Shown: positions 1 through 64,000, counted from the first letter of the stretch. The stretch is DNA of 64,000 bases from an uncultured delta proteobacterium (GCA_963752595.1 CAVVYZ010000002.1:32001-96000), one strand, 5' to 3'. Notes: generated by a model from the sequence alone, not told the origin. Numbers and translations: made by a program.

Positions 1-1645
1 GGCCATGCTCCTCTCTCTGGGACTTGCAGACCGGATAAATACCATGAGGAAGCAGATCGCCGAGTCTCACAACAAGCTCATCGAAACCAATACCCGTCTC
101 GACGAAGAGCGTGAGCTTCTCTTCGTTACCCTGAAATGCATTGCGGACGGGGTGATCAGCACGAACCTCCAGGGCAAAATATTCCTGATGAACGCCGCAG
201 CAGAGCAGATCACGGGATACGCCGTAAGCCAGGCCGTCAGCAGGGACATCAGGGATGTTTTCAATCCGGTGAGCTGTACAGGGTCCATGCCCGATGTCAT
301 GAGGCTGATTCTCGAAAACAAGGGAGATGTCGACCTCTCCCGGGAAGATCTCATGATCCTCGACGGCGATATCATGCGCAATATCTCCTGCAACTGCTCT
401 CCCATCATGAACGCCGACAGCGAGATCGTAGGCATTGTCATTGTCTTTTGCGACATCACCCAGAAGCGCAAATACGAGGAAGAGATCATCAGGTCTTCGA
501 AGCTCGACGCCATCAGCACCCTTGCGGGGGGCATCGCCCATGATTTCAACAACGTGCTTACCGCAATCGTAGGAAATGTATCGCTTGCGAAGCTTAAAAC
601 CGAAGATCCCGAGTTTGTCTCCGGAATCCTTACGGATACGGAATCGGCAGCATACCGGGCAAAGGACCTCACCCAGCAGCTCCTGACATTCTCCAAGGGC
701 GGCGCACCCATAAAGGCCGTCTCGAACATCAAGGACCTTCTCAGAGAGGTAGTGTATTTCCACCTGAGCGGCTCCAATGTCAAGGTGGAGACCGATATCG
801 AAGAAGATCTCTGGAATGCCTCCATAGATGAAGGCCAGATGAGCCAGGTCATCGGCAACATCGTGATCAATGCAAAGCAGGCCATGCCTGAAGGCGGAAG
901 GATCTGGGTTACGGCAATGAATATCGTTGTGGCCTCGGATGACGGGATACGCGTTCCGGAAGGGCAATACTTGCGGATTTCCATACGTGATGAGGGATGC
1001 GGCATACCCCCCGAACACCTGGGCAGGATCTTCGATCCTTTCTATACGACCAAGCCGGAGGGAAACGGGCTGGGCCTTGCCAGCTCCATCTCGGTCATCA
1101 AGAATCACGACGGGAACGTAGAAGTCCTGTCGAGCCCGGGACAAGGAGCGGAATTCATTATCTACCTGCCTGCCACCGAAGAGAAGCCCCAGGAAGTATC
1201 CGGGCAGGAAGCTTTGATTGCACGGGGCAGCGGCCGTATCCTGTTCATGGATGATGAGGACTTTATCCTCAAATCCATCAGCGGCCTCATCAGGGCATTC
1301 GGATACGAGGTGGATTGCATCCATAACGGCTTCGAAGCAGTTATGGCATACCGGAATGCCATGGTTGCCGGCCGGCCGTACGACCTCGTCATCACCGATC
1401 TTACCATACCCGGCTCCATGGGCGGCAAGGACACTGCAGAGAAACTGATCGAGATGGATCCGAAGGTAAAGGTCATTGCAACGAGCGGCTACTCCAACGA
1501 CCCCATCATGTCCAGTTACCGGGCGTACGGTTTCCAGGATATCATCATAAAACCCTACTCGCTGAAGACGCTCTCAACGGTGATCGCAAGGGTTTTGGCT
1601 GCCGGAAGGATATTACAGGCCTCTGCCGCGGATTCAACTGCCTGA
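1..1645 (+). CDS. Hybrid sensor histidine kinase (PAS-HisKA-HATPase-REC), 5'-truncated by the window edge
   Basis: H-box LAGGIAHDFNN, G-boxes DEGCGI and GNGLGL, receiver ILFMDDE...DLVITD. The N-terminal LLSLGLADRI resembles the end of a 7TMR-DISM membrane domain, so the gene probably starts upstream. Confidence 0.9.
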   Translation, partial: AMLLSLGLADRINTMRKQIAESHNKLIETNTRLDEERELLFVTLKCIADGVISTNLQGKIFLMNAAAEQITGYAVSQAVSRDIRDVFNPVSCTGSMPDVMRLILENKGDVDLSREDLMILDGDIMRNISCNCSPIMNADSEIVGIVIVFCDITQKRKYEEEIIRSSKLDAISTLAGGIAHDFNNVLTAIVGNVSLAKLKTEDPEFVSGILTDTESAAYRAKDLTQQLLTFSKGGAPIKAVSNIKDLLREVVYFHLSGSNVKVETDIEEDLWNASIDEGQMSQVIGNIVINAKQAMPEGGRIWVTAMNIVVASDDGIRVPEGQYLRISIRDEGCGIPPEHLGRIFDPFYTTKPEGNGLGLASSISVIKNHDGNVEVLSSPGQGAEFIIYLPATEEKPQEVSGQEALIARGSGRILFMDDEDFILKSISGLIRAFGYEVDCIHNGFEAVMAYRNAMVAGRPYDLVITDLTIPGSMGGKDTAEKLIEMDPKVKVIATSGYSNDPIMSSYRAYGFQDIIIKPYSLKTLSTVIARVLAAGRILQASAADSTA

Positions 1646-1972
1646 CAAGTCCGCACAAGCACTAACCTTCGCAATCCAGCCGAATAATCACACCTGATAT
1701 GCATCACTGCTCCGAGGTCTCGCCCGTAGAGGATCAGTCATACAGCATTGCTTCTGCGTGTATTCCGGAAGCCGGAAGGTCATGATTGCAGAATAACTCA
1801 TATCCGAACTTGAAATTCTCAAGGGCATGATGTACGAAGAAAATGTAAATTAAATGTAAAAAAAAGTTTAAAGAAATTTAAATCTGCTTATCATGGAATG
1901 TATGATTGCACGGGAGTCGTTCTGATGAAAATGCCATTGCGCCGTGACGGCGATAGCGAGGGGGAAGAATCA

Positions 1973-4900
1973 ATGCGCGGGAGTATTCTCGGAATCGATA
2001 TCGGGTCCGTTTCCATCAGCGTTGTTGCGTTGAGGCCGGATAAAGGTGTTATTCGGACGGATTATCGCCTTCACCAGGGCAGGATCCGGGAAACGCTAGG
2101 CGAGATGCTCAAGGGGTTTGCTCTGCATGAAATTGCATCCATAGCCGCAACTGCCTCCACGCCAGGTTATATAAATGCTGCAAAGCGCTACGATAACCAG
2201 GTTGCCGTGATGAGCACCGCCCGGCATCTTCATGGCTCCGTGAGGTCGATTCTCAATGTGGGCGCGGAGAAATTCTCCCTGATCCTGTTCGATGAAAACG
2301 GGAACTACCACGCAGGCAAAACAAACACCTCCTGCGCCGCGGGCACCGGCAGCTTCCTCGACCAGCAGGCCCTGCGGCTCAATTTCAAAAACATCGGCGA
2401 CTTGAGCCTTGCCGCACTCCGGAACCTGAGGGATATCCCGAAGATCGCCTCGAGGTGCGCCGTCTTTGCCAAGACCGATCTCATCCATGCCCAGCAGGAA
2501 GGGTACTCCCTGGAAGAGATCTGCGATGGGCTCTGCCACGGCCTGGCTAGAAACATCGTGGACACGCTCTTCACCGGGGCCGACGTCAAAGGCACGATTA
2601 TCTTCTGCGGGGGCGTATCGAAAAACTGCGCAGTCAAAAAGCATATCGGAGCCCTGACAAGGGCAGAACTCACGGTTGATGATTTCTCCCCGGTCTACGG
2701 AGCTATGGGCGCGGCTTTACGGCTTCTCGAAGAAGGCTCATATCCGGAGATTTCCCTCACGCAGCCCGAAGACATTATCATAGCCCTCGAGCAGAAAAGA
2801 TCGTATGCCTTTGCAGGCCTCGACCTCAGGCAGTCTCAGTATCCGGATTTCTCCGGCGGGCAGCGGTATGTATACCGCATCGGATCAAGGACTGTCCCGG
2901 AGATCGTTGAGGTCGATGTGTACGATCCCTTGCCCGGCGGAGGACCCATTTATGCATTTTTCGGCGTGGATATCGGCTCCACGAGCACGAAGGCCGTTCT
3001 CACGGACAGCAGAAAAAATGTGCTCGCAGGGCTTTACACCAGGACCGCAGGTAGGCCCGTTGACGCCATGTGCGCGATTCTTGAAGCGCTCGACGACCTC
3101 GCGGCCCGCAAGCACCTCGATATTACCTTCCTGGGGTCAGGGACAACCGGTTCGGGCAGGAAGCTCATGGGCGGGATCATAGGTGCGGATCTGGTCATCG
3201 ATGAGATATCGGCACATGCGAGGGCGGCATATGAACTGAGCCCCGACGTGGATACGATCATCGAGATAGGCGGGCAGGATTCAAAGTTTACCACGCTGAA
3301 AAAAGGTATGGTGAACTTCTCGGTTATGAATACGGTCTGCGCTGCAGGCACGGGAAGTTTCATCGAGGAGCAGGCCCGGAAGATGGGCTGCCCGTTGAGC
3401 GAATACTCTCAACGGACCATGGGCATGCAGGCCCCGGCCTCCAGCAACCGGTGTACCGTATTCATGGAGCGGGACATGAGCTACCACCTTTCCGAGGGAT
3501 TTTCCGCTAATGAGGTGCTCGCTTCAGCCCTGCATTCGGTATGCGAAAACTATCTCACCAAGGTGGCGATCGAGAGCATGATCGGGGAAAAGATACTCTT
3601 CCAGGGCGCCACCGCAAAGAACAAGGCCCTTGTTGCGGCATTCGAGCAGCGCCTGAAAAAGCCCGTCACGGTCTCCAGGTTCTGCCATCTCACCGGAGCC
3701 CTGGGCGTTGCCCTCATGCTCGCAGATGAAAACGTGAAGGAGACGAAGTTCCACGGCCTTGGCCTCTACAAAAAACACATCCCGGTGCGGTCTGAGGTAT
3801 GCGGGATCTGTCCGAATCACTGCAAGCTCACCATTGCTTCCATTGAGGAAAAGAGCCTGGCCTATGGCTTCCTGTGCGGGAGAGACTACGAGACAAAAGG
3901 ATACGTGGACAACAACAGGTCAGGGTTCGACCTGCTCAAAGCAAGGGGAAAGGCGGCTTCCTTCCCAAAGGCCGAAACATGGTTGGAAGGGATCACCATC
4001 GGCATCCCTGCAGCGCTCCATCTCTATGAAGACCTGGAATTCTGGCAGTATTTCTTTAACAAGCTTTCCATCAGGACAGTTACGAGTGCAGCGTACCGGG
4101 ATGCCCTCAAAGAGGGACGGAACATTGCCGGCGCGGATTTTTGCGCACCGCTGACAGCCCTGCACGGTCATGTCCGGCATCTCATGGACCGGTGCGATTA
4201 CGTCTTCGCCCCGGTCTACCTCGAAGACAGGCAAAAGGAGAGGCATGTCCGCAGCCAATATTGCTATTATACGCAATACGCCCCGTCACTCGTGTCCGAA
4301 CCCGGGAAGCCTGAAGGGGAAAAAGTCCTCATGCCGCTCATCCAATATCTCTACAATCGTCTCCATACAAAGTACCAGCTGTACCACATACTCCGGAGGA
4401 TCACGGCAGATTCCGTGTCGTTTCTCGAAGTTTCCCAGGCCTATGACAAGGCATTGACCTACCGGGATGCAGCCCGGAAATCTATGCAGGACCTCTGTGC
4501 AAGGGAGATGGAAAACACCGAAGGTATCCAGGTCATGCTCCTTGGCAGGCCGTATACGGTGCTCAGCCCTTCCATGAACAAAGGGATCATAGATATCTTC
4601 GCATCAAAGGGCGTCAAGGTATTTTTCCAGGACATGCTCGATCCGGACGAGGATCTGCACGGCTTCGTGAAGCAGCTTGCCGACGATCTGCCCTGGAAGT
4701 ACGCATCGACCATACTCCGGAGCACCCAGTCCGTAGCGAAGAAAAAGGGCGTCTATCCTGTCCTCGTCACCTCGTTCCGCTGCTCGCCTGACTCGCTGGT
4801 GATGGAATATTTCAAGAAGCTCATGAATTCCCTTAACAAGCCCTACCTGATCCTCCAGCTCGATGAGCACGACTCGAGCGTGGGGTACGAGACCAGGATC

Positions 4901-6211
4901 GAGGCAGCCATCAGGTCGTTCACGAACCATTACGGGGAAGGCCTGCCCAAATCCCCTGATGTATTCACCGGCAGGATCCCCAGGAAGCTTCTTTCGGACA
5001 GGACACTCCTGATGCCCGACTGGGATCGTTTCTCATGCAGCCTCATTGCTGCGTCTCTCAGGGCGGAAGGCATGGATGCAAGGCTCCTCGAAGATACCCG
5101 GAGCGGGATACAGGAAGTGATGAGGCACAATTCCGGACAGTGCATCCCCATCAACATCATTGCCCAGGAGACGATCGATTACATAAAGAAATACCGTCTC
5201 GATCCGGCAAAATGCATGGTATGGATCGGCGGAGGCGAGATCGCCTGCAACCTGAAAGTCATTCCCCATCACATCAGGAATATCCTGGATGCATATGGGT
5301 CCGGCATGGAAAAGGTCGAGATCTACCAGGGCGAGGTCTTGTTCCTGGACATATCCGTCCGGGCCGCGATGGATGCATATTTTTCATTCATGTTCGGGGG
5401 CATGCTCCGGAAGATCGGCTGCAGGATGAGGCCCTACGAGAGAGAAGAAGGCTCGGTCGACAAAGCCCTGGACAAATGCTTGAGCCTTTTCATCGATGCA
5501 TTTTCAGGGGGCGGGTCCAAGGAGGATGCCCTGGTCAAGGCCGTGGACCTCCTGAAAAGGATTCCCTTGTCTCAGGAATACAGGCCCAAGGTAGCCATCT
5601 TCGGAGATCTCTATGTGAGAGACAATGATGCCGCAAATCAGGACCTCATCCGGTATATCGAAAAGTGCGGGGCAGAGGTCATTACCACGCCGTACAGCAC
5701 CTATGCCAAGATGATTGCGAGCCCGTATTTCAAAAAATGGATCAAGGAGGGCAAATACCTTCATACCCTCTCTGCCGGTGCGATGTTCATGGCAATGACT
5801 GCTCTGGAAAAGAGGTATGAACGTCACTTCCAGAGCCTGCTGGGCGAGCATGGGCAAGAGTTCAACGATTCTCAGGCAGAAATCCTGGCGCAGTATAACC
5901 TCCTTCCCGAACATACCGGTGAATCGATGGATAACATATTGAAGATCCACTACATCAAAAAACACTATCCGGATGTATCGCTTTTTGTCCATACCAGCCC
6001 GGCGTTCTGCTGCCCGGCCCTGATTACCGAGGCCATGGCCGGGCGGATAGAGGAAGTTACCGGTGTGCCGGTGGTATGCGTAACATATGACGGCACCTTC
6101 GGAGACAAGAATGCCGCCGTCATCCCCTATCTCGCCTTTCCGAAGGAGCGATGGCCGGACAATTCTGCAAAGGATCGTCGACACTCCATCACCATGAGGA
6201 CCTTTTTTTAA
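1973..6211 (+). CDS. Fused double ASKHA (BadF/BcrA-type) activase plus DUF2229/dehydratase-like domains; PlsA/Ger-like architecture
   Basis: Two GxDIGS ATPase motifs, two CAAGTGSF and SxCxVF Fe-S motifs, a CxxCxxxC linker, and C-terminal GRPY, SFRCSPDS, LQLDEH, GDLYVR and PAFCCP motifs. The ATG at 1973 follows GAGGGGG. Confidence 0.85.
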   Translation: MRGSILGIDIGSVSISVVALRPDKGVIRTDYRLHQGRIRETLGEMLKGFALHEIASIAATASTPGYINAAKRYDNQVAVMSTARHLHGSVRSILNVGAEKFSLILFDENGNYHAGKTNTSCAAGTGSFLDQQALRLNFKNIGDLSLAALRNLRDIPKIASRCAVFAKTDLIHAQQEGYSLEEICDGLCHGLARNIVDTLFTGADVKGTIIFCGGVSKNCAVKKHIGALTRAELTVDDFSPVYGAMGAALRLLEEGSYPEISLTQPEDIIIALEQKRSYAFAGLDLRQSQYPDFSGGQRYVYRIGSRTVPEIVEVDVYDPLPGGGPIYAFFGVDIGSTSTKAVLTDSRKNVLAGLYTRTAGRPVDAMCAILEALDDLAARKHLDITFLGSGTTGSGRKLMGGIIGADLVIDEISAHARAAYELSPDVDTIIEIGGQDSKFTTLKKGMVNFSVMNTVCAAGTGSFIEEQARKMGCPLSEYSQRTMGMQAPASSNRCTVFMERDMSYHLSEGFSANEVLASALHSVCENYLTKVAIESMIGEKILFQGATAKNKALVAAFEQRLKKPVTVSRFCHLTGALGVALMLADENVKETKFHGLGLYKKHIPVRSEVCGICPNHCKLTIASIEEKSLAYGFLCGRDYETKGYVDNNRSGFDLLKARGKAASFPKAETWLEGITIGIPAALHLYEDLEFWQYFFNKLSIRTVTSAAYRDALKEGRNIAGADFCAPLTALHGHVRHLMDRCDYVFAPVYLEDRQKERHVRSQYCYYTQYAPSLVSEPGKPEGEKVLMPLIQYLYNRLHTKYQLYHILRRITADSVSFLEVSQAYDKALTYRDAARKSMQDLCAREMENTEGIQVMLLGRPYTVLSPSMNKGIIDIFASKGVKVFFQDMLDPDEDLHGFVKQLADDLPWKYASTILRSTQSVAKKKGVYPVLVTSFRCSPDSLVMEYFKKLMNSLNKPYLILQLDEHDSSVGYETRIEAAIRSFTNHYGEGLPKSPDVFTGRIPRKLLSDRTLLMPDWDRFSCSLIAASLRAEGMDARLLEDTRSGIQEVMRHNSGQCIPINIIAQETIDYIKKYRLDPAKCMVWIGGGEIACNLKVIPHHIRNILDAYGSGMEKVEIYQGEVLFLDISVRAAMDAYFSFMFGGMLRKIGCRMRPYEREEGSVDKALDKCLSLFIDAFSGGGSKEDALVKAVDLLKRIPLSQEYRPKVAIFGDLYVRDNDAANQDLIRYIEKCGAEVITTPYSTYAKMIASPYFKKWIKEGKYLHTLSAGAMFMAMTALEKRYERHFQSLLGEHGQEFNDSQAEILAQYNLLPEHTGESMDNILKIHYIKKHYPDVSLFVHTSPAFCCPALITEAMAGRIEEVTGVPVVCVTYDGTFGDKNAAVIPYLAFPKERWPDNSAKDRRHSITMRTFF

Positions 6212-6293
6212 ATGATTATCCAGCCTTGGATTTTTATATTTTAATGGTATAATTTGATTAGATACCTTAACTTTTCCTGTGAAGGGAGGTGGC

Positions 6294-7277
6294 ATGAAAC
6301 AGGTCGTCCTATCCTTGGCCCCGCTTCCTGCCGAACTGGTGAAAGCCCTGATCCTGCAGACGGTAGGCGTCCCGGATTTCGATGTCGTGTCCGGGCATGA
6401 GATGAGCAGGGAAGAGCTCACCGAGGCCCTGGCCGGGGCGGATGTCGTCCTGGGGGATTATACCTTCAAACAGGGGATCGTTGAAGCAGTTCTGGGCAGA
6501 GCCGGCTCGATTAAGCTCATCCAGCAGCCGAGCGTCGGCTACCAGCACATTGATATCAAGGCATGTTCCGCAAGGAGATTCAAGGTAGCCAATACGCCGG
6601 GTGCCAATACCACCAGCGTTGCCGAACATACGATAGCGTGGGGCTTGTGCCTCCTCAGGAATATCTTTGCCTCGCAGCAGAGTATGAAAGAGGGAAGGTG
6701 GGAGCAGATGTCCGTCAAGCCGGTGGAGCTTGCAGGCAAGATCTGGGGTCTGGCCGGGTTCGGGCAGATAGGAAAGGCAGTAGCAATGAGGCTGAAACCT
6801 TTCGGGCTCGGCAGGGTGGTCTACAGCGACATCGTTCGCGCCGATGCGGAGACCGAGGACCAGTACGGCGTGGAATACTGTTCGCTACCGGATCTATGGA
6901 AGCTCTCCGATATCATCAGCATCCATGTACCGCTCACCGACGCCACCAGGAACCTCATAGGAAAAAACGAGATCAATGCCATGAAGCCTTCCTCATACCT
7001 CATCAATGTTGCGCGGGGAGGGATCGTCGATGAAGAGGCACTTGCCGAAGCGCTTCGGAACGGGCGGATTGCCGGTGCCGCGGTCGATGTTTTTTCCGAA
7101 GAGCCCGTTTCTCCCACCAACCCCCTGCTCAGGATACCGGGAAACAAGGTGCTGCTCTCGCCCCATGTCGCAGGGGTATCGAACGAGGCAGCGGGCAGGA
7201 TCATCAATATGGCCACGAGCAACGTCGCAAAGGTTCTCAAGGGCGAAGAGCCGCTCTATATCATCAACCCGAGTTAA
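6294..7277 (+). CDS. D-isomer specific 2-hydroxyacid dehydrogenase
   Basis: GFGQIG Rossmann motif, INVARGGIVDE, DVFSEEP, SPHVAG; GGAGG RBS. Confidence 0.92.
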   Translation: MKQVVLSLAPLPAELVKALILQTVGVPDFDVVSGHEMSREELTEALAGADVVLGDYTFKQGIVEAVLGRAGSIKLIQQPSVGYQHIDIKACSARRFKVANTPGANTTSVAEHTIAWGLCLLRNIFASQQSMKEGRWEQMSVKPVELAGKIWGLAGFGQIGKAVAMRLKPFGLGRVVYSDIVRADAETEDQYGVEYCSLPDLWKLSDIISIHVPLTDATRNLIGKNEINAMKPSSYLINVARGGIVDEEALAEALRNGRIAGAAVDVFSEEPVSPTNPLLRIPGNKVLLSPHVAGVSNEAAGRIINMATSNVAKVLKGEEPLYIINPS

Positions 7278-7292
7278 TGAGAGGATGAGCCC

Positions 7293-8831
7293 ATGAATGG
7301 AGCCGAACTCCTGATCAGGACAGCCCTGGAACAAGGGATCGAGGTGTGTTTTGCAAATCCCGGCACCACCGAGATGCCGGTCGTCGAGGCATTGGATACC
7401 GTCCCGGGGATAAGGCCTGTCCTGGGTTTGTTCGAAGGGGTCTGCACCGGCGCAGCAGACGGCTACGGCCGCATGACCGGGAAGCCTGCCATGGTGCTGC
7501 TGCACCTGGGGCCGGGCCTCGCAAACGGGATCTCGAACCTCCATAACGCCCGCAGGGCCCGGACGCCCGTGTTCGTCGTGGTGGGCGAGCATGCCACCTG
7601 GCACAGGGGCTACGACCCGCCGCTTGCCATGGACATCGAAGCACTGGCAGGCACTTTCTCCGGCTGGTACAAGACGACTGCTGATGTGCGTGATATCAGG
7701 CAACACGCGGCAGAGGCCGTATCCATGAGCTTGTCAGGCCGGATTTCAACACTGATCCTTCCTTACGATCTTCAGCTCGACGAGGTGGATGGGAGCGATA
7801 GCGAGGCGGCTTCCGCCGATGTGAAACCCGTGGACGAAAAGTCAGTCGACAAGGCAGCAAGGATGCTTCAGGCAGGAAGCAAGACAGCCCTCGTGCTCGG
7901 GGGCAGAGCCCTGGGGCGGGAGGGGCTCATGAAAGCCGCCCGGATCAAAGCCGCCTGCGGATGCGACCTGATAGCCGAGACCTTCCCGGCATGCATGGAG
8001 CGGGGTGCAGGGCTGCCGGATGTTCCGAGGATCCCTTACCTGCCGGAGATGGCCATCGGCATGCTTAAGCCCTACAACGCCCTTATCTTCGCCGGAACCC
8101 GGAAGCCGGTTTCCTTTTTCGGCTATAAAAATGTACCGGGCAGCCTTCTGGATACAAGCCAGGAAACGTTCAGCATCGGGGAGGACGGTACGGATATCCT
8201 TGCCGTTCTGGAGTCCCTGGCCGATAGGCTCGGCGCTCCTTCTTCGCCTCCCCGTGAGCTTCTTGCAGAGGCCTCCGTCATGCCGCTTCCCCGAGGGCCC
8301 TTAAGCGGGGATAAGATCTGCACGGTGCTTGCCGCTCTCCAGCCTGAAGGCGCAATCGTCGTGGAGGAGGCAATTACCAACAGCCTGTTTTATCATCCGC
8401 TCTCGGCAGGGGCGAAGCCCTTTACCCTGCTTACGCTGACAGGCGGGTCTCTCGGTCAGGGACCGGCTTGTGCGGTAGGTGCCGCCATTGCATGCCCGGA
8501 AAGGCAGGTGATCAATTTCCAGGCTGACGGCGCCGCCCTGTATACCCTCCAGTCCCTATGGACCCAGGCAAAGGAAGGCTTGAACGTGATCACGCTGATC
8601 TGCTCGAACCGGAGCTACGATATCCTCAAGCTCGAGCTCACGAGGCTGGGCATCTTCCAGCCGGGTGTGGCCGCCTCAAGGCTCATGGACCTGTCCACCG
8701 TGAACTGGGTACGGGTAGCGGAAGGCATGGGCGTGCCTTCGGTCGCGGTGAGCACTGCTGAGGATCTTGGCCGGGAGCTTTCCCTGGCCTTGCAGGAAAA
8801 GGGGCCGAAGCTGATCGAGATAATTCTCTGA
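7293..8831 (+). CDS. ThDP-dependent enzyme (acetolactate synthase large subunit / benzoylformate decarboxylase-like)
   Basis: FANPGTTE, GLFEGVCTGAADGYGR, LHLGPG and an ADGAALY...CSN ThDP motif. Confidence 0.88.
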   Translation: MNGAELLIRTALEQGIEVCFANPGTTEMPVVEALDTVPGIRPVLGLFEGVCTGAADGYGRMTGKPAMVLLHLGPGLANGISNLHNARRARTPVFVVVGEHATWHRGYDPPLAMDIEALAGTFSGWYKTTADVRDIRQHAAEAVSMSLSGRISTLILPYDLQLDEVDGSDSEAASADVKPVDEKSVDKAARMLQAGSKTALVLGGRALGREGLMKAARIKAACGCDLIAETFPACMERGAGLPDVPRIPYLPEMAIGMLKPYNALIFAGTRKPVSFFGYKNVPGSLLDTSQETFSIGEDGTDILAVLESLADRLGAPSSPPRELLAEASVMPLPRGPLSGDKICTVLAALQPEGAIVVEEAITNSLFYHPLSAGAKPFTLLTLTGGSLGQGPACAVGAAIACPERQVINFQADGAALYTLQSLWTQAKEGLNVITLICSNRSYDILKLELTRLGIFQPGVAASRLMDLSTVNWVRVAEGMGVPSVAVSTAEDLGRELSLALQEKGPKLIEIIL

Positions 8832-9061
8832 TTGCCCAAAAGAGGTGCCTTATGTAGGGCCTTTGGATGGTAAGCAGATCCCTGCATGCAATCCGTGCAG
8901 GAATATCGGGATAAGCTGTATTGTTTTATGATGCTGCCCCACTATTATAAACCTCAGACACCTTCCTCGGATGAATCACAGTACTCTATGCCAAGAACGT
9001 CCTGTAGATCCCGTTGAAGCAAAAACAAAGTCTCATCTCTGCAAAAAAATGGAGGCAGTAC

Positions 9062-9367
9062 ATGAACATTTATGTAGGAAACTTGTCATATGAAGTTACC
9101 GATGATGATCTGCTCAAGTCTTTCAAGGCATTCGGTGATGTGACATCGGCGAATGTGGTCATGGATAGATCGACCGGTTCTCCACGCGGGTTCGGATTCG
9201 TTGAAATGTCTTCCAAGGAATCCGCCCTGGCAGCCATTTCGGGATTAAACGGGACCATGCTGAAAGGACGGTCTATTAATGTGAACGAGGCCCGCCCCCG
9301 TCAGAACAGCTTCAGCAGCAGGGGAGGGAGCGGAAGATTCGGCGGTGGCGGCGGAAGGCGTTATTAG
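9062..9367 (+). CDS. RRM RNA-binding protein with Gly-rich tail
   Basis: RNP2 IYVGNL, RNP1 RGFGFVEM, VNEARPR; GGAGG RBS. Confidence 0.95.
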   Translation: MNIYVGNLSYEVTDDDLLKSFKAFGDVTSANVVMDRSTGSPRGFGFVEMSSKESALAAISGLNGTMLKGRSINVNEARPRQNSFSSRGGSGRFGGGGGRRY

Positions 9368-9395
9368 CCTCCCAAGGCCTCATACAATCTCACCG

Positions 9396-9415
9396 GTACC
9401 CGTTCCTACGGGTAC
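9396..9415 (+). terminator. Hairpin downstream of the RRM gene
   Basis: GTACCCGT-tcct-ACGGGTAC perfect 8-bp stem; no strong U-tract. Confidence 0.45.
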
Positions 9416-9682
9416 TGCATCCTTACGGATCATCTTTTCCAGTAAGGGCTGGAAGAGGAAGCTCAGGACATCCTTGATCCGCACCCGATATGCATTGCTG
9501 CCCGGTTCCATACTGAGAATCCGGGATTGAAAGTCTCCGGCGCCGGGATGGTTTATCGCCAGAATGCTGTTTTTGTAATTATGTGGATCTTTTAGGAAAA
9601 AAATATTGACTAATCCCGAATGCTCTGGCAATTAATTTAACAGTCGTTAAGGTGTCATCCATATCCGGAAAAAAGGCAAGAT

Positions 9683-10702
9683 ATGAATAAACGCCGGAGG
9701 ATGAAAGCGCGATACCGCCGCTTTTCATTCCTGTCGGATATCGAAGGAATGAAAAATGCCTTGGGCGAGATGCGCGGATTGTTCTTTCCCAGGCAACCCA
9801 TTCTGAACCGACAAGCCTTGATGAGCGTTCCCGGCTCCATGCCGGATGAGCAGTGGTTCGTCCGGACCATCAGAGACAAGATCGCGAACCATCCCGAAAA
9901 CGCCATGGAGTACCCGTTTTACGGTGAACCCATATATGCGGAGCCGCTGGTCGGATTCGTCCGGGGCAGCGACCCCATTTTCGATCGGTTCAAGGAAGTC
10001 ATTGGGCCGCACCACTTCACCCCCTGGGAAATCATGAAATGGCAGGCCCGGAACAACGGCGTCGAGCCGCCCGAGCCTGATGATATCAGCGTTGTCTCTT
10101 TTGTCATGCCGGTCACGCACAAAACCAAACAGGACAATGCCTCGGCCGCAGACTGGGTTTCGGAACGGTGGGCTCAGAGCCGTCTGCTGGGAGAGATCTT
10201 CAGCCAGTCTCTGGTGCGTGACATCGTGACCGGCCTCATGAATCAGGGGATCCTGGCCGTGTCGCCGGACGTGACGCCCATGTTCAACAAGAAGCGTTAT
10301 CCCAAGGCGGGATGGGCTTCCCCCTGGTCTCACCGGCATGTCGCCTATGCTGCAGGGCTCGGCACCTTCGGGATGCATGACTTCCTGATTACGGAAAAAG
10401 GCTGTGCGCACCGCCTCGGCAGCTTTGTAGTCAACCTGAAGCTCGAACCCGACCGGAAGCGTCCGGACGACATCCATGCTTTCTGCCTTCACCATCAGGG
10501 TATTCAGTGCCTGAAATGTGCGAAGCGTTGTCCGGCGAATGCGATCACCAGGGAAAAGGCTCACGACAAGGAGGCCTGCTATCAAAGGGTTGCCGCTTCC
10601 CTGAAGCACTGCAACACAAAGTATCATATCTTCATTTACGGATGCGGCCTTTGTGCCGCCGGTGTGCCGTGTGAATCCGGTATTCCGGAAGCATTACGTT
10701 AG
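9683..10702 (+). CDS. QueG/reductive-dehalogenase-like 4Fe-4S protein (true start probably 9821 or 9839)
   Basis: WSHRHVAYAAGLGTFG, RLGSFV, CLKCAKRCP and CGLC...PC motifs. Confidence 0.8.
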   Translation: MNKRRRMKARYRRFSFLSDIEGMKNALGEMRGLFFPRQPILNRQALMSVPGSMPDEQWFVRTIRDKIANHPENAMEYPFYGEPIYAEPLVGFVRGSDPIFDRFKEVIGPHHFTPWEIMKWQARNNGVEPPEPDDISVVSFVMPVTHKTKQDNASAADWVSERWAQSRLLGEIFSQSLVRDIVTGLMNQGILAVSPDVTPMFNKKRYPKAGWASPWSHRHVAYAAGLGTFGMHDFLITEKGCAHRLGSFVVNLKLEPDRKRPDDIHAFCLHHQGIQCLKCAKRCPANAITREKAHDKEACYQRVAASLKHCNTKYHIFIYGCGLCAAGVPCESGIPEALR

Positions 10703-10748
10703 TGATGAGATTACTGCTTACAGGATTTATCCAGAGGGGACTAAAGAC

Positions 10749-11627
10749 ATGACGATATCCGAGTCCGGAAAAAATGATCCGTTTGATGCCGCTGCCATAA
10801 AAGGGCTGATCCACGCCAAAGGCATCGACCTCGTGGGAATCGCCGATGCAGGAAATCTCATTCTGGCGCATCCTTCAAGACCTGCTGCGGCTCTTATGCC
10901 CACTGCACGAAGCGTGATCGTCATGGCGGTTGCGCACTCTCTGGGTGCTGTCTATGCGCCGGACATCATGCTCTGGACACGGAGCAAGATGCAGACGTCC
11001 CGGCTGCTCGATGAAACGGCTGAAAAGATAGGCCGCATGCTTGAAAAGAATGGCTTCCTTTCGTTGCCGATCTCAGCGGACAAGCCGGTCGAGATCGTGA
11101 AAATCGATCCTGAAACAGACAAGAAATTCCGTCAGACTCGTGCGCTGGGGTTTCTCTCGCTCAAGCATGCAGCCGTAAGCTGCGGCATGGGCGAAATCGG
11201 CTGGAACAACCTGCTGCTCACCCCAGAGTTCGGCCCCCACCAGAGGCTGTGCGCCATAGTAACAGAGGCGCAGTTAGAGGCTGATTCCAGAAGGGATTTG
11301 GGCCTCTGCACCGGATGCGGCCGGTGCGTGAAAGCGTGCCCATCCGGGGCTTTGAAAAACGACCGCTATGACGTGGATCCCTGCTTTGTCTACTGGTCCT
11401 ATGGCTTCAAGCGTCTGCCTCCGGCAAACTTAAGAGAATGGCCGGGTTATGTCCGGATGATCATGAAGCATGCAAGGCGGCGTGATATCCTTGTAGAATC
11501 CGGCCAGACTTACATCACTGATGTCGACAACTGCATCGAGTGCATGCGTGCCTGCCCGGTAGGTGAAAGATGGAAGGGACTCCGACCGAAAATACTCCCT
11601 TTCCAGAGATCCGGCGGAACGGAATAA
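10749..11627 (+). CDS. Second QueG-like 4Fe-4S protein
   Basis: SLKHAAVSCGMGEIG, LLTPEFGP, CTGCGRCVKACP, CIECMRACP; GAGGGG RBS. Confidence 0.82.
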   Translation: MTISESGKNDPFDAAAIKGLIHAKGIDLVGIADAGNLILAHPSRPAAALMPTARSVIVMAVAHSLGAVYAPDIMLWTRSKMQTSRLLDETAEKIGRMLEKNGFLSLPISADKPVEIVKIDPETDKKFRQTRALGFLSLKHAAVSCGMGEIGWNNLLLTPEFGPHQRLCAIVTEAQLEADSRRDLGLCTGCGRCVKACPSGALKNDRYDVDPCFVYWSYGFKRLPPANLREWPGYVRMIMKHARRRDILVESGQTYITDVDNCIECMRACPVGERWKGLRPKILPFQRSGGTE

Positions 11628-11732
11628 CGAACATCCGGGCTGCCCTCATAAACAACACCAGCGACTGAAAATCTGCGCTGTCGGTAACTATAGTGGCTGG
11701 TTTGATGTAAAGACTCTTTGAAGGGGATAGAC

Positions 11733-13490
11733 ATGATTGGATTCCGGAGCATTGCAGTCCGCTGGCCTGCCTTCATCCTGCTGCTCTTCTGCGCGGGCTG
11801 TGCCGACAACATGAGGCAGGTCAAAGAACCCCTGCCGAGTCCCGACCTTATGAAAAAGCACTGCGAACTCATCGGCGCGCCCCGGGTGGTGAGGATCTCC
11901 GAGCATGTATGGGCTGCCGTCGGGTATGACCTGGCAAACGAGATTCTCATCCATACCCTTCAGGGCAATGTGATTATCGACCCCCTCATGAGCCCAAAGC
12001 GCGGAGAGGCTGCCAAAAGGGATCTCCTGGCCTGCGCCCCCGGCGGACCGATAAAGGCCGTCATATATACCCACAGCCATATCGATCACATCGGGGGGGC
12101 TTCGATCTGGATGGATGACAATCCCCCGATCTGGGCTACGGATGGTTTTGTCGAGCACTTCTACAAGCAGTATCAGGTGTTCCTCCCCATCGAGACGATC
12201 AGGGGGAAGCGCCAGTTCGGAGACCATGCCTCCCTGCAGGATCTCCCCTGCAACGGCATCGGCCGCCGCACCGATATCCGGGCAGCACAGGAGGGCGCCG
12301 GCATCCGCCTGCCGACACGCACCTTTTCCGGATCAAAGAGCCTGAGTTTCGGCGGGGTTTCCATCGAGATGATGGAGGCTCACGGCGAGACCCACGACCA
12401 GCTCATCGTCTGGATTCCCCAGGACAGGACCGTTATTGCCGCCGATGACTTCTACTGGTCCTTCCCGAACCTCTATACCATCCGTGGTACAAGCCCGAGG
12501 CCTGTGGACGACTGGATCAAGAGCATCGACAAGATGCGCGCACTGAAGCCCGAACACCTCGTGCCCTGTCACACCATCCCCGTCGAGGGAGAGCTTACGA
12601 TCAATACGATCCTCACCAATTACCGCGATGCTATCCAGTGGGTCAGGGATGAGGTCATCCGGGGAGCCAACAAGGGGCGTGACCTGGATACGCTGGCTGA
12701 AAATATCAAGCTGCCGCCGCATCTTTCAGGGCTGCATTATACGGAGGAGTTCTACGGGCAGGTCGACTGGTCTGCCAAGGGCATCTACACCAGCAGCCTC
12801 GGGTGGTTTGACGGGAGGCCGGACAAGCTCTATCCCATGAATGTCAGAGAGGCTTCCTTGAGGGAGGTCACCCTTATGGGAGGGCCGGTAAAGGTCATGG
12901 AAATGGCGGATACGGCTCTGCAGGCGAATGATTTCCGATGGGCGATTCATCTGCTCGCCAAGCTCTCTGACAGCGGCCTGGCAACAGCGAGCATGGATGC
13001 ATCATTGAAAGAGAAGCAGGCCCTGGCCTATGAGAAGCTGGCCTCCACCCTGTATAACCTGAACGGACGGGGATATCTTCTGGAGTCAGCCTATGAGATC
13101 AGGCACGGCATCGAGATGCCGGCCCCTGCCAGGCTCGATGAAACCCTGGTGGCCAATATCCCTTTAGATGCCATCTTTACCATCATGGCCACCCGGCTCA
13201 TCGCCGAGAAGGCCATGGATGTCCATGAGACCGTGTACTTCGTGTTTCCCGATGAAAACAAGCGGTTCATCGTGACGGTCAGGAGAGGCATTGCCGAGGT
13301 CGTCGAAGGCGAACCGCTGCCCGGGACGCCTGAGCCGGTGGCAACGCTCATCACCGATGCTCTCACCTATCGCAAGATGGCTGCCAAGCTCATGAGCCCC
13401 CTTGCAGCCCTGGCCTCGGGCAAGATCAAAGTTCAGGGGAGCTGGATCAAATTCCTTAAGTGGAACAGCCGCTTCAACCTCCTCGGCTGA
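11733..13490 (+). CDS. Alkyl sulfatase (SdsA/BDS1 MBL fold) with C-terminal SCP2 domain, probable lipoprotein
   Basis: THSHIDHIGG, HGETHD, FPNLYTIRG, YGQVDWS, GWFDG, SCP2-like end GKIKVQG; lipobox-like LFCAGC. Confidence 0.88.
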   Translation: MIGFRSIAVRWPAFILLLFCAGCADNMRQVKEPLPSPDLMKKHCELIGAPRVVRISEHVWAAVGYDLANEILIHTLQGNVIIDPLMSPKRGEAAKRDLLACAPGGPIKAVIYTHSHIDHIGGASIWMDDNPPIWATDGFVEHFYKQYQVFLPIETIRGKRQFGDHASLQDLPCNGIGRRTDIRAAQEGAGIRLPTRTFSGSKSLSFGGVSIEMMEAHGETHDQLIVWIPQDRTVIAADDFYWSFPNLYTIRGTSPRPVDDWIKSIDKMRALKPEHLVPCHTIPVEGELTINTILTNYRDAIQWVRDEVIRGANKGRDLDTLAENIKLPPHLSGLHYTEEFYGQVDWSAKGIYTSSLGWFDGRPDKLYPMNVREASLREVTLMGGPVKVMEMADTALQANDFRWAIHLLAKLSDSGLATASMDASLKEKQALAYEKLASTLYNLNGRGYLLESAYEIRHGIEMPAPARLDETLVANIPLDAIFTIMATRLIAEKAMDVHETVYFVFPDENKRFIVTVRRGIAEVVEGEPLPGTPEPVATLITDALTYRKMAAKLMSPLAALASGKIKVQGSWIKFLKWNSRFNLLG

Positions 13491-13569
13491 GGTAAGCCTG
13501 CCACGGGGTCGGAAATATACTGAAGAGACATGGAGACTCGTCAAAAGCAAGAGAATTGAATCCCAATTC

Positions 13570-15714
13570 TCAGTGCTCCAATGCCCGGCGGACAATTTTC
13601 TTCAGCTCTCTGCTGTCCGCAGGTTTCAGCAGCAGTTCACGGATACCCAGAGACTTCGCTTCCTGTTCGTTTATCACATCGTTGAACCCGGTACACAGGA
13701 CCACCGGGATATCCGGCCGTGTTTCCAGCGCCTTTCTGGTAAGCTCGACACCTGTCATCTTAGGCATAGTCAGATCGGTTACGATAAGATCGTATTCATA
13801 CGGCTCTCTCTCAAACAAGCGAAGAGCTTCGGCACTATCCCTAACCGCAACCACGCGGTAGCCCGACATCTTCAGCACCCGTTGCAGGCTGGAAAGGATT
13901 AACTCTTCATCATCGACCAGGAGGATCTTTTCCCGGCATTTCTCTGAAGGCCCGGTTTCTGGAGTAGACGTCTGCGCGTATGTTTTCCCGACATATAAGG
14001 GAAGGTATACGGTGAAGAGAGTTCCTTCCCCCGGACGGCTCCGGACGGTAATTGCTCCTCCAAGCCTTTTCACAATACCATGGACGACTGAGAGTCCCAT
14101 GCCGCTGCCCCTGCCGAAGCCTTTTGTCGTATAGAAAGGCTCAAAGATATGATCCAGTACTTCGGGCGCAATTCCGCTGCCTGTGTCTTTCACCGTAAGC
14201 TCCAGGTAGTCTCCAGGTTTCATTTCCCGATTGGTGCGGACCGGTTCCAGATGGGTTGTTGTCAGCCTCACCTCTATGGTGCCCTTCTGTGACCCCAGGG
14301 AATCGGCAGCATTCTGAACCAGGTTCATGACCACCTGCTGGATCTGTGTGGGGTCGCCCATAATCATATCGGTTTGCGCATCAATCTGCTGTTTGATGTC
14401 TATCGTGCTCGGAAGAGTAGACCTTAAGAAATCCATGGTTTCCTCCACCAGCGGTGCGACCTTTACGGGCCTCGGTTCCTCCTCGCTTCGCCTGCCGAAG
14501 GAAAGTATTTTCTTTACGAGATCCTTCTGGCGGATGACAGCCTTCATGGTCTGAGTCAGCAGTTCGTGCCGGCTGGAATCCACCGGCGTCTCTGCAAGGA
14601 GTTCTTCGATGTTTATGAGGATAGGATAGAGAATGTTGTTCAGATCATGGGCTATTCCACCGGCGAACCTGTCCAGGGCTTCTATTCTCTGTGTCTGGGC
14701 AAGCTGTGACTCCATCTTCCTCTTTTCCGTTTCCGCCTTCCAGCGCTCTGTTATCTCCTCATTAAGCTTTCTGTTCCTCTCTTCAAGTTCTGCTGTCCGT
14801 TTTGCCACAAGGGTTTCAAGGCGGTCGCGATATACCTTAAGCTCTTCATCCATTTTTATCCGTTCGGTGATGTCCGTGGCCATGCCGACAATGAAACGAC
14901 GGCCGTCACGCAAGGTGCCTGGTGATGAGGTGTTGAAGCTCCAATGCCGGACACTCCCGTCACGGGTGCGGATGGGGAACTCGACATTGATCATGCGAGG
15001 GCTCCCCTTGAACAACTCCTGCACATGACTGTGCACAGTCTCGGCGCCCTCTCCGGATGCCAGGCTGAGCCAGCCGTTGAAAGTTTGCATATTCTGCAAT
15101 GTGTAGCCGGTCAGTTCGGTCCAGGTGCGGCTGATTTGAAGGACTTCACCATCCTCGGTATGCATGATGATCGGAATGGGAGCGTCCTCGATTGCCAGAC
15201 GGAATTGCTCCTCATCGCGGCGGAGGGCCTCCTCCATCTGTTTACGCTCGGTGATTACTTCAGTGAACATAATAATTCCACTGATGTGTTCATTGGATTC
15301 ACGCCAGGGGAGTATTTCCCAGCGAACCCAGTCCGTTCTGCCGTCCAAACGGGGGAACGGGTCTTCCTCGCATCTCTGTGGTTCTCCGGCCAGAGCACGC
15401 TGGTGAATATTCTTCCACCTTTCAGGAATCTCGGGAAAAACTTCATAATGGGTCCGGCCGATAATGTCCTGGTCGCCCAGGCCGTAATCAGAAAGCCATC
15501 GGCGGCTCACCGCGATATACCGCATGTCGGAATCGAACATTGCGATAGCTGCCGGGGCATTCTCAATAAATAGTCCCAGCATTTGCTCGCTCTTCAGCCG
15601 AGCATTCTCTATCTTTTTGTATGCTGATACTTTCTTTTCCAATTGGGCTATTAACCGGTGTGAGTCTGCTAACCCTTCCAAGAGTTGTCTTTTTGTCTTA
15701 TGAGTATCATTCAT
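13570..15714 (-). CDS. PAS-PAS hybrid histidine kinase with receiver domain
   Basis: Two PAS domains, FAGGIAHDLNN, GSGMGLS, LLVDDE...DLTMP. Confidence 0.92.
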   Translation of the reverse strand: MNDTHKTKRQLLEGLADSHRLIAQLEKKVSAYKKIENARLKSEQMLGLFIENAPAAIAMFDSDMRYIAVSRRWLSDYGLGDQDIIGRTHYEVFPEIPERWKNIHQRALAGEPQRCEEDPFPRLDGRTDWVRWEILPWRESNEHISGIIMFTEVITERKQMEEALRRDEEQFRLAIEDAPIPIIMHTEDGEVLQISRTWTELTGYTLQNMQTFNGWLSLASGEGAETVHSHVQELFKGSPRMINVEFPIRTRDGSVRHWSFNTSSPGTLRDGRRFIVGMATDITERIKMDEELKVYRDRLETLVAKRTAELEERNRKLNEEITERWKAETEKRKMESQLAQTQRIEALDRFAGGIAHDLNNILYPILINIEELLAETPVDSSRHELLTQTMKAVIRQKDLVKKILSFGRRSEEEPRPVKVAPLVEETMDFLRSTLPSTIDIKQQIDAQTDMIMGDPTQIQQVVMNLVQNAADSLGSQKGTIEVRLTTTHLEPVRTNREMKPGDYLELTVKDTGSGIAPEVLDHIFEPFYTTKGFGRGSGMGLSVVHGIVKRLGGAITVRSRPGEGTLFTVYLPLYVGKTYAQTSTPETGPSEKCREKILLVDDEELILSSLQRVLKMSGYRVVAVRDSAEALRLFEREPYEYDLIVTDLTMPKMTGVELTRKALETRPDIPVVLCTGFNDVINEQEAKSLGIRELLLKPADSRELKKIVRRALEH

Positions 15715-16166
15715 AATGGTTCCCTGAGTTAATCTTCTTTGGCCGTTCGCATGGTGTATTAAAGGCATCGGGAGAGTATCGCCCGACATGTTGCTATGAG
15801 CTTATTATAAGGGGTTAAGTCTACTGGGAATAGGTGTGCAGAACAGGAAAATATTTTTGTGAAGAGGAAAATCCTGATTCATGCATCGGACGATGAGAAT
15901 GAATGGGGTACGTGATTCAAACCCATACCTGTGTTTTGTGCCCTTCACAGGCATAACATCAGCGGTTCTGAACAGGCGCTGCCGGGAAGAAACACCCTGT
16001 ACCGATACCATCATTCACCAGTTAGCCCTTGTCAAAACCAAATCAAATCCTTATCATCCTCATTGTGAGCCAAGCGCACCTCCACTATAGATAGACAGTA
16101 CGCGGCATCAGGAATGCCCCTGGCTTGTAAAAAAATTGAGACAGAACCGCAAGAGAGGTTTTTTTG

Positions 16167-16904
16167 ATGGTCGATACGATCCCTTATCTGAGCGTTGTCA
16201 TACCCTTCTATAATGAAGAGGAGTCGGCAAAGAATGTATGTACGGAAGTCAAAGAGGTGCTCGATGGGCATCAGGGGCTGAAATGGGAGCTCATCATGGT
16301 GAATGACGGCTCTTCAGACCGGACGCCTCTGATCCTCGAAGAGCTGGCCGACGGTTGCACGAGCTTCCGGGCCCTGCATCTGCGGCCGAACAGCGGCCAA
16401 TCGGCAGCGCTCGAAGCCGGATTCAGGGCTGCCCGGGGCGAGGTTGTCGCCACCCTGGACGGCGATGGCCAGAACGATCCCCGGGATATTTTCGCGCTTC
16501 TCGATGCAATGGAAAAAGCCGGGGTGCACATGATGTGCGGTATCCGGCAGAAACGCTCCGATACTTTTGTGCGCCGGATATCAAGCAGAATAGCGAACCG
16601 TGTCCGGGCAGCCGTTCTGAAGGATGATATCACCGATGTGGGCTGCTCCATGCGGGTCTTCCGCCCGGACTGCCTGCAGAAGATCCGCTTCTTCAGGAAT
16701 GCCCACCGGTTCTTTCCGGCACTGTTCAAGATGGCCGGCTTTTCCGTGGCTGAAATGCATGTTAACCATCGTCCGAGAAAACACGGCACCAGTAAGTACG
16801 GCGGAGGCATAAACAGCAGGCTCTGGGTGGGTATCGCTGATCTGGCAGGTGTGTACTGGCTGAGGAAGAGGGCGTTTGTATATACCGTGGATGAGAAGAA
16901 ATGA
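16167..16904 (+). CDS. GT2 polyprenyl-phosphate glycosyltransferase (ArnC/DPM1-like)
   Basis: VVIPFYNEE, VNDGSSD, GQSAAL, LDGDGQNDP, HRPRKHGTSKYG. Confidence 0.9.
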   Translation: MVDTIPYLSVVIPFYNEEESAKNVCTEVKEVLDGHQGLKWELIMVNDGSSDRTPLILEELADGCTSFRALHLRPNSGQSAALEAGFRAARGEVVATLDGDGQNDPRDIFALLDAMEKAGVHMMCGIRQKRSDTFVRRISSRIANRVRAAVLKDDITDVGCSMRVFRPDCLQKIRFFRNAHRFFPALFKMAGFSVAEMHVNHRPRKHGTSKYGGGINSRLWVGIADLAGVYWLRKRAFVYTVDEKK

Positions 16905-17602
16905 AAGGGAAACACCCGGAAAACCTCTTCAGAGATTTCCTCCGTGTTTCATCCCTGACCATCTTTTTTATAGCTGCGGCCTTTGTCCTTGGCGACCACG
17001 ACGTTCGCCGGTATTTCTTCGACATCACGACAATAAAAAACGCTCTGAAAGGCACCGGTACGGTAACGGGCTCGCTAGCATCCGCTACGATCTTCATCCT
17101 TGCCGGCAGCAGCCTTATAGCGCTCGGTGTTCCCAGGCTGCTGGCGAGCACGATCGGCGGAGCAATTTATGGGGCGGCCGCAGGAGTGTTTCTTTCCCTG
17201 GCCGCATCTTTTCTGGGGTCTTCGATTCTCTACCTCTTGGGCAGGGCAGCTCTCGCTGATGTTGTCGAAAGACGGCTGAAAGGAAAACTGGATGAGTGGC
17301 GGGCCCGGTTCAGGAGCAACGCATTCTGGTGGGTTCTTTACGGAAGGCTTTTCCCGTTTTCCAACTCCACAGTCATGAGCCTTCTCTGCGGAAGCTGCAA
17401 AGTATCCTTTACCTCTTACGCCCTGGGTTCTTTCATCGGCTTCATACCGCTGGCCGTTGTCTTCGCATGCTTCGGCAGCGGAGGTGTAAAGGGAGATTTC
17501 CTGCAGATAACAATAGCCACGGCGGTTCTTATCCTGTCTATCGGATCGAGAAGAATCCTCAATGCATGGTTCCCCCACAGCAAGGAAGAAGCAGGCGGTT
17601 AG
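16901..17602 (+). CDS. DedA/VTT (TVP38) membrane protein
   Basis: Hydrophobic segments, GVPR...GAIYG, RLFPFSN; ATGA overlap with the GT2 gene. Confidence 0.8.
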   Translation: MKGKHPENLFRDFLRVSSLTIFFIAAAFVLGDHDVRRYFFDITTIKNALKGTGTVTGSLASATIFILAGSSLIALGVPRLLASTIGGAIYGAAAGVFLSLAASFLGSSILYLLGRAALADVVERRLKGKLDEWRARFRSNAFWWVLYGRLFPFSNSTVMSLLCGSCKVSFTSYALGSFIGFIPLAVVFACFGSGGVKGDFLQITIATAVLILSIGSRRILNAWFPHSKEEAGG

Positions 17603-17610
17603 GGTACGGA

Positions 17611-19233
17611 TCAGCCGGAAGGATTGATCCGGTAGCGGCCGGCATTAATGGTGCTGCTCTTCCAGATCCGGATGACATGAATCCCATATGTGCATTCGTA
17701 TTCCGGTATGATGCCCGGTTTCGGAGACAGGTGTTCCTCATCGGCAATAATGCGGCCGTCCGGGTGCTCCGCTGCCCATTGCCGGACCTGGTCTTCCCGG
17801 ATGACATCCAGGGGCTTCTTCAGCCGGCCAAGGAAATTGAAAACACCATGATACTTGCCCACATAACTGATGGAAGTGTTTTGGCTCTGCAGTCTTGCAA
17901 TATATGAGCTTGGATTCCGCATGTCGTAACAAGCAAAAACCCCCGCGAGGCTTAAATGCAGCATTACTACCATGAGTACACCCATGGCGGACATGAGCGT
18001 GACGCGGAGCTCGCTGCTCATGCGATACAAACCGCACAGTACAGGGCATGAAGCGATGAGGACCAGTCCGTAGTAGGGATTTATCCTTGACAACACCTGC
18101 GAGAGGTTCGGGTGAAGGGGGAAAAGGCTGTGCAGAATCAGCGCGCATCCGATGCCGATAACAAAGAGACCGGGTAAAACCGGGTCCCATTCCCGGTATT
18201 CTCCTGCCCTGTCCAGAGCATAGGAGGCCAACAGCGCAAACGCAGGAAACAACGGGAGCAGATAATGGGGCTGTTTGCCGCTTATCAGGGAAAAGATGAG
18301 GAAAACGGGAACAAGCCAGGCCAGACACAAGCGGACGGCACTCGATGGAGGTTGCTTGGCCAAAGACCTGAACGACCGCCACAAGGCCGGCCAGAGCATC
18401 CACGGGAACAGGAGTACCGGCAGCAGCGCCAGATACCACCAGAATGGGCGGTTGTGTGCAAAGGACTTTACCATCCTGCCGGCGGACTGTCCCCAGAAAA
18501 TCAATTGGGAATACTTTTCTCCGCCGGCGATTGCTGCAGGGACAGCCCAGGCAAGCGCAATAAGTGAGCCTATGAGCACAGCCGCTAAGATCCCGGCATA
18601 CCAGAGAAACCACCTCGTCGGTCGTTTCTCGATAGCCCACCATGGGGCAAGCAGCGCCAGAGGCAATGTGTGCAGAAGAATGACCGGCCCTTTGGAAAGT
18701 ATGCCCAGCCCGATTGCGGCACCCAAGATGAGCCATCCCCTGGGATCAGACTCCTGCCAACTGCGGAGTATGCCGAATATGCCGACCAGGGTGAAGAATA
18801 CGATGAGCATGTCGAACATGGCGGCAGATACGAAAATCATCCACAGCATGCTGCTGACCGCGATGAGCGGGGCGAGCCCTGCAATCATAGGCCTCTGGGG
18901 CCAGAGCCTGCGGCTGATCTTTGAGGTCAGAATCAGGCTTGCAGCCGCGAAGATAGATGGTACGACCCTCGGCCAGACATCGTTGACGCCGAAAAGCGCC
19001 CACCCGAACTGAAATATCCAGAATAGAAACGGCGGCTTGTCACTGTAGAGCGCACCGTTCAAGTGGGGCACGAGAAAATTTCCGTGCAGCCACATGTCCC
19101 AGGCAACCGACACATACCTCGTCTCATCAATGGGAAGGTATGAACGGGTAAGGAGAGAAACAAGGGTCAGGAGAGCCCAGAATACTCCCCAAAGCGGAAC
19201 CGAAAAAATGCTCAAACCACGGATACCCCTCAC
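17611..19233 (-). CDS. ArnT-family (GT-C) lipid glycosyltransferase
   Basis: PIDETRY, LNGALYSDKPPF, LSKGPV, HNRPFWWY, GKQPHYLLP; many TM helices. Confidence 0.9.
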   Translation of the reverse strand: MRGIRGLSIFSVPLWGVFWALLTLVSLLTRSYLPIDETRYVSVAWDMWLHGNFLVPHLNGALYSDKPPFLFWIFQFGWALFGVNDVWPRVVPSIFAAASLILTSKISRRLWPQRPMIAGLAPLIAVSSMLWMIFVSAAMFDMLIVFFTLVGIFGILRSWQESDPRGWLILGAAIGLGILSKGPVILLHTLPLALLAPWWAIEKRPTRWFLWYAGILAAVLIGSLIALAWAVPAAIAGGEKYSQLIFWGQSAGRMVKSFAHNRPFWWYLALLPVLLFPWMLWPALWRSFRSLAKQPPSSAVRLCLAWLVPVFLIFSLISGKQPHYLLPLFPAFALLASYALDRAGEYREWDPVLPGLFVIGIGCALILHSLFPLHPNLSQVLSRINPYYGLVLIASCPVLCGLYRMSSELRVTLMSAMGVLMVVMLHLSLAGVFACYDMRNPSSYIARLQSQNTSISYVGKYHGVFNFLGRLKKPLDVIREDQVRQWAAEHPDGRIIADEEHLSPKPGIIPEYECTYGIHVIRIWKSSTINAGRYRINPSG

Positions 19234-19289
19234 AACATAATAAGAATGGGGGCTTTTTACAATTTCTCAAGTATAGACTCCTGCGATTT

Positions 19290-20843
19290 CTATTCGGATG
19301 AGGGAGAATAGATGTTGTAAGTTTTTCGCTTAACTTTGAGTGAACGCAGAATCCTCATGCCGGGATGATCCGCACCCAAGTTCTCCGTCGTGATAAGGGC
19401 GGCCTTGGCATCTTTTTCCTTCAGGGTTTCTATCTGCCCTGCACCGATGGGATGCACTTTTCTACCCGCAGCCCATATCAGCTCCTCAGGCAGGTCTCCG
19501 AAGAAGTAGAGCTCCTTTCCCCTGATCTCGGGGATCTCCCGCAGGATCATGAACTGCCGTGCCTCATCCTTTGGGATGAATTGGGATTTCAACGGGGTTA
19601 TTGCGACGAGGGCTAAGCATATTCCGGCCACAACGGCCAGGTGGGTATACTTTGTGCGTTTCCTGATGAAATCGGATATGATCATGCCGCCCGTGATTGT
19701 AAGCGCGATGGCAACCGGAATCAGGACAAGCCTTCCTTTGGAATAATACATGGTCGCGCAGGCAGCAGCGATGCACCCGATACCTGCCAGGAGGCAGAGA
19801 GAACCGTATATTGCTTTCCATGCCAGGGTCCCTGCTTCGCGCAGACGGAATATCGCAATCGCGGAGAGAGCAGCGCCCGGGACAACCGCAGGCATGAGAT
19901 AGCGGGCTTTTTTCTCAGGGACGATTGAGAGAAAGACGACAATCAGGATGAACCAGAAGACAAAGAGCTTTTCCTCCTTCTTCCAATTTTTTTCAAGAAA
20001 AGGTGTGATGACGGCATAGAGGAGGAAGAGCAGCCATGTCCCTACTATCTGGTGAATATTGAGCAGATAGTACCACGGCGCCTCGGTGTGATACGTAAAC
20101 CAGTTGGTGCTCTCCTTCGATGCAACGGCCAGGGCGCTGTGAGGCGTGTTGAGGTAGACATAGGCCGGCCAGGATGCAGAGATGAGAGCGGCGAAGCCGA
20201 AGCTCAACACCAGGCCCCATTTGTTTTCCTTCAGGTCTTTTGTACCGTAGACCATGCAATAGCTTGCTATAAACGGGATGAACATGCTCCAGAGGGCAAC
20301 AGGGCCTTTGCTGAAAAAGGAAAATACCATGAGAAGGGTGAAGAGGAGGAAGTACAGGTTCTTTCTCTCTTTCTGCGCAAACGCCTCGGCCATGGCCCAT
20401 ATTGCTCCTGCCATGGCCATATGGGCATAGATGTCCCAGAAATTCTTCCTCACAGACGAGAGAAACATCAGGCCGGTTATGAGAACGAGCACGGATGTGA
20501 CGGCCATTCCTCCGTCACCCGTAATCCTCCTCACGAGAAGGAAGGTGAACAGCGCGAACAGTACACCGCATATTCCTACAGGAATCCTGTTCGCCGCGAG
20601 GTCGGCATCAGTGCCCGCAAATTTCATAGCAACGGCTGTGATCCAGGTGGGAAGCGGAGGCTTGGCGATTCTCAGCTCGCCGTTCATGGTAGGGAGGAGC
20701 CATGATCCGTCTTCCAGGATCTCGCGGGCGGTAATATAGTTCCTGGCCTCCATATTATTGACTGTCGCGAGCTCGCTGTTCAGAAAACTACAGATCAGAA
20801 CGGCAATTATCACGAAGAAGCAGCTTATTTTCCCCATATGCAT
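19290..20843 (-). CDS. Second ArnT-family glycosyltransferase
   Basis: MEARNYITARE, LRIAKPPLPTW, SKGPV, EKKARYLMP. Confidence 0.88.
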   Translation of the reverse strand: MHMGKISCFFVIIAVLICSFLNSELATVNNMEARNYITAREILEDGSWLLPTMNGELRIAKPPLPTWITAVAMKFAGTDADLAANRIPVGICGVLFALFTFLLVRRITGDGGMAVTSVLVLITGLMFLSSVRKNFWDIYAHMAMAGAIWAMAEAFAQKERKNLYFLLFTLLMVFSFFSKGPVALWSMFIPFIASYCMVYGTKDLKENKWGLVLSFGFAALISASWPAYVYLNTPHSALAVASKESTNWFTYHTEAPWYYLLNIHQIVGTWLLFLLYAVITPFLEKNWKKEEKLFVFWFILIVVFLSIVPEKKARYLMPAVVPGAALSAIAIFRLREAGTLAWKAIYGSLCLLAGIGCIAAACATMYYSKGRLVLIPVAIALTITGGMIISDFIRKRTKYTHLAVVAGICLALVAITPLKSQFIPKDEARQFMILREIPEIRGKELYFFGDLPEELIWAAGRKVHPIGAGQIETLKEKDAKAALITTENLGADHPGMRILRSLKVKRKTYNIYSPSSE

Positions 20844-20975
20844 CGTCAGCTCTTTTCTCCTGGTGCATGTAATATATCTCTGGAAGGTATGTGTTCATTA
20901 TATCCGTGAAAGGTAATTTTCAATTGGTTTCTTGGGAGGAAACCATGGAAGAGAAGAGGCTCGTGCAGACCGATC

Positions 20976-21308
20976 CTATGGATTCAGCCCACGGTGCTGC
21001 AGTTCGATCCGGACATCGATCCTCCTTTGGCGGAGCTGTTCGGGATTGCACGACGGAATGCCCCTTGATAAGCCCAGCCATACGCCGAGCCTGCTTATCC
21101 CATAGCCTGTTCCGACTCCCACCGATGTCCTGTTCGATTCGTTTACGCATCGATTGATCTCATCGGAGAGTTCATAATAATACCGCAGAAGCTCATTATT
21201 TGCCATGGCGGTATAGTCCTGGCTGAGGAGTTCTTTCTGTCGGCCTGCACATCCGCACATCAACAGCACGAGCAGTATGCCGGGAAGCATGAGCTTCAGA
21301 ATTCTCAC
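20976..21308 (-). CDS. Hypothetical lipoprotein
   Basis: Signal peptide ending LMCGC, Gly-rich central segment, two extra Cys; AGGAGG RBS. Confidence 0.7.
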   Translation of the reverse strand: MRILKLMLPGILLVLLMCGCAGRQKELLSQDYTAMANNELLRYYYELSDEINRCVNESNRTSVGVGTGYGISRLGVWLGLSRGIPSCNPEQLRQRRIDVRIELQHRGLNP

Positions 21309-21504
21309 CCTGGCCCTCCTTTGTTGCAGTGTTCAATCAAATGATTCTCCTCCGGCTTTCTGCAAGGTACTTCATCCGCCTCTTCAATTCTTAGAATAGC
21401 ACGGGTGGGTTGACGGGCAAGTGAAGGGTCTCCTGCAGGGCGCCGGATAGATGGGCTGATTTCTTCAATTAGTTGATTTCCCTCAAGCTTGCTTAAGGGG
21501 TACC

Positions 21505-23041
21505 TCAATTGCCCCAGCTATATGTTCTCACCCCGGATTGAGAGGGAAGGGATTTGTCCTTCATCGCAGCAAGGGGCCGTTTGGCGAACCATGGCTGTGC
21601 CTTTTCGAGCTGAGCTGCCAGACGGAAAAGTGTCGCCTCGTCGCCGAAGCGGCCGATGAACTGTACCCCGCAAGGCAGGCAGTCCCCTGTCCAGTGCAGC
21701 GGTAGGGACATGGCGGGCAGACCTGTGATATTTGCGATCGGGGTAAAGGGGTTCCCGGCCATGCAGTCGATGGCAAGCTCATCGATGATTGCCGACATGC
21801 TTGTGAAGTTTGCCTTGCAGAACTGCCCGACAATTTTTATGAGAGGCTTTCCAGTGGCTTGTGGTTTGTTTCACCGGTTCTGGCCGGGGGGAAGCCAGCG
21901 TAGGGGTGAGGATACAGGTCGTATTCTTGAGGAAGAGTCCCCATCTGCCGGGAAAAGTATTCCATCTCCTCATGGAGAGGACGAAATCACCGGCTGAAAA
22001 GGAATCCCCAGCATTTTGAAAACCCAGGCAGCATCTTCCAGATCGGATGCCACCGGCTTTCTGCCCAGCAGGTTTTGAGCTCTGAAATATCTGCAGAGGT
22101 CTCTCCGAAATGCAGCATGAAAAAGCTCTTTGCCATGGCAGGGCCGTCAATGGCGGCTCTGCCTCCTCTACATGGTGGCCGAGGCCCAGTCAGGAGACGG
22201 GCCGCATCCTCCGCCGCCTCTCTGCACTCCGGGTGCACTTGTCTCAGCGGCGATCTTGTGGTGTAGGCGATCCTTAAAGGTCCCGGCGCCTGCTGCGCCT
22301 CCTGGAGGTATGGACGCTGAGGCCCGGGGATGACATATGGCGCCCCGATATCCGGCCCCTGCACGGCATCCAGCATGGCAGCACTGTCGCGTACGGTGCG
22401 CGTGATGACATGCTCTGCAACGGTGCCCTGCCAGACCTCTCCCTGGTGGGGCCCTGTGGGCGTGCGGCCTCGCGTCGGTTTCAGGCCGAACAGGCCGCAG
22501 CATGAAGCCGGAATGCGGAGAGATCCGCATGCGTCGCTTCCCGAGGCCATCGGCACCATGCCGCTTGCCACGGCTGCTGCAGACCCTCCGCTCGAACCTC
22601 CGGGTTCATGGTCCATGCTCCAGGGATTGCGCGTATGGCCGTTGAACAGGGACCCGGTACAGGCAGCCAGGCATGACTCCGGGGTATTGGTTTCTCCCAG
22701 AACGATAATGCCCGTTGCCATATAGCGTCTCATCAGCTCGCAGTCATTGCCCGGTGTACATCCTTTGCGGACGCTTAAGGTCTGGGGAATGCCTGCATAG
22801 CTGGTGAGCGGGTCCTTGGTGAGGAAAGGCACCCCGCTAAACGGTCCTTTCTTGATTTTTTTCGCGGCAGCCTTGCGGGCGGCATCGAACTTCCGGAGTA
22901 TGACTGCGTTATCCTCGGATTGATGCTTTCGATGCGGCGAATGGCCTCTTCGCAGAGTTCGTAAGGTCCGACCTCCTTGTTTCTGACGAGCTCTGCCAGG
23001 CCGAGTGCATCAAACAAGTCGTATTCAGGGAAAGGTCTCAT
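21505..23041 (-). pseudogene. Amidase signature family gene, multiply frameshifted
   Basis: Fragments in different frames: DALGLAELVR..., PFLTKD, GGSSGGSAAAVA...[38 protein letters not shown]. Confidence 0.85.
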
Positions 23042-23109
23042 GATTCTTAAGCTTCCTATGAGAAACAAAGCATCCGTTTTGGGAGATGCCCCGTTTATTT
23101 CAAAAAATC

Positions 23110-23133
23110 GGGTACGCCGAGTGCGGCGTACCC
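23110..23133 (-). terminator. Rho-independent terminator after the AbfD-like gene
   Basis: GGGTACGCCG-agtg-CGGCGTACCC 10-bp stem, followed by a T-run on the minus strand. Confidence 0.8.
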
Positions 23134-23188
23134 AGCATTAAGCTATGAATTCTCTTAGAAAGTTGTGAGAGTACCCGGCTTCAGTTCC

Positions 23189-24652
23189 TCATATGCCGGC
23201 AATGCTGTTCACAAGGTTTTCCCGCAGCTTGATGTTGTACTGCGAGGTGATGGCGATCTGCTCCATGATGGGCGAACCGCCGCCATGGTAGTTGCCGTAG
23301 TTCATGGGGCCGGTGAAGCCGGAGCAGGAATAGTCGATGTAGAGCAGCCAGAACTTGATCTGGTCCTCCACCGGGACATCGGGATTGCGGTTGAGGTACT
23401 TTTCCAGCAGGGGCTTCAGCTCGGGATTGGTCGAGGTCCGCCTCGTTAGGGAAGGTTGCGGGAAGGCCGCCGGCGATGCTGCAGAGCATCTCCTGCTCCT
23501 GGAACACCGCTTCGCCGGTGAGGCACCTGCCCACATTGGCATAGATCGAATTGGGAATGCAGCTTCCCGGGCCGTAAGGGACCGGGCCCATACCCGGGAT
23601 GTAGACCTCGGGCTTGCCCATGGCCGATGCCGTGTACCCGGCTGCATAACCGAGCTCGGTGATCTTGATGAATTCGGCGAGCATCTCCCGGACATGGCCG
23701 GTCTTTCTGACGCCGTTGATCTTGGCAGCCAGGGAGGCCATGCCGGTCATGACGTCGCCGATGGCGGGTTTGCAGCCCGAGTAGCTGTGGCGGTGGAAAA
23801 GGGCGAACAGCAGGGCGCACAAGCCGCCGTGGTCGTTCTCTCCGCAGAGGAATACCCGGTCCCAGGGGACGAAGACGTTGTCGAAAATGATGATAGGAAT
23901 CGGTATACCCGCCGACTGAAAGCCTCTCTTGTAGTTTTTGCGTTTCCGGAAGTTGTGGATGGAAAGGACCTGCTTCACGCCCTCATGGTCGGCCGGGACG
24001 GCGAACGCCACGGCATAGTCCTTCTCGTCCGGGCCCAGTGCCCGGGTGGGGATGACCATGATCTCATCCGCTATGGATGCTTCCGAGATGTGCAGCTTGC
24101 ATCCCCGCACCACGATGCCGTCGCTCTTTCTTCTCCACCACACGGAGGTACATGTCCGGGTCGGTCTGCTCGATGGGCCTCTTCAGGCGCTCGCCCTTCA
24201 CGTCGGTCTGGGCGCAGCATCCGACGAGGTCGTTCTTCTGGAAGATTTCGAGCCATTTCAGGAAGTTCTTGTGATATTCGGTGTTCCCGTTGTTCAGCTT
24301 GTCCGCTTCAAAGGAGACGGCATTGACGGCATTGATGGAGTCGATGCCCATGCAGCGCTGGATGCAGAAACCCACCTTGCGGCACAGGGCGCGGGTCATA
24401 TCCTGCTTCTTGTGAAGGTCGTCCGTGTTCTGGTGGATGTGGCAGAAGCGGTTGATGGTCTTGCCGGTGAGGTGGGAAGTGGCTGTGCAGAGGGCTTTCA
24501 GTTCGGGGTCCCGGACAGCATCGAAGGTAACGCCCATGACGTTCAGGGTCGGCATGCTGCAGCTCGTCGTCTCGGTCGATGAGGGACCCGTTGTAGTAGA
24601 GGTTCCTCTGCATCTTCCGCAGGCCTTCGATATACTGTTCCCTTGTCCTCAT
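23189..24652 (-). pseudogene. 4-hydroxybutyryl-CoA dehydratase (AbfD/HpaB family), about 5 indels
   Basis: MRTREQY start, CIQRCMG and HRHSYSGCK Fe-S ligand motifs, AQTDVKG, HGGGSP. Frame changes near 24557, 24130, 23915/23895 and 23435. Confidence 0.82.
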
Positions 24653-24699
24653 ACATATCCTCGGTTCCCAGCCGTTCCTCAAGCTGTATGTCCGGTTCT

Positions 24700-25403
24700 C
24701 GCTACGGGCTGAATAGTCATGTCTTTTCTTCCTCCGTGATTGTCCGATTTTATCCGGCGCATGCGTGTCGCCGGTAAGATGCAGATGAAGAGAAATGTTC
24801 TTCGGTTTTTTTTGAGCCCTTATGCCGTCGAGGATCAGATCGACGAGTAGGTCGACCTGCTCCGGCATGTTGTTCGGAGCGCCCTGGAGATGCTTCCTGG
24901 TATAGAGGTGCTCGATGGTGCCCAGGATCATGGAGCGCACCAGGTAGGGGTCGGTTTCCTTCTTGAAGGTGCCGTCATCGATGCCCTCACGGATGCAGGA
25001 GAGCAGCATGCGTGCCGCGTCGCGGACCACTTCGCACGCCTTGGACTTGATGAAATTCCGGTTGGTCTTGAGATGGAGCATGATGAGGTTGGCGTACTCC
25101 GGGTTCTTCTCATAGGTGGTGATATAGCTCTGAACGATGGCCCTCAGCTTCGATTCGGCGCCGCGCAGGAAGGGCAGGACCTTCTCGGTTTCCCTGATGG
25201 ACTCCTCAGTGATGTCCTCCGGGATGGTGAACAGAAGCTCTTCCTTTGCAGTTGAAATATTCATACACCGTCGCATCGGAAACACCTGCAGCCTTGCTGA
25301 TTTCCGAGATGGTCGCATCCTGGAAGCCTTTTTCGGCAAAGATTTTCAGTGCACTCTCGATGATGCGCTCTCTTCTCTCGGCCTTCGGATTTATCTTTGT
25401 CAT
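24700..25403 (-). pseudogene. TetR-family regulator with a frameshift in the HTH; 3' end uncertain
   Basis: IIESALKIFAEKGFQDATISEISKAAGVSDATVYEYF, then KEELL in another frame (extra A near 25247). Confidence 0.8.
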
Positions 25404-25527
25404 ATTGCCTCCCTACTGGTTTTTTTGAAATTTTTCCTTGTGGGAGGGTATTCACAGACGAAAAATAAAAGCAACGATCTGCTTTTGGGATGGTTTTTTC
25501 AGAGTCTCATCTATCATCATAGCCTAT

Positions 25528-25593
25528 ATAATACTCATTAACTTTGAAAATGTCAAGTAGTAATTGACAATGACTTTGAAAAAAATATATAAA
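25528..25593. promoter_or_regulatory. Back-to-back sigma70 promoters for the TetR and SDR genes
   Basis: TGTCAA (25551-25556) and TTGACA (25564-25569) -35 boxes, with TATTAT (minus) and TATATA/TATAAA (plus) -10 candidates at about 17 bp. Confidence 0.6.
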
Positions 25594-25766
25594 GCACGTA
25601 GAGACTATATAATTAGACAATATAACAGAGCGTCGCAATGATAAAGCCTGATCATATGAAGTAAGGGCATGAATAATGAAGATTGCAAAAAAAACAGAAA
25701 ACCAGGTTCGGGGTTCATCGGGAAGAGCAGTCAGACATGTGACAAACTACTATAAAGGAGTAGCCA

Positions 25767-26530
25767 ATGAAGAAGGTTGATTTTTCACTGAACAATAAGA
25801 TTGCGCTGGTAACAGGTGCGAGCAGAGGAATCGGTGAAGCTATTGCCCTGACACTGGCCGATTACGGCGCCCATTGTATCCTTGTGAGCAGGAAGGCGGA
25901 TGCCCTGAAAGGCGTGGCTGATACGATCGCATCCCGGGGGGCAAAGCCGAAGTGATGGCATGCCATGTGGGCGACCTCAAGCAGATCGAGGGTCTCATAG
26001 GCCTGATCAAAGAACGCTTCGGCAGGCTCGATATCCTTATTAATAATGCTGCCACGAACCCCTACTTCGGGGACATGCTGGGCGCAGACGAGGGAGTATG
26101 GAACAAGACCTTCGACGTGAACCTCAAAGGCCCGTTCTTCCTCATCCAGCATGCAGCCGGACTCATGGAGGCATCAGGCGGGGGCGCAATCGTAAACGTG
26201 TCATCGGTCAACGGCGTCAAGCCTGCACCGTTCCAGGGGGTCTACTCCATCACCAAGGCAGGCCTTATCTCCATGACCATGGCTTTTGCCAAGGAGCTCG
26301 CATGCAAAAACATCCGGGTGAATGCCCTGCTGCCGGGCCTTGTCGACACCCACTTCTCCAAGGCCATCATGGAAAACGACGCCGTGCACGACATAGCGGT
26401 CAAGATGATCCCCATGAACAGGCATGCCGAGCCCAGGGAGATCGCCGGAGTGGTCCTCTACCTCGTGTCGGATGCAGCATCCTTTACCACCGGTGCCGGC
26501 TTCGTCGTGGATGGCGGGGCATTGGCTTAA
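25767..26530 (+). pseudogene. Classical SDR oxidoreductase with a -1 indel in a G run
   Basis: TGASRGIG, NNAA, YSITK, NALLPG. The G6 run at 25936-25941 would need G7 to join the frames. Confidence 0.88.
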
Positions 26531-26589
26531 ACCACTATTCCTGTGCACATATAGGGAATTGCCTTATCGAAAGGCGAAAGGAAAACCAT

Positions 26590-27513
26590 ATGAAATTAGA
26601 AGACATTAAAAAGGTGCTCATCCTGGGCGCAGGAACCATGGGCCAGCAGATCGGGTTTGTGTGCGCCATGCACGGGTATGAGGTGGTGATGTACGACATC
26701 TCCGATGAGATTCTCAAGGATTCCGTCAAGCGCATGGAAAAGCTCGGGTCGCTGTGGTTTGCCGCCACAGGCAGGATCACAAGCGAGCAGGTGACTGAGA
26801 TCATGGCGAGAATTTCCGCAACGTCGGATCCGAAGGAAGCTGCAAAAGATGCTGATATCGTCAGCGAGTCGGTGCCGGAAGACCCGGGAATCAAGTCAAA
26901 AGTGTTTGCCCTGTTCAATGAGCTCTGCCCGGAACGGACTATCTTCACCACCAACACCTCCCTGCTCATGCCCTCGAAATTCGCTTCATTAACCGGCAGG
27001 CCCGAGAAGCTCGTGGCGCTCCACTTTCACGATGTCCGTACCACCAATGTAGTGGATGTCATGCCTCACCCGGGCACCGACCCGTCAGTCACCCAGCTCG
27101 TATACGATTTTGCCGTGAAGATCGGGCAGGTAGCCATCATGCTCCACCGTGAGAACAACGGCTATGTATTCAATGCCATGATCTCGAACCTCTTCTTTAC
27201 CGCAATGACCCTGGCGACCCGGGATGTGACGAGCTTCGAGGATATCGACCGGGCATGGATGGGTGTGACGCTCATGCCCATGGGCCCGTTCGGCATCATG
27301 GACCAGATAGGCCTCAAAACCGTGTGGACGATCACGGATTACTGGGCCAAAAAAGGCAAGGATGCCCAGGCCCAGGCAAATGCGGATTTCCTCAAACAGT
27401 ATGTGGACAGGGGCGAGCTGGGGGCCAAGACGAGAAAGGGCTTTTACTCTTATCCGAACCCTGCATACGCGCATCCTGACTTCCTTACCCATGGGGCCGG
27501 GAAAAAAGAATAG
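26590..27513 (+). CDS. 3-hydroxyacyl-CoA dehydrogenase
   Basis: ILGAGTMG, ESVPED, TNTS, LHF, MGPFGIMDQIG, GAKTRKGFY. Confidence 0.92.
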   Translation: MKLEDIKKVLILGAGTMGQQIGFVCAMHGYEVVMYDISDEILKDSVKRMEKLGSLWFAATGRITSEQVTEIMARISATSDPKEAAKDADIVSESVPEDPGIKSKVFALFNELCPERTIFTTNTSLLMPSKFASLTGRPEKLVALHFHDVRTTNVVDVMPHPGTDPSVTQLVYDFAVKIGQVAIMLHRENNGYVFNAMISNLFFTAMTLATRDVTSFEDIDRAWMGVTLMPMGPFGIMDQIGLKTVWTITDYWAKKGKDAQAQANADFLKQYVDRGELGAKTRKGFYSYPNPAYAHPDFLTHGAGKKE

Positions 27514-27592
27514 ATATATCCATAACAGATGTTTTTAGATAATTGCTTAATTATTAAAAATATCTGGATATGATCAGGTGTGGGTGCCGGGC

Positions 27593-29556
27593 ATGAAGAA
27601 AATCCATAAGCTCTTGATCGCGAACCGCGGAGGGATTGCCTGCAGGGTGATCCGCACATGCCGGGAGCTGGGCATCCTGACGGTTGCCTTGTATTCGGAA
27701 ATCGACAGCCGAGCGCTGTTCGTGAAGATGGCGGACGAAGACGTATGCATCGGCCAATCCGGCATCGAAACCTACCTGAATCAGGACAGGATAGTTCAGG
27801 CAGCCCGAGAGACGTGCGCGGATGCCGTCCATCCCGGATACGGCCTCCTGTCGGAAAACCCGGATTTCGCTTCGCGCTGCAGAAACGAAAACATCACGTT
27901 CACAGGGCTGTCCCCGGAGTCGATTGCCGTGATGGGCTCGAAGATCGCGGCCAGGGAGCTCTGTGAAGAGATCGGCGTGCCGGTGATCCCGGGCTTCCGT
28001 ATAAACCAAGAATCGGCATCGGAACTTTCCGCCCGTGTCTCACAGATCGGCTACCCGGTCCTCATCAAGGCTTCCGAAGGAGGGGGCGGGATCGGCATAT
28101 TCCTGGTCGAAGGCGTGGACGCACTTGAAAGTACGCTGGAATCTGCACGGAAGAAGTCCCTTGCAGTCTACGGCAATGACAATCTTCTCATCGAGAAATA
28201 TCTTCCTTCGGTCCGTCATATCGAATTCCAGGTCATGGGAGATGTGCACGGCAACATCATCCACCTCTTCGAGCGGGAGAGCTCGGTTCAGCGAAGGCAC
28301 CAGAAACTCCTCGAAGAATCTCCGTCGCCCGTACGGAAGAGCTGCGGAAGAGAATGGGGGATGCGGCAGCGGCAGTAGCCGGGGCGGTGAAGTATTCGAA
28401 CGCCGGCACCGTGGAGTTCGTCCTCACCGATGACGGGACATTCTATTTCCTGGAGATGAACACGAGGGTCCAGGTCGAGCACCCGGTGACCGAGGCGGTA
28501 ACCGGCATCGATCTGGTGGCGATGCAGATCGCCGTAGCAGAAGGCGAGCCGCTGGGCATAAGTCAGGACAGCCTTTCGATGAACGGCCACGCAATCGAGT
28601 GCCGGATTTATGCCGAAGACCCGGATAACGATTTCTTTCCTTCAGCAGGCACCCTGCACGCGTGGAAAGAGGCCCCCGGGGTGAGGACCGACAGCGGCGT
28701 GGAGTCGTCATCGCGTCTCACCATCGATTTCGACCCACTCATGGCAAAGGTCATCGTACATGCTGAATCTCGAAGCAATGCAATCCGGAAGATGAGCAGG
28801 GCATTGAAGGAGACTGCTGCCCTGGGTGTGGCAACCAACATCGATTTCCTGTCCCGCCTCCTGACTGGCGAGCCGTATCTCAACGGTGAGATCAAGACAG
28901 ACTTTTTTGCCGAGTCAGCACCTGCCGTGCAGAAACCCCCTCTGACGCCTGAAGGCACCTGCATGCTCGTCTCGGCTGCAATCATAGCCCGGTTTGACGG
29001 GTATGAGGAAGGCCACCGGGAGCCGGGGTGGCAGGGGACATATCACAAAATGAGATATGCCGGGTTCCTGCTGCACGGCACCGAACATTCTGCAGCATAC
29101 CGCAAGAAGGATAAGGACAGGTTCGAGATCGCCTTCCTTAAAGATACCTTCGATGTCTTCCTGGCGGCAAAAGCAGCGGACTATATTGTTATCACCGTCA
29201 ACGGGCGGCGTCAGAGGTTTTCGTATGCCGATGACGGTGAGACGCTGTTTCTCCACTGCTTAACCCTCGGGCATCATCAGCTGAAATACCGTTCGCGCTT
29301 TGAATCCATGGAGTTCCACCATCAACGAAAAGGGACCAGAGATGCGCCCATGGACGGTAAGGTCGCATCGGTAAAGGTGCAGTCTGGAAAAAAGGTGAAG
29401 AAGGGCCAGGACCTCCTGGTCATCGAGTCCATGAAGATGGAAAACATCATCCAGGCCGACCGGGAAGGATCGGTGAAAGAGATCTTCGTGAAGCCGGGCG
29501 ATTTCGTGAAAATGGGATCTCTGCCCATCGAACTTGACGTGGAGAATGGCGCATGA
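27593..29556 (+). pseudogene. Acyl-CoA carboxylase alpha subunit (BC plus BCCP), frameshifted near 28332
   Basis: LIANRG, HPGYG, QRRHQK, EMNTRVQVEHPVTE, ESMKME biotin-lysine motif; two ORF pieces. Confidence 0.88.
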
Positions 29557-31103
29557 CGAAAGACAGGGATTCATTCAGGACAGGCGAGCTCGCTTCCCGC
29601 ATTGAAAAGAACAGGCAGATGGGGGGCGAAAAAAAGGTCGGAAAGCAGCACGACAAGGGAAGGCTCACCGTGCGGGAACGGATCGATCTGCTCCTCGACG
29701 CGGGGAGCTTCGACGAGTACGGCATCCTCGCCCACAGCGACCTTGCGGAAGCTTATGCGAAGACGCCTGCAGACGGAAAGGTATGCGGGTTCGTCCACAT
29801 CGACAACAGAGTCGCGTACGTCTCGGGGGACGATGTTACGGTCATGTCGGGTGCGGGGGGCCGCATCGTGGTTTCCAAGGCGATCAAGAATCTCGAGTAT
29901 GCCGCCAAGAAGGGATTCCCCTGCATCCATCTCGGTGACGGCGGGGGTGCCCGCATCCCGGACACCATGGGGGACGTGGGCATCATGAAGGCCATGGAGG
30001 CCGTGGATGCGCACAACCGCGAAGTGCCGTTCATCGTGTCCATCATGGGCGAATGCTATGGCGGCCCCACCTGGGAGGCGTCGATCTCGGATGTGGTCAT
30101 CCAGGTGAAAGGCTCGGTTATGGCGGTCACCTCGCCGCGGATCATTTCGGTTGCAACCGGCGAAAACTCGACCGATCAGGAGCTCGGGGGCTGGGAGCTT
30201 CATGCCCACATCACCGGCCAGGCGGACCTCTTTGCCGAGAACGAAGAAGAGTGCCTCTGGCTCATACGCCGCCGCCTCGGGTATTTGCCGTCCAACGCCC
30301 GTGAGTTTCCGCCGGTCAAACCCTGTGACGACCCGTACGGGGTAAAGATCGAATCGATCTTCGACGCAGTGCCCGAGGATCCGAAAAAACTCTATGACAT
30401 GCATGACATGCTGGACCTCGTCTTCGACCGCGACAGCATCCTGGAGCTCAAACCGTACTATGACGGCAGCCTGATCACCTGCTTCGGGCGCCTGGACGGC
30501 CGCAGCGTCGGGATCCTGGCGAATAACCCCCTCGTGACAGCCGGCGCCATGGGGCCGGGGGCCTGCGACAAGGCCATCGCCTTCATCTGCCTGTGCGATT
30601 CGTTCAACATCCCCATGATCTTCATCCACGACACGCCGGGCTTCCTCGTGGGAAAGGCTGCGGAGGAGAGGAAGATGCCCTTGAAGATCATGTCCATGAT
30701 CAAGGCGCTCCAGCTGGCGACCGTGCCGGTGGTGAGCCTCATCGTCCGCAAGTCGTACGGAATGGCCCATCACAACATGGCAGGGGGCAGGCTCTCTGAT
30801 TCCATCCTTGCCTGGCCCACGGCTGACATCTCGTTCATGGCGGCGGATGTGGCCATCAACGCCGCATTCGGTCAGAATTTCGCGGATAACCCCGATGCGG
30901 AGACCATGAGAACGGCATTCATGCAGGAGATGTTGCGTAAGGCCGAGCCCTGGGAAGCGGCAGGTTTAAACCTCATCGATAAGGTCATCGATCCGCGTGA
31001 TACCAGGACCGAACTGATCCGGGCGCTTGAGATAGCCCGCGGCAGTTCCGGTGACAGGGGAAAGAGCAGCCGGCTCCTTGCCTCATGGCCCCGGATGGTG
31101 TAA
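29553..31103 (+). CDS. Acyl-CoA carboxylase carboxyltransferase (beta) subunit
   Basis: GRLTVRERI, DGGGARI, ELGG, DTPGFLVG, RKSYG, IDPRDTR. Confidence 0.9.
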   Translation: MTKDRDSFRTGELASRIEKNRQMGGEKKVGKQHDKGRLTVRERIDLLLDAGSFDEYGILAHSDLAEAYAKTPADGKVCGFVHIDNRVAYVSGDDVTVMSGAGGRIVVSKAIKNLEYAAKKGFPCIHLGDGGGARIPDTMGDVGIMKAMEAVDAHNREVPFIVSIMGECYGGPTWEASISDVVIQVKGSVMAVTSPRIISVATGENSTDQELGGWELHAHITGQADLFAENEEECLWLIRRRLGYLPSNAREFPPVKPCDDPYGVKIESIFDAVPEDPKKLYDMHDMLDLVFDRDSILELKPYYDGSLITCFGRLDGRSVGILANNPLVTAGAMGPGACDKAIAFICLCDSFNIPMIFIHDTPGFLVGKAAEERKMPLKIMSMIKALQLATVPVVSLIVRKSYGMAHHNMAGGRLSDSILAWPTADISFMAADVAINAAFGQNFADNPDAETMRTAFMQEMLRKAEPWEAAGLNLIDKVIDPRDTRTELIRALEIARGSSGDRGKSSRLLASWPRMV

Positions 31104-31718
31104 CGGGGCTTCAGTTCCGCGGTCCGGCCGGAGCAGGAAACGGATGGCATCGAGGGAATTCAGGATGTCTTTTTTGTCCTTGGTCAGCCTCGAGAGCATG
31201 ATCCCGCCTTCCAGGGAGGCGACGATGTGCCGTGCCAGCGGGTACGGCTTCATGTGCGTTGACCGCTCGCCCTTACGGAGCGCCTCTTCCAGCAGGGACA
31301 TTATGAGGCCTGCCCATTGGTCGAAAACCGCCCTGATCGCGCTCTGGAACTCGGCATTCTGGTCTCCCATCTCGAGGGCTATGTTGCCGAAGATGCACCC
31401 GCCTATGAACTTTTTCCCGGAGTGGTATTCGTAGATCGCATCCGGAACGCTATCGAGCTTGGCCATGCCGCTGCGGCCTTTTACACGTGCATTGAGGTAG
31501 GCCATGTACTCCTTGCGTGCTTCTTCGATGAGGGCAAGGGCAAGCTCTTCCTTGTTCTTGAAATGAAAATAGAGATTCCCCCGCTGCACCCCGCTTGCCT
31601 CGATGATGTCCGAAATGCTGGTGGCGTGGTAGCCTTTTGTGTTGAAGAGTTCCATCGCCTCCATGAGGATGCGGGCTCTGGTCCTCATTCCTTTTGAAAT
31701 AACCGTCTTTTCGCTCAT
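31083..31718 (-). CDS. TetR-family regulator (LmrA/YxaF-like C-terminus)
   Basis: TRARIL...GYHATSISDI...GNLYFHFKNKEEL; GCIFGNIALE. Confidence 0.92.
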   Translation of the reverse strand: MSEKTVISKGMRTRARILMEAMELFNTKGYHATSISDIIEASGVQRGNLYFHFKNKEELALALIEEARKEYMAYLNARVKGRSGMAKLDSVPDAIYEYHSGKKFIGGCIFGNIALEMGDQNAEFQSAIRAVFDQWAGLIMSLLEEALRKGERSTHMKPYPLARHIVASLEGGIMLSRLTKDKKDILNSLDAIRFLLRPDRGTEAPLHHPGP

Positions 31719-31763
31719 AAAACCTGCCGGTAGGCACCATTACTACCGGTTCCCCGATCCCTG

Positions 31764-32654
31764 TCAATCCTTTTTGTGGCTCTTTCTGAGCTGGTCGAGA
31801 TTGATGCGCATACCTTCCTGAAAAAGGTAATTGATAAGGGGCAGCGACATTTTCTCAGGCCCATAGAGGATGATCTGGACACTGGGGATGGAGAAGTACA
31901 TCAATGCCCTCTTCATGAGCAGGGTATCGGCGAGCTCCCGCGCTATGGGGTGGGTCCGGCCGATCTCAAGTTCCACATCGGCCGGGTTCAGCGAGATGCC
32001 CAGCTTGAGCGCATTCATCTTGAACTCGGTGTACTGGGGCTGTCTGTACTGGTAGAGACGGATAAGGAACTTCATCAACCTGCTCATAGGGGTGGCGATC
32101 TTCCTGCCTTTGAGCCTCATGATGAACTCGTCCTTTTCCTTGAGCGAGCAGCTCACCCATGAATCGGTATCCTCGAAATCGATGCCGGCAAGAAACTTGG
32201 GGAAGCCTGCGAAGTCGATGCCCCACCGCAAGGCCTCTTCGGTGGTGACGGGCAGGTGGTGGATGTACGGGTAGAAGTTGAACCGGATAAGCTGGCGCAG
32301 GAGGTTGTAGCCGGGAATGGCCATAATGTCCGGGTTGTTGAGCAGCACGGAAATGGCGACCTCGTTATACGGCCCCACGTCGGTGTCATGGTATTCGAAG
32401 CAGGCAATTGCCAGGCCGCCGATGCCCGGAAGCATCTGGGCCGGTGTGAACCGGGGATCGGGGAGCAGCTTCTTCAACGCCAGGATGCTTGCAGGGAAAA
32501 TCGCCACATGAGCCCGTGCATCGCGGTAGAAGATGGGGAGCTTGACCTTTGTCCCTGCTGCCCATACATCGACCTGTTCAACCCCTTGGAAGAAATCATC
32601 GTATGAATGGTGGTTATGGTGCTTATGCTTCTTGTGTGTATTGTGGTGCGTCAT
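31764..32654 (-). CDS. Acetoacetate decarboxylase-like family protein with His-rich N-terminus
   Basis: LPIFY, EYHDTDVGPYNE, LPVTTE...GFPKF (Schiff-base Lys position). Confidence 0.82.
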   Translation of the reverse strand: MTHHNTHKKHKHHNHHSYDDFFQGVEQVDVWAAGTKVKLPIFYRDARAHVAIFPASILALKKLLPDPRFTPAQMLPGIGGLAIACFEYHDTDVGPYNEVAISVLLNNPDIMAIPGYNLLRQLIRFNFYPYIHHLPVTTEEALRWGIDFAGFPKFLAGIDFEDTDSWVSCSLKEKDEFIMRLKGRKIATPMSRLMKFLIRLYQYRQPQYTEFKMNALKLGISLNPADVELEIGRTHPIARELADTLLMKRALMYFSIPSVQIILYGPEKMSLPLINYLFQEGMRINLDQLRKSHKKD

Positions 32655-32849
32655 CGGGAAACCTCCTCGGAATGCATGTAAGGCTATATACTGATATTAT
32701 AAATGAGCCTGCAGGAAATACAATACATTAGAACAAATAAATGATTTTATTGTTGATACAGGGGACTCTTCTCATTATCTTTTACTTCGTCTCTATGGGG
32801 AGATGCATCTTTTGTTACCGTGCTTATTTTCATGAAGAAGGAGGAATCT

Positions 32850-34036
32850 ATGGGCCTTTCGTTGCATGCAGGTGAAGGGGAAAGGGAATTCATCGATCTC
32901 ACGGAATCATTTGCCAGGAAAGCCGTGCTGCCCATGTTCGGAGGCGATTCCGCGGACGGCGATCTCGGAAAAGTTCCTTCGCTTCTGGACAAGGCCTTCG
33001 AGATCGGGCTTGCAGCTTCTCCCGACCGGCAGATGCCCGGGTATGAATACGGCATCTGGGGTTCTTCCATCCGGGAGAGCGGTATGCGGCTTTCGGTAAC
33101 CATGCTCTCAGTCATTGCCGAGGCATGTGGGCGGAGTTGCCATGAACCTCCATAGCCAGGGGCTCGCTTCGCTCATCATATCCCTATCGGGCAAGGAGGT
33201 TCCCGAACCTCCCAAGCGTGCAGCGCTAGCCCTGCAGGAGGGATACGGTCCACCCGGGTATGGGACACTTCCTCGATCCGGGCGCTGATGCACCGGCCCG
33301 GATAATGACCCAGGCACGCCCTTCCGGCCAAGGCTATACAATCAGCGGGGAAAAATCCTTTGTTTATGCCCTGAAAGGGGTGGAGTCGTTCGTAGTGGCA
33401 TGCAGGGTAGGGAATGAGAAAGATCACGGGTGGGGTTTGTTCCTGGTTCCCGCATCCTCAAAAGGTGCCAGTATCCGGTCTGTATCGGGAAGGACCGGCC
33501 TGAGGGCATGTGATGTGCTCCGGATCGGTTTTGAAAACGTAGAAGTGCCCGGCCCGGCACGGATCGATGAGGGTAACGGAGCTGGTCTCGTGAATAAGGC
33601 GCTGTGCATCAACTGGCTTGGCATTTCGGCAATCGCAGCAGGCATCGCCAAGGGCGCTGTACGGGCTGCGAGAGAGTATGCTTCCACCCGTTACCAGGGC
33701 GGAGCGATGATCGAGAATCATCCTGCAATACAGAAGCTCATTGCGCTCTCGGAAGCACGGATGGAAACAGCACACGCTCACCTGAACCAGGTCGCGAGCC
33801 TAAGCCTGGAAGGTAAAGGCTTACTACCCCGTTGTGCCATAGCCAAGCTCATGGTCACGGACCTTTGTTTCCACGCAGTCACCGATTCCCTCCAGGTGTT
33901 CGGGGGTTATGGCTACATGGAGGATTACGGTATGGAAAAGCGATTGCGGGATGCCGCTGTATTGAAATCCGTCAGCGGTTCGCCCAATAGTCTCGAGCTT
34001 TTCATCTTCGAGGCAGGAAAGGAGGTGTCCGCATGA
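32850..34036 (+). pseudogene. Acyl-CoA dehydrogenase, frameshifted near 33130 and 33270
   Basis: Pieces join into an ACAD: ...IAEACG/GVAMNLH..., GEKSFV, RYQGG, LQVFGGYGYMEDYGMEKRLRDA. Confidence 0.85.
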
Positions 34037-35370
34037 GTATGCTCGAGGCAGGACCGGCAGCCAGGATCGAGTCGCTCAAGGTGAAGAACGCCGCGAAGAA
34101 TCTCGATTTCTTCGGCAGGCTGCTCATCGATAACCGGGAGATGACCATATGGGAGCATGACACCAAGCTTCTTCCCTTCGGTGCCAGGGTATGGCGAAAG
34201 AGAGCCAGGGCCTTTGCCAGGGAGCACATCCGCCCCTGTGCCGCTGCGGCGGATATCTCACCGCATGAATACGATACCAGGCCTATGATCCTCAAGGCAG
34301 CAAAGCACGGGTTTCAGACCACCCTGCTTGCGATGCCGCTGGGCACGGCCTTCCCTGGGAGTTATTTTCTCAAGTCCGCATCATTGCAGCCGGCTGTCAT
34401 AGCAGAAGAGTTTGCGGCAGAATGCGGTGGTCTCGCACTCCTGCTCATGGCCCACCACCTCGGGTGCGCCCCGCTGCTCATGAGCGGTCACGTCCCGACC
34501 TTTTTCCGTCATCTCCTCCCGCTTTATGCAAAGACATTCCTGGGAAGGCCGGAGGTCATGGCCTTTGCCATTACCGAACCCGGCGCAGGCTCCGACGTGG
34601 AGGAAACCGAGGGAGGGGCTTCGGCCCAGCTGGTAACTACGGCGAAAAGAGTGCCCGGCGGCTACTCGATCAAAGGCCGGAAATGCTTTATCTCGGACGG
34701 TGCCATAGCAGACAAGGTCACTCTGTTTGCGAAGCTGGAAGGGGAGGGGATCGAATCCTGGACGTGCTTTCTCATCGAGAAAGACATGCCCGGGTATTCC
34801 ATCGGAAGGCGCGAGCACAAAATGGGGCAGCGGGCGGCGGATGCCGCTGAACTGATCCTGGAGGATGTGTTCGTGCCCGATAAGAACATCGTGGGAAGAC
34901 TCAGGAGCGGATGGGCAAACAACAGAAACGTCCTGAACTATTCCCGGCCCGTGGTGGGTGCCATGGCCCTGGGACATGCACGCGGGGCATTCGAGAGGGC
35001 GCTCGAGTTCTGCCGCAAAACCATGCTTGGGCCAAAAAGGCTTATCGATTACAAGGACATCCAGATCGAGCTGGCGGACATGATCGTCAAGCTCTGGTCA
35101 GCCCGAGCCCTGGTATGGCACAGCTGCAGCCAGTTCAGGTGCTATCAGTCGGCATCGGCTGCGGCCAAAGTGGCTGCATCGGATATCGCTTTCAGCGTGT
35201 GCACAAAGTCGCTCGAAATCATGGGCGACCATGGTTATGTCCACTCCAACGGTGCGGAAAGGCTCTGGAGAGACTCCCGTCTCACGCAGATCTATGAAGG
35301 CACGAACCAGATCAACCGCCTTGCGATCATAGAACACCAATGGGAGGCCGAGCTGACACGATCGATGTAA
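34033..35370 (+). CDS. Acyl-CoA dehydrogenase
   Basis: FAITEPGAGSD, GRKCFIS, KMGQR, QIYEGTNQINR. Confidence 0.93.
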   Translation: MSMLEAGPAARIESLKVKNAAKNLDFFGRLLIDNREMTIWEHDTKLLPFGARVWRKRARAFAREHIRPCAAAADISPHEYDTRPMILKAAKHGFQTTLLAMPLGTAFPGSYFLKSASLQPAVIAEEFAAECGGLALLLMAHHLGCAPLLMSGHVPTFFRHLLPLYAKTFLGRPEVMAFAITEPGAGSDVEETEGGASAQLVTTAKRVPGGYSIKGRKCFISDGAIADKVTLFAKLEGEGIESWTCFLIEKDMPGYSIGRREHKMGQRAADAAELILEDVFVPDKNIVGRLRSGWANNRNVLNYSRPVVGAMALGHARGAFERALEFCRKTMLGPKRLIDYKDIQIELADMIVKLWSARALVWHSCSQFRCYQSASAAAKVAASDIAFSVCTKSLEIMGDHGYVHSNGAERLWRDSRLTQIYEGTNQINRLAIIEHQWEAELTRSM

Positions 35371-37002
35371 GACAGGATTGCTTTGGTAATGAATGGGTAG
35401 ATGACGGATAAAGTGTGATAATTAAGGTTTGAGCGTACAAGAATTGTGATGATGAAGCCACGATACTCTCCTGCAATTTGATGAATTTAATTAATCTTCT
35501 AAGATCTTTCATGTACTTATAGTACTCGAAAAGCTCACCCGGATCATATTTAAGCTTAGATATCCATGAGAGACTTGTTGATTATCTGTAAGGAATCATT
35601 ATAGAATATTAAATGTAACTCTTTATAGGAAGATATGAAGGAAGCTAATTGTTTGGTATGAGAATGTTTGCTCATTTTGGTTTTCTGAAACGTTTCATCT
35701 TGAAACGACAGGTTTTCTCTTCTCGATCCTGGTTATTTTTCTGCTACTGCCGGGATGCAGCGCCATGAGCAACGGAAGGCGCTGGGGCGAGGAACGTTAC
35801 ACTCTGGCCACTGGGAAAATATCGGTGAATCGAGCCTTCGATGCAGCAACTTCTCCCATGGTCTTCGTCCCTGCCACAGCCGCACTTCTCCTCCAGATCG
35901 GAGATGCCGACAAGAGGCTTTCGGACTGGGCGATTGATCACACACCCATCGCCGGTTCAAATGACCGGGCAGAAAGATTGAGCAAAGATCTCAGCGCCAT
36001 ATCATCCGTTGTATATCATCCGGTGTCTTTTACTTAAGCATATCTGGCTACTCCCAGCGGTCAGCGATCCGGTGTCCTAGGGAGCTTCCAAGGTTAAAGG
36101 GGACTGCTATACAGGGAAGCGCAGTCTTTCCTGAACCATGAAGCTCGTCTATGTACTTAAAGATGATCCGTTGGGAGAGAGCGTCCTGATAGAGCAACTC
36201 AGTGAGAATTTCCCCTCCAGCATGGCATCCGACTCTGCTGCATACACATCCCTTGCCGTAAAAAACATCAAAACCATGAATATACATGGTCCGGCCGAGA
36301 CATCTCTAGGCTAGGCTTTGTGCTGCATGCCCTGAACATTCGCCGTTGCCTGGGAGAGGGTCGTAGGCAAGGGCCCAGCTATCCTTCGGATGCGCTTGCT
36401 AAGGCATCTCTCTCGGCTACTTCACGAGTTCATTCTTCAACGATTCCTTCATGGGTACTTGATCCAAAGCAGAAAGGCATGCCTGTCGCTGGATTCAACG
36501 GAAAAGAAGTATTCATGGGTTATCGTTGGAGATTCTAAAATGCGATGAATGTCGAGCATACCTGCAAATAGAATCCTGCAGTTTTTCCCGGGATTGTTTA
36601 CCCTGAAAAAAATTATCTTTATGTTTTTCTGATTAAACACCTCACCATATTATTTAAACCGTCAGATATTATCAAGCTGACTGAAGACATAGGCCCTTTC
36701 TTCGTAGCTGATCTCTTCACCTCAGGAGGGCTTATAGTATTAATACCCGAAAGGGAGACATACCATTATGTAAGAAGGGCAATGTTTAGCATTGGTAATG
36801 CCGCTCTTTGTCCCATTTGTAAGGGCATGCTCTCAAGTGATCAGTCCTCCATCTATGCTGTTCAACTATTTGAAAATCCAACACAATCGAACTGTTAACA
36901 TAGCTGAGGCCGGATTTATATGTAGTGATCTTAAAGTAATGTGACACTAATGAGATTAACTTGTGAATCATTTCTGTTATTCATTCCATAGGAGGTTAAA
37001 TC

Positions 37003-37780
37003 ATGAAAAGAGTATAATCCTCGCTCTGGCAATACAGTATAATGAGCACAGTCGTTTATGCTGCCACGGAGCCGGAGATCATATGGGCAGGAGGGGAGTT
37101 GGAGGCTCGCGAATCAATCAGGCCCCAGGATATATTGCTGAAACCTTTGTCTATTTAGGTCAGTTAGACTCAATGTATATATTACAGCGACCCCATGGTT
37201 ATCGTAAAGGAGACCCGATTTGCGGACCGACCTTGGTGTGGGTGTACGGCTGCCGATTCCAGGTAGTCAGGTCATTGCAGGGTATAATCTATTTTTGGAC
37301 ATGACCACGGACAATGTCCAAAAACGTATGGGCACGGGAGCGGAAATCTTCCATCCGAAATTCTCTGCACATCAACATCTATCTACCTACCTGTACTCAG
37401 CATCATCGAGAAGAAGCAATCCCCGGGATCGACCTCACGCTGGGAATCCCCATTCCCGATGCCGGCTTTATTACTGTGTGGCCCGGAATATATTACTATG
37501 GTGGGGAAATTCAGACTGATGTGGGAGGCGTAAGCCTTGCGGTGAAGTAAAGCCCGTAAAAGCTGTCTCCATAATAGTGGGCGGTCGGAGCGATGCCCTT
37601 GAGGTGGGCAGGAACGACCCCGAAATATTTACCGAGCTGCAGGTTACTATCCCGATGAGACACCTGGGAAAGGATCTCTTCAAGTTCGATAAGGGCGAAT
37701 ATCCTATCAATATTAAAAACCAGCTCGATCACCGGATCATACGGGAGCCATTCATAACGGTTGAGCATAAGGAGCTATGA
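37003..37780 (+). pseudogene. Inverse-autotransporter (invasin/intimin) beta-barrel-like protein, multiply frameshifted
   Basis: AGGAGG RBS and signal-like start. Fragments DLGVGVR, IAGYNLFLD, RMGTGAE, NIYLP, PGIDL and IIREPFI are typical of this barrel family. Confidence 0.65.
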
Positions 37781-37835
37781 TAAAGGATCTTTCTTGACTT
37801 CGTGAGGCATTCTCTTCTATACAGTACGTCGGAAT

Positions 37836-37869
37836 CGGGAAGTGGCTCAGTCTGATAGATCACAGCGTT
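37836..37869 (+). pseudogene. 5'-half remnant of a tRNA-Pro gene
   Basis: CGGGAAGTGGCTCAGTCTGATAGATCACAGCGTT resembles the tRNA-Pro acceptor strand, D-arm and anticodon 5' strand (2 substitutions) and stops at the anticodon. TTGACT lies upstream at 37794. Confidence 0.6.
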
Positions 37870-38085
37870 ATCTGAAAACTGATGATTTTCAGGTGACATC
37901 TATACAAAACGCCCTATACATTCGAGACTATAAAGTATGGCACGATATTTCTACCTTTTGTGAATATTCAGAAGGGTCTATTTTCTGACCTTGTCAGTTC
38001 GTTATCTTTATTGGTACGGTCAAGTTATAGCGAATACAGATAAGGATAGGCATTCCGCCTGTGTTTCTTGCTTCTGGCGGATTAC

Positions 38086-38193
38086 CTACTTGCTGGGGTA
38101 GGGGTGGGAAGCCTTCCGGGAGAAGCGCGCTACGAAACGCAGGCCAATACCCGCAAAGGCCAAAGAGCCGATGGTTATGAAAAGCAGTGTCAT
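38086..38193 (-). CDS. 35-aa membrane microprotein B1 (MTLLFITIGSLAFAGIGLRFVARFSRKASHPYPSK)
   Basis: AGGAGG RBS, TAATG overlap with the upstream gene; same-length paralog at 45562-45669. Confidence 0.78.
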   Translation of the reverse strand: MTLLFITIGSLAFAGIGLRFVARFSRKASHPYPSK

Positions 38194-38429
38194 TAGCGCG
38201 CCCTCCTCTCGATGATGACCTCCTGGATAAAACCCTTGAAGCCGAGCACGATGCCGATGATGAGCAGGAGCAACGTGAAGTTGGGGGCCATGCCGGTTAC
38301 CTTGTCGAGCCAGAGTCCTGCATAGAGGCCCAGGTAGGTCATGACCACGAGCACGATGCTGTAGCCGCTGATCCTGGTGAGCCTGTTTGCCAGTGCCCTG
38401 GGGATTCTTTCTTTTCTTGCCTTTTTCAT
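38193..38429 (-). CDS. AtpZ/AtpI-like (ATPase gene 1 family) two-TM protein
   Basis: GLYAGLWLDKVTGMAPNFTLLLLIIGIVLGF matches the G-x3-G-x2-LD-x5-P pattern; AAGGAGG RBS. Confidence 0.8.
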   Translation of the reverse strand: MKKARKERIPRALANRLTRISGYSIVLVVMTYLGLYAGLWLDKVTGMAPNFTLLLLIIGIVLGFKGFIQEVIIERRAR

Positions 38430-38460
38430 GGCACACCTCCTTGAGCTGGTTTGCCGTGTC

Positions 38461-38637
38461 CTAGAAAAGCCTCATGATCAGTTCTCTTGCCGGTGCGGTA
38501 TTGATTCCCACCAGGGCTACCATGAGAATGAATACTGCGGTAGCTTCGGCAGCGGTGATTCCCAGCACCTTATAAGTGAACCTGATCCCGATCCCGGTCA
38601 TGAACAAGCATCCGATTACGATCCAAAGGGTCAGCAT
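38461..38637 (-). CDS. 58-aa membrane microprotein A1 (MLTLWIVIGCLFMTGIGIRFTYKVLGITAAEATAVFILMVALVGINTAPARELIMRLF), absent from the ORF track
   Basis: AAGGAGG RBS; 44/58 identical to the paralog at 45683-45859, with many synonymous changes. Confidence 0.88.
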   Translation of the reverse strand: MLTLWIVIGCLFMTGIGIRFTYKVLGITAAEATAVFILMVALVGINTAPARELIMRLF

Positions 38638-38681
38638 TGTCTTGTCCTCCTTTGTTTTTTATTGATTCCTGACAAGGATAT

Positions 38682-38697
38682 ATCAAGGGCCGTGCCA
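38682..38697 (-). promoter_or_regulatory. sigma54 -24/-12 promoter of microprotein operon 1
   Basis: TGGCAC-GGCCC-TTGAT on the minus strand; IHF-like TATCAG-TTAG-TTG at 38713-38725. Confidence 0.75.
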
Positions 38698-38761
38698 ACC
38701 GTTAAATGTTAACAACTAACTGATATTTAAAGACAATATAAATCAACTTGAAACCGGAGAT

Positions 38762-38857
38762 TGACAGTTTGGCACCAGGGGCTCATTTCAGCACCTCTGC
38801 TTTGACAAACTGGCAAAATGATCTTGAATCCGATTTCTTCCCAATGACAGTTTGGCA
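38762..38857. promoter_or_regulatory. Three putative bEBP enhancer boxes TGACA-N3-TGGCA
   Basis: Boxes at 38762-38774, 38803-38815 and 38845-38857; spacing 41 and 42 bp. Confidence 0.75.
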
Positions 38858-38868
38858 TATACCTTGCC

Positions 38869-40264
38869 CTATCGGGCATTGGTCAGCCTGATATGAACTC
38901 CCATGTCCTCGTAGGCAACCAGCCGCGATTGAAAGCTGCTCTTGAGAATGCCGTTCTCATCCACGTAATCGTAGATTATTGCCTCGTGCTTGCCTTCGGA
39001 TACCCGCAGGATGCGGCCTATGTACTGCTTCACCCTCCCGGTGAACTTGATGGGCGTTGCAAGGAAGATGGAGGTGAGCTCCTTGAGGTCGAACCCCTCG
39101 CCGATGAGCTGGGCCGTGGCAACGAGGATATGGTCACGGGTATTGTTCAGCTTTTCGATGAGCTCGGCTCGCTGGTTCGTGGGCATTGAGCCGGTGAGGA
39201 GCGATACGGATGAGCCCTTGGAGGCGATCATCCGGTAGAGCTCCTCGCAGTGCGCCACACGGTCCGAGATCACCAGCGCGATGCCGTTCTCGCCCGAGTT
39301 GGTGCGCTCGACCACGTCGCTTGCGATGAGTGCGTTTCTCTTCTTGTCCGCTATCAGGGCCGAGATCATGGACTGGTATTCATCGGAATCGAAGTAGTAT
39401 GCACATTTCGTATTCCTAACCTTGAGCGTCGCTCTCATGATCTTCTCGATATCCTGGAGCTGGCGCGGCTGTATCCGGTGGAGACGGTCGCCGAGGTGAA
39501 AGTAGATGATCCTGGTGAGCTTGTCGCGGCGGTACGGCGTTGCGGACAGGCCGAGCATGAACGCGGTGTCGAGCTTGCCGGCAACCTCGGTAAAGGAGCG
39601 GGCAGGGACATGATGACATTCATCCACGATCAGGTGGCCGATTAACGGTTTGACCTCGTCAATGACTTTGAAGAGCGAATTGATGATCGCAATGGTAAGC
39701 TTTCTGCCTGTCTGCTTTTTTCCGTCTCCGACCAGCCCCACCTCATCTTCGGTGATATCCAGGAATTCGACCGCGCGCTTGAGCCACTGGTACATGAGCT
39801 CCTTGGTGTGGACGACCACGAGGGCAGGCTGAGCCCTGCGGGCAATGATATTCAGGGCAATCACCGTCTTCCCGGCTCCCGGAGGCGCTTCGAGCACGCC
39901 GAACCTTCGGGCGGTGAGGTCTCTGACTGCCTGGACCTGGTAGGGATGAAGCGTTGCCCGGAAGTCGAAAGTCACCGGATCGAGCATCCGGGTGCGGTCT
40001 ACGAGCATGTAGGGGGAGGGAGCCATTCTGCTCAGCAGGTGGTTGATATACCCGCGGGGAAGGATAAGGACGCCGTTTTCCCTCTCGTAGTAATCGAGCA
40101 TCTCGGGCTGGAAGTTGCGCCTTCTGCTCCTTTTGTATTTCTCCACCTGCTCCCACTTCGGGTTCGGGCAGGGTGAGATCTGCTTCAATGCGTTTGATGA
40201 CTTCCGGTGCAAGATCCGCCTCGAGCACCCTGACGGCGTTGTCTATGTGGATAACTGCTTCCAT
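38869..40264 (-). CDS. SF2 DEAD/DEAH (XPB/ResIII-like) helicase with one apparent +1 indel near 40167
   Basis: PPGAGKT, DECHH, GLSAT, GEGFD, QYIGRILR. The N-terminus MEAVIHIDN...DLTLP is in another frame and joins at CTGCCCGAAC. Confidence 0.85.
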
Positions 40265-40292
40265 TGCTGTGTTGCCTTTACAAATAAGACGA

Positions 40293-40865
40293 TCAGATGA
40301 CGCTTTTAAGGTCGTCGATGAGTCCGGCTGCCTCGTCTTTGCTCAATTCGATCCGCACCTTGCCGCCCCCGGGATGTGCAAAGGCGAGACGGATCTCCGA
40401 GCCGTCCTTCTCAACCGTCCATCTCCTGCCTTTGGGCATTTTCACCTTTGGCGAGAGCCAGTCGTCCGCCTCGAATTCAGCGATCTGGATGAGCACGCCG
40501 AAGGCATCTCTCGGATGGATGAAAAGCTCTTTCCAGATGGGGCCGTAGTCATTGAACCCGAAATAGGGGACATTGTTCTTTTCCAGGGTCTTTTTCGCCT
40601 CGTAGATATCGGGGGTCTGCATGGTGATGTGGTGGACGCCTCCCTGCTTGCTGCTCAGAAAGCCGTCGAGGAAGCTTCCGTCCCCGGTGGGGGTAAGGAG
40701 CTCGAACCTGCTCAAGTCGCCCAGCGCCATATTTTGCCAGAGATATTTCATGCTGCCGTCATCTGCATACGTGCCGGGCACGGCGCCGAGAAGCGTGGTG
40801 AAGAAGCTCAATGCCTTGTCATAGTCTCTTACTGCAAGAGCGACATGGTCGATTCGTGAGATCAT
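40293..40865 (-). CDS. VOC-family protein, methylmalonyl-CoA epimerase-like, with C-terminal extension
   Basis: IDHVALAV, FELL, GGVHHIT, FIHPRDAFGVLIQ. Confidence 0.82.
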   Translation of the reverse strand: MISRIDHVALAVRDYDKALSFFTTLLGAVPGTYADDGSMKYLWQNMALGDLSRFELLTPTGDGSFLDGFLSSKQGGVHHITMQTPDIYEAKKTLEKNNVPYFGFNDYGPIWKELFIHPRDAFGVLIQIAEFEADDWLSPKVKMPKGRRWTVEKDGSEIRLAFAHPGGGKVRIELSKDEAAGLIDDLKSVI

Positions 40866-40979
40866 AAAGAACCACCTCTGATACAGTATGGCATATGTTC
40901 GTATAAGAAAGCTCCGTGGTTCGTCAATCGTTTTATCCGTGAGTCGGGGAAGCCTGCTCCGCCGGGGAAAGGACGTGTA

Positions 40980-42323
40980 TTATACATGCCCCTGCGGAGA
41001 AGGAAGCTGAAGCTCTGCACAGGGTTTCCCCTTATCAGCCGCGCCCCGGCAAGCTACCATGCCATTGATACCTTTGTCCTTGTGGGTGAAATCGATTGCC
41101 ATGATGTCCCGTGTCCTCCTCACGACTCGGCCCCGGGCCATGACATACCCTTCCTTGCCGTCTCCCGAGAGGTTGATGCTGAGATACCTGCCTTTCGGAC
41201 AGGGGTGTGCAGTGGAGAGCAGCAGCCCGTTTTCGCTGATATCGATCAGGCGCCCCGTCGTCTCCGATGCATCTCCCTGGGCTTTATATACCACATCGAT
41301 GAGAAGCGGATACCTCCGGGACTTTCGTCTCTCCTGGATGCTCCAGGCCATCCGGATAGAATCGATCTCTTCTTTTATGGCATCGCCGATCGGTGTATAT
41401 GCCATCCCCAGCTCCTTCTGCGACCTGCTGCCGTCTGCCATGAGGCTGTTCTGCAAGGTCATAAGATATTCGGGAGACATTCCCTGGAATGGAGGCCTGT
41501 TCAGGACCCTCGCCACTAGGGCGGAAGCGCCGGCCACGAACATGGCCAGAGAGTCGGGCAGGATTACCCTGGCAGTTTTGGATCCTATGACCTCTGATAC
41601 GGCTGCCAACAGGCGGCGTGTGGATATGCGTTCATGGGCAATGAAGTAACGTTTGCCCACAGCGCCGTCGAGGGTTAGGACCCTTGAAATAGCCTCTGCC
41701 ACATCCTGGACATGGATATAGGTATGGGCCGAATTCATCGATGACCTGGAAAAGAGCGAGTAGCTCATGATCCTTCTGACGGGGGATATGCGGTTTCTGT
41801 TTCTCCCCGGCCCGAGGACCACGGCCGGATAGCATACCGTCAGCGGAAGGCCCTTCTTGTAATGAAGGACCCATGCGATCCGCTCAGCCTCATATTTGCT
41901 CCGGGCCAGTTCGCTGAACCGCTGCGGCCCGATCGTGCTCTCCTCGTTGAACTTGGCCTGTGCCGGTTTGCCGTAGACATACAGCGGGCTCACATGGATC
42001 ACCCGGGAAATACCCGTCTCCAGAGCGCACTCCATGACGTTTCGTGTGCCGTTCACATTGACCTCGGCATAAATCTTTTTATGGGACTCCCAGAAGGATG
42101 ATGTTCCTGCCAGGTGGATAAGGGCTTCACATCCCGACATCCCGGGGAGAATGGTTTTTCTGTCTCTCACATCTCCCCAGACAAGATCGACGTCGAGTTT
42201 TTCCAACTCCTGAATATGGCTTGTCTTCCTGACGAGGCACACCAGTTGGTGGCCTTGCTTGACCAGGAGCCTCGCGGCATGGGTGCCTATGAAGCCCGTA
42301 GCGCCTGTGATAAAGATTTTCAT
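40980..42323 (-). CDS. Extended SDR (HpnA/DFR-like) fused to a C-terminal PilZ domain
   Basis: TGATGFIG, HLAG, NVNGT; C-terminal ERRKSRR and DISENG PilZ motifs. Confidence 0.85.
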   Translation of the reverse strand: MKIFITGATGFIGTHAARLLVKQGHQLVCLVRKTSHIQELEKLDVDLVWGDVRDRKTILPGMSGCEALIHLAGTSSFWESHKKIYAEVNVNGTRNVMECALETGISRVIHVSPLYVYGKPAQAKFNEESTIGPQRFSELARSKYEAERIAWVLHYKKGLPLTVCYPAVVLGPGRNRNRISPVRRIMSYSLFSRSSMNSAHTYIHVQDVAEAISRVLTLDGAVGKRYFIAHERISTRRLLAAVSEVIGSKTARVILPDSLAMFVAGASALVARVLNRPPFQGMSPEYLMTLQNSLMADGSRSQKELGMAYTPIGDAIKEEIDSIRMAWSIQERRKSRRYPLLIDVVYKAQGDASETTGRLIDISENGLLLSTAHPCPKGRYLSINLSGDGKEGYVMARGRVVRRTRDIMAIDFTHKDKGINGMVACRGAADKGKPCAELQLPSPQGHV

Positions 42324-42619
42324 CCGATCCCTCCAAACAATGAAATTAAAACAATTCAGCGAGAGATCTTCCCCTGCGGAAGCCCCTCTGCACAGGGTGA
42401 CTGCCGGGAAAGAACTGTCTTAATAATATCATACTATGAAGAAAAATCAAGGGCTTGAATATTATTTCAGCCAGATGGAGGGATTTTCAAGGACAGATCA
42501 AAGAGAGGTTTCTGCCGGTGCGAATTGATCACACCTCAACCGACATCCCGTCTCATACGCACATTCGAACTCGATGGATCCGCACCGCTGAAGCATGGAA
42601 TCTCCCAGATGGGTGAGAA

Positions 42620-42811
42620 TTAATTTTTTGCAATCGGGTTCACGGCGGTGTTCCATGAGGGTGAGGTAGTTGAGGTGATTGCCGGCATATCTCTCGTATT
42701 CGAAGGTCTCGCAGATGAAGAGGTCGCAAGGATGCTGCTCCGGAGCCTGCCGCCGCTTCCGAATGCATCCCCGGAACCGAGAAACAGGACCTTGACAGAA
42801 CCCGCATCCAT
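42620..42811 (-). pseudogene. N-terminal fragment of an MBL-fold/RNase Z-like hydrolase
   Basis: VLFLGSGDAFGSGGR; similarity ends before any HxHxDH motif. Confidence 0.55.
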
Positions 42812-42815
42812 GGCT

Positions 42816-45227
42816 CTAGAAAACCTTCTTGAGCGCGTCCTTCAGCTCTTCGGCGGTATAGGGCTTGGCGACGGCACCACTGAAGCCGAATTCCCGGTAG
42901 TTCTCCAGGAGGTTCTCTTCTGCGTAGCCGCTCGACACAATGCCGATCACTCCCGGATCTATCTCCTTGAGCTTCTTCATGGTCTCGGCACCGCCCATGC
43001 CGTTATCGACCGTAAGGTCGAGAATCACTACGTCGAAGGAGCGGCCGGAGCGTTTTGCCTCGATAAACTTCTCGATGGCCTCCTCGCCGTTTTTCGATGA
43101 CTCCACCTGGTACCCCAGGTGCTCAAGGATCTCGGAAGCAGCGTCCCTGATCATCTCTTCGTCGTCCATGGTGAGGATGGACTCCCGGGAGGCGCTTGCA
43201 TGAGGTTGAGCAGCCTCTTCCATCCCCGTTTCCTTAATGCTTGCCGGCAGGTAGATGCTGAATACGCTCCCTGAACCGACATTTGACTCCACAACGATAT
43301 AGCCGCCATGCTTCTTTATGATGGAATAGGCGGTCGTCAGCCCGAGCCCCATTCCTTTCTGTGTGCCTTTGCCCTTGGTCGAAAAGTAAGGATCGAAGAT
43401 CTTATCCTTGATTTCTTCAGGGATTCCTGTCCCCTGATCACGGATGTCGATGACCACATACGGGCCTTGTTTTACGAATTTCGGATGTTCGGTGTTGTCC
43501 TGGCCGATGGTGGTATTTTTTGCGGCTATGGTGATCCGTCCGTCCCCATGCATGGCTTCCCTGGCATTCATGATGATGTTATGGAAGGCATGCATGATCT
43601 GATTCTGGTCGAATTCGACCATCCAGAGGCCGTCCGGAATATCGTACATGCAGGTGATATGCGTTCCCGAGAGTGCGAGATTTACCGCATCCGAAACGAG
43701 CGGCACCAGGGGGGCATTTTTCTTGTTCGAGAGCCCGCCCTTAGCGAGGGTCAGGAACTGCCTGATGAGATCACGGGAACGGGTACATGCCTCGATGGCC
43801 TTTACCAGCCTTTTATTTGCAGGATGATCCTGGGTAATGTGGAACTGCGCAAGCTCGATGTTGCCCAGAATCGTTGCGAGGAGATTATTGAAATCATGGG
43901 CGATGCCGCCGGCAAGCGTGCTGATGGATTCGAGCTTGCTCACCTTGATGTTCTCCTCTTCCTTTATCTTGCGATCCGTAATGTCGCGGGAAACGGCAGC
44001 CACACCCGAGACGGAGCCGTCCGGCTCAAAGAACGGATAATAGCTCAGGAGGCTGTACCGGCTCCCCCATCCCGGATAGTCGAACCATTCTTCATGATGG
44101 ATCTCTTTCCCTTCAAGGGCATTGTCCAGGTGTTTCTTCATCTTTCCGTCGAATACGTCCGGGCCGACGATTTCCGCGACGCTTCGCCCGATGAAATCCT
44201 TGCGCGTTTTGTTGAATGCGGAGAGATAGGCGTCATTGACTGCCTGGAATATATAATTTCCGTCGATGAAGGACATGGGGTTGTGGACCGTGGCGATGAT
44301 GAGTTCATACTTGTGCAGCAGTTCCTCTGCCTTGGTCCTGTTGATAACATCGCCGATCCTTCCTGCGACCGTCTCCAGGGCAATCCTCGAAGTAACGGGA
44401 ATCTTGTCGAAGTCGCGGGAGATCAGGCTTAAAGAAGCTATTACGGAGCCTTCGGATTTTATGGGGATGATCGCAACCCCCCGGATATCATCCGGCGGGA
44501 GTGAAACCCGGAACCTCTTCGAGGCTTCCTGATTGCTCCAGTACAGGGGACGACCCTCTCTGATGAGGAGTACCTGAGGGGACCAGGCATCAAGGTGGGT
44601 CAGGGGTTTCACGAGATTGTCGGGCATGCCCTTCTGTACGACAAGGTCCATTCCCCCTGTGCGTTCCTGGAGTATATAGACACCCCCTGCATCGACTCCC
44701 TCCACCGCCAGGACCGCATCCAGGATGCGGGAAAGCAGCTCGCGAAGCTCCAGGGAAGAGCTCAGGACAAGGCCCAGATCGCGCTGGAAGCGAAGCAGGT
44801 CTTCTATCTGTTTGTGAGGGGTAATGTCCCGGGCAAGGATGGCTATCTCTTCGGGCCTTCTGCCTTCCTGGGAGACCGGATAGAGCATGATGTCATACCA
44901 TATCTGATCCTGTTTATATTCGAACTGCAGGGACTCACCGGAAGAGAACACCTTTTCGGCCTGTTCTTTCCTGAATTGCGATGAATCCGGAGGAAAGTAG
45001 TTCCAGAGACAGGTTCCGATGAATTCCTCATGGTGTATGCCGAGATAGCTTGAGACAACCTCGTTTGCATCCTGAACCGTTCCCTGTTCGTCGATGAGGA
45101 TGAAGAAATCTGTCTGAGCATCGAGGATTGCCCGGATGACGCCGAGATTATGCCGCATCTTGCTGTTTTCCGTTTGCAGTTCCCTGAGATGGTTCTCGGA
45201 ATCTCCCCGGGCTGCTTTTTCAAACAT
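42816..45227 (-). CDS. PAS-GAF-PAS hybrid histidine kinase with receiver domain
   Basis: LAGGIAHDFNN, GMGLGL, MDDEE...DLTV; AAGGAG RBS. Confidence 0.92.
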   Translation of the reverse strand: MFEKAARGDSENHLRELQTENSKMRHNLGVIRAILDAQTDFFILIDEQGTVQDANEVVSSYLGIHHEEFIGTCLWNYFPPDSSQFRKEQAEKVFSSGESLQFEYKQDQIWYDIMLYPVSQEGRRPEEIAILARDITPHKQIEDLLRFQRDLGLVLSSSLELRELLSRILDAVLAVEGVDAGGVYILQERTGGMDLVVQKGMPDNLVKPLTHLDAWSPQVLLIREGRPLYWSNQEASKRFRVSLPPDDIRGVAIIPIKSEGSVIASLSLISRDFDKIPVTSRIALETVAGRIGDVINRTKAEELLHKYELIIATVHNPMSFIDGNYIFQAVNDAYLSAFNKTRKDFIGRSVAEIVGPDVFDGKMKKHLDNALEGKEIHHEEWFDYPGWGSRYSLLSYYPFFEPDGSVSGVAAVSRDITDRKIKEEENIKVSKLESISTLAGGIAHDFNNLLATILGNIELAQFHITQDHPANKRLVKAIEACTRSRDLIRQFLTLAKGGLSNKKNAPLVPLVSDAVNLALSGTHITCMYDIPDGLWMVEFDQNQIMHAFHNIIMNAREAMHGDGRITIAAKNTTIGQDNTEHPKFVKQGPYVVIDIRDQGTGIPEEIKDKIFDPYFSTKGKGTQKGMGLGLTTAYSIIKKHGGYIVVESNVGSGSVFSIYLPASIKETGMEEAAQPHASASRESILTMDDEEMIRDAASEILEHLGYQVESSKNGEEAIEKFIEAKRSGRSFDVVILDLTVDNGMGGAETMKKLKEIDPGVIGIVSSGYAEENLLENYREFGFSGAVAKPYTAEELKDALKKVF

Positions 45228-45499
45228 GAACCGCTCTCCTTTTATGATCCTCACACACAGTTATGACGTATGTATGAGAGATTATCTCTGATGTGTCAAT
45301 ATCACATATCATAGAGCCTGTTCATGCTGTTTCAAACAGATTATTCCCGGCAGCCCGGCTTTAGGGGTCGCCCTTTTTCCCTCTCGCGACTCGCTTGCGG
45401 GTGCCCCGGGGGGAGAATACAGGAGAGGGGGTAAATGCTGATGCCGGCTTCAGGCAGAGGACGCCGATAGAAGAGAGGTCCAAGGAATAAAAATATGGA

Positions 45500-45538
45500 A
45501 AAGCGGCCCCGGAAGATGCCATATCCCCAAGGACCGCG
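45500..45538 (-). terminator. Probable terminator of microprotein operon 2
   Basis: Minus strand GCGGTCCTTGGGGAT...ATCTTCCGGGGCCGC imperfect stem followed by TTTT. Confidence 0.6.
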
Positions 45539-45561
45539 AATGGTTGTTTTGCCGGGAAGGA

Positions 45562-45669
45562 CTATTTTACCCTGTCGGCGACAGGTTCTTTGAAAAGCAC
45601 TCTGGCGGCAAACCTGTATCCGATTCCGATGAAAGATACGATGCCGATGATGGTGAATATGAGTGTCAT
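45562..45669 (-). CDS. 35-aa membrane microprotein B2 (MTLIFTIIGIVSFIGIGYRFAARVLFKEPVADRVK), absent from the ORF track
   Basis: AAGGAG/AGGA RBS; 16/35 identical to B1 and the same length. Confidence 0.78.
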   Translation of the reverse strand: MTLIFTIIGIVSFIGIGYRFAARVLFKEPVADRVK

Positions 45670-45682
45670 GGTCCTTTTCTCC

Positions 45683-45859
45683 TTAAAACATCTGGGCAAT
45701 CATTTGTCTTGCCGGCCCGGAATTGATGCCTATCAGCATAACGATAAGTATGAATACGGCGGTTGCCTCGGCAGGGGTGAGCCCCAGAACTTTGTACGTA
45801 AACCTGATCCCGATCCCTGTCATGAACAAGCATCCGATAATAATCCAAAGGGTAACCAT
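45683..45859 (-). CDS. 58-aa membrane microprotein A2 (MVTLWIIIGCLFMTGIGIRFTYKVLGLTPAEATAVFILIVMLIGINSGPARQMIAQMF), absent from the ORF track
   Basis: GAGGAG RBS; paralog of A1. Confidence 0.88.
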   Translation of the reverse strand: MVTLWIIIGCLFMTGIGIRFTYKVLGLTPAEATAVFILIVMLIGINSGPARQMIAQMF

Positions 45860-45898
45860 CTTCTATCTCCTCTCATGTGTTTATGCGTCCTCACATTG

Positions 45899-45914
45899 AG
45901 CAAGGAGAATGCCA
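45899..45914 (-). promoter_or_regulatory. sigma54 -24/-12 promoter of microprotein operon 2
   Basis: TGGCAT-TCTCC-TTGCT on the minus strand; IHF-like site at 45930-45942. Confidence 0.85.
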
Positions 45915-45977
45915 GGTGACCATCATTTGTAACTTAATGAAAATTAAAGATAAATAAACATTGCAGAAAATGATGAA

Positions 45978-46071
45978 TGACAAATTGACAATATGGGATC
46001 AAATTACTTCGAGGTTTTTGTCAAGTTGGCAAAAATACGGAGTGCAGCCTGAAATATGTGACAACTTGGCA
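45978..46071. promoter_or_regulatory. Three putative bEBP enhancer boxes TGNCA-N3-TGNCA
   Basis: TGACAaatTGACA at 45978, TGTCAagtTGGCA at 46019 and TGACAactTGGCA at 46059; spacing 41 and 40 bp. Confidence 0.75.
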
Positions 46072-46159
46072 AATCTTATTTAAACAGGCAGTGAACCATG
46101 GCCATCCGGAAATCTGAATTCTATCAGGATATTCCCGGCAGCTTGGCTTAAGGGGCACT

Positions 46160-46876
46160 TCACTGGGTCAGCTCGAAGGTAACGCTCACAAAAGACTCGA
46201 AAGTAATCTGGCCGGGGACAATAGGTGTGCCTACGCCTTCGACCTGCATGGTTTGCTCGGTGCCCGGTTCAGCGTTATTAGGGACATACTGGATGTATTT
46301 GATTCTTCTCACGCCCAGTCCTGCCGCTTTTGCAAGCCTCTTTGCATAATCGACAGCATTCTCAAGGGCTTTTTCCGCTGCCTGTTTCCGGAGTTGGTCT
46401 TTGTCGGTCCGGTGAAAGGTGAGTGAACCCACACGGGTTGCTCCTGCACCGACAGCAGTATCGATGGCGGATCCCAGACGTTCTATCCTCGATGTTTGTA
46501 TAAAGATAGAATTGTTCACCCGGTAGCTCCTGGGAACAATCCGGTTTGATTTCTCGAAGAGCTCCTTGTCTCTTTCATACAGAGGTTGAATGGTATAGTT
46601 CGAAGTGGATACCGTGATATCCTTGTTCAGGAGTCTTCTCAATGCGGTTATCACCTTGCCGGAGAGCTCTGCATTCTTCCTGATGGCCGACTCAGCCCTG
46701 GCTTCGGAGTTCTCTACGGAAAAAATTATGGTTGCCAGGTTCGGGGGTGCGGTGATCACGGCCTGCCCGGTTACGTCAATGATAGGTGCAAAGCCCCTAT
46801 CCTGTGCGCCCGAGAAAGCAGGTATCGACACTATGAAAAGTATCATGCCGGCGCATAGTGCAAACCCTCTTCCCAT
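46160..46876 (-). CDS. SIMPL (DUF541) periplasmic protein
   Basis: Signal peptide, IDVTGQA, YTIQPLY, AKRLAKAAG, IVPGQI...VSVTFEL. Confidence 0.88.
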   Translation of the reverse strand: MGRGFALCAGMILFIVSIPAFSGAQDRGFAPIIDVTGQAVITAPPNLATIIFSVENSEARAESAIRKNAELSGKVITALRRLLNKDITVSTSNYTIQPLYERDKELFEKSNRIVPRSYRVNNSIFIQTSRIERLGSAIDTAVGAGATRVGSLTFHRTDKDQLRKQAAEKALENAVDYAKRLAKAAGLGVRRIKYIQYVPNNAEPGTEQTMQVEGVGTPIVPGQITFESFVSVTFELTQ

Positions 46877-47294
46877 ACATCCCTCCGCCGCTGGAGAACT
46901 TGAACTCCCTCCATGGGAAAGCCCTTTTACGGCAAAAAAGCTTGTTTCCCATACCTTATCATTGTCCTGCTATCATATTATAAGAGGAATAAAATCGTTT
47001 TCATCCGGCAGATTGCCTTCCTGTGTGACGGGTGACGTTCAGCGTATTTTACCACGGTAAAAGTATTACTCTCCTTTGGATATAGCCGATATTCTTCTTC
47101 CTTGATTCCCGGATAAATCTCTGAAGTATCATCTTGCCTATCCCTTTGCGAATATGCTCCGGAAGGATGAAATGGAAAGGAAGGGAGCCCGGTACGGATT
47201 ATGGTCAAAGCACCATACTATGGTCGGATATTCTATGGCGGGCTTGGGGGAAATACCTTGAAAACAAAGGAACCTCATTTTGCCCATTGAGTGA

Positions 47295-47349
47295 TTCCAA
47301 TAACTTGCATTAGACGGTGAATTTTACAGATTCTGGCATGCATTTCGCT
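47295..47349 (+). promoter_or_regulatory. sigma54 promoter with IHF-like site upstream of the CoA-transferase operon
   Basis: TGGCAT-GCATT-TCGCT at 47334-47349; TTCCAA-TAAC-TTG at 47295-47307. Confidence 0.65.
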
Positions 47350-47393
47350 TTATGTGGTTGATCAAGTAAAAAAGCAAGATGTGGAGGATATGT

Positions 47394-48485
47394 ATGGCAG
47401 TTTTCGATTACAACAAGGAAGCTCTTGCGAACCTCAAGATAGAGGATACGAGCATCCTGGACAGACTCGTCGACTTCGAGGCGGCAAGAAAGGTTCATCT
47501 GAACAAGGAAAGGGCAAAGAAGGACAAACGTATGTCTCTCAAAGAGGCTGTCGCTGAGTTCGTGAGTGACGGCGATGTTGTCCTGGACACCGGGTTCGGA
47601 TATGTGCGGACATGTATCCAGAGCCATTTCGAGATTTGCCGCCAGGAGAAGAAGAATCTGCAGATGATAGGCGCCCCGAACACGAATCAGAGCTATATGA
47701 GCTTTGCCGGCTGTGTATACTACTCCCACAGTTCCTACACAGGCGCAGAGATGCGGGGCACTGACAAGAATTACAAGAGGATGATGCTGAGCGGGAAGCT
47801 CAAAGTCGTGTCCGAATGGAGTCACGGAGGCGTGGGCCAGGGGCTCAAGGCTGCACAGCTCGGGTGTCCCGGCGTTTTGAGCAAACAAATGCTGGCTTCA
47901 GATATTGTCAGGTACAACCCGTACCTCAACGTGATCCAGAATCCCATGAGGCAGGATCCGGACCCGGTTGTCTTCATCCCTGCCCTCTACCCGGATATCG
48001 TCTTCATCCATGCACAGGTTGCGGATAAGTACGGCAATGCATGGCTCTACGGTCCTACGGTGAACGATGTGGCCGGTGCTGCGGCTGCCAAGAAGGTGGT
48101 CATCACTGCAGAGGAGATCGTTCCCGAAATGGATATCCGAAACAACCGGAAAGGCACCATCATCCCGTTTTTCTATGCCAATGCAGTAGTGGAGTTGCCC
48201 TATGGGGCACTTCCTGGAAGTATGCCCGGTTACTATTACTGGCCGCGCCAGTGGTGGGAAAAGCTTATGCGTTTTGGCGGAGCGAGTGACGAGAACATGA
48301 AGAAGTTTGTCGACGAGTGGATTTTCGGCACCAAGGACCAGATGGAGTTCGTGGAAAAACTCGGCGGCGCCAAGTGGATGATCGAGGCGAGACGACAGAC
48401 AAAGGCTGCCGAGGGAGACAACGAGGATATCGATTTTGCATACCAGGAATACCGGACGGATAACGACCCTGGTATCTACTATTGA
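47394..48485 (+). CDS. Family I CoA-transferase subunit A (glutaconate CoA-transferase GctA-like)
   Basis: MSLKEAVAEFV, PALYPDIVFIHAQVADKYGN, VITAEEIV, VVELPYGA. Confidence 0.88.
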   Translation: MAVFDYNKEALANLKIEDTSILDRLVDFEAARKVHLNKERAKKDKRMSLKEAVAEFVSDGDVVLDTGFGYVRTCIQSHFEICRQEKKNLQMIGAPNTNQSYMSFAGCVYYSHSSYTGAEMRGTDKNYKRMMLSGKLKVVSEWSHGGVGQGLKAAQLGCPGVLSKQMLASDIVRYNPYLNVIQNPMRQDPDPVVFIPALYPDIVFIHAQVADKYGNAWLYGPTVNDVAGAAAAKKVVITAEEIVPEMDIRNNRKGTIIPFFYANAVVELPYGALPGSMPGYYYWPRQWWEKLMRFGGASDENMKKFVDEWIFGTKDQMEFVEKLGGAKWMIEARRQTKAAEGDNEDIDFAYQEYRTDNDPGIYY

Positions 48486-48515
48486 TGCCGATCGACACGA
48501 AAGGAGGAATATGAC

Positions 48516-49304
48516 ATGGAAAAAGACGCTCCGGCAAACGTATTGGAGATATTGGCATATATCATAGCAGCACAGATCAAGGACCACACGATCGTATATG
48601 TGGGGACAGGCCTTCCCATGGTGGCAGGGATCCTTGCACGCAACACCCACGCACCGAACATCACCATGGTCTATGAATCGGGCGGGCAGGACCCCCTGCC
48701 GGGGGACATGCCCTGGTCGGTGGGTGGGCCGTTCACCTGGCGGAAATCCCCCATGATCCAGGAAATGCCTTATTCGTTCGGTCAGGTCTATAACGGCTAC
48801 GTGGACATCGCCTTCTTGGGATTTGCCCAGGTGGACATGTACGGCAACGTGAACACGCATATGATCGGGGACGATTTTCACAAGCCCAAGGCCCGTCTTA
48901 CCGGATCGGGCGGCAACAACGACCTCACCTCGCTCGCGGAGAGCATGGTCATCGTGGGCCTGCAGACACCGGACAAGTTCCCGGAAAAAGTGGATTTCAT
49001 CACCTCTGTCGGCCACTTAACGGGCGGCAATTCCCGGAAGGAGGCAGGGCTCCTCGGGAACGGACCGGTAGCGGTCATCTCCCAGTGCGGGGTATTCGAT
49101 TTCGAGCCCGTCACCAAGAGGATGCGGGTAAAAACTCTGCACCCGGGAATGACCTTCGAGATCGCCCAGGCGTGTACCGGCTTCGAGCTTCTGAAACCTG
49201 AAGGTGAGATCCCCCTGACCCCCATGCCGTCACCCGAAGTGATCCATATCCTCAGGACGAAAGTCGATCCAAGAGGTGTATTTACATCGTTTCCGCCCGC
49301 TTAA
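48516..49304 (+). CDS. Family I CoA-transferase subunit B (GctB-like)
   Basis: YVGTGLP, VYESG (catalytic Glu), AQVDMYGNVN, GSGGNND, LHPG. Confidence 0.9.
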   Translation: MEKDAPANVLEILAYIIAAQIKDHTIVYVGTGLPMVAGILARNTHAPNITMVYESGGQDPLPGDMPWSVGGPFTWRKSPMIQEMPYSFGQVYNGYVDIAFLGFAQVDMYGNVNTHMIGDDFHKPKARLTGSGGNNDLTSLAESMVIVGLQTPDKFPEKVDFITSVGHLTGGNSRKEAGLLGNGPVAVISQCGVFDFEPVTKRMRVKTLHPGMTFEIAQACTGFELLKPEGEIPLTPMPSPEVIHILRTKVDPRGVFTSFPPA

Positions 49305-49318
49305 AGGCCCCCACAGAA

Positions 49319-49349
49319 GAGGGTGCCCCTCGTACACCGGGGCACCCTC
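49319..49349. terminator. Hairpin between convergent genes
   Basis: GAGGGTGCCCC-N9-GGGGCACCCTC 11-bp perfect stem. Confidence 0.7.
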
Positions 49350-49380
49350 CGAGATTACACACGTCAGATACGAAGACTTC

Positions 49381-49848
49381 TCATGCAGGGGCATTGAGGA
49401 TAGCAGTCAGATTATCGAGAAAGCCCCGTTGGGCATCGATGATCTTTTCCCTGGCCGGTTCGAGGGGAAACCATTCCGCACGGTCGATCTCGGGAAATTC
49501 TGTTTTCCTTCCGGACCCCGGAGGCCATTCAAGGGTAAAGGTGTTGCTCTTTATGGAAAGCACGTCGAGGTCTCCTGCGAGGGCCCAGGCCGTAGCCAAT
49601 TTTCCGCCTTTCTGCTTCACCGTGCCCAGTTCCAGAAAAACGCCGTCTGCCCGGCAGCCTGTTTCTTCCTCGAATTCCCGGCGTGCAGCCGTGAGAGGAT
49701 CTTGGTCTTCCTGATATTCTCCTTTTGGGATGGACCATGTGCCCATGTCCCTTTTTGCCCAGAAAGGTCCGCCCGGATGGACAAGGAGGACCTCTATCGT
49801 ATCGTTTATGACGCGATACATGAGTAATCCGGCGCTCCTTTTCGGCAT
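49381..49848 (-). CDS. NUDIX hydrolase
   Basis: SAGLLMYR, HPGGPFW, WSIPKG, AARREFEEETG, FPEIDRA. Confidence 0.92.
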   Translation of the reverse strand: MPKRSAGLLMYRVINDTIEVLLVHPGGPFWAKRDMGTWSIPKGEYQEDQDPLTAARREFEEETGCRADGVFLELGTVKQKGGKLATAWALAGDLDVLSIKSNTFTLEWPPGSGRKTEFPEIDRAEWFPLEPAREKIIDAQRGFLDNLTAILNAPA

Positions 49849-50121
49849 ACCTTAATCCCTTTCCATACTATTCTAACCAAAGAGAGCATCCGAGAAAAGA
49901 ATAGCATGAGATAGGAATGATAGTATCGATTCAATATTTATTCAGAAGATTTTTCCATACAAAGGAAAGGAATCATTAGGCACATTGTCCGTTAACCTCG
50001 CCGGATAAAAGCTGATATGGTCTCACTGCAGTGGTTATAAAGCTTTCATCAGGATATTCTATATGGAAGAGCCCTTGAGGATAGAAATCCTTCGGGTTCA
50101 GCTTTTCTCGAAGGAGGATAT

Positions 50122-50901
50122 ATGACAAGTAGAAGAAGAATTCTTCATACGCTGATCGCGTGCGCTGTATACCTGCTCATCCCCCTTGGAACGATTCATG
50201 CGGATGTTTACCTGAAATACAAACAGCACACGGACCCGTTCGAAGTAATGGGCCAGTTGGAGCCTGCGAAGGATACAATCCGGGAGACGTGGATCTCCAA
50301 GAATATGATTCGTAATAATGAGGGCGCAAAGACAGTCATCATGAGGCTTGACAAGAAGGTGGTCTATTTCATCAATAACCAGCAGAAGAGCTATGCCGAA
50401 TTGCCCATGGATGTGGAAAAAATGGCGAATAAGGCCATCGAGCGTGATGAAAAGATGAGCGAACAGGAAAAGATGCAGGCAAAAGAATTCGTTCAGGGTC
50501 TGATGAAAAACATGTCCGACCTGAATATTACGATCAAGGAAACCGGAGAAAAGAAAAAGATCAATAATTGGGATTGCAGGAAATACATTCAAACAACCAC
50601 AACGGCCATGGGTCCTTCCATAACCGAAATATGGGCCACAAACGATATTAATCTGGACTATGAGCTCCTCAACAGGATGTATGCGTCTAGCATGGTCATG
50701 CTTCCCAGTTTGCGGGATTCAATCGACGGCATCACAAAGGAGATGAACAAGGTAAAAGGGATAACCGTATATTCGGTTTCCACGACCACGGTCATGGATG
50801 CACAGATCAAATCCAGTCAGGAGCTTATGGATTTTGCAGAAAAAGAAATACCTTCGAGTTTCTATGAGCCTCCGGAAGGCTATACCAAGCAGGATATGTA
50901 G
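50122..50901 (+). CDS. Exported DUF4412-like protein
   Basis: Signal peptide, TGEKKKINNWDCRKY, EIWAT, C-terminal FYEPPEGY. Confidence 0.75.
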   Translation: MTSRRRILHTLIACAVYLLIPLGTIHADVYLKYKQHTDPFEVMGQLEPAKDTIRETWISKNMIRNNEGAKTVIMRLDKKVVYFINNQQKSYAELPMDVEKMANKAIERDEKMSEQEKMQAKEFVQGLMKNMSDLNITIKETGEKKKINNWDCRKYIQTTTTAMGPSITEIWATNDINLDYELLNRMYASSMVMLPSLRDSIDGITKEMNKVKGITVYSVSTTTVMDAQIKSSQELMDFAEKEIPSSFYEPPEGYTKQDM

Positions 50902-51016
50902 CATCCTTAAGGGTCGCTCTTGCGATTGGGGATATGCATTGATCACCTTATTTTAATTCATAGAAGCTATCAGTCACTATACTGATGGAAAAACGAGGAA
51001 GGGAGGACAATACAGT

Positions 51017-51280
51017 ATGGGTATACTATCTTGGATAATTGTCGGCTTGATAGCCGGGTGGTTAGCCGGTGTTGTGATGAAAGGAAGCGGCTACGGCGTT
51101 TTGGGCGATATGATCTTAGGAATCATTGGAGCCCTGGTAGGCGGTTTCCTGGCAGGTGCCATATTCGGTATATCAACTCCGGTATCCGGTTTTAACTTCG
51201 GTACCCTTGTGATTGCCTTTCTTGGCGCTGTTGTCGTTGTTGCAATCGTTCGTGCCTTGCCGGGCCGATCTCGGATCTAA
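51017..51280 (+). CDS. GlsB/YeaQ/YmgE (transglycosylase-associated) membrane protein
   Basis: WIIVGLIAGWLA...ILGIIGALVGG; GGAGG RBS. Confidence 0.92.
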   Translation: MGILSWIIVGLIAGWLAGVVMKGSGYGVLGDMILGIIGALVGGFLAGAIFGISTPVSGFNFGTLVIAFLGAVVVVAIVRALPGRSRI

Positions 51281-51306
51281 CCAGCCCTATAAGATTTTCA
51301 GGAAAC

Positions 51307-51346
51307 GGAGTACGCTTCTTTAAAAAAGAGCATACTCCTTTTCTTT
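51307..51346 (+). terminator. Rho-independent terminator
   Basis: GGAGTACGCT...AGCATACTCC stem followed by TTTTCTTT. Confidence 0.65.
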
Positions 51347-51441
51347 CTGACCCGGCACTGCACACGGCTCACTTCCTGTGAAGAGCTTAATAACGCAAGG
51401 GAACCGCTTGGATAAAAGCCTCCATGATTCCTTTAAGCCTC

Positions 51442-52026
51442 TTATGAAGAAAGGGATCGGATACGCGTTATCGATTTTTCGAGGTAATGCTTGAGAAGTA
51501 CTTCGTCACCGAACCAGAAGTGATCCACCCCCTCAAGAATGGTGATGCGTTCCTCCTCCAGCACCTGCAAGAGAGCGCCGTGATCGAAAAACTGATCTTG
51601 TTTGCCTGTCACAGCCCACACATCGTGTCCCTTCAGGGAAGGGAAAGGAAACATGTCAGTGGGAGGGGATATGAGGATGCAGGGCACTTTTGCCTCCTGC
51701 AGGAAACGGGCAGCCACCCATGCACCGAAGGAATATCCGATTAAGACTACAGGACGATCCAGATAATGGATCACGGTTGCAAGATCGAAAGTCTCTCCTA
51801 TGCCGTTGTCGAATTTTCCGCCGCTCCTGCCTACTCCCCGGAAATTGAAACGAAGGGCGGAACATCCCAGGCCGACCATTGTCTGCCATGCAGCCATGAC
51901 CACATTGTTGGACATGCTGCCTCCCATCAGGGAATGCGGGTGCGTGATAACGGCACATAAATCGGAGACATTGTCTTCGAAAACTACTTCCAGTTCGTGG
52001 TCGGTCCCGATGAATATTGATGGCAT
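51442..52026 (-). CDS. Alpha/beta hydrolase
   Basis: HPHSLMGGSM, RFNFRGVGRS, GYSFG nucleophile elbow, DHFW. Confidence 0.9.
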   Translation of the reverse strand: MPSIFIGTDHELEVVFEDNVSDLCAVITHPHSLMGGSMSNNVVMAAWQTMVGLGCSALRFNFRGVGRSGGKFDNGIGETFDLATVIHYLDRPVVLIGYSFGAWVAARFLQEAKVPCILISPPTDMFPFPSLKGHDVWAVTGKQDQFFDHGALLQVLEEERITILEGVDHFWFGDEVLLKHYLEKSITRIRSLSS

Positions 52027-52120
52027 GGATATTGTCTATCCCGATATCAGATAGTTTGCAACCAGGAGCCGGAAAGGAAACCTATAAAAATACAGATGGG
52101 GACGGGATCGGAAAGATCAA

Positions 52121-52891
52121 TTAGTGGGTCTTGGGCAGGAGGATGATTCCATCTGCAACAGATACCAGGGATACATTGGGGAGAATATTCATGGAGCTGA
52201 GCAACGGCATCTTCACGCCGCCAAACATCACAGGGTTGATGTCCATGGCTACCGGCAGGGTAGTATCAGCCGCATCGGGCCAGGGAACCACCGAGAAGGT
52301 GTCGTAGTCCTTCAAGTAGTCAGCGAGAGAGGGTGCGTGAGAACATGCCCATTCGAGCCCTTTGAGCACATGGCGTGCGCCGACCACTACGATGCCCTTG
52401 TCATCCGGGTGTTCCTGGAAATAGTTGTTTATTTGTTTTGCCATCCACTCATCACGGCTTATAGGCGAGGGAATCTCTGCATCGATGGCGATGATCTTCA
52501 TGCTCAGGTCCCGTGCCTGCGTGAGGATCTCCCTGAAATAAGGGGATGTTACGATCTCGGAAACCCGGATACTCTCAACACTTGATCTCCCGGCGCAGAA
52601 TTCATTGATCACCTGCTGCTGCGAGGTAGGTATTTCGATAAAGAGGGTGCAGGAGCCTGCTTCCTTCACCATGGAAGGCAGCGAGGAGGTGATGACATTG
52701 TGGATGAACGCGTTCCGGTGATGGGTCCCTATCAGGAGGAGCTTCTTCTCACGGGCCTTGCTCACAAGGTAAGCCGTGGGATTGTCGGCTATATCGAGGC
52801 CGTAGGCTTTATTCATCGTCATGTCCGTGCTGCCCATGAGTACAAAACAGAATATCAGCCCTATGATGCAGTATCTCAGCTGTTTTATCAT
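52121..52891 (-). CDS. Exported hypothetical protein, ChaN/EreA-like fold
   Basis: N-terminal TM, LLIGTHH, LFIEIP, RDEWMA, VVVGARHV. Confidence 0.6.
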   Translation of the reverse strand: MIKQLRYCIIGLIFCFVLMGSTDMTMNKAYGLDIADNPTAYLVSKAREKKLLLIGTHHRNAFIHNVITSSLPSMVKEAGSCTLFIEIPTSQQQVINEFCAGRSSVESIRVSEIVTSPYFREILTQARDLSMKIIAIDAEIPSPISRDEWMAKQINNYFQEHPDDKGIVVVGARHVLKGLEWACSHAPSLADYLKDYDTFSVVPWPDAADTTLPVAMDINPVMFGGVKMPLLSSMNILPNVSLVSVADGIILLPKTH

Positions 52892-52938
52892 CTAGCAATT
52901 CTTGTCGGAAAGATAATTTCTCTTCTTAACACAAATGC

Positions 52939-53874
52939 TCAAGGATTGCCAAATTCTTTTATAATACCTCGTAGTTCCAAAGAGTTCTCTGCAGTGCAGG
53001 CCTGCTGACGGAATAGAGCGGCGCCATCGAGCCCTTTGACATAAGCGGAAAGGTACTTCCTCATGAAGCGGGTGCCTTTCTGATTCCCAAAGAGGGAGCA
53101 GAGCATGTCCAGGTGTTCAAGCATGATTTCGATGCGCTCATGGGCATCAGGGGTAAGCCCTCCCGAGAGCTCCCGGAAAATCCATGGATTTCCCACGGCG
53201 CCCCGGCCGATCATGAAGGCATCAGCCCCGAGGGAGCGAAGCATCTCCATATCCCGGACGGTTTTGATGTTCCCGCTTGCAACAACCGGCAGGCTTAACT
53301 GCTCCTTCAGGGAAGAGAGGATTTCCCACCTGGGATTTCCCTGATACATCTCGGACCTGGTCCTCGGATGGAGAATAATACAGGCAATTCCGGTCTTTTC
53401 TAGTACGCCGGCGATAATGTGTGCATTAAGAGAGCTGCTGTCCCATCCGGCGCGTATTTTTACGCTTACCGGGATGTTCACGGCCTGCACGACGGATTCG
53501 CTGATACGCTCTGCAAGGGAAATATCTTTCATGAGGGCTGAGCCTGAGCCCTTGTGCACCACCTTTTTTACGGGGCATCCCATGTTGATGTCAATGCCGT
53601 CGAATCCCTGGTCTTCGATCATGCGGGCCGAGAGGGCGGCATCGTCCGGTGACGCGGTGAAGATCTGGGCGATCAGGGGGGTGTCCTCTTCGGGCCGGCT
53701 GAGGAGCGCGAGGGTATTCCTGGTATTTTGGGTCAATCCGGCAGAGCTGATCATCTCGGTGTAGCAGAGCTCTGCGCCGAATCGTCTGCTGATAATCCGC
53801 ATGGGCCAGTTCGTATATCCGGCCATGGGGGCAAGGACCAGGCCTTTAGTGAGGGGGAAGTTGTATAGCTTCAT
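52939..53874 (-). CDS. dusB: tRNA-dihydrouridine synthase DusB
   Basis: LAPMAG, TEMI, DINMGCP, VKIRAGW, HPRT, MIGRG; ATGA overlap with the upstream gene. Confidence 0.9.
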   Translation of the reverse strand: MKLYNFPLTKGLVLAPMAGYTNWPMRIISRRFGAELCYTEMISSAGLTQNTRNTLALLSRPEEDTPLIAQIFTASPDDAALSARMIEDQGFDGIDINMGCPVKKVVHKGSGSALMKDISLAERISESVVQAVNIPVSVKIRAGWDSSSLNAHIIAGVLEKTGIACIILHPRTRSEMYQGNPRWEILSSLKEQLSLPVVASGNIKTVRDMEMLRSLGADAFMIGRGAVGNPWIFRELSGGLTPDAHERIEIMLEHLDMLCSLFGNQKGTRFMRKYLSAYVKGLDGAALFRQQACTAENSLELRGIIKEFGNP

Positions 53875-54791
53875 TGCCTGCTGCACATGTTCCCCTGGCG
53901 GGTGCCGGAGGTTTTCATCTCTTTGTGGACAGCCTCTCTGACTCTTCCCTTATCAAGCGCCCAGGACGGGGCAACGAGCTCATCGGGATGGGGGTCGCCC
54001 GTGATCCGCTGGATTACGATGTCATTTCTGAGATGCCCGATAAACGACGCAACGGCCCTGGCATAGACATCCCTTTCCATGGGGATGTACCCGCCTTTCT
54101 CGAAGATTTCCTCCAGAGCGGTGCCTTTGACAACGTAGAGCAGGTGGATTTTGACATCGCTGACCGGCAAACCCGAGATGAGCTTTGCCGTTTCGATAAA
54201 GTGTTCCATGCCTTCACCGGGCAGACCGAGAATAACGTGGGTGCAGATCCTGATATTGAGCCTGGAAGTGAGCTCTACCGCATCAATGAAGCTCTGTACG
54301 TCATGGCCCCGGTTTATGCGGCGCAAGGTATCGTCATGGGCTGACTGGAGGCCGTATTCCAGCCAGACAATGCGGTGGTCTGCATACGAGCTGATCAGAG
54401 AGAGCTTTTCGGCATCGATGCAGTCCGGCCTGGTGCCGACAGCCATACCTACGATTCCGGGGTAGGGAAGGATGGTATCATAGATTCCCTTCAAAGTCGG
54501 GATATCCGCATACGTATTCGAATACGACTGGAAGTAAGCGATGAATGCAGTTGCCCTGTAGCGTCTTGACATCGATGCCATCTGACCCTCGATCTGCTCC
54601 TTGAGGCGTATTCCTTCGGCAATGGCACCTGTGCCGGAGCCTTTTGCGTTGCAGTATATGCAGCCGCCGGATTTATCTCCATCCCGGTGGGGACAGCTCA
54701 AGCCTGCATCAAGGGTTATCTTCCGAACTCGCTTCCCGAACTGCTCCCTCAAAAACGAACTGAGGGTGCGATAAGGCGGCTGTTTGGTCAT
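53871..54791 (-). CDS. TIGR01212/YhcC-family radical SAM protein
   Basis: DAGLSCPHRDG...GGCIYC, YFQSYSNTY, GTRPDC, HVILGLPGE. Confidence 0.9.
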   Translation of the reverse strand: MTKQPPYRTLSSFLREQFGKRVRKITLDAGLSCPHRDGDKSGGCIYCNAKGSGTGAIAEGIRLKEQIEGQMASMSRRYRATAFIAYFQSYSNTYADIPTLKGIYDTILPYPGIVGMAVGTRPDCIDAEKLSLISSYADHRIVWLEYGLQSAHDDTLRRINRGHDVQSFIDAVELTSRLNIRICTHVILGLPGEGMEHFIETAKLISGLPVSDVKIHLLYVVKGTALEEIFEKGGYIPMERDVYARAVASFIGHLRNDIVIQRITGDPHPDELVAPSWALDKGRVREAVHKEMKTSGTRQGNMCSRQ

Positions 54792-55897
54792 AGAAACGGG
54801 AAATGAAAGCCGTGCAGGCCGAGGCCCTCCTTGAGGTCTTTCATGATTTTCTGCAGGGCCGCATTGATGGGAACGCCATTTGCCTTCCGGTGCTTGACCA
54901 TGTCGAATTCCTTTTCCCCTGCAAGGTAGATCTTGTCCTTGCCCGGAACCTTTGCTGAAGACCTGATCTCGCGCATGATAGAACCGGTTATTTTTTTCGA
55001 TACCTCGATGGGTACCAGGCTTTCAATATTGATGGCGATAAAGAGATGCCCCAGTCTATGGTATGCAGGCTTCCCGTTCTCAAAGCCGCTCAAGGCCTTG
55101 CCGAAGCTCCCTCCGGTCAGCGATGCGCAGAGGATTTCCACCATAACGCCGAGTCCGTAGCCCTTGTGCCCGCCGAGTCCCTCGCCGGCACCTCCCAGGG
55201 GGAGCAGTGAAGCTGTGCCCTCAACAAGGGTCCTGAGGAGTTCGATGCTGTCCGTGGGCTCGTTGCCCTGACTGTCTATGGTGAGCCCTTTTGCCGTAGG
55301 TTTCCCGTCCCTCGCATTCACCTCGATCTTCCCCCTCTGGATGGTTGATGTGGCGATGTCCAGGAGGAAAGGGTACTCTTCGTCCGAGGGTGCCCCGAAA
55401 CTGATGGGGTTCGTGCCGATGGCCGGCTCTACCCCGAAGGTGGGCGCAACGGAAGGTCTTGCATTGGAGAATGCAAGGCCCATCATATTCTGCTTTACCG
55501 CCATGAACGGATAAAAACCGGTGATACCGAAGTGCGTACTGTCGTATACACCCACCAGTCCGATATTGTTCTCCTTTGCCATGAAAATGGCCTTTTCCAT
55601 TGCCCGGTAGGCTATGACATGGCCCATGCCGTGGTTGCCGTTGATCAGGGCGGTATTCTTCGTTTCCTTTACGATGGTTTCTTTTGTCACAGGATTGAGT
55701 ATCCCGTCATGGATACGGTCCACATACATCTTGAATCTCCCGATTCCATGTGATTCCACACCCCTCAAATCAGATTCGATCAGTACGGTGGAACAGATTT
55801 GAGCATCCTGCTCCGGAACGCCTAACGCTATAAACCCTTCCTTCATGAACCGCTGAAGCTCACGGTAGTCCACATATACGATGTTCGATGTCTCCAT
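54788..55897 (-). CDS. Ldh_2-family (malate/L-lactate) dehydrogenase
   Basis: SHGIGR, THFG, GTNPISFG, GHKGYGL. Confidence 0.9.
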   Translation of the reverse strand: METSNIVYVDYRELQRFMKEGFIALGVPEQDAQICSTVLIESDLRGVESHGIGRFKMYVDRIHDGILNPVTKETIVKETKNTALINGNHGMGHVIAYRAMEKAIFMAKENNIGLVGVYDSTHFGITGFYPFMAVKQNMMGLAFSNARPSVAPTFGVEPAIGTNPISFGAPSDEEYPFLLDIATSTIQRGKIEVNARDGKPTAKGLTIDSQGNEPTDSIELLRTLVEGTASLLPLGGAGEGLGGHKGYGLGVMVEILCASLTGGSFGKALSGFENGKPAYHRLGHLFIAINIESLVPIEVSKKITGSIMREIRSSAKVPGKDKIYLAGEKEFDMVKHRKANGVPINAALQKIMKDLKEGLGLHGFHFPFL

Positions 55898-56041
55898 TGG
55901 GGTGTCTCCTTATAAGGTTATTGAATAGTACGTTTTCATTGCTGGTACCTCATATCAGATCGATATGCATTCGTGAAGAGGAAAGAAATCCGCCGAATCA
56001 GGCGCATCACGGAGCCTTACATGCCGCGCTTTGGCTCCCTG

Positions 56042-56968
56042 TCATGTATTGATGGGATAGGCCTTCGCATACTCGATGAATACCCGGTGGTGGGGGAGGG
56101 GATTGAACTGCCGCCTGGTGATCATGAAAAAGCTCCGTAGGATGCGGGGGCCTTCCAGGGGGATTCGGGTCAGTAAACCTTGTTTGATTTCCCGTTTCAC
56201 GGCATGGGCCGACAGGATCGAGATGCCGAGCCCTGAGATTACCGCTTCCTTCACCGCTTCCGAAGATCCGAGCTCGCAGGCGATCGTAAAGCGGGACAGA
56301 GGCTCAAGGCCCTGCGATTTGAGATAATCCTCCAGGATGGCCCGTGTACCCGAGCCTTTTTCCCTGATGATAAATGGCTCATGGGTGATATCTTCAATGG
56401 TCGCGTTGTTCAAAGCTGCGATGCGGCTTTCTTTCCCGGCCACGAGGATCAGCTCGTCTTGCCAGATGGGCTCGCAGACTATCCTGCTGTCATGGGTATG
56501 TTTGCCGATGAAACCGATCTCCACCCGGGAGCTTAAGACCATTTCAAGGATATCTTCACTGTCGCCGGAGAGGATATGGACCTGGATGTCCGGATGGTCC
56601 TTTCTCAGGCCGGTGAGCAAGGCGGGAAGTATGTACGTCGAAGGGATGGTGCTGGTGCCGATGTAGACATGCCCGGAGAGGGTATCCTTCAGAAAAATGA
56701 TCTTTTCTCTCGCTTCATCCCTGAGCCTGAGGATCTTCTTGGCATACCCGAAGAGGATCATGCCTTCATTGGTCAGCGAGATTCCGGTTTTGGTCCGGTT
56801 GATAAGCGGACAGTTGACGAATATCTCAAGGTTCCTGATATGCTTGCTCAAGGACGGCTGTGAAAGCATCATCTTCCGTGCCGCATCCGAGAAGCTCCTC
56901 TCCTCCACCAGCATTACCAGTGCTTCGAGCTGCTGAAGGGTAATATGCCTGAACTGATCTGCAATCAT
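56042..56968 (-). CDS. LysR regulator (CysL/selenium-metabolism-associated type), divergent from selD
   Basis: SFSDAA...SQPSLSKHI HTH, GTSTIPS, REKGSGTR, GSSEAVKEAV. Confidence 0.9.
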   Translation of the reverse strand: MIADQFRHITLQQLEALVMLVEERSFSDAARKMMLSQPSLSKHIRNLEIFVNCPLINRTKTGISLTNEGMILFGYAKKILRLRDEAREKIIFLKDTLSGHVYIGTSTIPSTYILPALLTGLRKDHPDIQVHILSGDSEDILEMVLSSRVEIGFIGKHTHDSRIVCEPIWQDELILVAGKESRIAALNNATIEDITHEPFIIREKGSGTRAILEDYLKSQGLEPLSRFTIACELGSSEAVKEAVISGLGISILSAHAVKREIKQGLLTRIPLEGPRILRSFFMITRRQFNPLPHHRVFIEYAKAYPINT

Positions 56969-57131
56969 AATTCCGACACCATATCCTTTTTCCCAAGCTC
57001 ATATCAATATGCATTATTACCATATTGAATTTGACAGATTCAAAAGAGATACATAGAATATTTGTAGTCTCTCTGGTATGAATACCCGGCAGGCAATCCT
57101 GCAGGGATATAGACACAGGAAAAGGAAAGAT

Positions 57132-58175
57132 ATGGACAAGAAAGTAAGGCTGACAACCCTGGTGCACGGCGCCGGTTGAGCGTGCAAGCTTGGTCCGGAG
57201 TTTCTGGACAAGGCTATATGCGCGCTTCCGGTCATGACGGATCCCGACCTCCTTGTGGGCATGGGAAAGCCGGATGATGCAGGGGTTTACCGCATCAGTG
57301 AAGATCTGGCGCTGATTCTCACGCTGGACTTCTTCACCCCTGTGGTGGACGACCCGTATCTTTTCGGCCAGATCGCGGTGACTAATGCCTTGAGCGATGT
57401 CTATGCCATGGGGGGAAGGCCTTTCCTTGCCATGAACATAATATGCTTTCCACAGGATGGAGATGTGACCATACTTCAGGAGATCCTGCGGGGCGGCTTC
57501 GACAAGATGTCAGAGGCAGGGGTGCTGCTCGTAGGAGGGCACAGTGTGGACGACCCCGAGATCAAGTACGGCCTCTCGGTTACCGGGAAGGTTCACCCGG
57601 ACAGGGTCCTCAAGAATGCAGGTGCCCTTCCCGGGGATAAGCTCATCCTGACCAAGCCTATCGGAACCGGCATCATTTCAACGGCGATAAAGGCCGGCAT
57701 GGCGAGTAGCGAGGCTGAGGAAAGCATCATCCGGTCCATGAACACCCTCAGCAGGGTGCCTGCCGAGCTTATGGAAAATTTTCCGGTGCATGCGTGCACG
57801 GATATTACCGGGTTCGGCCTCCTAGGCCATGCGTGCGAGATGATCGAGGAAACATCAACTGGGATGACTATTCATGCACCGGCAGTCCCGGTTTTCGAGG
57901 AAGCTCAGGCCTATATTAAAATGGGCCTTATCCCTGGGGGTGCATACCGCAATGAAAAGTTCAGGCAGCCGGTCGTGAGTATAGGGGAGGGAGTCAGCGA
58001 CGATATCATGAAGCTCATGTTCGACCCCCAGACATCGGGAGGCCTGCTCATCGCGCTGCCGGAGAATGAAGCCGCAGAACTCCTGGATCAGCTCCACTCC
58101 CTGGGTGTCAGTGATGCTGCCGTTATCGGAGAAATTACGAAGGATCACCCCGGGCGGATTCGCGTGACCGGTTAG
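57132..58175 (+). CDS. selD: Selenophosphate synthetase, selenocysteine-containing (U16)
   Basis: ATG at 57132: MDKKVRLTTLVHGAG-TGA(57177)-ACKLGP, in frame with DDAGVY, DFFTP, SDVYAMGG and DPQTSGGLL. Confidence 0.95.
57187..57215 (+). promoter_or_regulatory. Bacterial SECIS element in selD
   Basis: CTTG-GTCCGG-AGTTT-CTGGAC-AAG hairpin just 3' of the UGA. Confidence 0.75.
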
Positions 58176-58397
58176 TTCTCTTTCAGATATCCGCTTTCCC
58201 GGTTTTTCAGGTCCTCCCATAGGGAGAGAAGAGGAGTACTGATCCCGTGATCATAAAGCACCATGGGAACGTCCTTACCCGAAAACAATTGCACAAAAAA
58301 TTTCCAATACTTCTCGTAAGAACGGCACCTCTTTTGAGATATTTCTTCAAATCCCCTTGTAATGGCCAGTATTTTTGCCTATTTTACTTGTTATTAT

Positions 58398-59204
58398 ATG
58401 GAAAAAATCATTATTGACGGTCCTCATCAAATCATTACCATAGGTGATTCTCTTACTGCAGGCGCGCAGCCGGGAATCTTCGAATCTGCTCCTTATATCG
58501 GCTCTCAGACCAGAGGCCTGCTTCCCACCTCATACCCGTATGTACTCTCTGAGATGCTTTCGGCTTCTCTGGGGCCAAAGCTTATCAGAAATCTCGGGAG
58601 GAGCGGGGCCACTTCCAGAGATTGGCTTCCCGGAAGCACGTGGAAGAAGAGTGACGATCCGAAGTTCCCGCTCAACGGGAGGCCCCTTGATGAAATCGTG
58701 GAGTCACGGGATGCCGTCAAGGTCTGCCTTATCATTCTCGGTTCCAACGACGTCAGCAGTTCCATACTCCCGGATTTCATGTCCAGAGCACTCAAAGGTA
58801 TCGTGGGATACGAAGATGATGACTTCCTGAAAACCCGGGAAAATCTCCTGGTCACCCTCATGAACTTGAAAGAAAAGGGGGTAACCGCGTATCTGGCCAA
58901 AATACCGCCCAACCACTATCGCGGCGGACTTTATTTCCTGGGGATAGACAGGGTCTACTTTTCTTTGAGATCAACACAGGAGAAGCTCGATCGTTACACC
59001 CGGATCGTTAATGAGAGGATCGAGGAGATATGGACTTCCTATTCACACCTGGCACGGAGGGGGCCTGACTTTTACAGTTTCTTCGATCACAGGGATGACG
59101 TGTGGAACAAGGACCGGCTGCATCTGAATACGCTCGGCTATCGGCTTATGGCCTGGGCGTGGGCTGAATTGCTCAAGGCGGAAGGGATAGACATCAGGGC
59201 TTAA
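58398..59204 (+). CDS. SGNH/GDSL hydrolase
   Basis: IGDSLTAG, NLGRSG, LGSND, DRLHLNTLGY. Confidence 0.88.
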   Translation: MEKIIIDGPHQIITIGDSLTAGAQPGIFESAPYIGSQTRGLLPTSYPYVLSEMLSASLGPKLIRNLGRSGATSRDWLPGSTWKKSDDPKFPLNGRPLDEIVESRDAVKVCLIILGSNDVSSSILPDFMSRALKGIVGYEDDDFLKTRENLLVTLMNLKEKGVTAYLAKIPPNHYRGGLYFLGIDRVYFSLRSTQEKLDRYTRIVNERIEEIWTSYSHLARRGPDFYSFFDHRDDVWNKDRLHLNTLGYRLMAWAWAELLKAEGIDIRA

Positions 59205-59273
59205 GGGTGGCGCTTATTACCCGATATACCCGTTGTCACTTTCTCATAAATAAAGGATCGGTCGGAGTGGATT

Positions 59274-60551
59274 ATGTGTGATACCTTTGCGATAGGAAGA
59301 GCATGGGCTTCTGAAGGGAATCCGATCTTTGCAAAGAATTCCGACAGGGAGCCCGACGAAGCTCACGTAATCATCTCGGAGCCGCGGAAAGAGTATACAC
59401 ATCAGGAAACACTTACCTGTACGTACATCGCTATTCCCCAGGCAAGGAGAACCAATGCCGTTCTGCTCTGCAAACCTTTTTGGATCTGGGGCGCAGAAAT
59501 GGGCGTGAACGAGAAGGGTGTGGTGATCGGGAACGAGGCCTTGTTCACGAAGGTAAAGCCCGAAAAAACACGCGGCCTGATCGGCATGGACCTGTTACGC
59601 CTTGCACTTGAGCGGGCTGACACGGCAGAGGAGGCCGTCGACGTTATCATAGATCTCCTGCGTGGCTATGGGCAGGGCGGTGCATGCGGGTTCCGGGATA
59701 AGAAATTTTCCTACATGAATTCATATCTGCTCATGGACCGGGATGACATCATCATCCTGGAAACAGTGGGGAGAGATTATGCGGTCAGGCGTAATAAAGA
59801 TGGAGCAGCCATTTCCAATAGAATTACCATAGATGATGGCTGGGATCGGTCAAGTCTTGAAAGAGGTTTTGATTTCAGGATGTTCAACGACGTTCTCATT
59901 ACCTTTTTCTCGGGCAGCAGCCAGAGGAGAAGGCATGTGGCACAGAGCATTAGAAGCCGCCCCCAGGGATTGGGTGTTTCGGATGTGTTCGAGATCCTGC
60001 GCAGCCATAAAGGGCTATATCCGTTCCAGGGACTGAACCTGAATCATGATGTGTGCATGCATGCCGCAGATCCCTTCATCAGACGGTCTCAGACTACGGG
60101 CGCCCTAGTGGTGGAACTGGATTCTTCATCAGGGTTCCGAATCTTCGTCACTGCCGGATCGTCGCCTTGCCTCACCCCGTTCAAGCCGGTCCTGCCCTCG
60201 GGGTTGCCGGACAGGGTTGATCAAGGCGGACCCGAATATGGAAGCAACTCATTCTGGTGGAGGCATGAGGCCTTTCACATCCATGCGGTAATGCGCCTTT
60301 CGAAGGTTCGGAATGCCTTACTGGAGGAGATTCGGGATCTGGAAGGCCATTATTGCAAGGATATCCCGATGTATCGGTGGGGGAGCCGTGATGATGAACT
60401 ATTGCGCACATGCCATGAGGCGTTTCTCCGTGCATCGATGCTGGATACGAAATGGCTCCAGAAAATGAAAAGGATCGATAAAGACCCGCACCCGATGCAT
60501 AATACATTCTGGTCAATGATCGCAAAGCGCGGCGGCATACCGCTCTCCTGA
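59274..60551 (+). CDS. Peptidase C69 / secernin-like Ntn hydrolase
   Basis: MCDT N-terminal Cys, AKNSDR, WGAEMGVNE, GMDLLRLALER, VCMHA. Confidence 0.9.
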   Translation: MCDTFAIGRAWASEGNPIFAKNSDREPDEAHVIISEPRKEYTHQETLTCTYIAIPQARRTNAVLLCKPFWIWGAEMGVNEKGVVIGNEALFTKVKPEKTRGLIGMDLLRLALERADTAEEAVDVIIDLLRGYGQGGACGFRDKKFSYMNSYLLMDRDDIIILETVGRDYAVRRNKDGAAISNRITIDDGWDRSSLERGFDFRMFNDVLITFFSGSSQRRRHVAQSIRSRPQGLGVSDVFEILRSHKGLYPFQGLNLNHDVCMHAADPFIRRSQTTGALVVELDSSSGFRIFVTAGSSPCLTPFKPVLPSGLPDRVDQGGPEYGSNSFWWRHEAFHIHAVMRLSKVRNALLEEIRDLEGHYCKDIPMYRWGSRDDELLRTCHEAFLRASMLDTKWLQKMKRIDKDPHPMHNTFWSMIAKRGGIPLS

Positions 60552-60823
60552 TCCATCATCCGGGGTTACGAGAGGCATAAACCCGGTTCTCGCACTCAAA
60601 GGGTACGCTTACTTTATGTGTATTCCAGGCATGTAATAAGCCGTGAAAATCCTGCATTCTTAAGGATATTTCAGTATCATAACAAAAGAATAGCCTAAGG
60701 ACTTGTCCTTTATACCGTTTTTCGGGATGTATATGGGATGAGACGGAACGATGACTGTCGGTATTTTTGCTGAGAGCGCTCAATATATTGGCGCTGCCTA
60801 TACAATATGAAGGGATTTGGCAA

Positions 60824-61387
60824 ATGGATGTTTTAAAGACAGTTTCAGACCCGATTCGAAGTCTTCCTCAGTACCCGGCTATTCAGACCAAGGTCAAGTA
60901 CCTCCTCTGCTCAACTGTTCTCTCGGTTCTGGGCCCGGCATTTGAGGTCGTTGGAAAGAGAGTGCCCGAATTCAAAACGGAAATCGAGTGCTGGGAGGAT
61001 GGGAGACGGTTTGCCATAGGCGTTCTTCCCGAAGGCCCCAGCATGACCCTGGAGAAGAGGTGGAACTTGGTTTATTACCTGGGCAAGGGGCTTCAGTCTC
61101 CCGATATATCCATGCTTTTCAAGAATCTCGATTCCGCGTTGCTCATGTTCCTGAGCATCATCGGCGCGCACCAGGCCTTTGCGGAAAACAGAGTGCTCGT
61201 GTATGGAGATCTCGGTCAGACTATGGAAGTCAACCGGGTGGTAAGTATTGTCAATTCTTATCTCTTGCCCGGGATAGTCCTGAAGCATGTCATGAAGAGA
61301 GTGCCCAAAATGAGCCTGGATCAGTATCTTCTGAAAATCAGGATCTCGCTTGCCCTTGTTCCGGCAATAATCAAACACCTTGTTTAA
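60824..61387 (+). CDS. Hypothetical protein, possibly SCP2-like
   Basis: Intact 187-aa ORF preceding the ADH gene; FKNLDSA and AENRVLVYGD resemble an SCP2 C-terminus. Confidence 0.6.
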   Translation: MDVLKTVSDPIRSLPQYPAIQTKVKYLLCSTVLSVLGPAFEVVGKRVPEFKTEIECWEDGRRFAIGVLPEGPSMTLEKRWNLVYYLGKGLQSPDISMLFKNLDSALLMFLSIIGAHQAFAENRVLVYGDLGQTMEVNRVVSIVNSYLLPGIVLKHVMKRVPKMSLDQYLLKIRISLALVPAIIKHLV

Positions 61388-61417
61388 ACACCCGAACCGC
61401 ATGATGAGGAGAAAATT

Positions 61418-62593
61418 ATGATACCGAATTATTACCAGCACTTCTGCCCGGTAAAAATACTCTCAGGACACGATGCAGCAGGCAGCATACCCTATGAGAT
61501 GGGGCTGCTCGGCTGCCGGAGAGCCATGATCGTAACCGACAAAGGCGTTGTAGGTGCCGGATTGATAAATATAGTCAGAGAGGCCTTTTCTGATTCCGAT
61601 AAAGAGATCGGGTATATTTTCGATGAAACTCCTCCGGACTCCAGCAACCGGCTTGTCAACAAGCTCGCGAAGCTTTTTTCTGAAGAGAAATGCGATTGTT
61701 TCGTGGCAGTCGGAGGAGGGAGTGCACTGGATACGGCAAAAGGCGCAAACATCGTTGTGTCCGAAGGGACTGACGACATCCTCAAGCTCCAGGGCAATGA
61801 GATCATAACTAAGAATCTGCTCCCCATGATCGCCGTACCCACCACCTCCGGCACTGGGTCGGAAGTCACCAAGGTCGCCGTGATCTACAACGAAGAAAAG
61901 AATATCAAGATGGCCTTTGTGTCGGACCGACTTTACCCGAAGGTGGCGGTCCTGGACTCGAGAATGACCCTGACCGTGCCGCCGAAGCTTACCGCTGCAA
62001 CCGGCATGGATGCGCTTACCCATGCGATAGAGGCCTATACATGCCTGCAGAAGAATACTATCGATGATATTTTCGCCAGGGCAGCTATCGAGCTCATTCG
62101 CAAGTATCTCGTCAGGGCAACGGAAAACGGCTCGGATGTTGAGGCACGTCTGGGTATGGCCAATGCCTCGCTGTTTGCCGGAATTGCTTTTTCCAATTCA
62201 ATGGTGGGAATGGTACATTCTCTTGCCCATGCATGCGGCGGTGTATGCCATGTGCCGCATGGTATAGCCAATGCCATCCTGCTCCCCTACGGGATGGAAT
62301 ACAATATTCCGAAGGTCGGCAAGTACATTGCCGAGATTTCCGGAATGCTGGGAGCTTCCGTAGAATATCTGGAATCCAATGAGCAGGCAATGGTGACCAT
62401 ATCCCTGGTAAGAAACCTCATCGGAAGGCTCAATCAGATAAGCGGTCTTCCGACCAGGCTGAAAGATGCAGGAGTGACGGAAGACAAGCTTCCTGCAATA
62501 GCCCACGCTGCAATCAACGACGGCTCACTCATCCTTAATCCGACCGAACTGAGCCTGGAGGACGCCTTGAATGTACTGAAAAAGACTTTCTAA
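61418..62593 (+). CDS. Iron-containing alcohol dehydrogenase
   Basis: GGGSALD, PTTSGTGSE, MDALTHAIE, HSLAH, HGIAN. Confidence 0.95.
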   Translation: MIPNYYQHFCPVKILSGHDAAGSIPYEMGLLGCRRAMIVTDKGVVGAGLINIVREAFSDSDKEIGYIFDETPPDSSNRLVNKLAKLFSEEKCDCFVAVGGGSALDTAKGANIVVSEGTDDILKLQGNEIITKNLLPMIAVPTTSGTGSEVTKVAVIYNEEKNIKMAFVSDRLYPKVAVLDSRMTLTVPPKLTAATGMDALTHAIEAYTCLQKNTIDDIFARAAIELIRKYLVRATENGSDVEARLGMANASLFAGIAFSNSMVGMVHSLAHACGGVCHVPHGIANAILLPYGMEYNIPKVGKYIAEISGMLGASVEYLESNEQAMVTISLVRNLIGRLNQISGLPTRLKDAGVTEDKLPAIAHAAINDGSLILNPTELSLEDALNVLKKTF

Positions 62594-62611
62594 AGGTTTC
62601 GCTTGACATGC

Positions 62612-62651
62612 CGGAGAGTAAGCCTTTAAGGTTACTCTCCGTTTGCGTTTT
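62612..62651 (+). terminator. Terminator after the ADH gene
   Basis: CGGAGAGTAA...TTACTCTCCG stem followed by a T-rich tract. Confidence 0.7.
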
Positions 62652-62714
62652 CCATGACATGGAGTTTCTTCCGGAGCCTGCTTGGAAATTTTTATATAAG
62701 TGAGGTTGAATCGC

Positions 62715-63359
62715 ATGAGTGATAAATATAAAATCATTGGTCCCCTCTATGATTTTGTCGCAATGGTATATAGCGCAGGCCGGATCGATAAATGCAAAAC
62801 CGCCATGCATGACCATATCAAGCCCGATGACAAAGTGCTCTTCGCAGGGGTGGGGCAGGGGATGGATGCAGTCGCCGCAGCAGAGAGAGGCGCTCAGGTG
62901 ACGGTTGTGGATATTTCGCAGACAATGCTGAACCTCTTCGCCAAGAGGACATCGGGAAGATACTTCCTCCATCCAATAAGGAAGGTCGGCTACGACATCT
63001 TCAAATTCGAGGAATATGAACAGTTCGATTTCGTATACGCCAACTTCTTCCTCAATGTCTTTTCACGGGTCATGGTTCTCCCTCTGCTCGAACACCTTAC
63101 AAAGCTGGCAAAAAAAGACGGTCATGTCGTTATCGGCGATTTTGCCCTTCCATCCGGCGGGCCTTTTGCCAGGACAATTCAGAGCATATACTGGTACATA
63201 GCTGATATCTTTTTTAACCTCTTAGCAAAGAATGCCCTCCACCCGGTGTATGATTACCAGGAGATGTTGAGGGGCCTTGGTTTTACCATCGAGGAGGTAC
63301 GGTACTGCCGGTTTTTATTCGCAAACCGCTATTGCTCGATTCTCGCAAAAAAAGGTTAA
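62715..63359 (+). CDS. Class I SAM-dependent methyltransferase
   Basis: VLFAGVGQG, VVDIS, FDFVYANFFLNVF, VVIGDF. Confidence 0.85.
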   Translation: MSDKYKIIGPLYDFVAMVYSAGRIDKCKTAMHDHIKPDDKVLFAGVGQGMDAVAAAERGAQVTVVDISQTMLNLFAKRTSGRYFLHPIRKVGYDIFKFEEYEQFDFVYANFFLNVFSRVMVLPLLEHLTKLAKKDGHVVIGDFALPSGGPFARTIQSIYWYIADIFFNLLAKNALHPVYDYQEMLRGLGFTIEEVRYCRFLFANRYCSILAKKG

Positions 63360-63669
63360 GGAAGAGCCCCAACTTTGGGGTAATCGCATGAGGAGGAGAA
63401 AATATCTTCCCTGGAATGTGAAAAAAATTACACACATTGGAAATATTCCCCTCGCCCACAAAAATAGATAACTCATTGAATAATAAGTCTATAATATAAT
63501 TTATACTAGATATCACCTGATAATATACTAGTAATCGTTTCGTGGTTTTTGCTATTTTTTTTGGCACGTTTCGTGATTACTCTACTTCCATGATGATTTT
63601 ATCCCGGAATAAGGATCTGAAAATCAGCATCATGTGATTGCTTTTTCATTCATTGAAAGGAAGGGAGTT

Positions 63670-64000
63670 ATGAGAAATACAAATGCTGAGCATAAAATAA
63701 TATCACTCAGTAGTATTTCAGAGGTCAAACACCAAGTTGCAATATCCCCCATCATCCTGAAGAAGATCTACTCCAGCGGCAGCCTTAAAAATTTCGAAGA
63801 AGGCGTGAGCTTCCAGATCAAGAACCAGATGCGGGATGCGGTTCTTACAGGTATCTATGAGGTGACCGTCAACGGGATGGAGATCCCTTTGCACGAAGTA
63901 TTCATCGGCAGCAATGAGGCGCGGGTGAGGGCGGATAAAATAGATCAGGCCAATACGGTCTCCTTCCCCTTGGGCGAGAACATCGATTTCACCGTCCGGG
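63670..64000 (+). CDS. 3'-truncated ORF; resembles the N-terminal accessory domain of some bacterial HMG-CoA reductases
   Basis: GGAG RBS; MRNTNAEH...SPIILKKIYSSGSLKNFEEGVSFQIKNQMRDAVLTG, open to the window end. Confidence 0.5.
   Translation, partial: MRNTNAEHKIISLSSISEVKHQVAISPIILKKIYSSGSLKNFEEGVSFQIKNQMRDAVLTGIYEVTVNGMEIPLHEVFIGSNEARVRADKIDQANTVSFPLGENIDFTVR

What the first reader, a model, noticed from the sequence alone, without database searches (positions are those of the whole stretch)
38086..46071. Two paralogous sigma54-driven operons of unannotated membrane microproteins (IG-x5-GIG-x-RF family)
Seen in sequence: operon 1 (minus) is A1 58 aa (38461-38637), AtpZ/I-like 78 aa, then B1 35 aa (38086-38193). 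Operon 2 (minus) is A2 58 aa (45683-45859) then B2 35 aa (45562-45669). A1/A2 are 44/58 identical with about 15 synonymous third-position changes by hand count, so this frame is under purifying selection. B1/B2 are 16/35 identical and the same length. All four peptides have IG at 8-9, GIG at 15-17 and RF at 19-20, so B looks like a single-helix homolog of the first TM of A. Each has a strong RBS, and A1, A2 and B2 are missing from the ORF track. I recognise no family for them. Inference: a signal-induced module of oligomerising membrane microproteins, such as a membrane-stress effector, an ion/proton conductance modulator or an ATP synthase regulator.
Basis: partly seen in the sequence, partly recalled or inferred. 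Interest (0 to 1): 0.88.

Follow-up and report, generated by a model that had tools for sequence, protein, structure and literature searches.

The report
Shortened ATP-synthase-rotor-like membrane microprotein operons
These are two copies of a conserved unit of tiny membrane-protein genes, each behind a sigma-54-type switch sequence; its main protein looks like a cut-down rotor (c) subunit of ATP synthase and likely acts on that motor.

Summary
A occurs in 33 of 36 family genomes, dN/dS is about 0.2, and nearly every copy has a sigma54 site with phased enhancer palindromes. The usual operon is A–Z(AtpZ/AtpQ family)–B; window operon 2 has lost Z. The claimed four-peptide motif is not family-wide (1 of 51 B).

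A is homologous to a 91-aa protein, A'. A' shares enhancer sites, and nearly always a genome, with a stand-alone c-subunit/Cache operon. A also resembles subunit c itself. A c profile run on 41,662 own-genome ORFs ranks the four A paralogs directly after the five c genes, and 9 of 10 PDB hits of the A profile are c subunits. A's invariant Glu31 falls on c's ion-binding Glu, and the F1-docking loop is missing. These E-values are borderline (0.01–0.5), and the AlphaFold model places Glu31 near the membrane surface.

Best reading (0.45): an inducible, c-derived microprotein that acts on Fo, helped by an orphan AtpZ. No binding or expression was shown. The scan noted this operon and the c-subunit locus before, separately, on other genomes; the summaries shown mention neither the link nor the c-likeness.

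The parts
38762..38857 (-). Operon 1 enhancer region: three TG[ACT]CA-N3-TG[TGA]CA palindromes (38845-38857, 38803-38815, 38762-38774), 41-42 bp apart
   Evidence: at least two such sites in 58 of 63 related copies, at 74-77, 116-119 and 152-162 bp from the -24 box
38713..38725 (-). IHF-like site in the A/T-rich spacer (consensus recalled)
   Evidence: similar site in 40 of 62 related promoters, no shuffle control
38683..38697 (-). Operon 1 sigma54 -24/-12 site (GA variant at -12)
   Evidence: the GA variant recurs in orthologous loci
38461..38637 (-). A1, 58 aa, predicted helical hairpin plus C-terminal helix; invariant Glu31; residues 24-55 align with the outer helix and tail of subunit c
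38193..38429 (-). Z, 78 aa, orphan AtpZ/AtpQ-family protein (PF09527)
   Evidence: dN/dS 0.19; tree
38086..38193 (-). B1, 35 aa, one hydrophobic helix plus basic tail; start overlaps the Z stop by 1 nt
45978..46071 (-). Operon 2 enhancer region: three palindromes (46059-46071, 46019-46031, 45978-45990)
45900..45914 (-). Operon 2 sigma54 -24/-12 site (canonical GG-N10-GC)
45683..45859 (-). A2, 58 aa paralog of A1 from an older duplication
45562..45669 (-). B2, 35 aa; follows A2 directly because Z was lost in this lineage

Best explanation
The window holds two copies of a conserved A-Z-B operon with sigma54 sites, whose main product A is likely a cut-down relative of ATP synthase subunit c and would act on the Fo motor when induced. 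Shown: the genes, their selection, the promoter layout, Z in the AtpZ/AtpQ family, A homologous to A' and B homologous to A's first helix, and A' sharing enhancer sites and genomes with a stand-alone c-subunit/Cache operon. Inferred: (1) an unidentified sigma54 activator, different from the one at A', switches on only these A operons. (2) A keeps c's outer helix with the ion-binding Glu and the C-terminal tail but lacks the Gly-rich cytoplasmic half and the loop that docks F1. (3) Made in bulk from several gene copies, A would join or contact the c-ring/subunit a as a decoy or insert that throttles or retunes proton flow. (4) Z would help place it, as AtpI does for c-rings, and B would be an optional modulator.
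For: A to A' core: hhalign score 32.2 over 51 columns, shuffle maximum 21.0 of 100; G9 and E31 invariant in 54 aligned A, A', A''. In three genomes of another family a leaderless member (A'') lies in one gene run with c and the Cache gene, followed by Z in two. A' with the type-I stand-alone Cache gene: 24 of 25 family genomes with A', 0 of 16 without; 9 of 9 in a 251-genome phylum sample, plus 1 genome with Cache only. A c gene adjoins the Cache gene in 29 of 30 loci. The A' enhancer motif scores above the shuffled 95th percentile in 17 of 21 c' promoters and 1 of 62 A promoters. c-likeness: 9 of 10 PDB hits (E<=10) of the A profile are c subunits, best E 0.011. The only PDB hit of the A+A'+A'' profile is A. 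woodii c1, E 0.83. In 41,662 own-genome ORFs that profile ranks all five c genes in the top 14. Reciprocally, a c profile ranks the four A paralogs 6-9, and a c N-terminal profile ranks the three A' copies 5-7. Glu-to-Pro spacing of 18: 43 of 43 A, 40 of 40 A', 25 of 28 c. Up to 7 copies per genome.
Against: Every c match is borderline (E 0.011-0.83; hhalign probability 5-24%), and the PDB hits are related to one another. The A' core alone does not find c (rank 39). No c subunit reached E<=0.001 in the 401-genome search, while six unrelated ORFs did. AlphaFold puts A's turn at residues 26-28, so Glu31 would lie near the membrane surface, not mid-membrane as in c. No c or Cache gene lies within 8 kb of any of 67 A copies, and A promoters use a different enhancer from c', so the link to c' for A itself runs through homology. 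Z is dispensable: 13 of 60 A copies and 17 of 30 A' copies lack a detected Z. The A-linked and A'-linked Z group has weak support (88/52). The co-occurrence counts are among kin.
Confidence: 0.45

Rival explanations
1. A (with Z and B) forms its own small oligomer, independent of the ATP synthase, that conducts or takes up ions (H+, Na+ or Mg2+).
For: A lacks the F1-docking loop but keeps the Glu. It is amplified, often without Z. AtpZ of B. pseudofirmus OF4 is reported to aid Mg2+ acquisition (PMC4453477, passages).
Against: Does not explain why A' shares an enhancer and a distribution with an intact stand-alone c gene. Glu31 is predicted near the surface.
Confidence: 0.2
2. The c resemblance is chance or a relic. 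A, Z and B are small feedback regulators of a membrane sensor (the dCache kinase or the output-less Cache protein) or accessory peptides of another complex such as Rnf.
For: A' sits directly behind the kinase and activator genes. The second c/Cache pair lies before rnf-like genes in this genome (named by eye). The c matches are borderline.
Against: Both ends of the superfamily pick out c in reciprocal genome-wide ranks. The partner gene family is otherwise found in atp operons in the genomes examined. No kinase or Cache homolog adjoins A copies.
Confidence: 0.22
3. A-Z-B is a general envelope-stress or dormancy effector (Psp-like or toxin-like) that stabilises or depolarises the membrane.
For: Dedicated three-promoter regulon, small hydrophobic products, B has a basic tail.
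Against: No PspA found in this genome (84% complete). All 15 intact activators listed have an N-terminal extension before the ATPase domain, unlike PspF (PspF layout recalled). A is very highly conserved (67-93% identity). No family match.
Confidence: 0.1

Closest known systems
ATP synthase subunit c (PF00137), including the several c genes of Acetobacterium woodii (c1 in PDB 4bem)
   Same: A 24-55 aligns with c's outer helix and tail, Glu on Glu. A' 1-49 aligns with the deltaproteobacterial c leader and start of helix 1. Multiple gene copies.
   Different: No PF00137 hit; about 30 residues shorter in the middle; no RNP loop; predicted turn just before the Glu; outside the atp operons and behind its own sigma54 promoter.
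AtpZ (B. pseudofirmus OF4) / AtpQ of N-ATPases, PF09527; AtpI/UncI as c-ring chaperone
   Same: Z passes the PF09527 cut-off.
   Different: Orphan copies that group apart from atp-operon AtpZ and from AtpQ. AtpI, the proven c-ring chaperone, is a different Pfam family (PMC2881411, passages), so a chaperone role for Z is only an analogy.
AtpTheta of cyanobacteria
   Same: Small, condition-dependent protein; the proposed role is control of ATP synthase (PMC12648545, passages).
   Different: AtpTheta is described as amphipathic; A is a predicted integral hairpin with c-like sequence and an AtpZ-family partner. No direct sequence comparison was made.
Phage-shock (Psp) response
   Same: sigma54-driven operon of small membrane proteins (recalled).
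   Different: No PspA found in this genome; no Pfam match to Psp proteins.

Membership tests
ATP synthase subunit c | PF00137 match over the cut-off | tested here: not met
   No hit for A or for any of 54 superfamily members
ATP synthase subunit c | Conserved carboxylate in the outer helix, in register with c | tested here: met
   Glu31 in 59 of 59 A, aligned on the c Glu
ATP synthase subunit c | Carboxylate in the middle of the membrane | tested here: inconclusive
   Model has helices 2-25 and 29-46, so Glu31 is near the turn; one monomer model without a membrane
ATP synthase subunit c | R-[NQ]-P loop that docks F1 and Gly-repeat inner helix | tested here: not met
   Absent in A and A'; R75 invariant in 28 c sequences
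ATP synthase subunit c | Forms or joins a ring | not testable with these tools
AtpZ/AtpQ (PF09527), for Z | Pfam match over the cut-off | tested here: met
   44.4 bits against 26.6
AtpZ/AtpQ (PF09527), for Z | Located in an atp or N-ATPase operon | tested here: not met
   Orphan; the genome's atp-operon and N-ATPase copies lie elsewhere
sigma54 regulon | Conserved -24/-12 site with phased upstream palindromes | tested here: met
   62 of 63 and 58 of 63 copies; 3 genome-wide hits, all at A genes, 0 in 3 shuffles
Psp response | PspA/IM30 gene in the genome | tested here: not met
   0 matches in G000, 84% complete
   1 of 51 B, 35 of 59 A

The most novel reading that the evidence does not exclude
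Energy-limited Desulfobacterota made a regulator out of the rotor itself: a loop-less mini-c subunit, kept in up to seven sigma54-controlled copies, that an orphan AtpZ inserts into or docks onto the c-ring to brake the ATP synthase or change its gearing on a signal, alongside a co-regulated alternative full-length c subunit.
Probability: 0.3. Interest if true: 0.92.

Novelty: categorically new. Interest (0 to 1): 0.75.

Why it matters
How bacteria living near the thermodynamic limit adjust their ATP synthase is an open question. A c-derived microprotein under signal control would be a regulator acting on Fo, built from a rotor subunit. It would also give AtpZ/AtpQ, a family with no settled function, a small client that can be tested. 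The genes are tiny and easy to express, so the idea is directly testable. Even if the mechanism is wrong, this is an unnamed, strongly selected, multi-copy protein family with its own regulon.

Tried and rejected
No Pfam family for A or B, and only far-below-cut-off NCBIfam matches. The profile search of 1.84 billion representatives found 14 close relatives at E<=1e-10 and two long unrelated hits; A' was found instead from weak tblastn hits in the own genome. ESM Atlas: no named cluster; A and the A' core both list a 61-aa, 57-member cluster (0.88 and 0.91), a lead only. A DUF1614 idea (recalled) got no Pfam support and was dropped. A vs Z and B vs Z, c or A' core: no homology. The sigma70 and terminator scan was at chance level. 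The activator of the A promoters was not identified: 15 intact candidates, none consistently beside A. RNA: no RNA holder listed, which is no evidence either way. Fold searches and a second structure model could not be run because the machine was busy. Records labelled Bacteriovoracaceae or Firmicutes fall among Desulfomonilia/Syntrophaceae-labelled rows in the A tree, so I do not take them as a wider range. Literature: searches listed no paper whose title or abstract describes this family or a shortened c paralog; the library lacks most subscription papers, and no supplements were read.

Full report
Observation. A1 and A2 are 44/58 identical, with 17 synonymous codon differences and dN/dS 0.15/0.95; B1 and B2 are 16/35 identical. 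The 78-aa gene Z passes the PF09527 cut-off. A and B match no Pfam family. Each operon has a sigma54 site and three palindromes upstream. The genome has two more A genes: one with Z and the same promoter (C1:235913) and one after a tRNA-like gene without that promoter (C22:157023). The helicase, glyoxalase, epimerase-PilZ and hybrid kinase genes between the operons are unrelated neighbours.

The genes are real. A has 388 relatives at E<=0.01. It is in 33 of 36 genomes of the family and 0 of 24 of the sister family searched. Source names point to Desulfomonilia. From 64 fetched loci I scored 67 A copies. Of the 60 with enough downstream DNA, 45 are A-Z-B, 8 A-B, 2 A-Z and 5 A alone; one A-B probably hides a missed Z. 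Of the 63 with enough upstream DNA, 62 have the sigma54 site and 58 have at least two palindromes. The palindromes sit 74-77, 116-119 and 152-162 bp from the -24 box. Median pairwise dN/dS is 0.20 for A, 0.19 for Z and 0.47 for the B helix. A2 belongs to a clade that includes A-Z-B operons, so operon 2 lost Z. A weight-matrix scan found this promoter layout at three places in the genome, all A genes, and at none in three shuffles (the A1 sites were in the training set). So these operons form a dedicated regulon. These genomes are kin, and several loci come from one genome.

The motif. The full IG-x5-GIG-x-RF is in 1 of 51 distinct B and 35 of 59 distinct A sequences. B keeps only G9 and R19 invariant. 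Still, B aligns with A from residue 1 over 26-27 columns, score 25.3 against a maximum of 17.1 in 100 segment shuffles.

A has distant relatives. Weak tblastn hits in the own genome lie in a 91-aa protein, A', with a leader, followed by another PF09527 gene. A and the A' core align over 51-54 columns, score 32.2 against a shuffle maximum of 21.0. A leaderless 64-69-aa form, A'', occurs in another family. G9 and E31 are invariant in all 54 aligned members. The joint profile finds strong matches in 17 of 401 phylum genomes from five families, plus six weak unrelated hits.

A' belongs to a c-subunit regulon. A recurring locus has a dCache kinase, an NtrC-type activator, A' and Z' on one side, and on the other a sigma54-driven stand-alone c gene followed by a dCache membrane protein with no output domain. 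In three genomes of another family c, Cache and A'' lie in one gene run, with Z next in two. This Cache type is in 24 of 25 family genomes with A' (split over two contigs in two) and 0 of 16 without. In a 251-genome phylum sample it is in all 9 genomes with A' and one more. A c gene adjoins the Cache gene in 29 of 30 loci. The A' enhancer motif scores above the shuffled 95th percentile in 17 of 21 c' promoters and 1 of 62 A promoters. So A' and c' likely share an activator, and the window's A operons use another. In a 43-row tree the A-linked and A'-linked Z proteins group together, apart from atp-operon AtpZ and N-ATPase AtpQ, with weak support (88/52).

A resembles subunit c. The A profile against 177,635 PDB sequences gave 10 hits at E<=10, nine of them c subunits, best E 0.011. 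Glu31 falls on the Glu that carries the ion in c (role recalled). The joint profile's only hit was A. woodii c1. In 41,662 own-genome ORFs, 2,781 with a hydrophobic window, the joint profile ranks the five c genes 8, 10, 12, 13 and 14, after the seven family members. In reverse, a profile of 28 c sequences ranks the four A paralogs 6-9 (E 0.046-0.53). A profile of the c N-terminal 55 columns ranks the three A' copies 5-7 (E 0.016-0.037), ahead of other leader peptides. hhalign gives the same two segments: A 24-55 on c 88-119, and A' 1-49 on c 1-51. The Glu-to-Pro spacing of 18 holds in 43 of 43 A, 40 of 40 A' and 25 of 28 c. Read together, A' looks like c with about 30 central residues, including the F1-docking loop, replaced by a short basic loop; A is the same without the leader. 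I put common descent at about 0.65.

Against this. Each match is borderline. The A' core alone finds no c in the PDB and ranks it 39th in the genome. No c gene reached E<=0.001 in the 401-genome search. The AlphaFold model (pLDDT 82, pTM 0.51) has helices 2-25, 29-46 and 48-57, which puts Glu31 near the turn and so near the membrane surface. That argues against A being a working rotor subunit and fits a decoy or accessory better. No c or Cache gene lies within 8 kb of any A copy. Z is often absent: 13 of 60 A copies, and 17 of 30 A' copies with enough flank.

Mechanism. Most likely (0.45), an activator induces bulk synthesis of A, which contacts or enters Fo and throttles or retunes it, with Z as a placing factor and B as an optional modulator. 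Every step after the gene anatomy is inferred. Rivals are a regulator of a sensor or another complex (0.22), an independent ion pathway (0.2) and a stress effector (0.1).

What is known. I read passages only. PMC4453477 reports that AtpZ aids Mg2+ acquisition and AtpI aids assembly. PMC2881411 states that AtpQ and AtpI are separate families and that atpQ is not limited to N-ATPase operons. PMC4154653 leaves their functional homology open. PMC4320612 notes that AtpI is needed for c-ring assembly in A. woodii. PMC12648545 describes AtpTheta as an ATP synthase inhibitor. Nine searches listed nothing on this family; no supplements were read. Earlier scan notes describe the A operon and the c/Cache locus on other genomes. 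I saw only their short summaries, which do not mention the A-to-A' link or the c-likeness.

Verdict. A real, strongly selected, unnamed microprotein family with its own sigma54 regulon, tied by homology to a c-subunit regulon and probably derived from subunit c. It fails membership of every known family tested except for Z. Binding, expression and the inducing signal are open. Interest 0.75.

Noticed in passing
G000:C17:305879-313163 (L043) and G000:C5:119151-122182 (L044): Stand-alone sigma54-driven c gene plus an output-less dCache membrane protein, beside a kinase, activator, A' and Z'. Near-identical copies on C5 and C17 may be duplication or assembly contamination (6.8%).
   Followed up: yes
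G000:C1:369519-374501: A second c/Cache pair without a sigma54 site, before rnf-like genes (named by eye). Cache homologs of either type are in 39 of 40 family genomes. It is the best non-family hit of the A profile.
   Followed up: partly
G000:C22:157023-157202: A fourth A gene alone, just after a tRNA-like gene, with no sigma54 site or palindromes; an ortholog exists in L129.
   Followed up: partly
window 42498-42811, minus strand: Short broken frames resembling the start of a 247-aa hydrolase-like gene that is intact downstream of B in L024 and L026; looks like a pseudogene here.
   Followed up: no
window 40980-42323, minus strand: NAD-dependent epimerase fused to a C-terminal PilZ domain.
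   Followed up: no
G000:C9:333532-333983 (L038): A sigma54 site and an intact Z' with only a remnant of A' before it.
   Followed up: no
L111:1722-2089; P0129: Two A genes in tandem in one locus; and one database protein that joins the start of A to the end of Z (deletion or misassembly).
   Followed up: no
L231, L232 (G140:C6): Two tandem orphan Z' genes with no A-family gene detected beside them.
   Followed up: partly
L221, L242: A further atp-like operon in two family genomes whose c gene appears to be a double hairpin.
   Followed up: no
G000:C17:312532-315617 and C17:335579-338399: Two A'-Z' units lie upstream of acetyl-CoA synthetase-like genes (named by eye) that read in several frames.
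   Followed up: no
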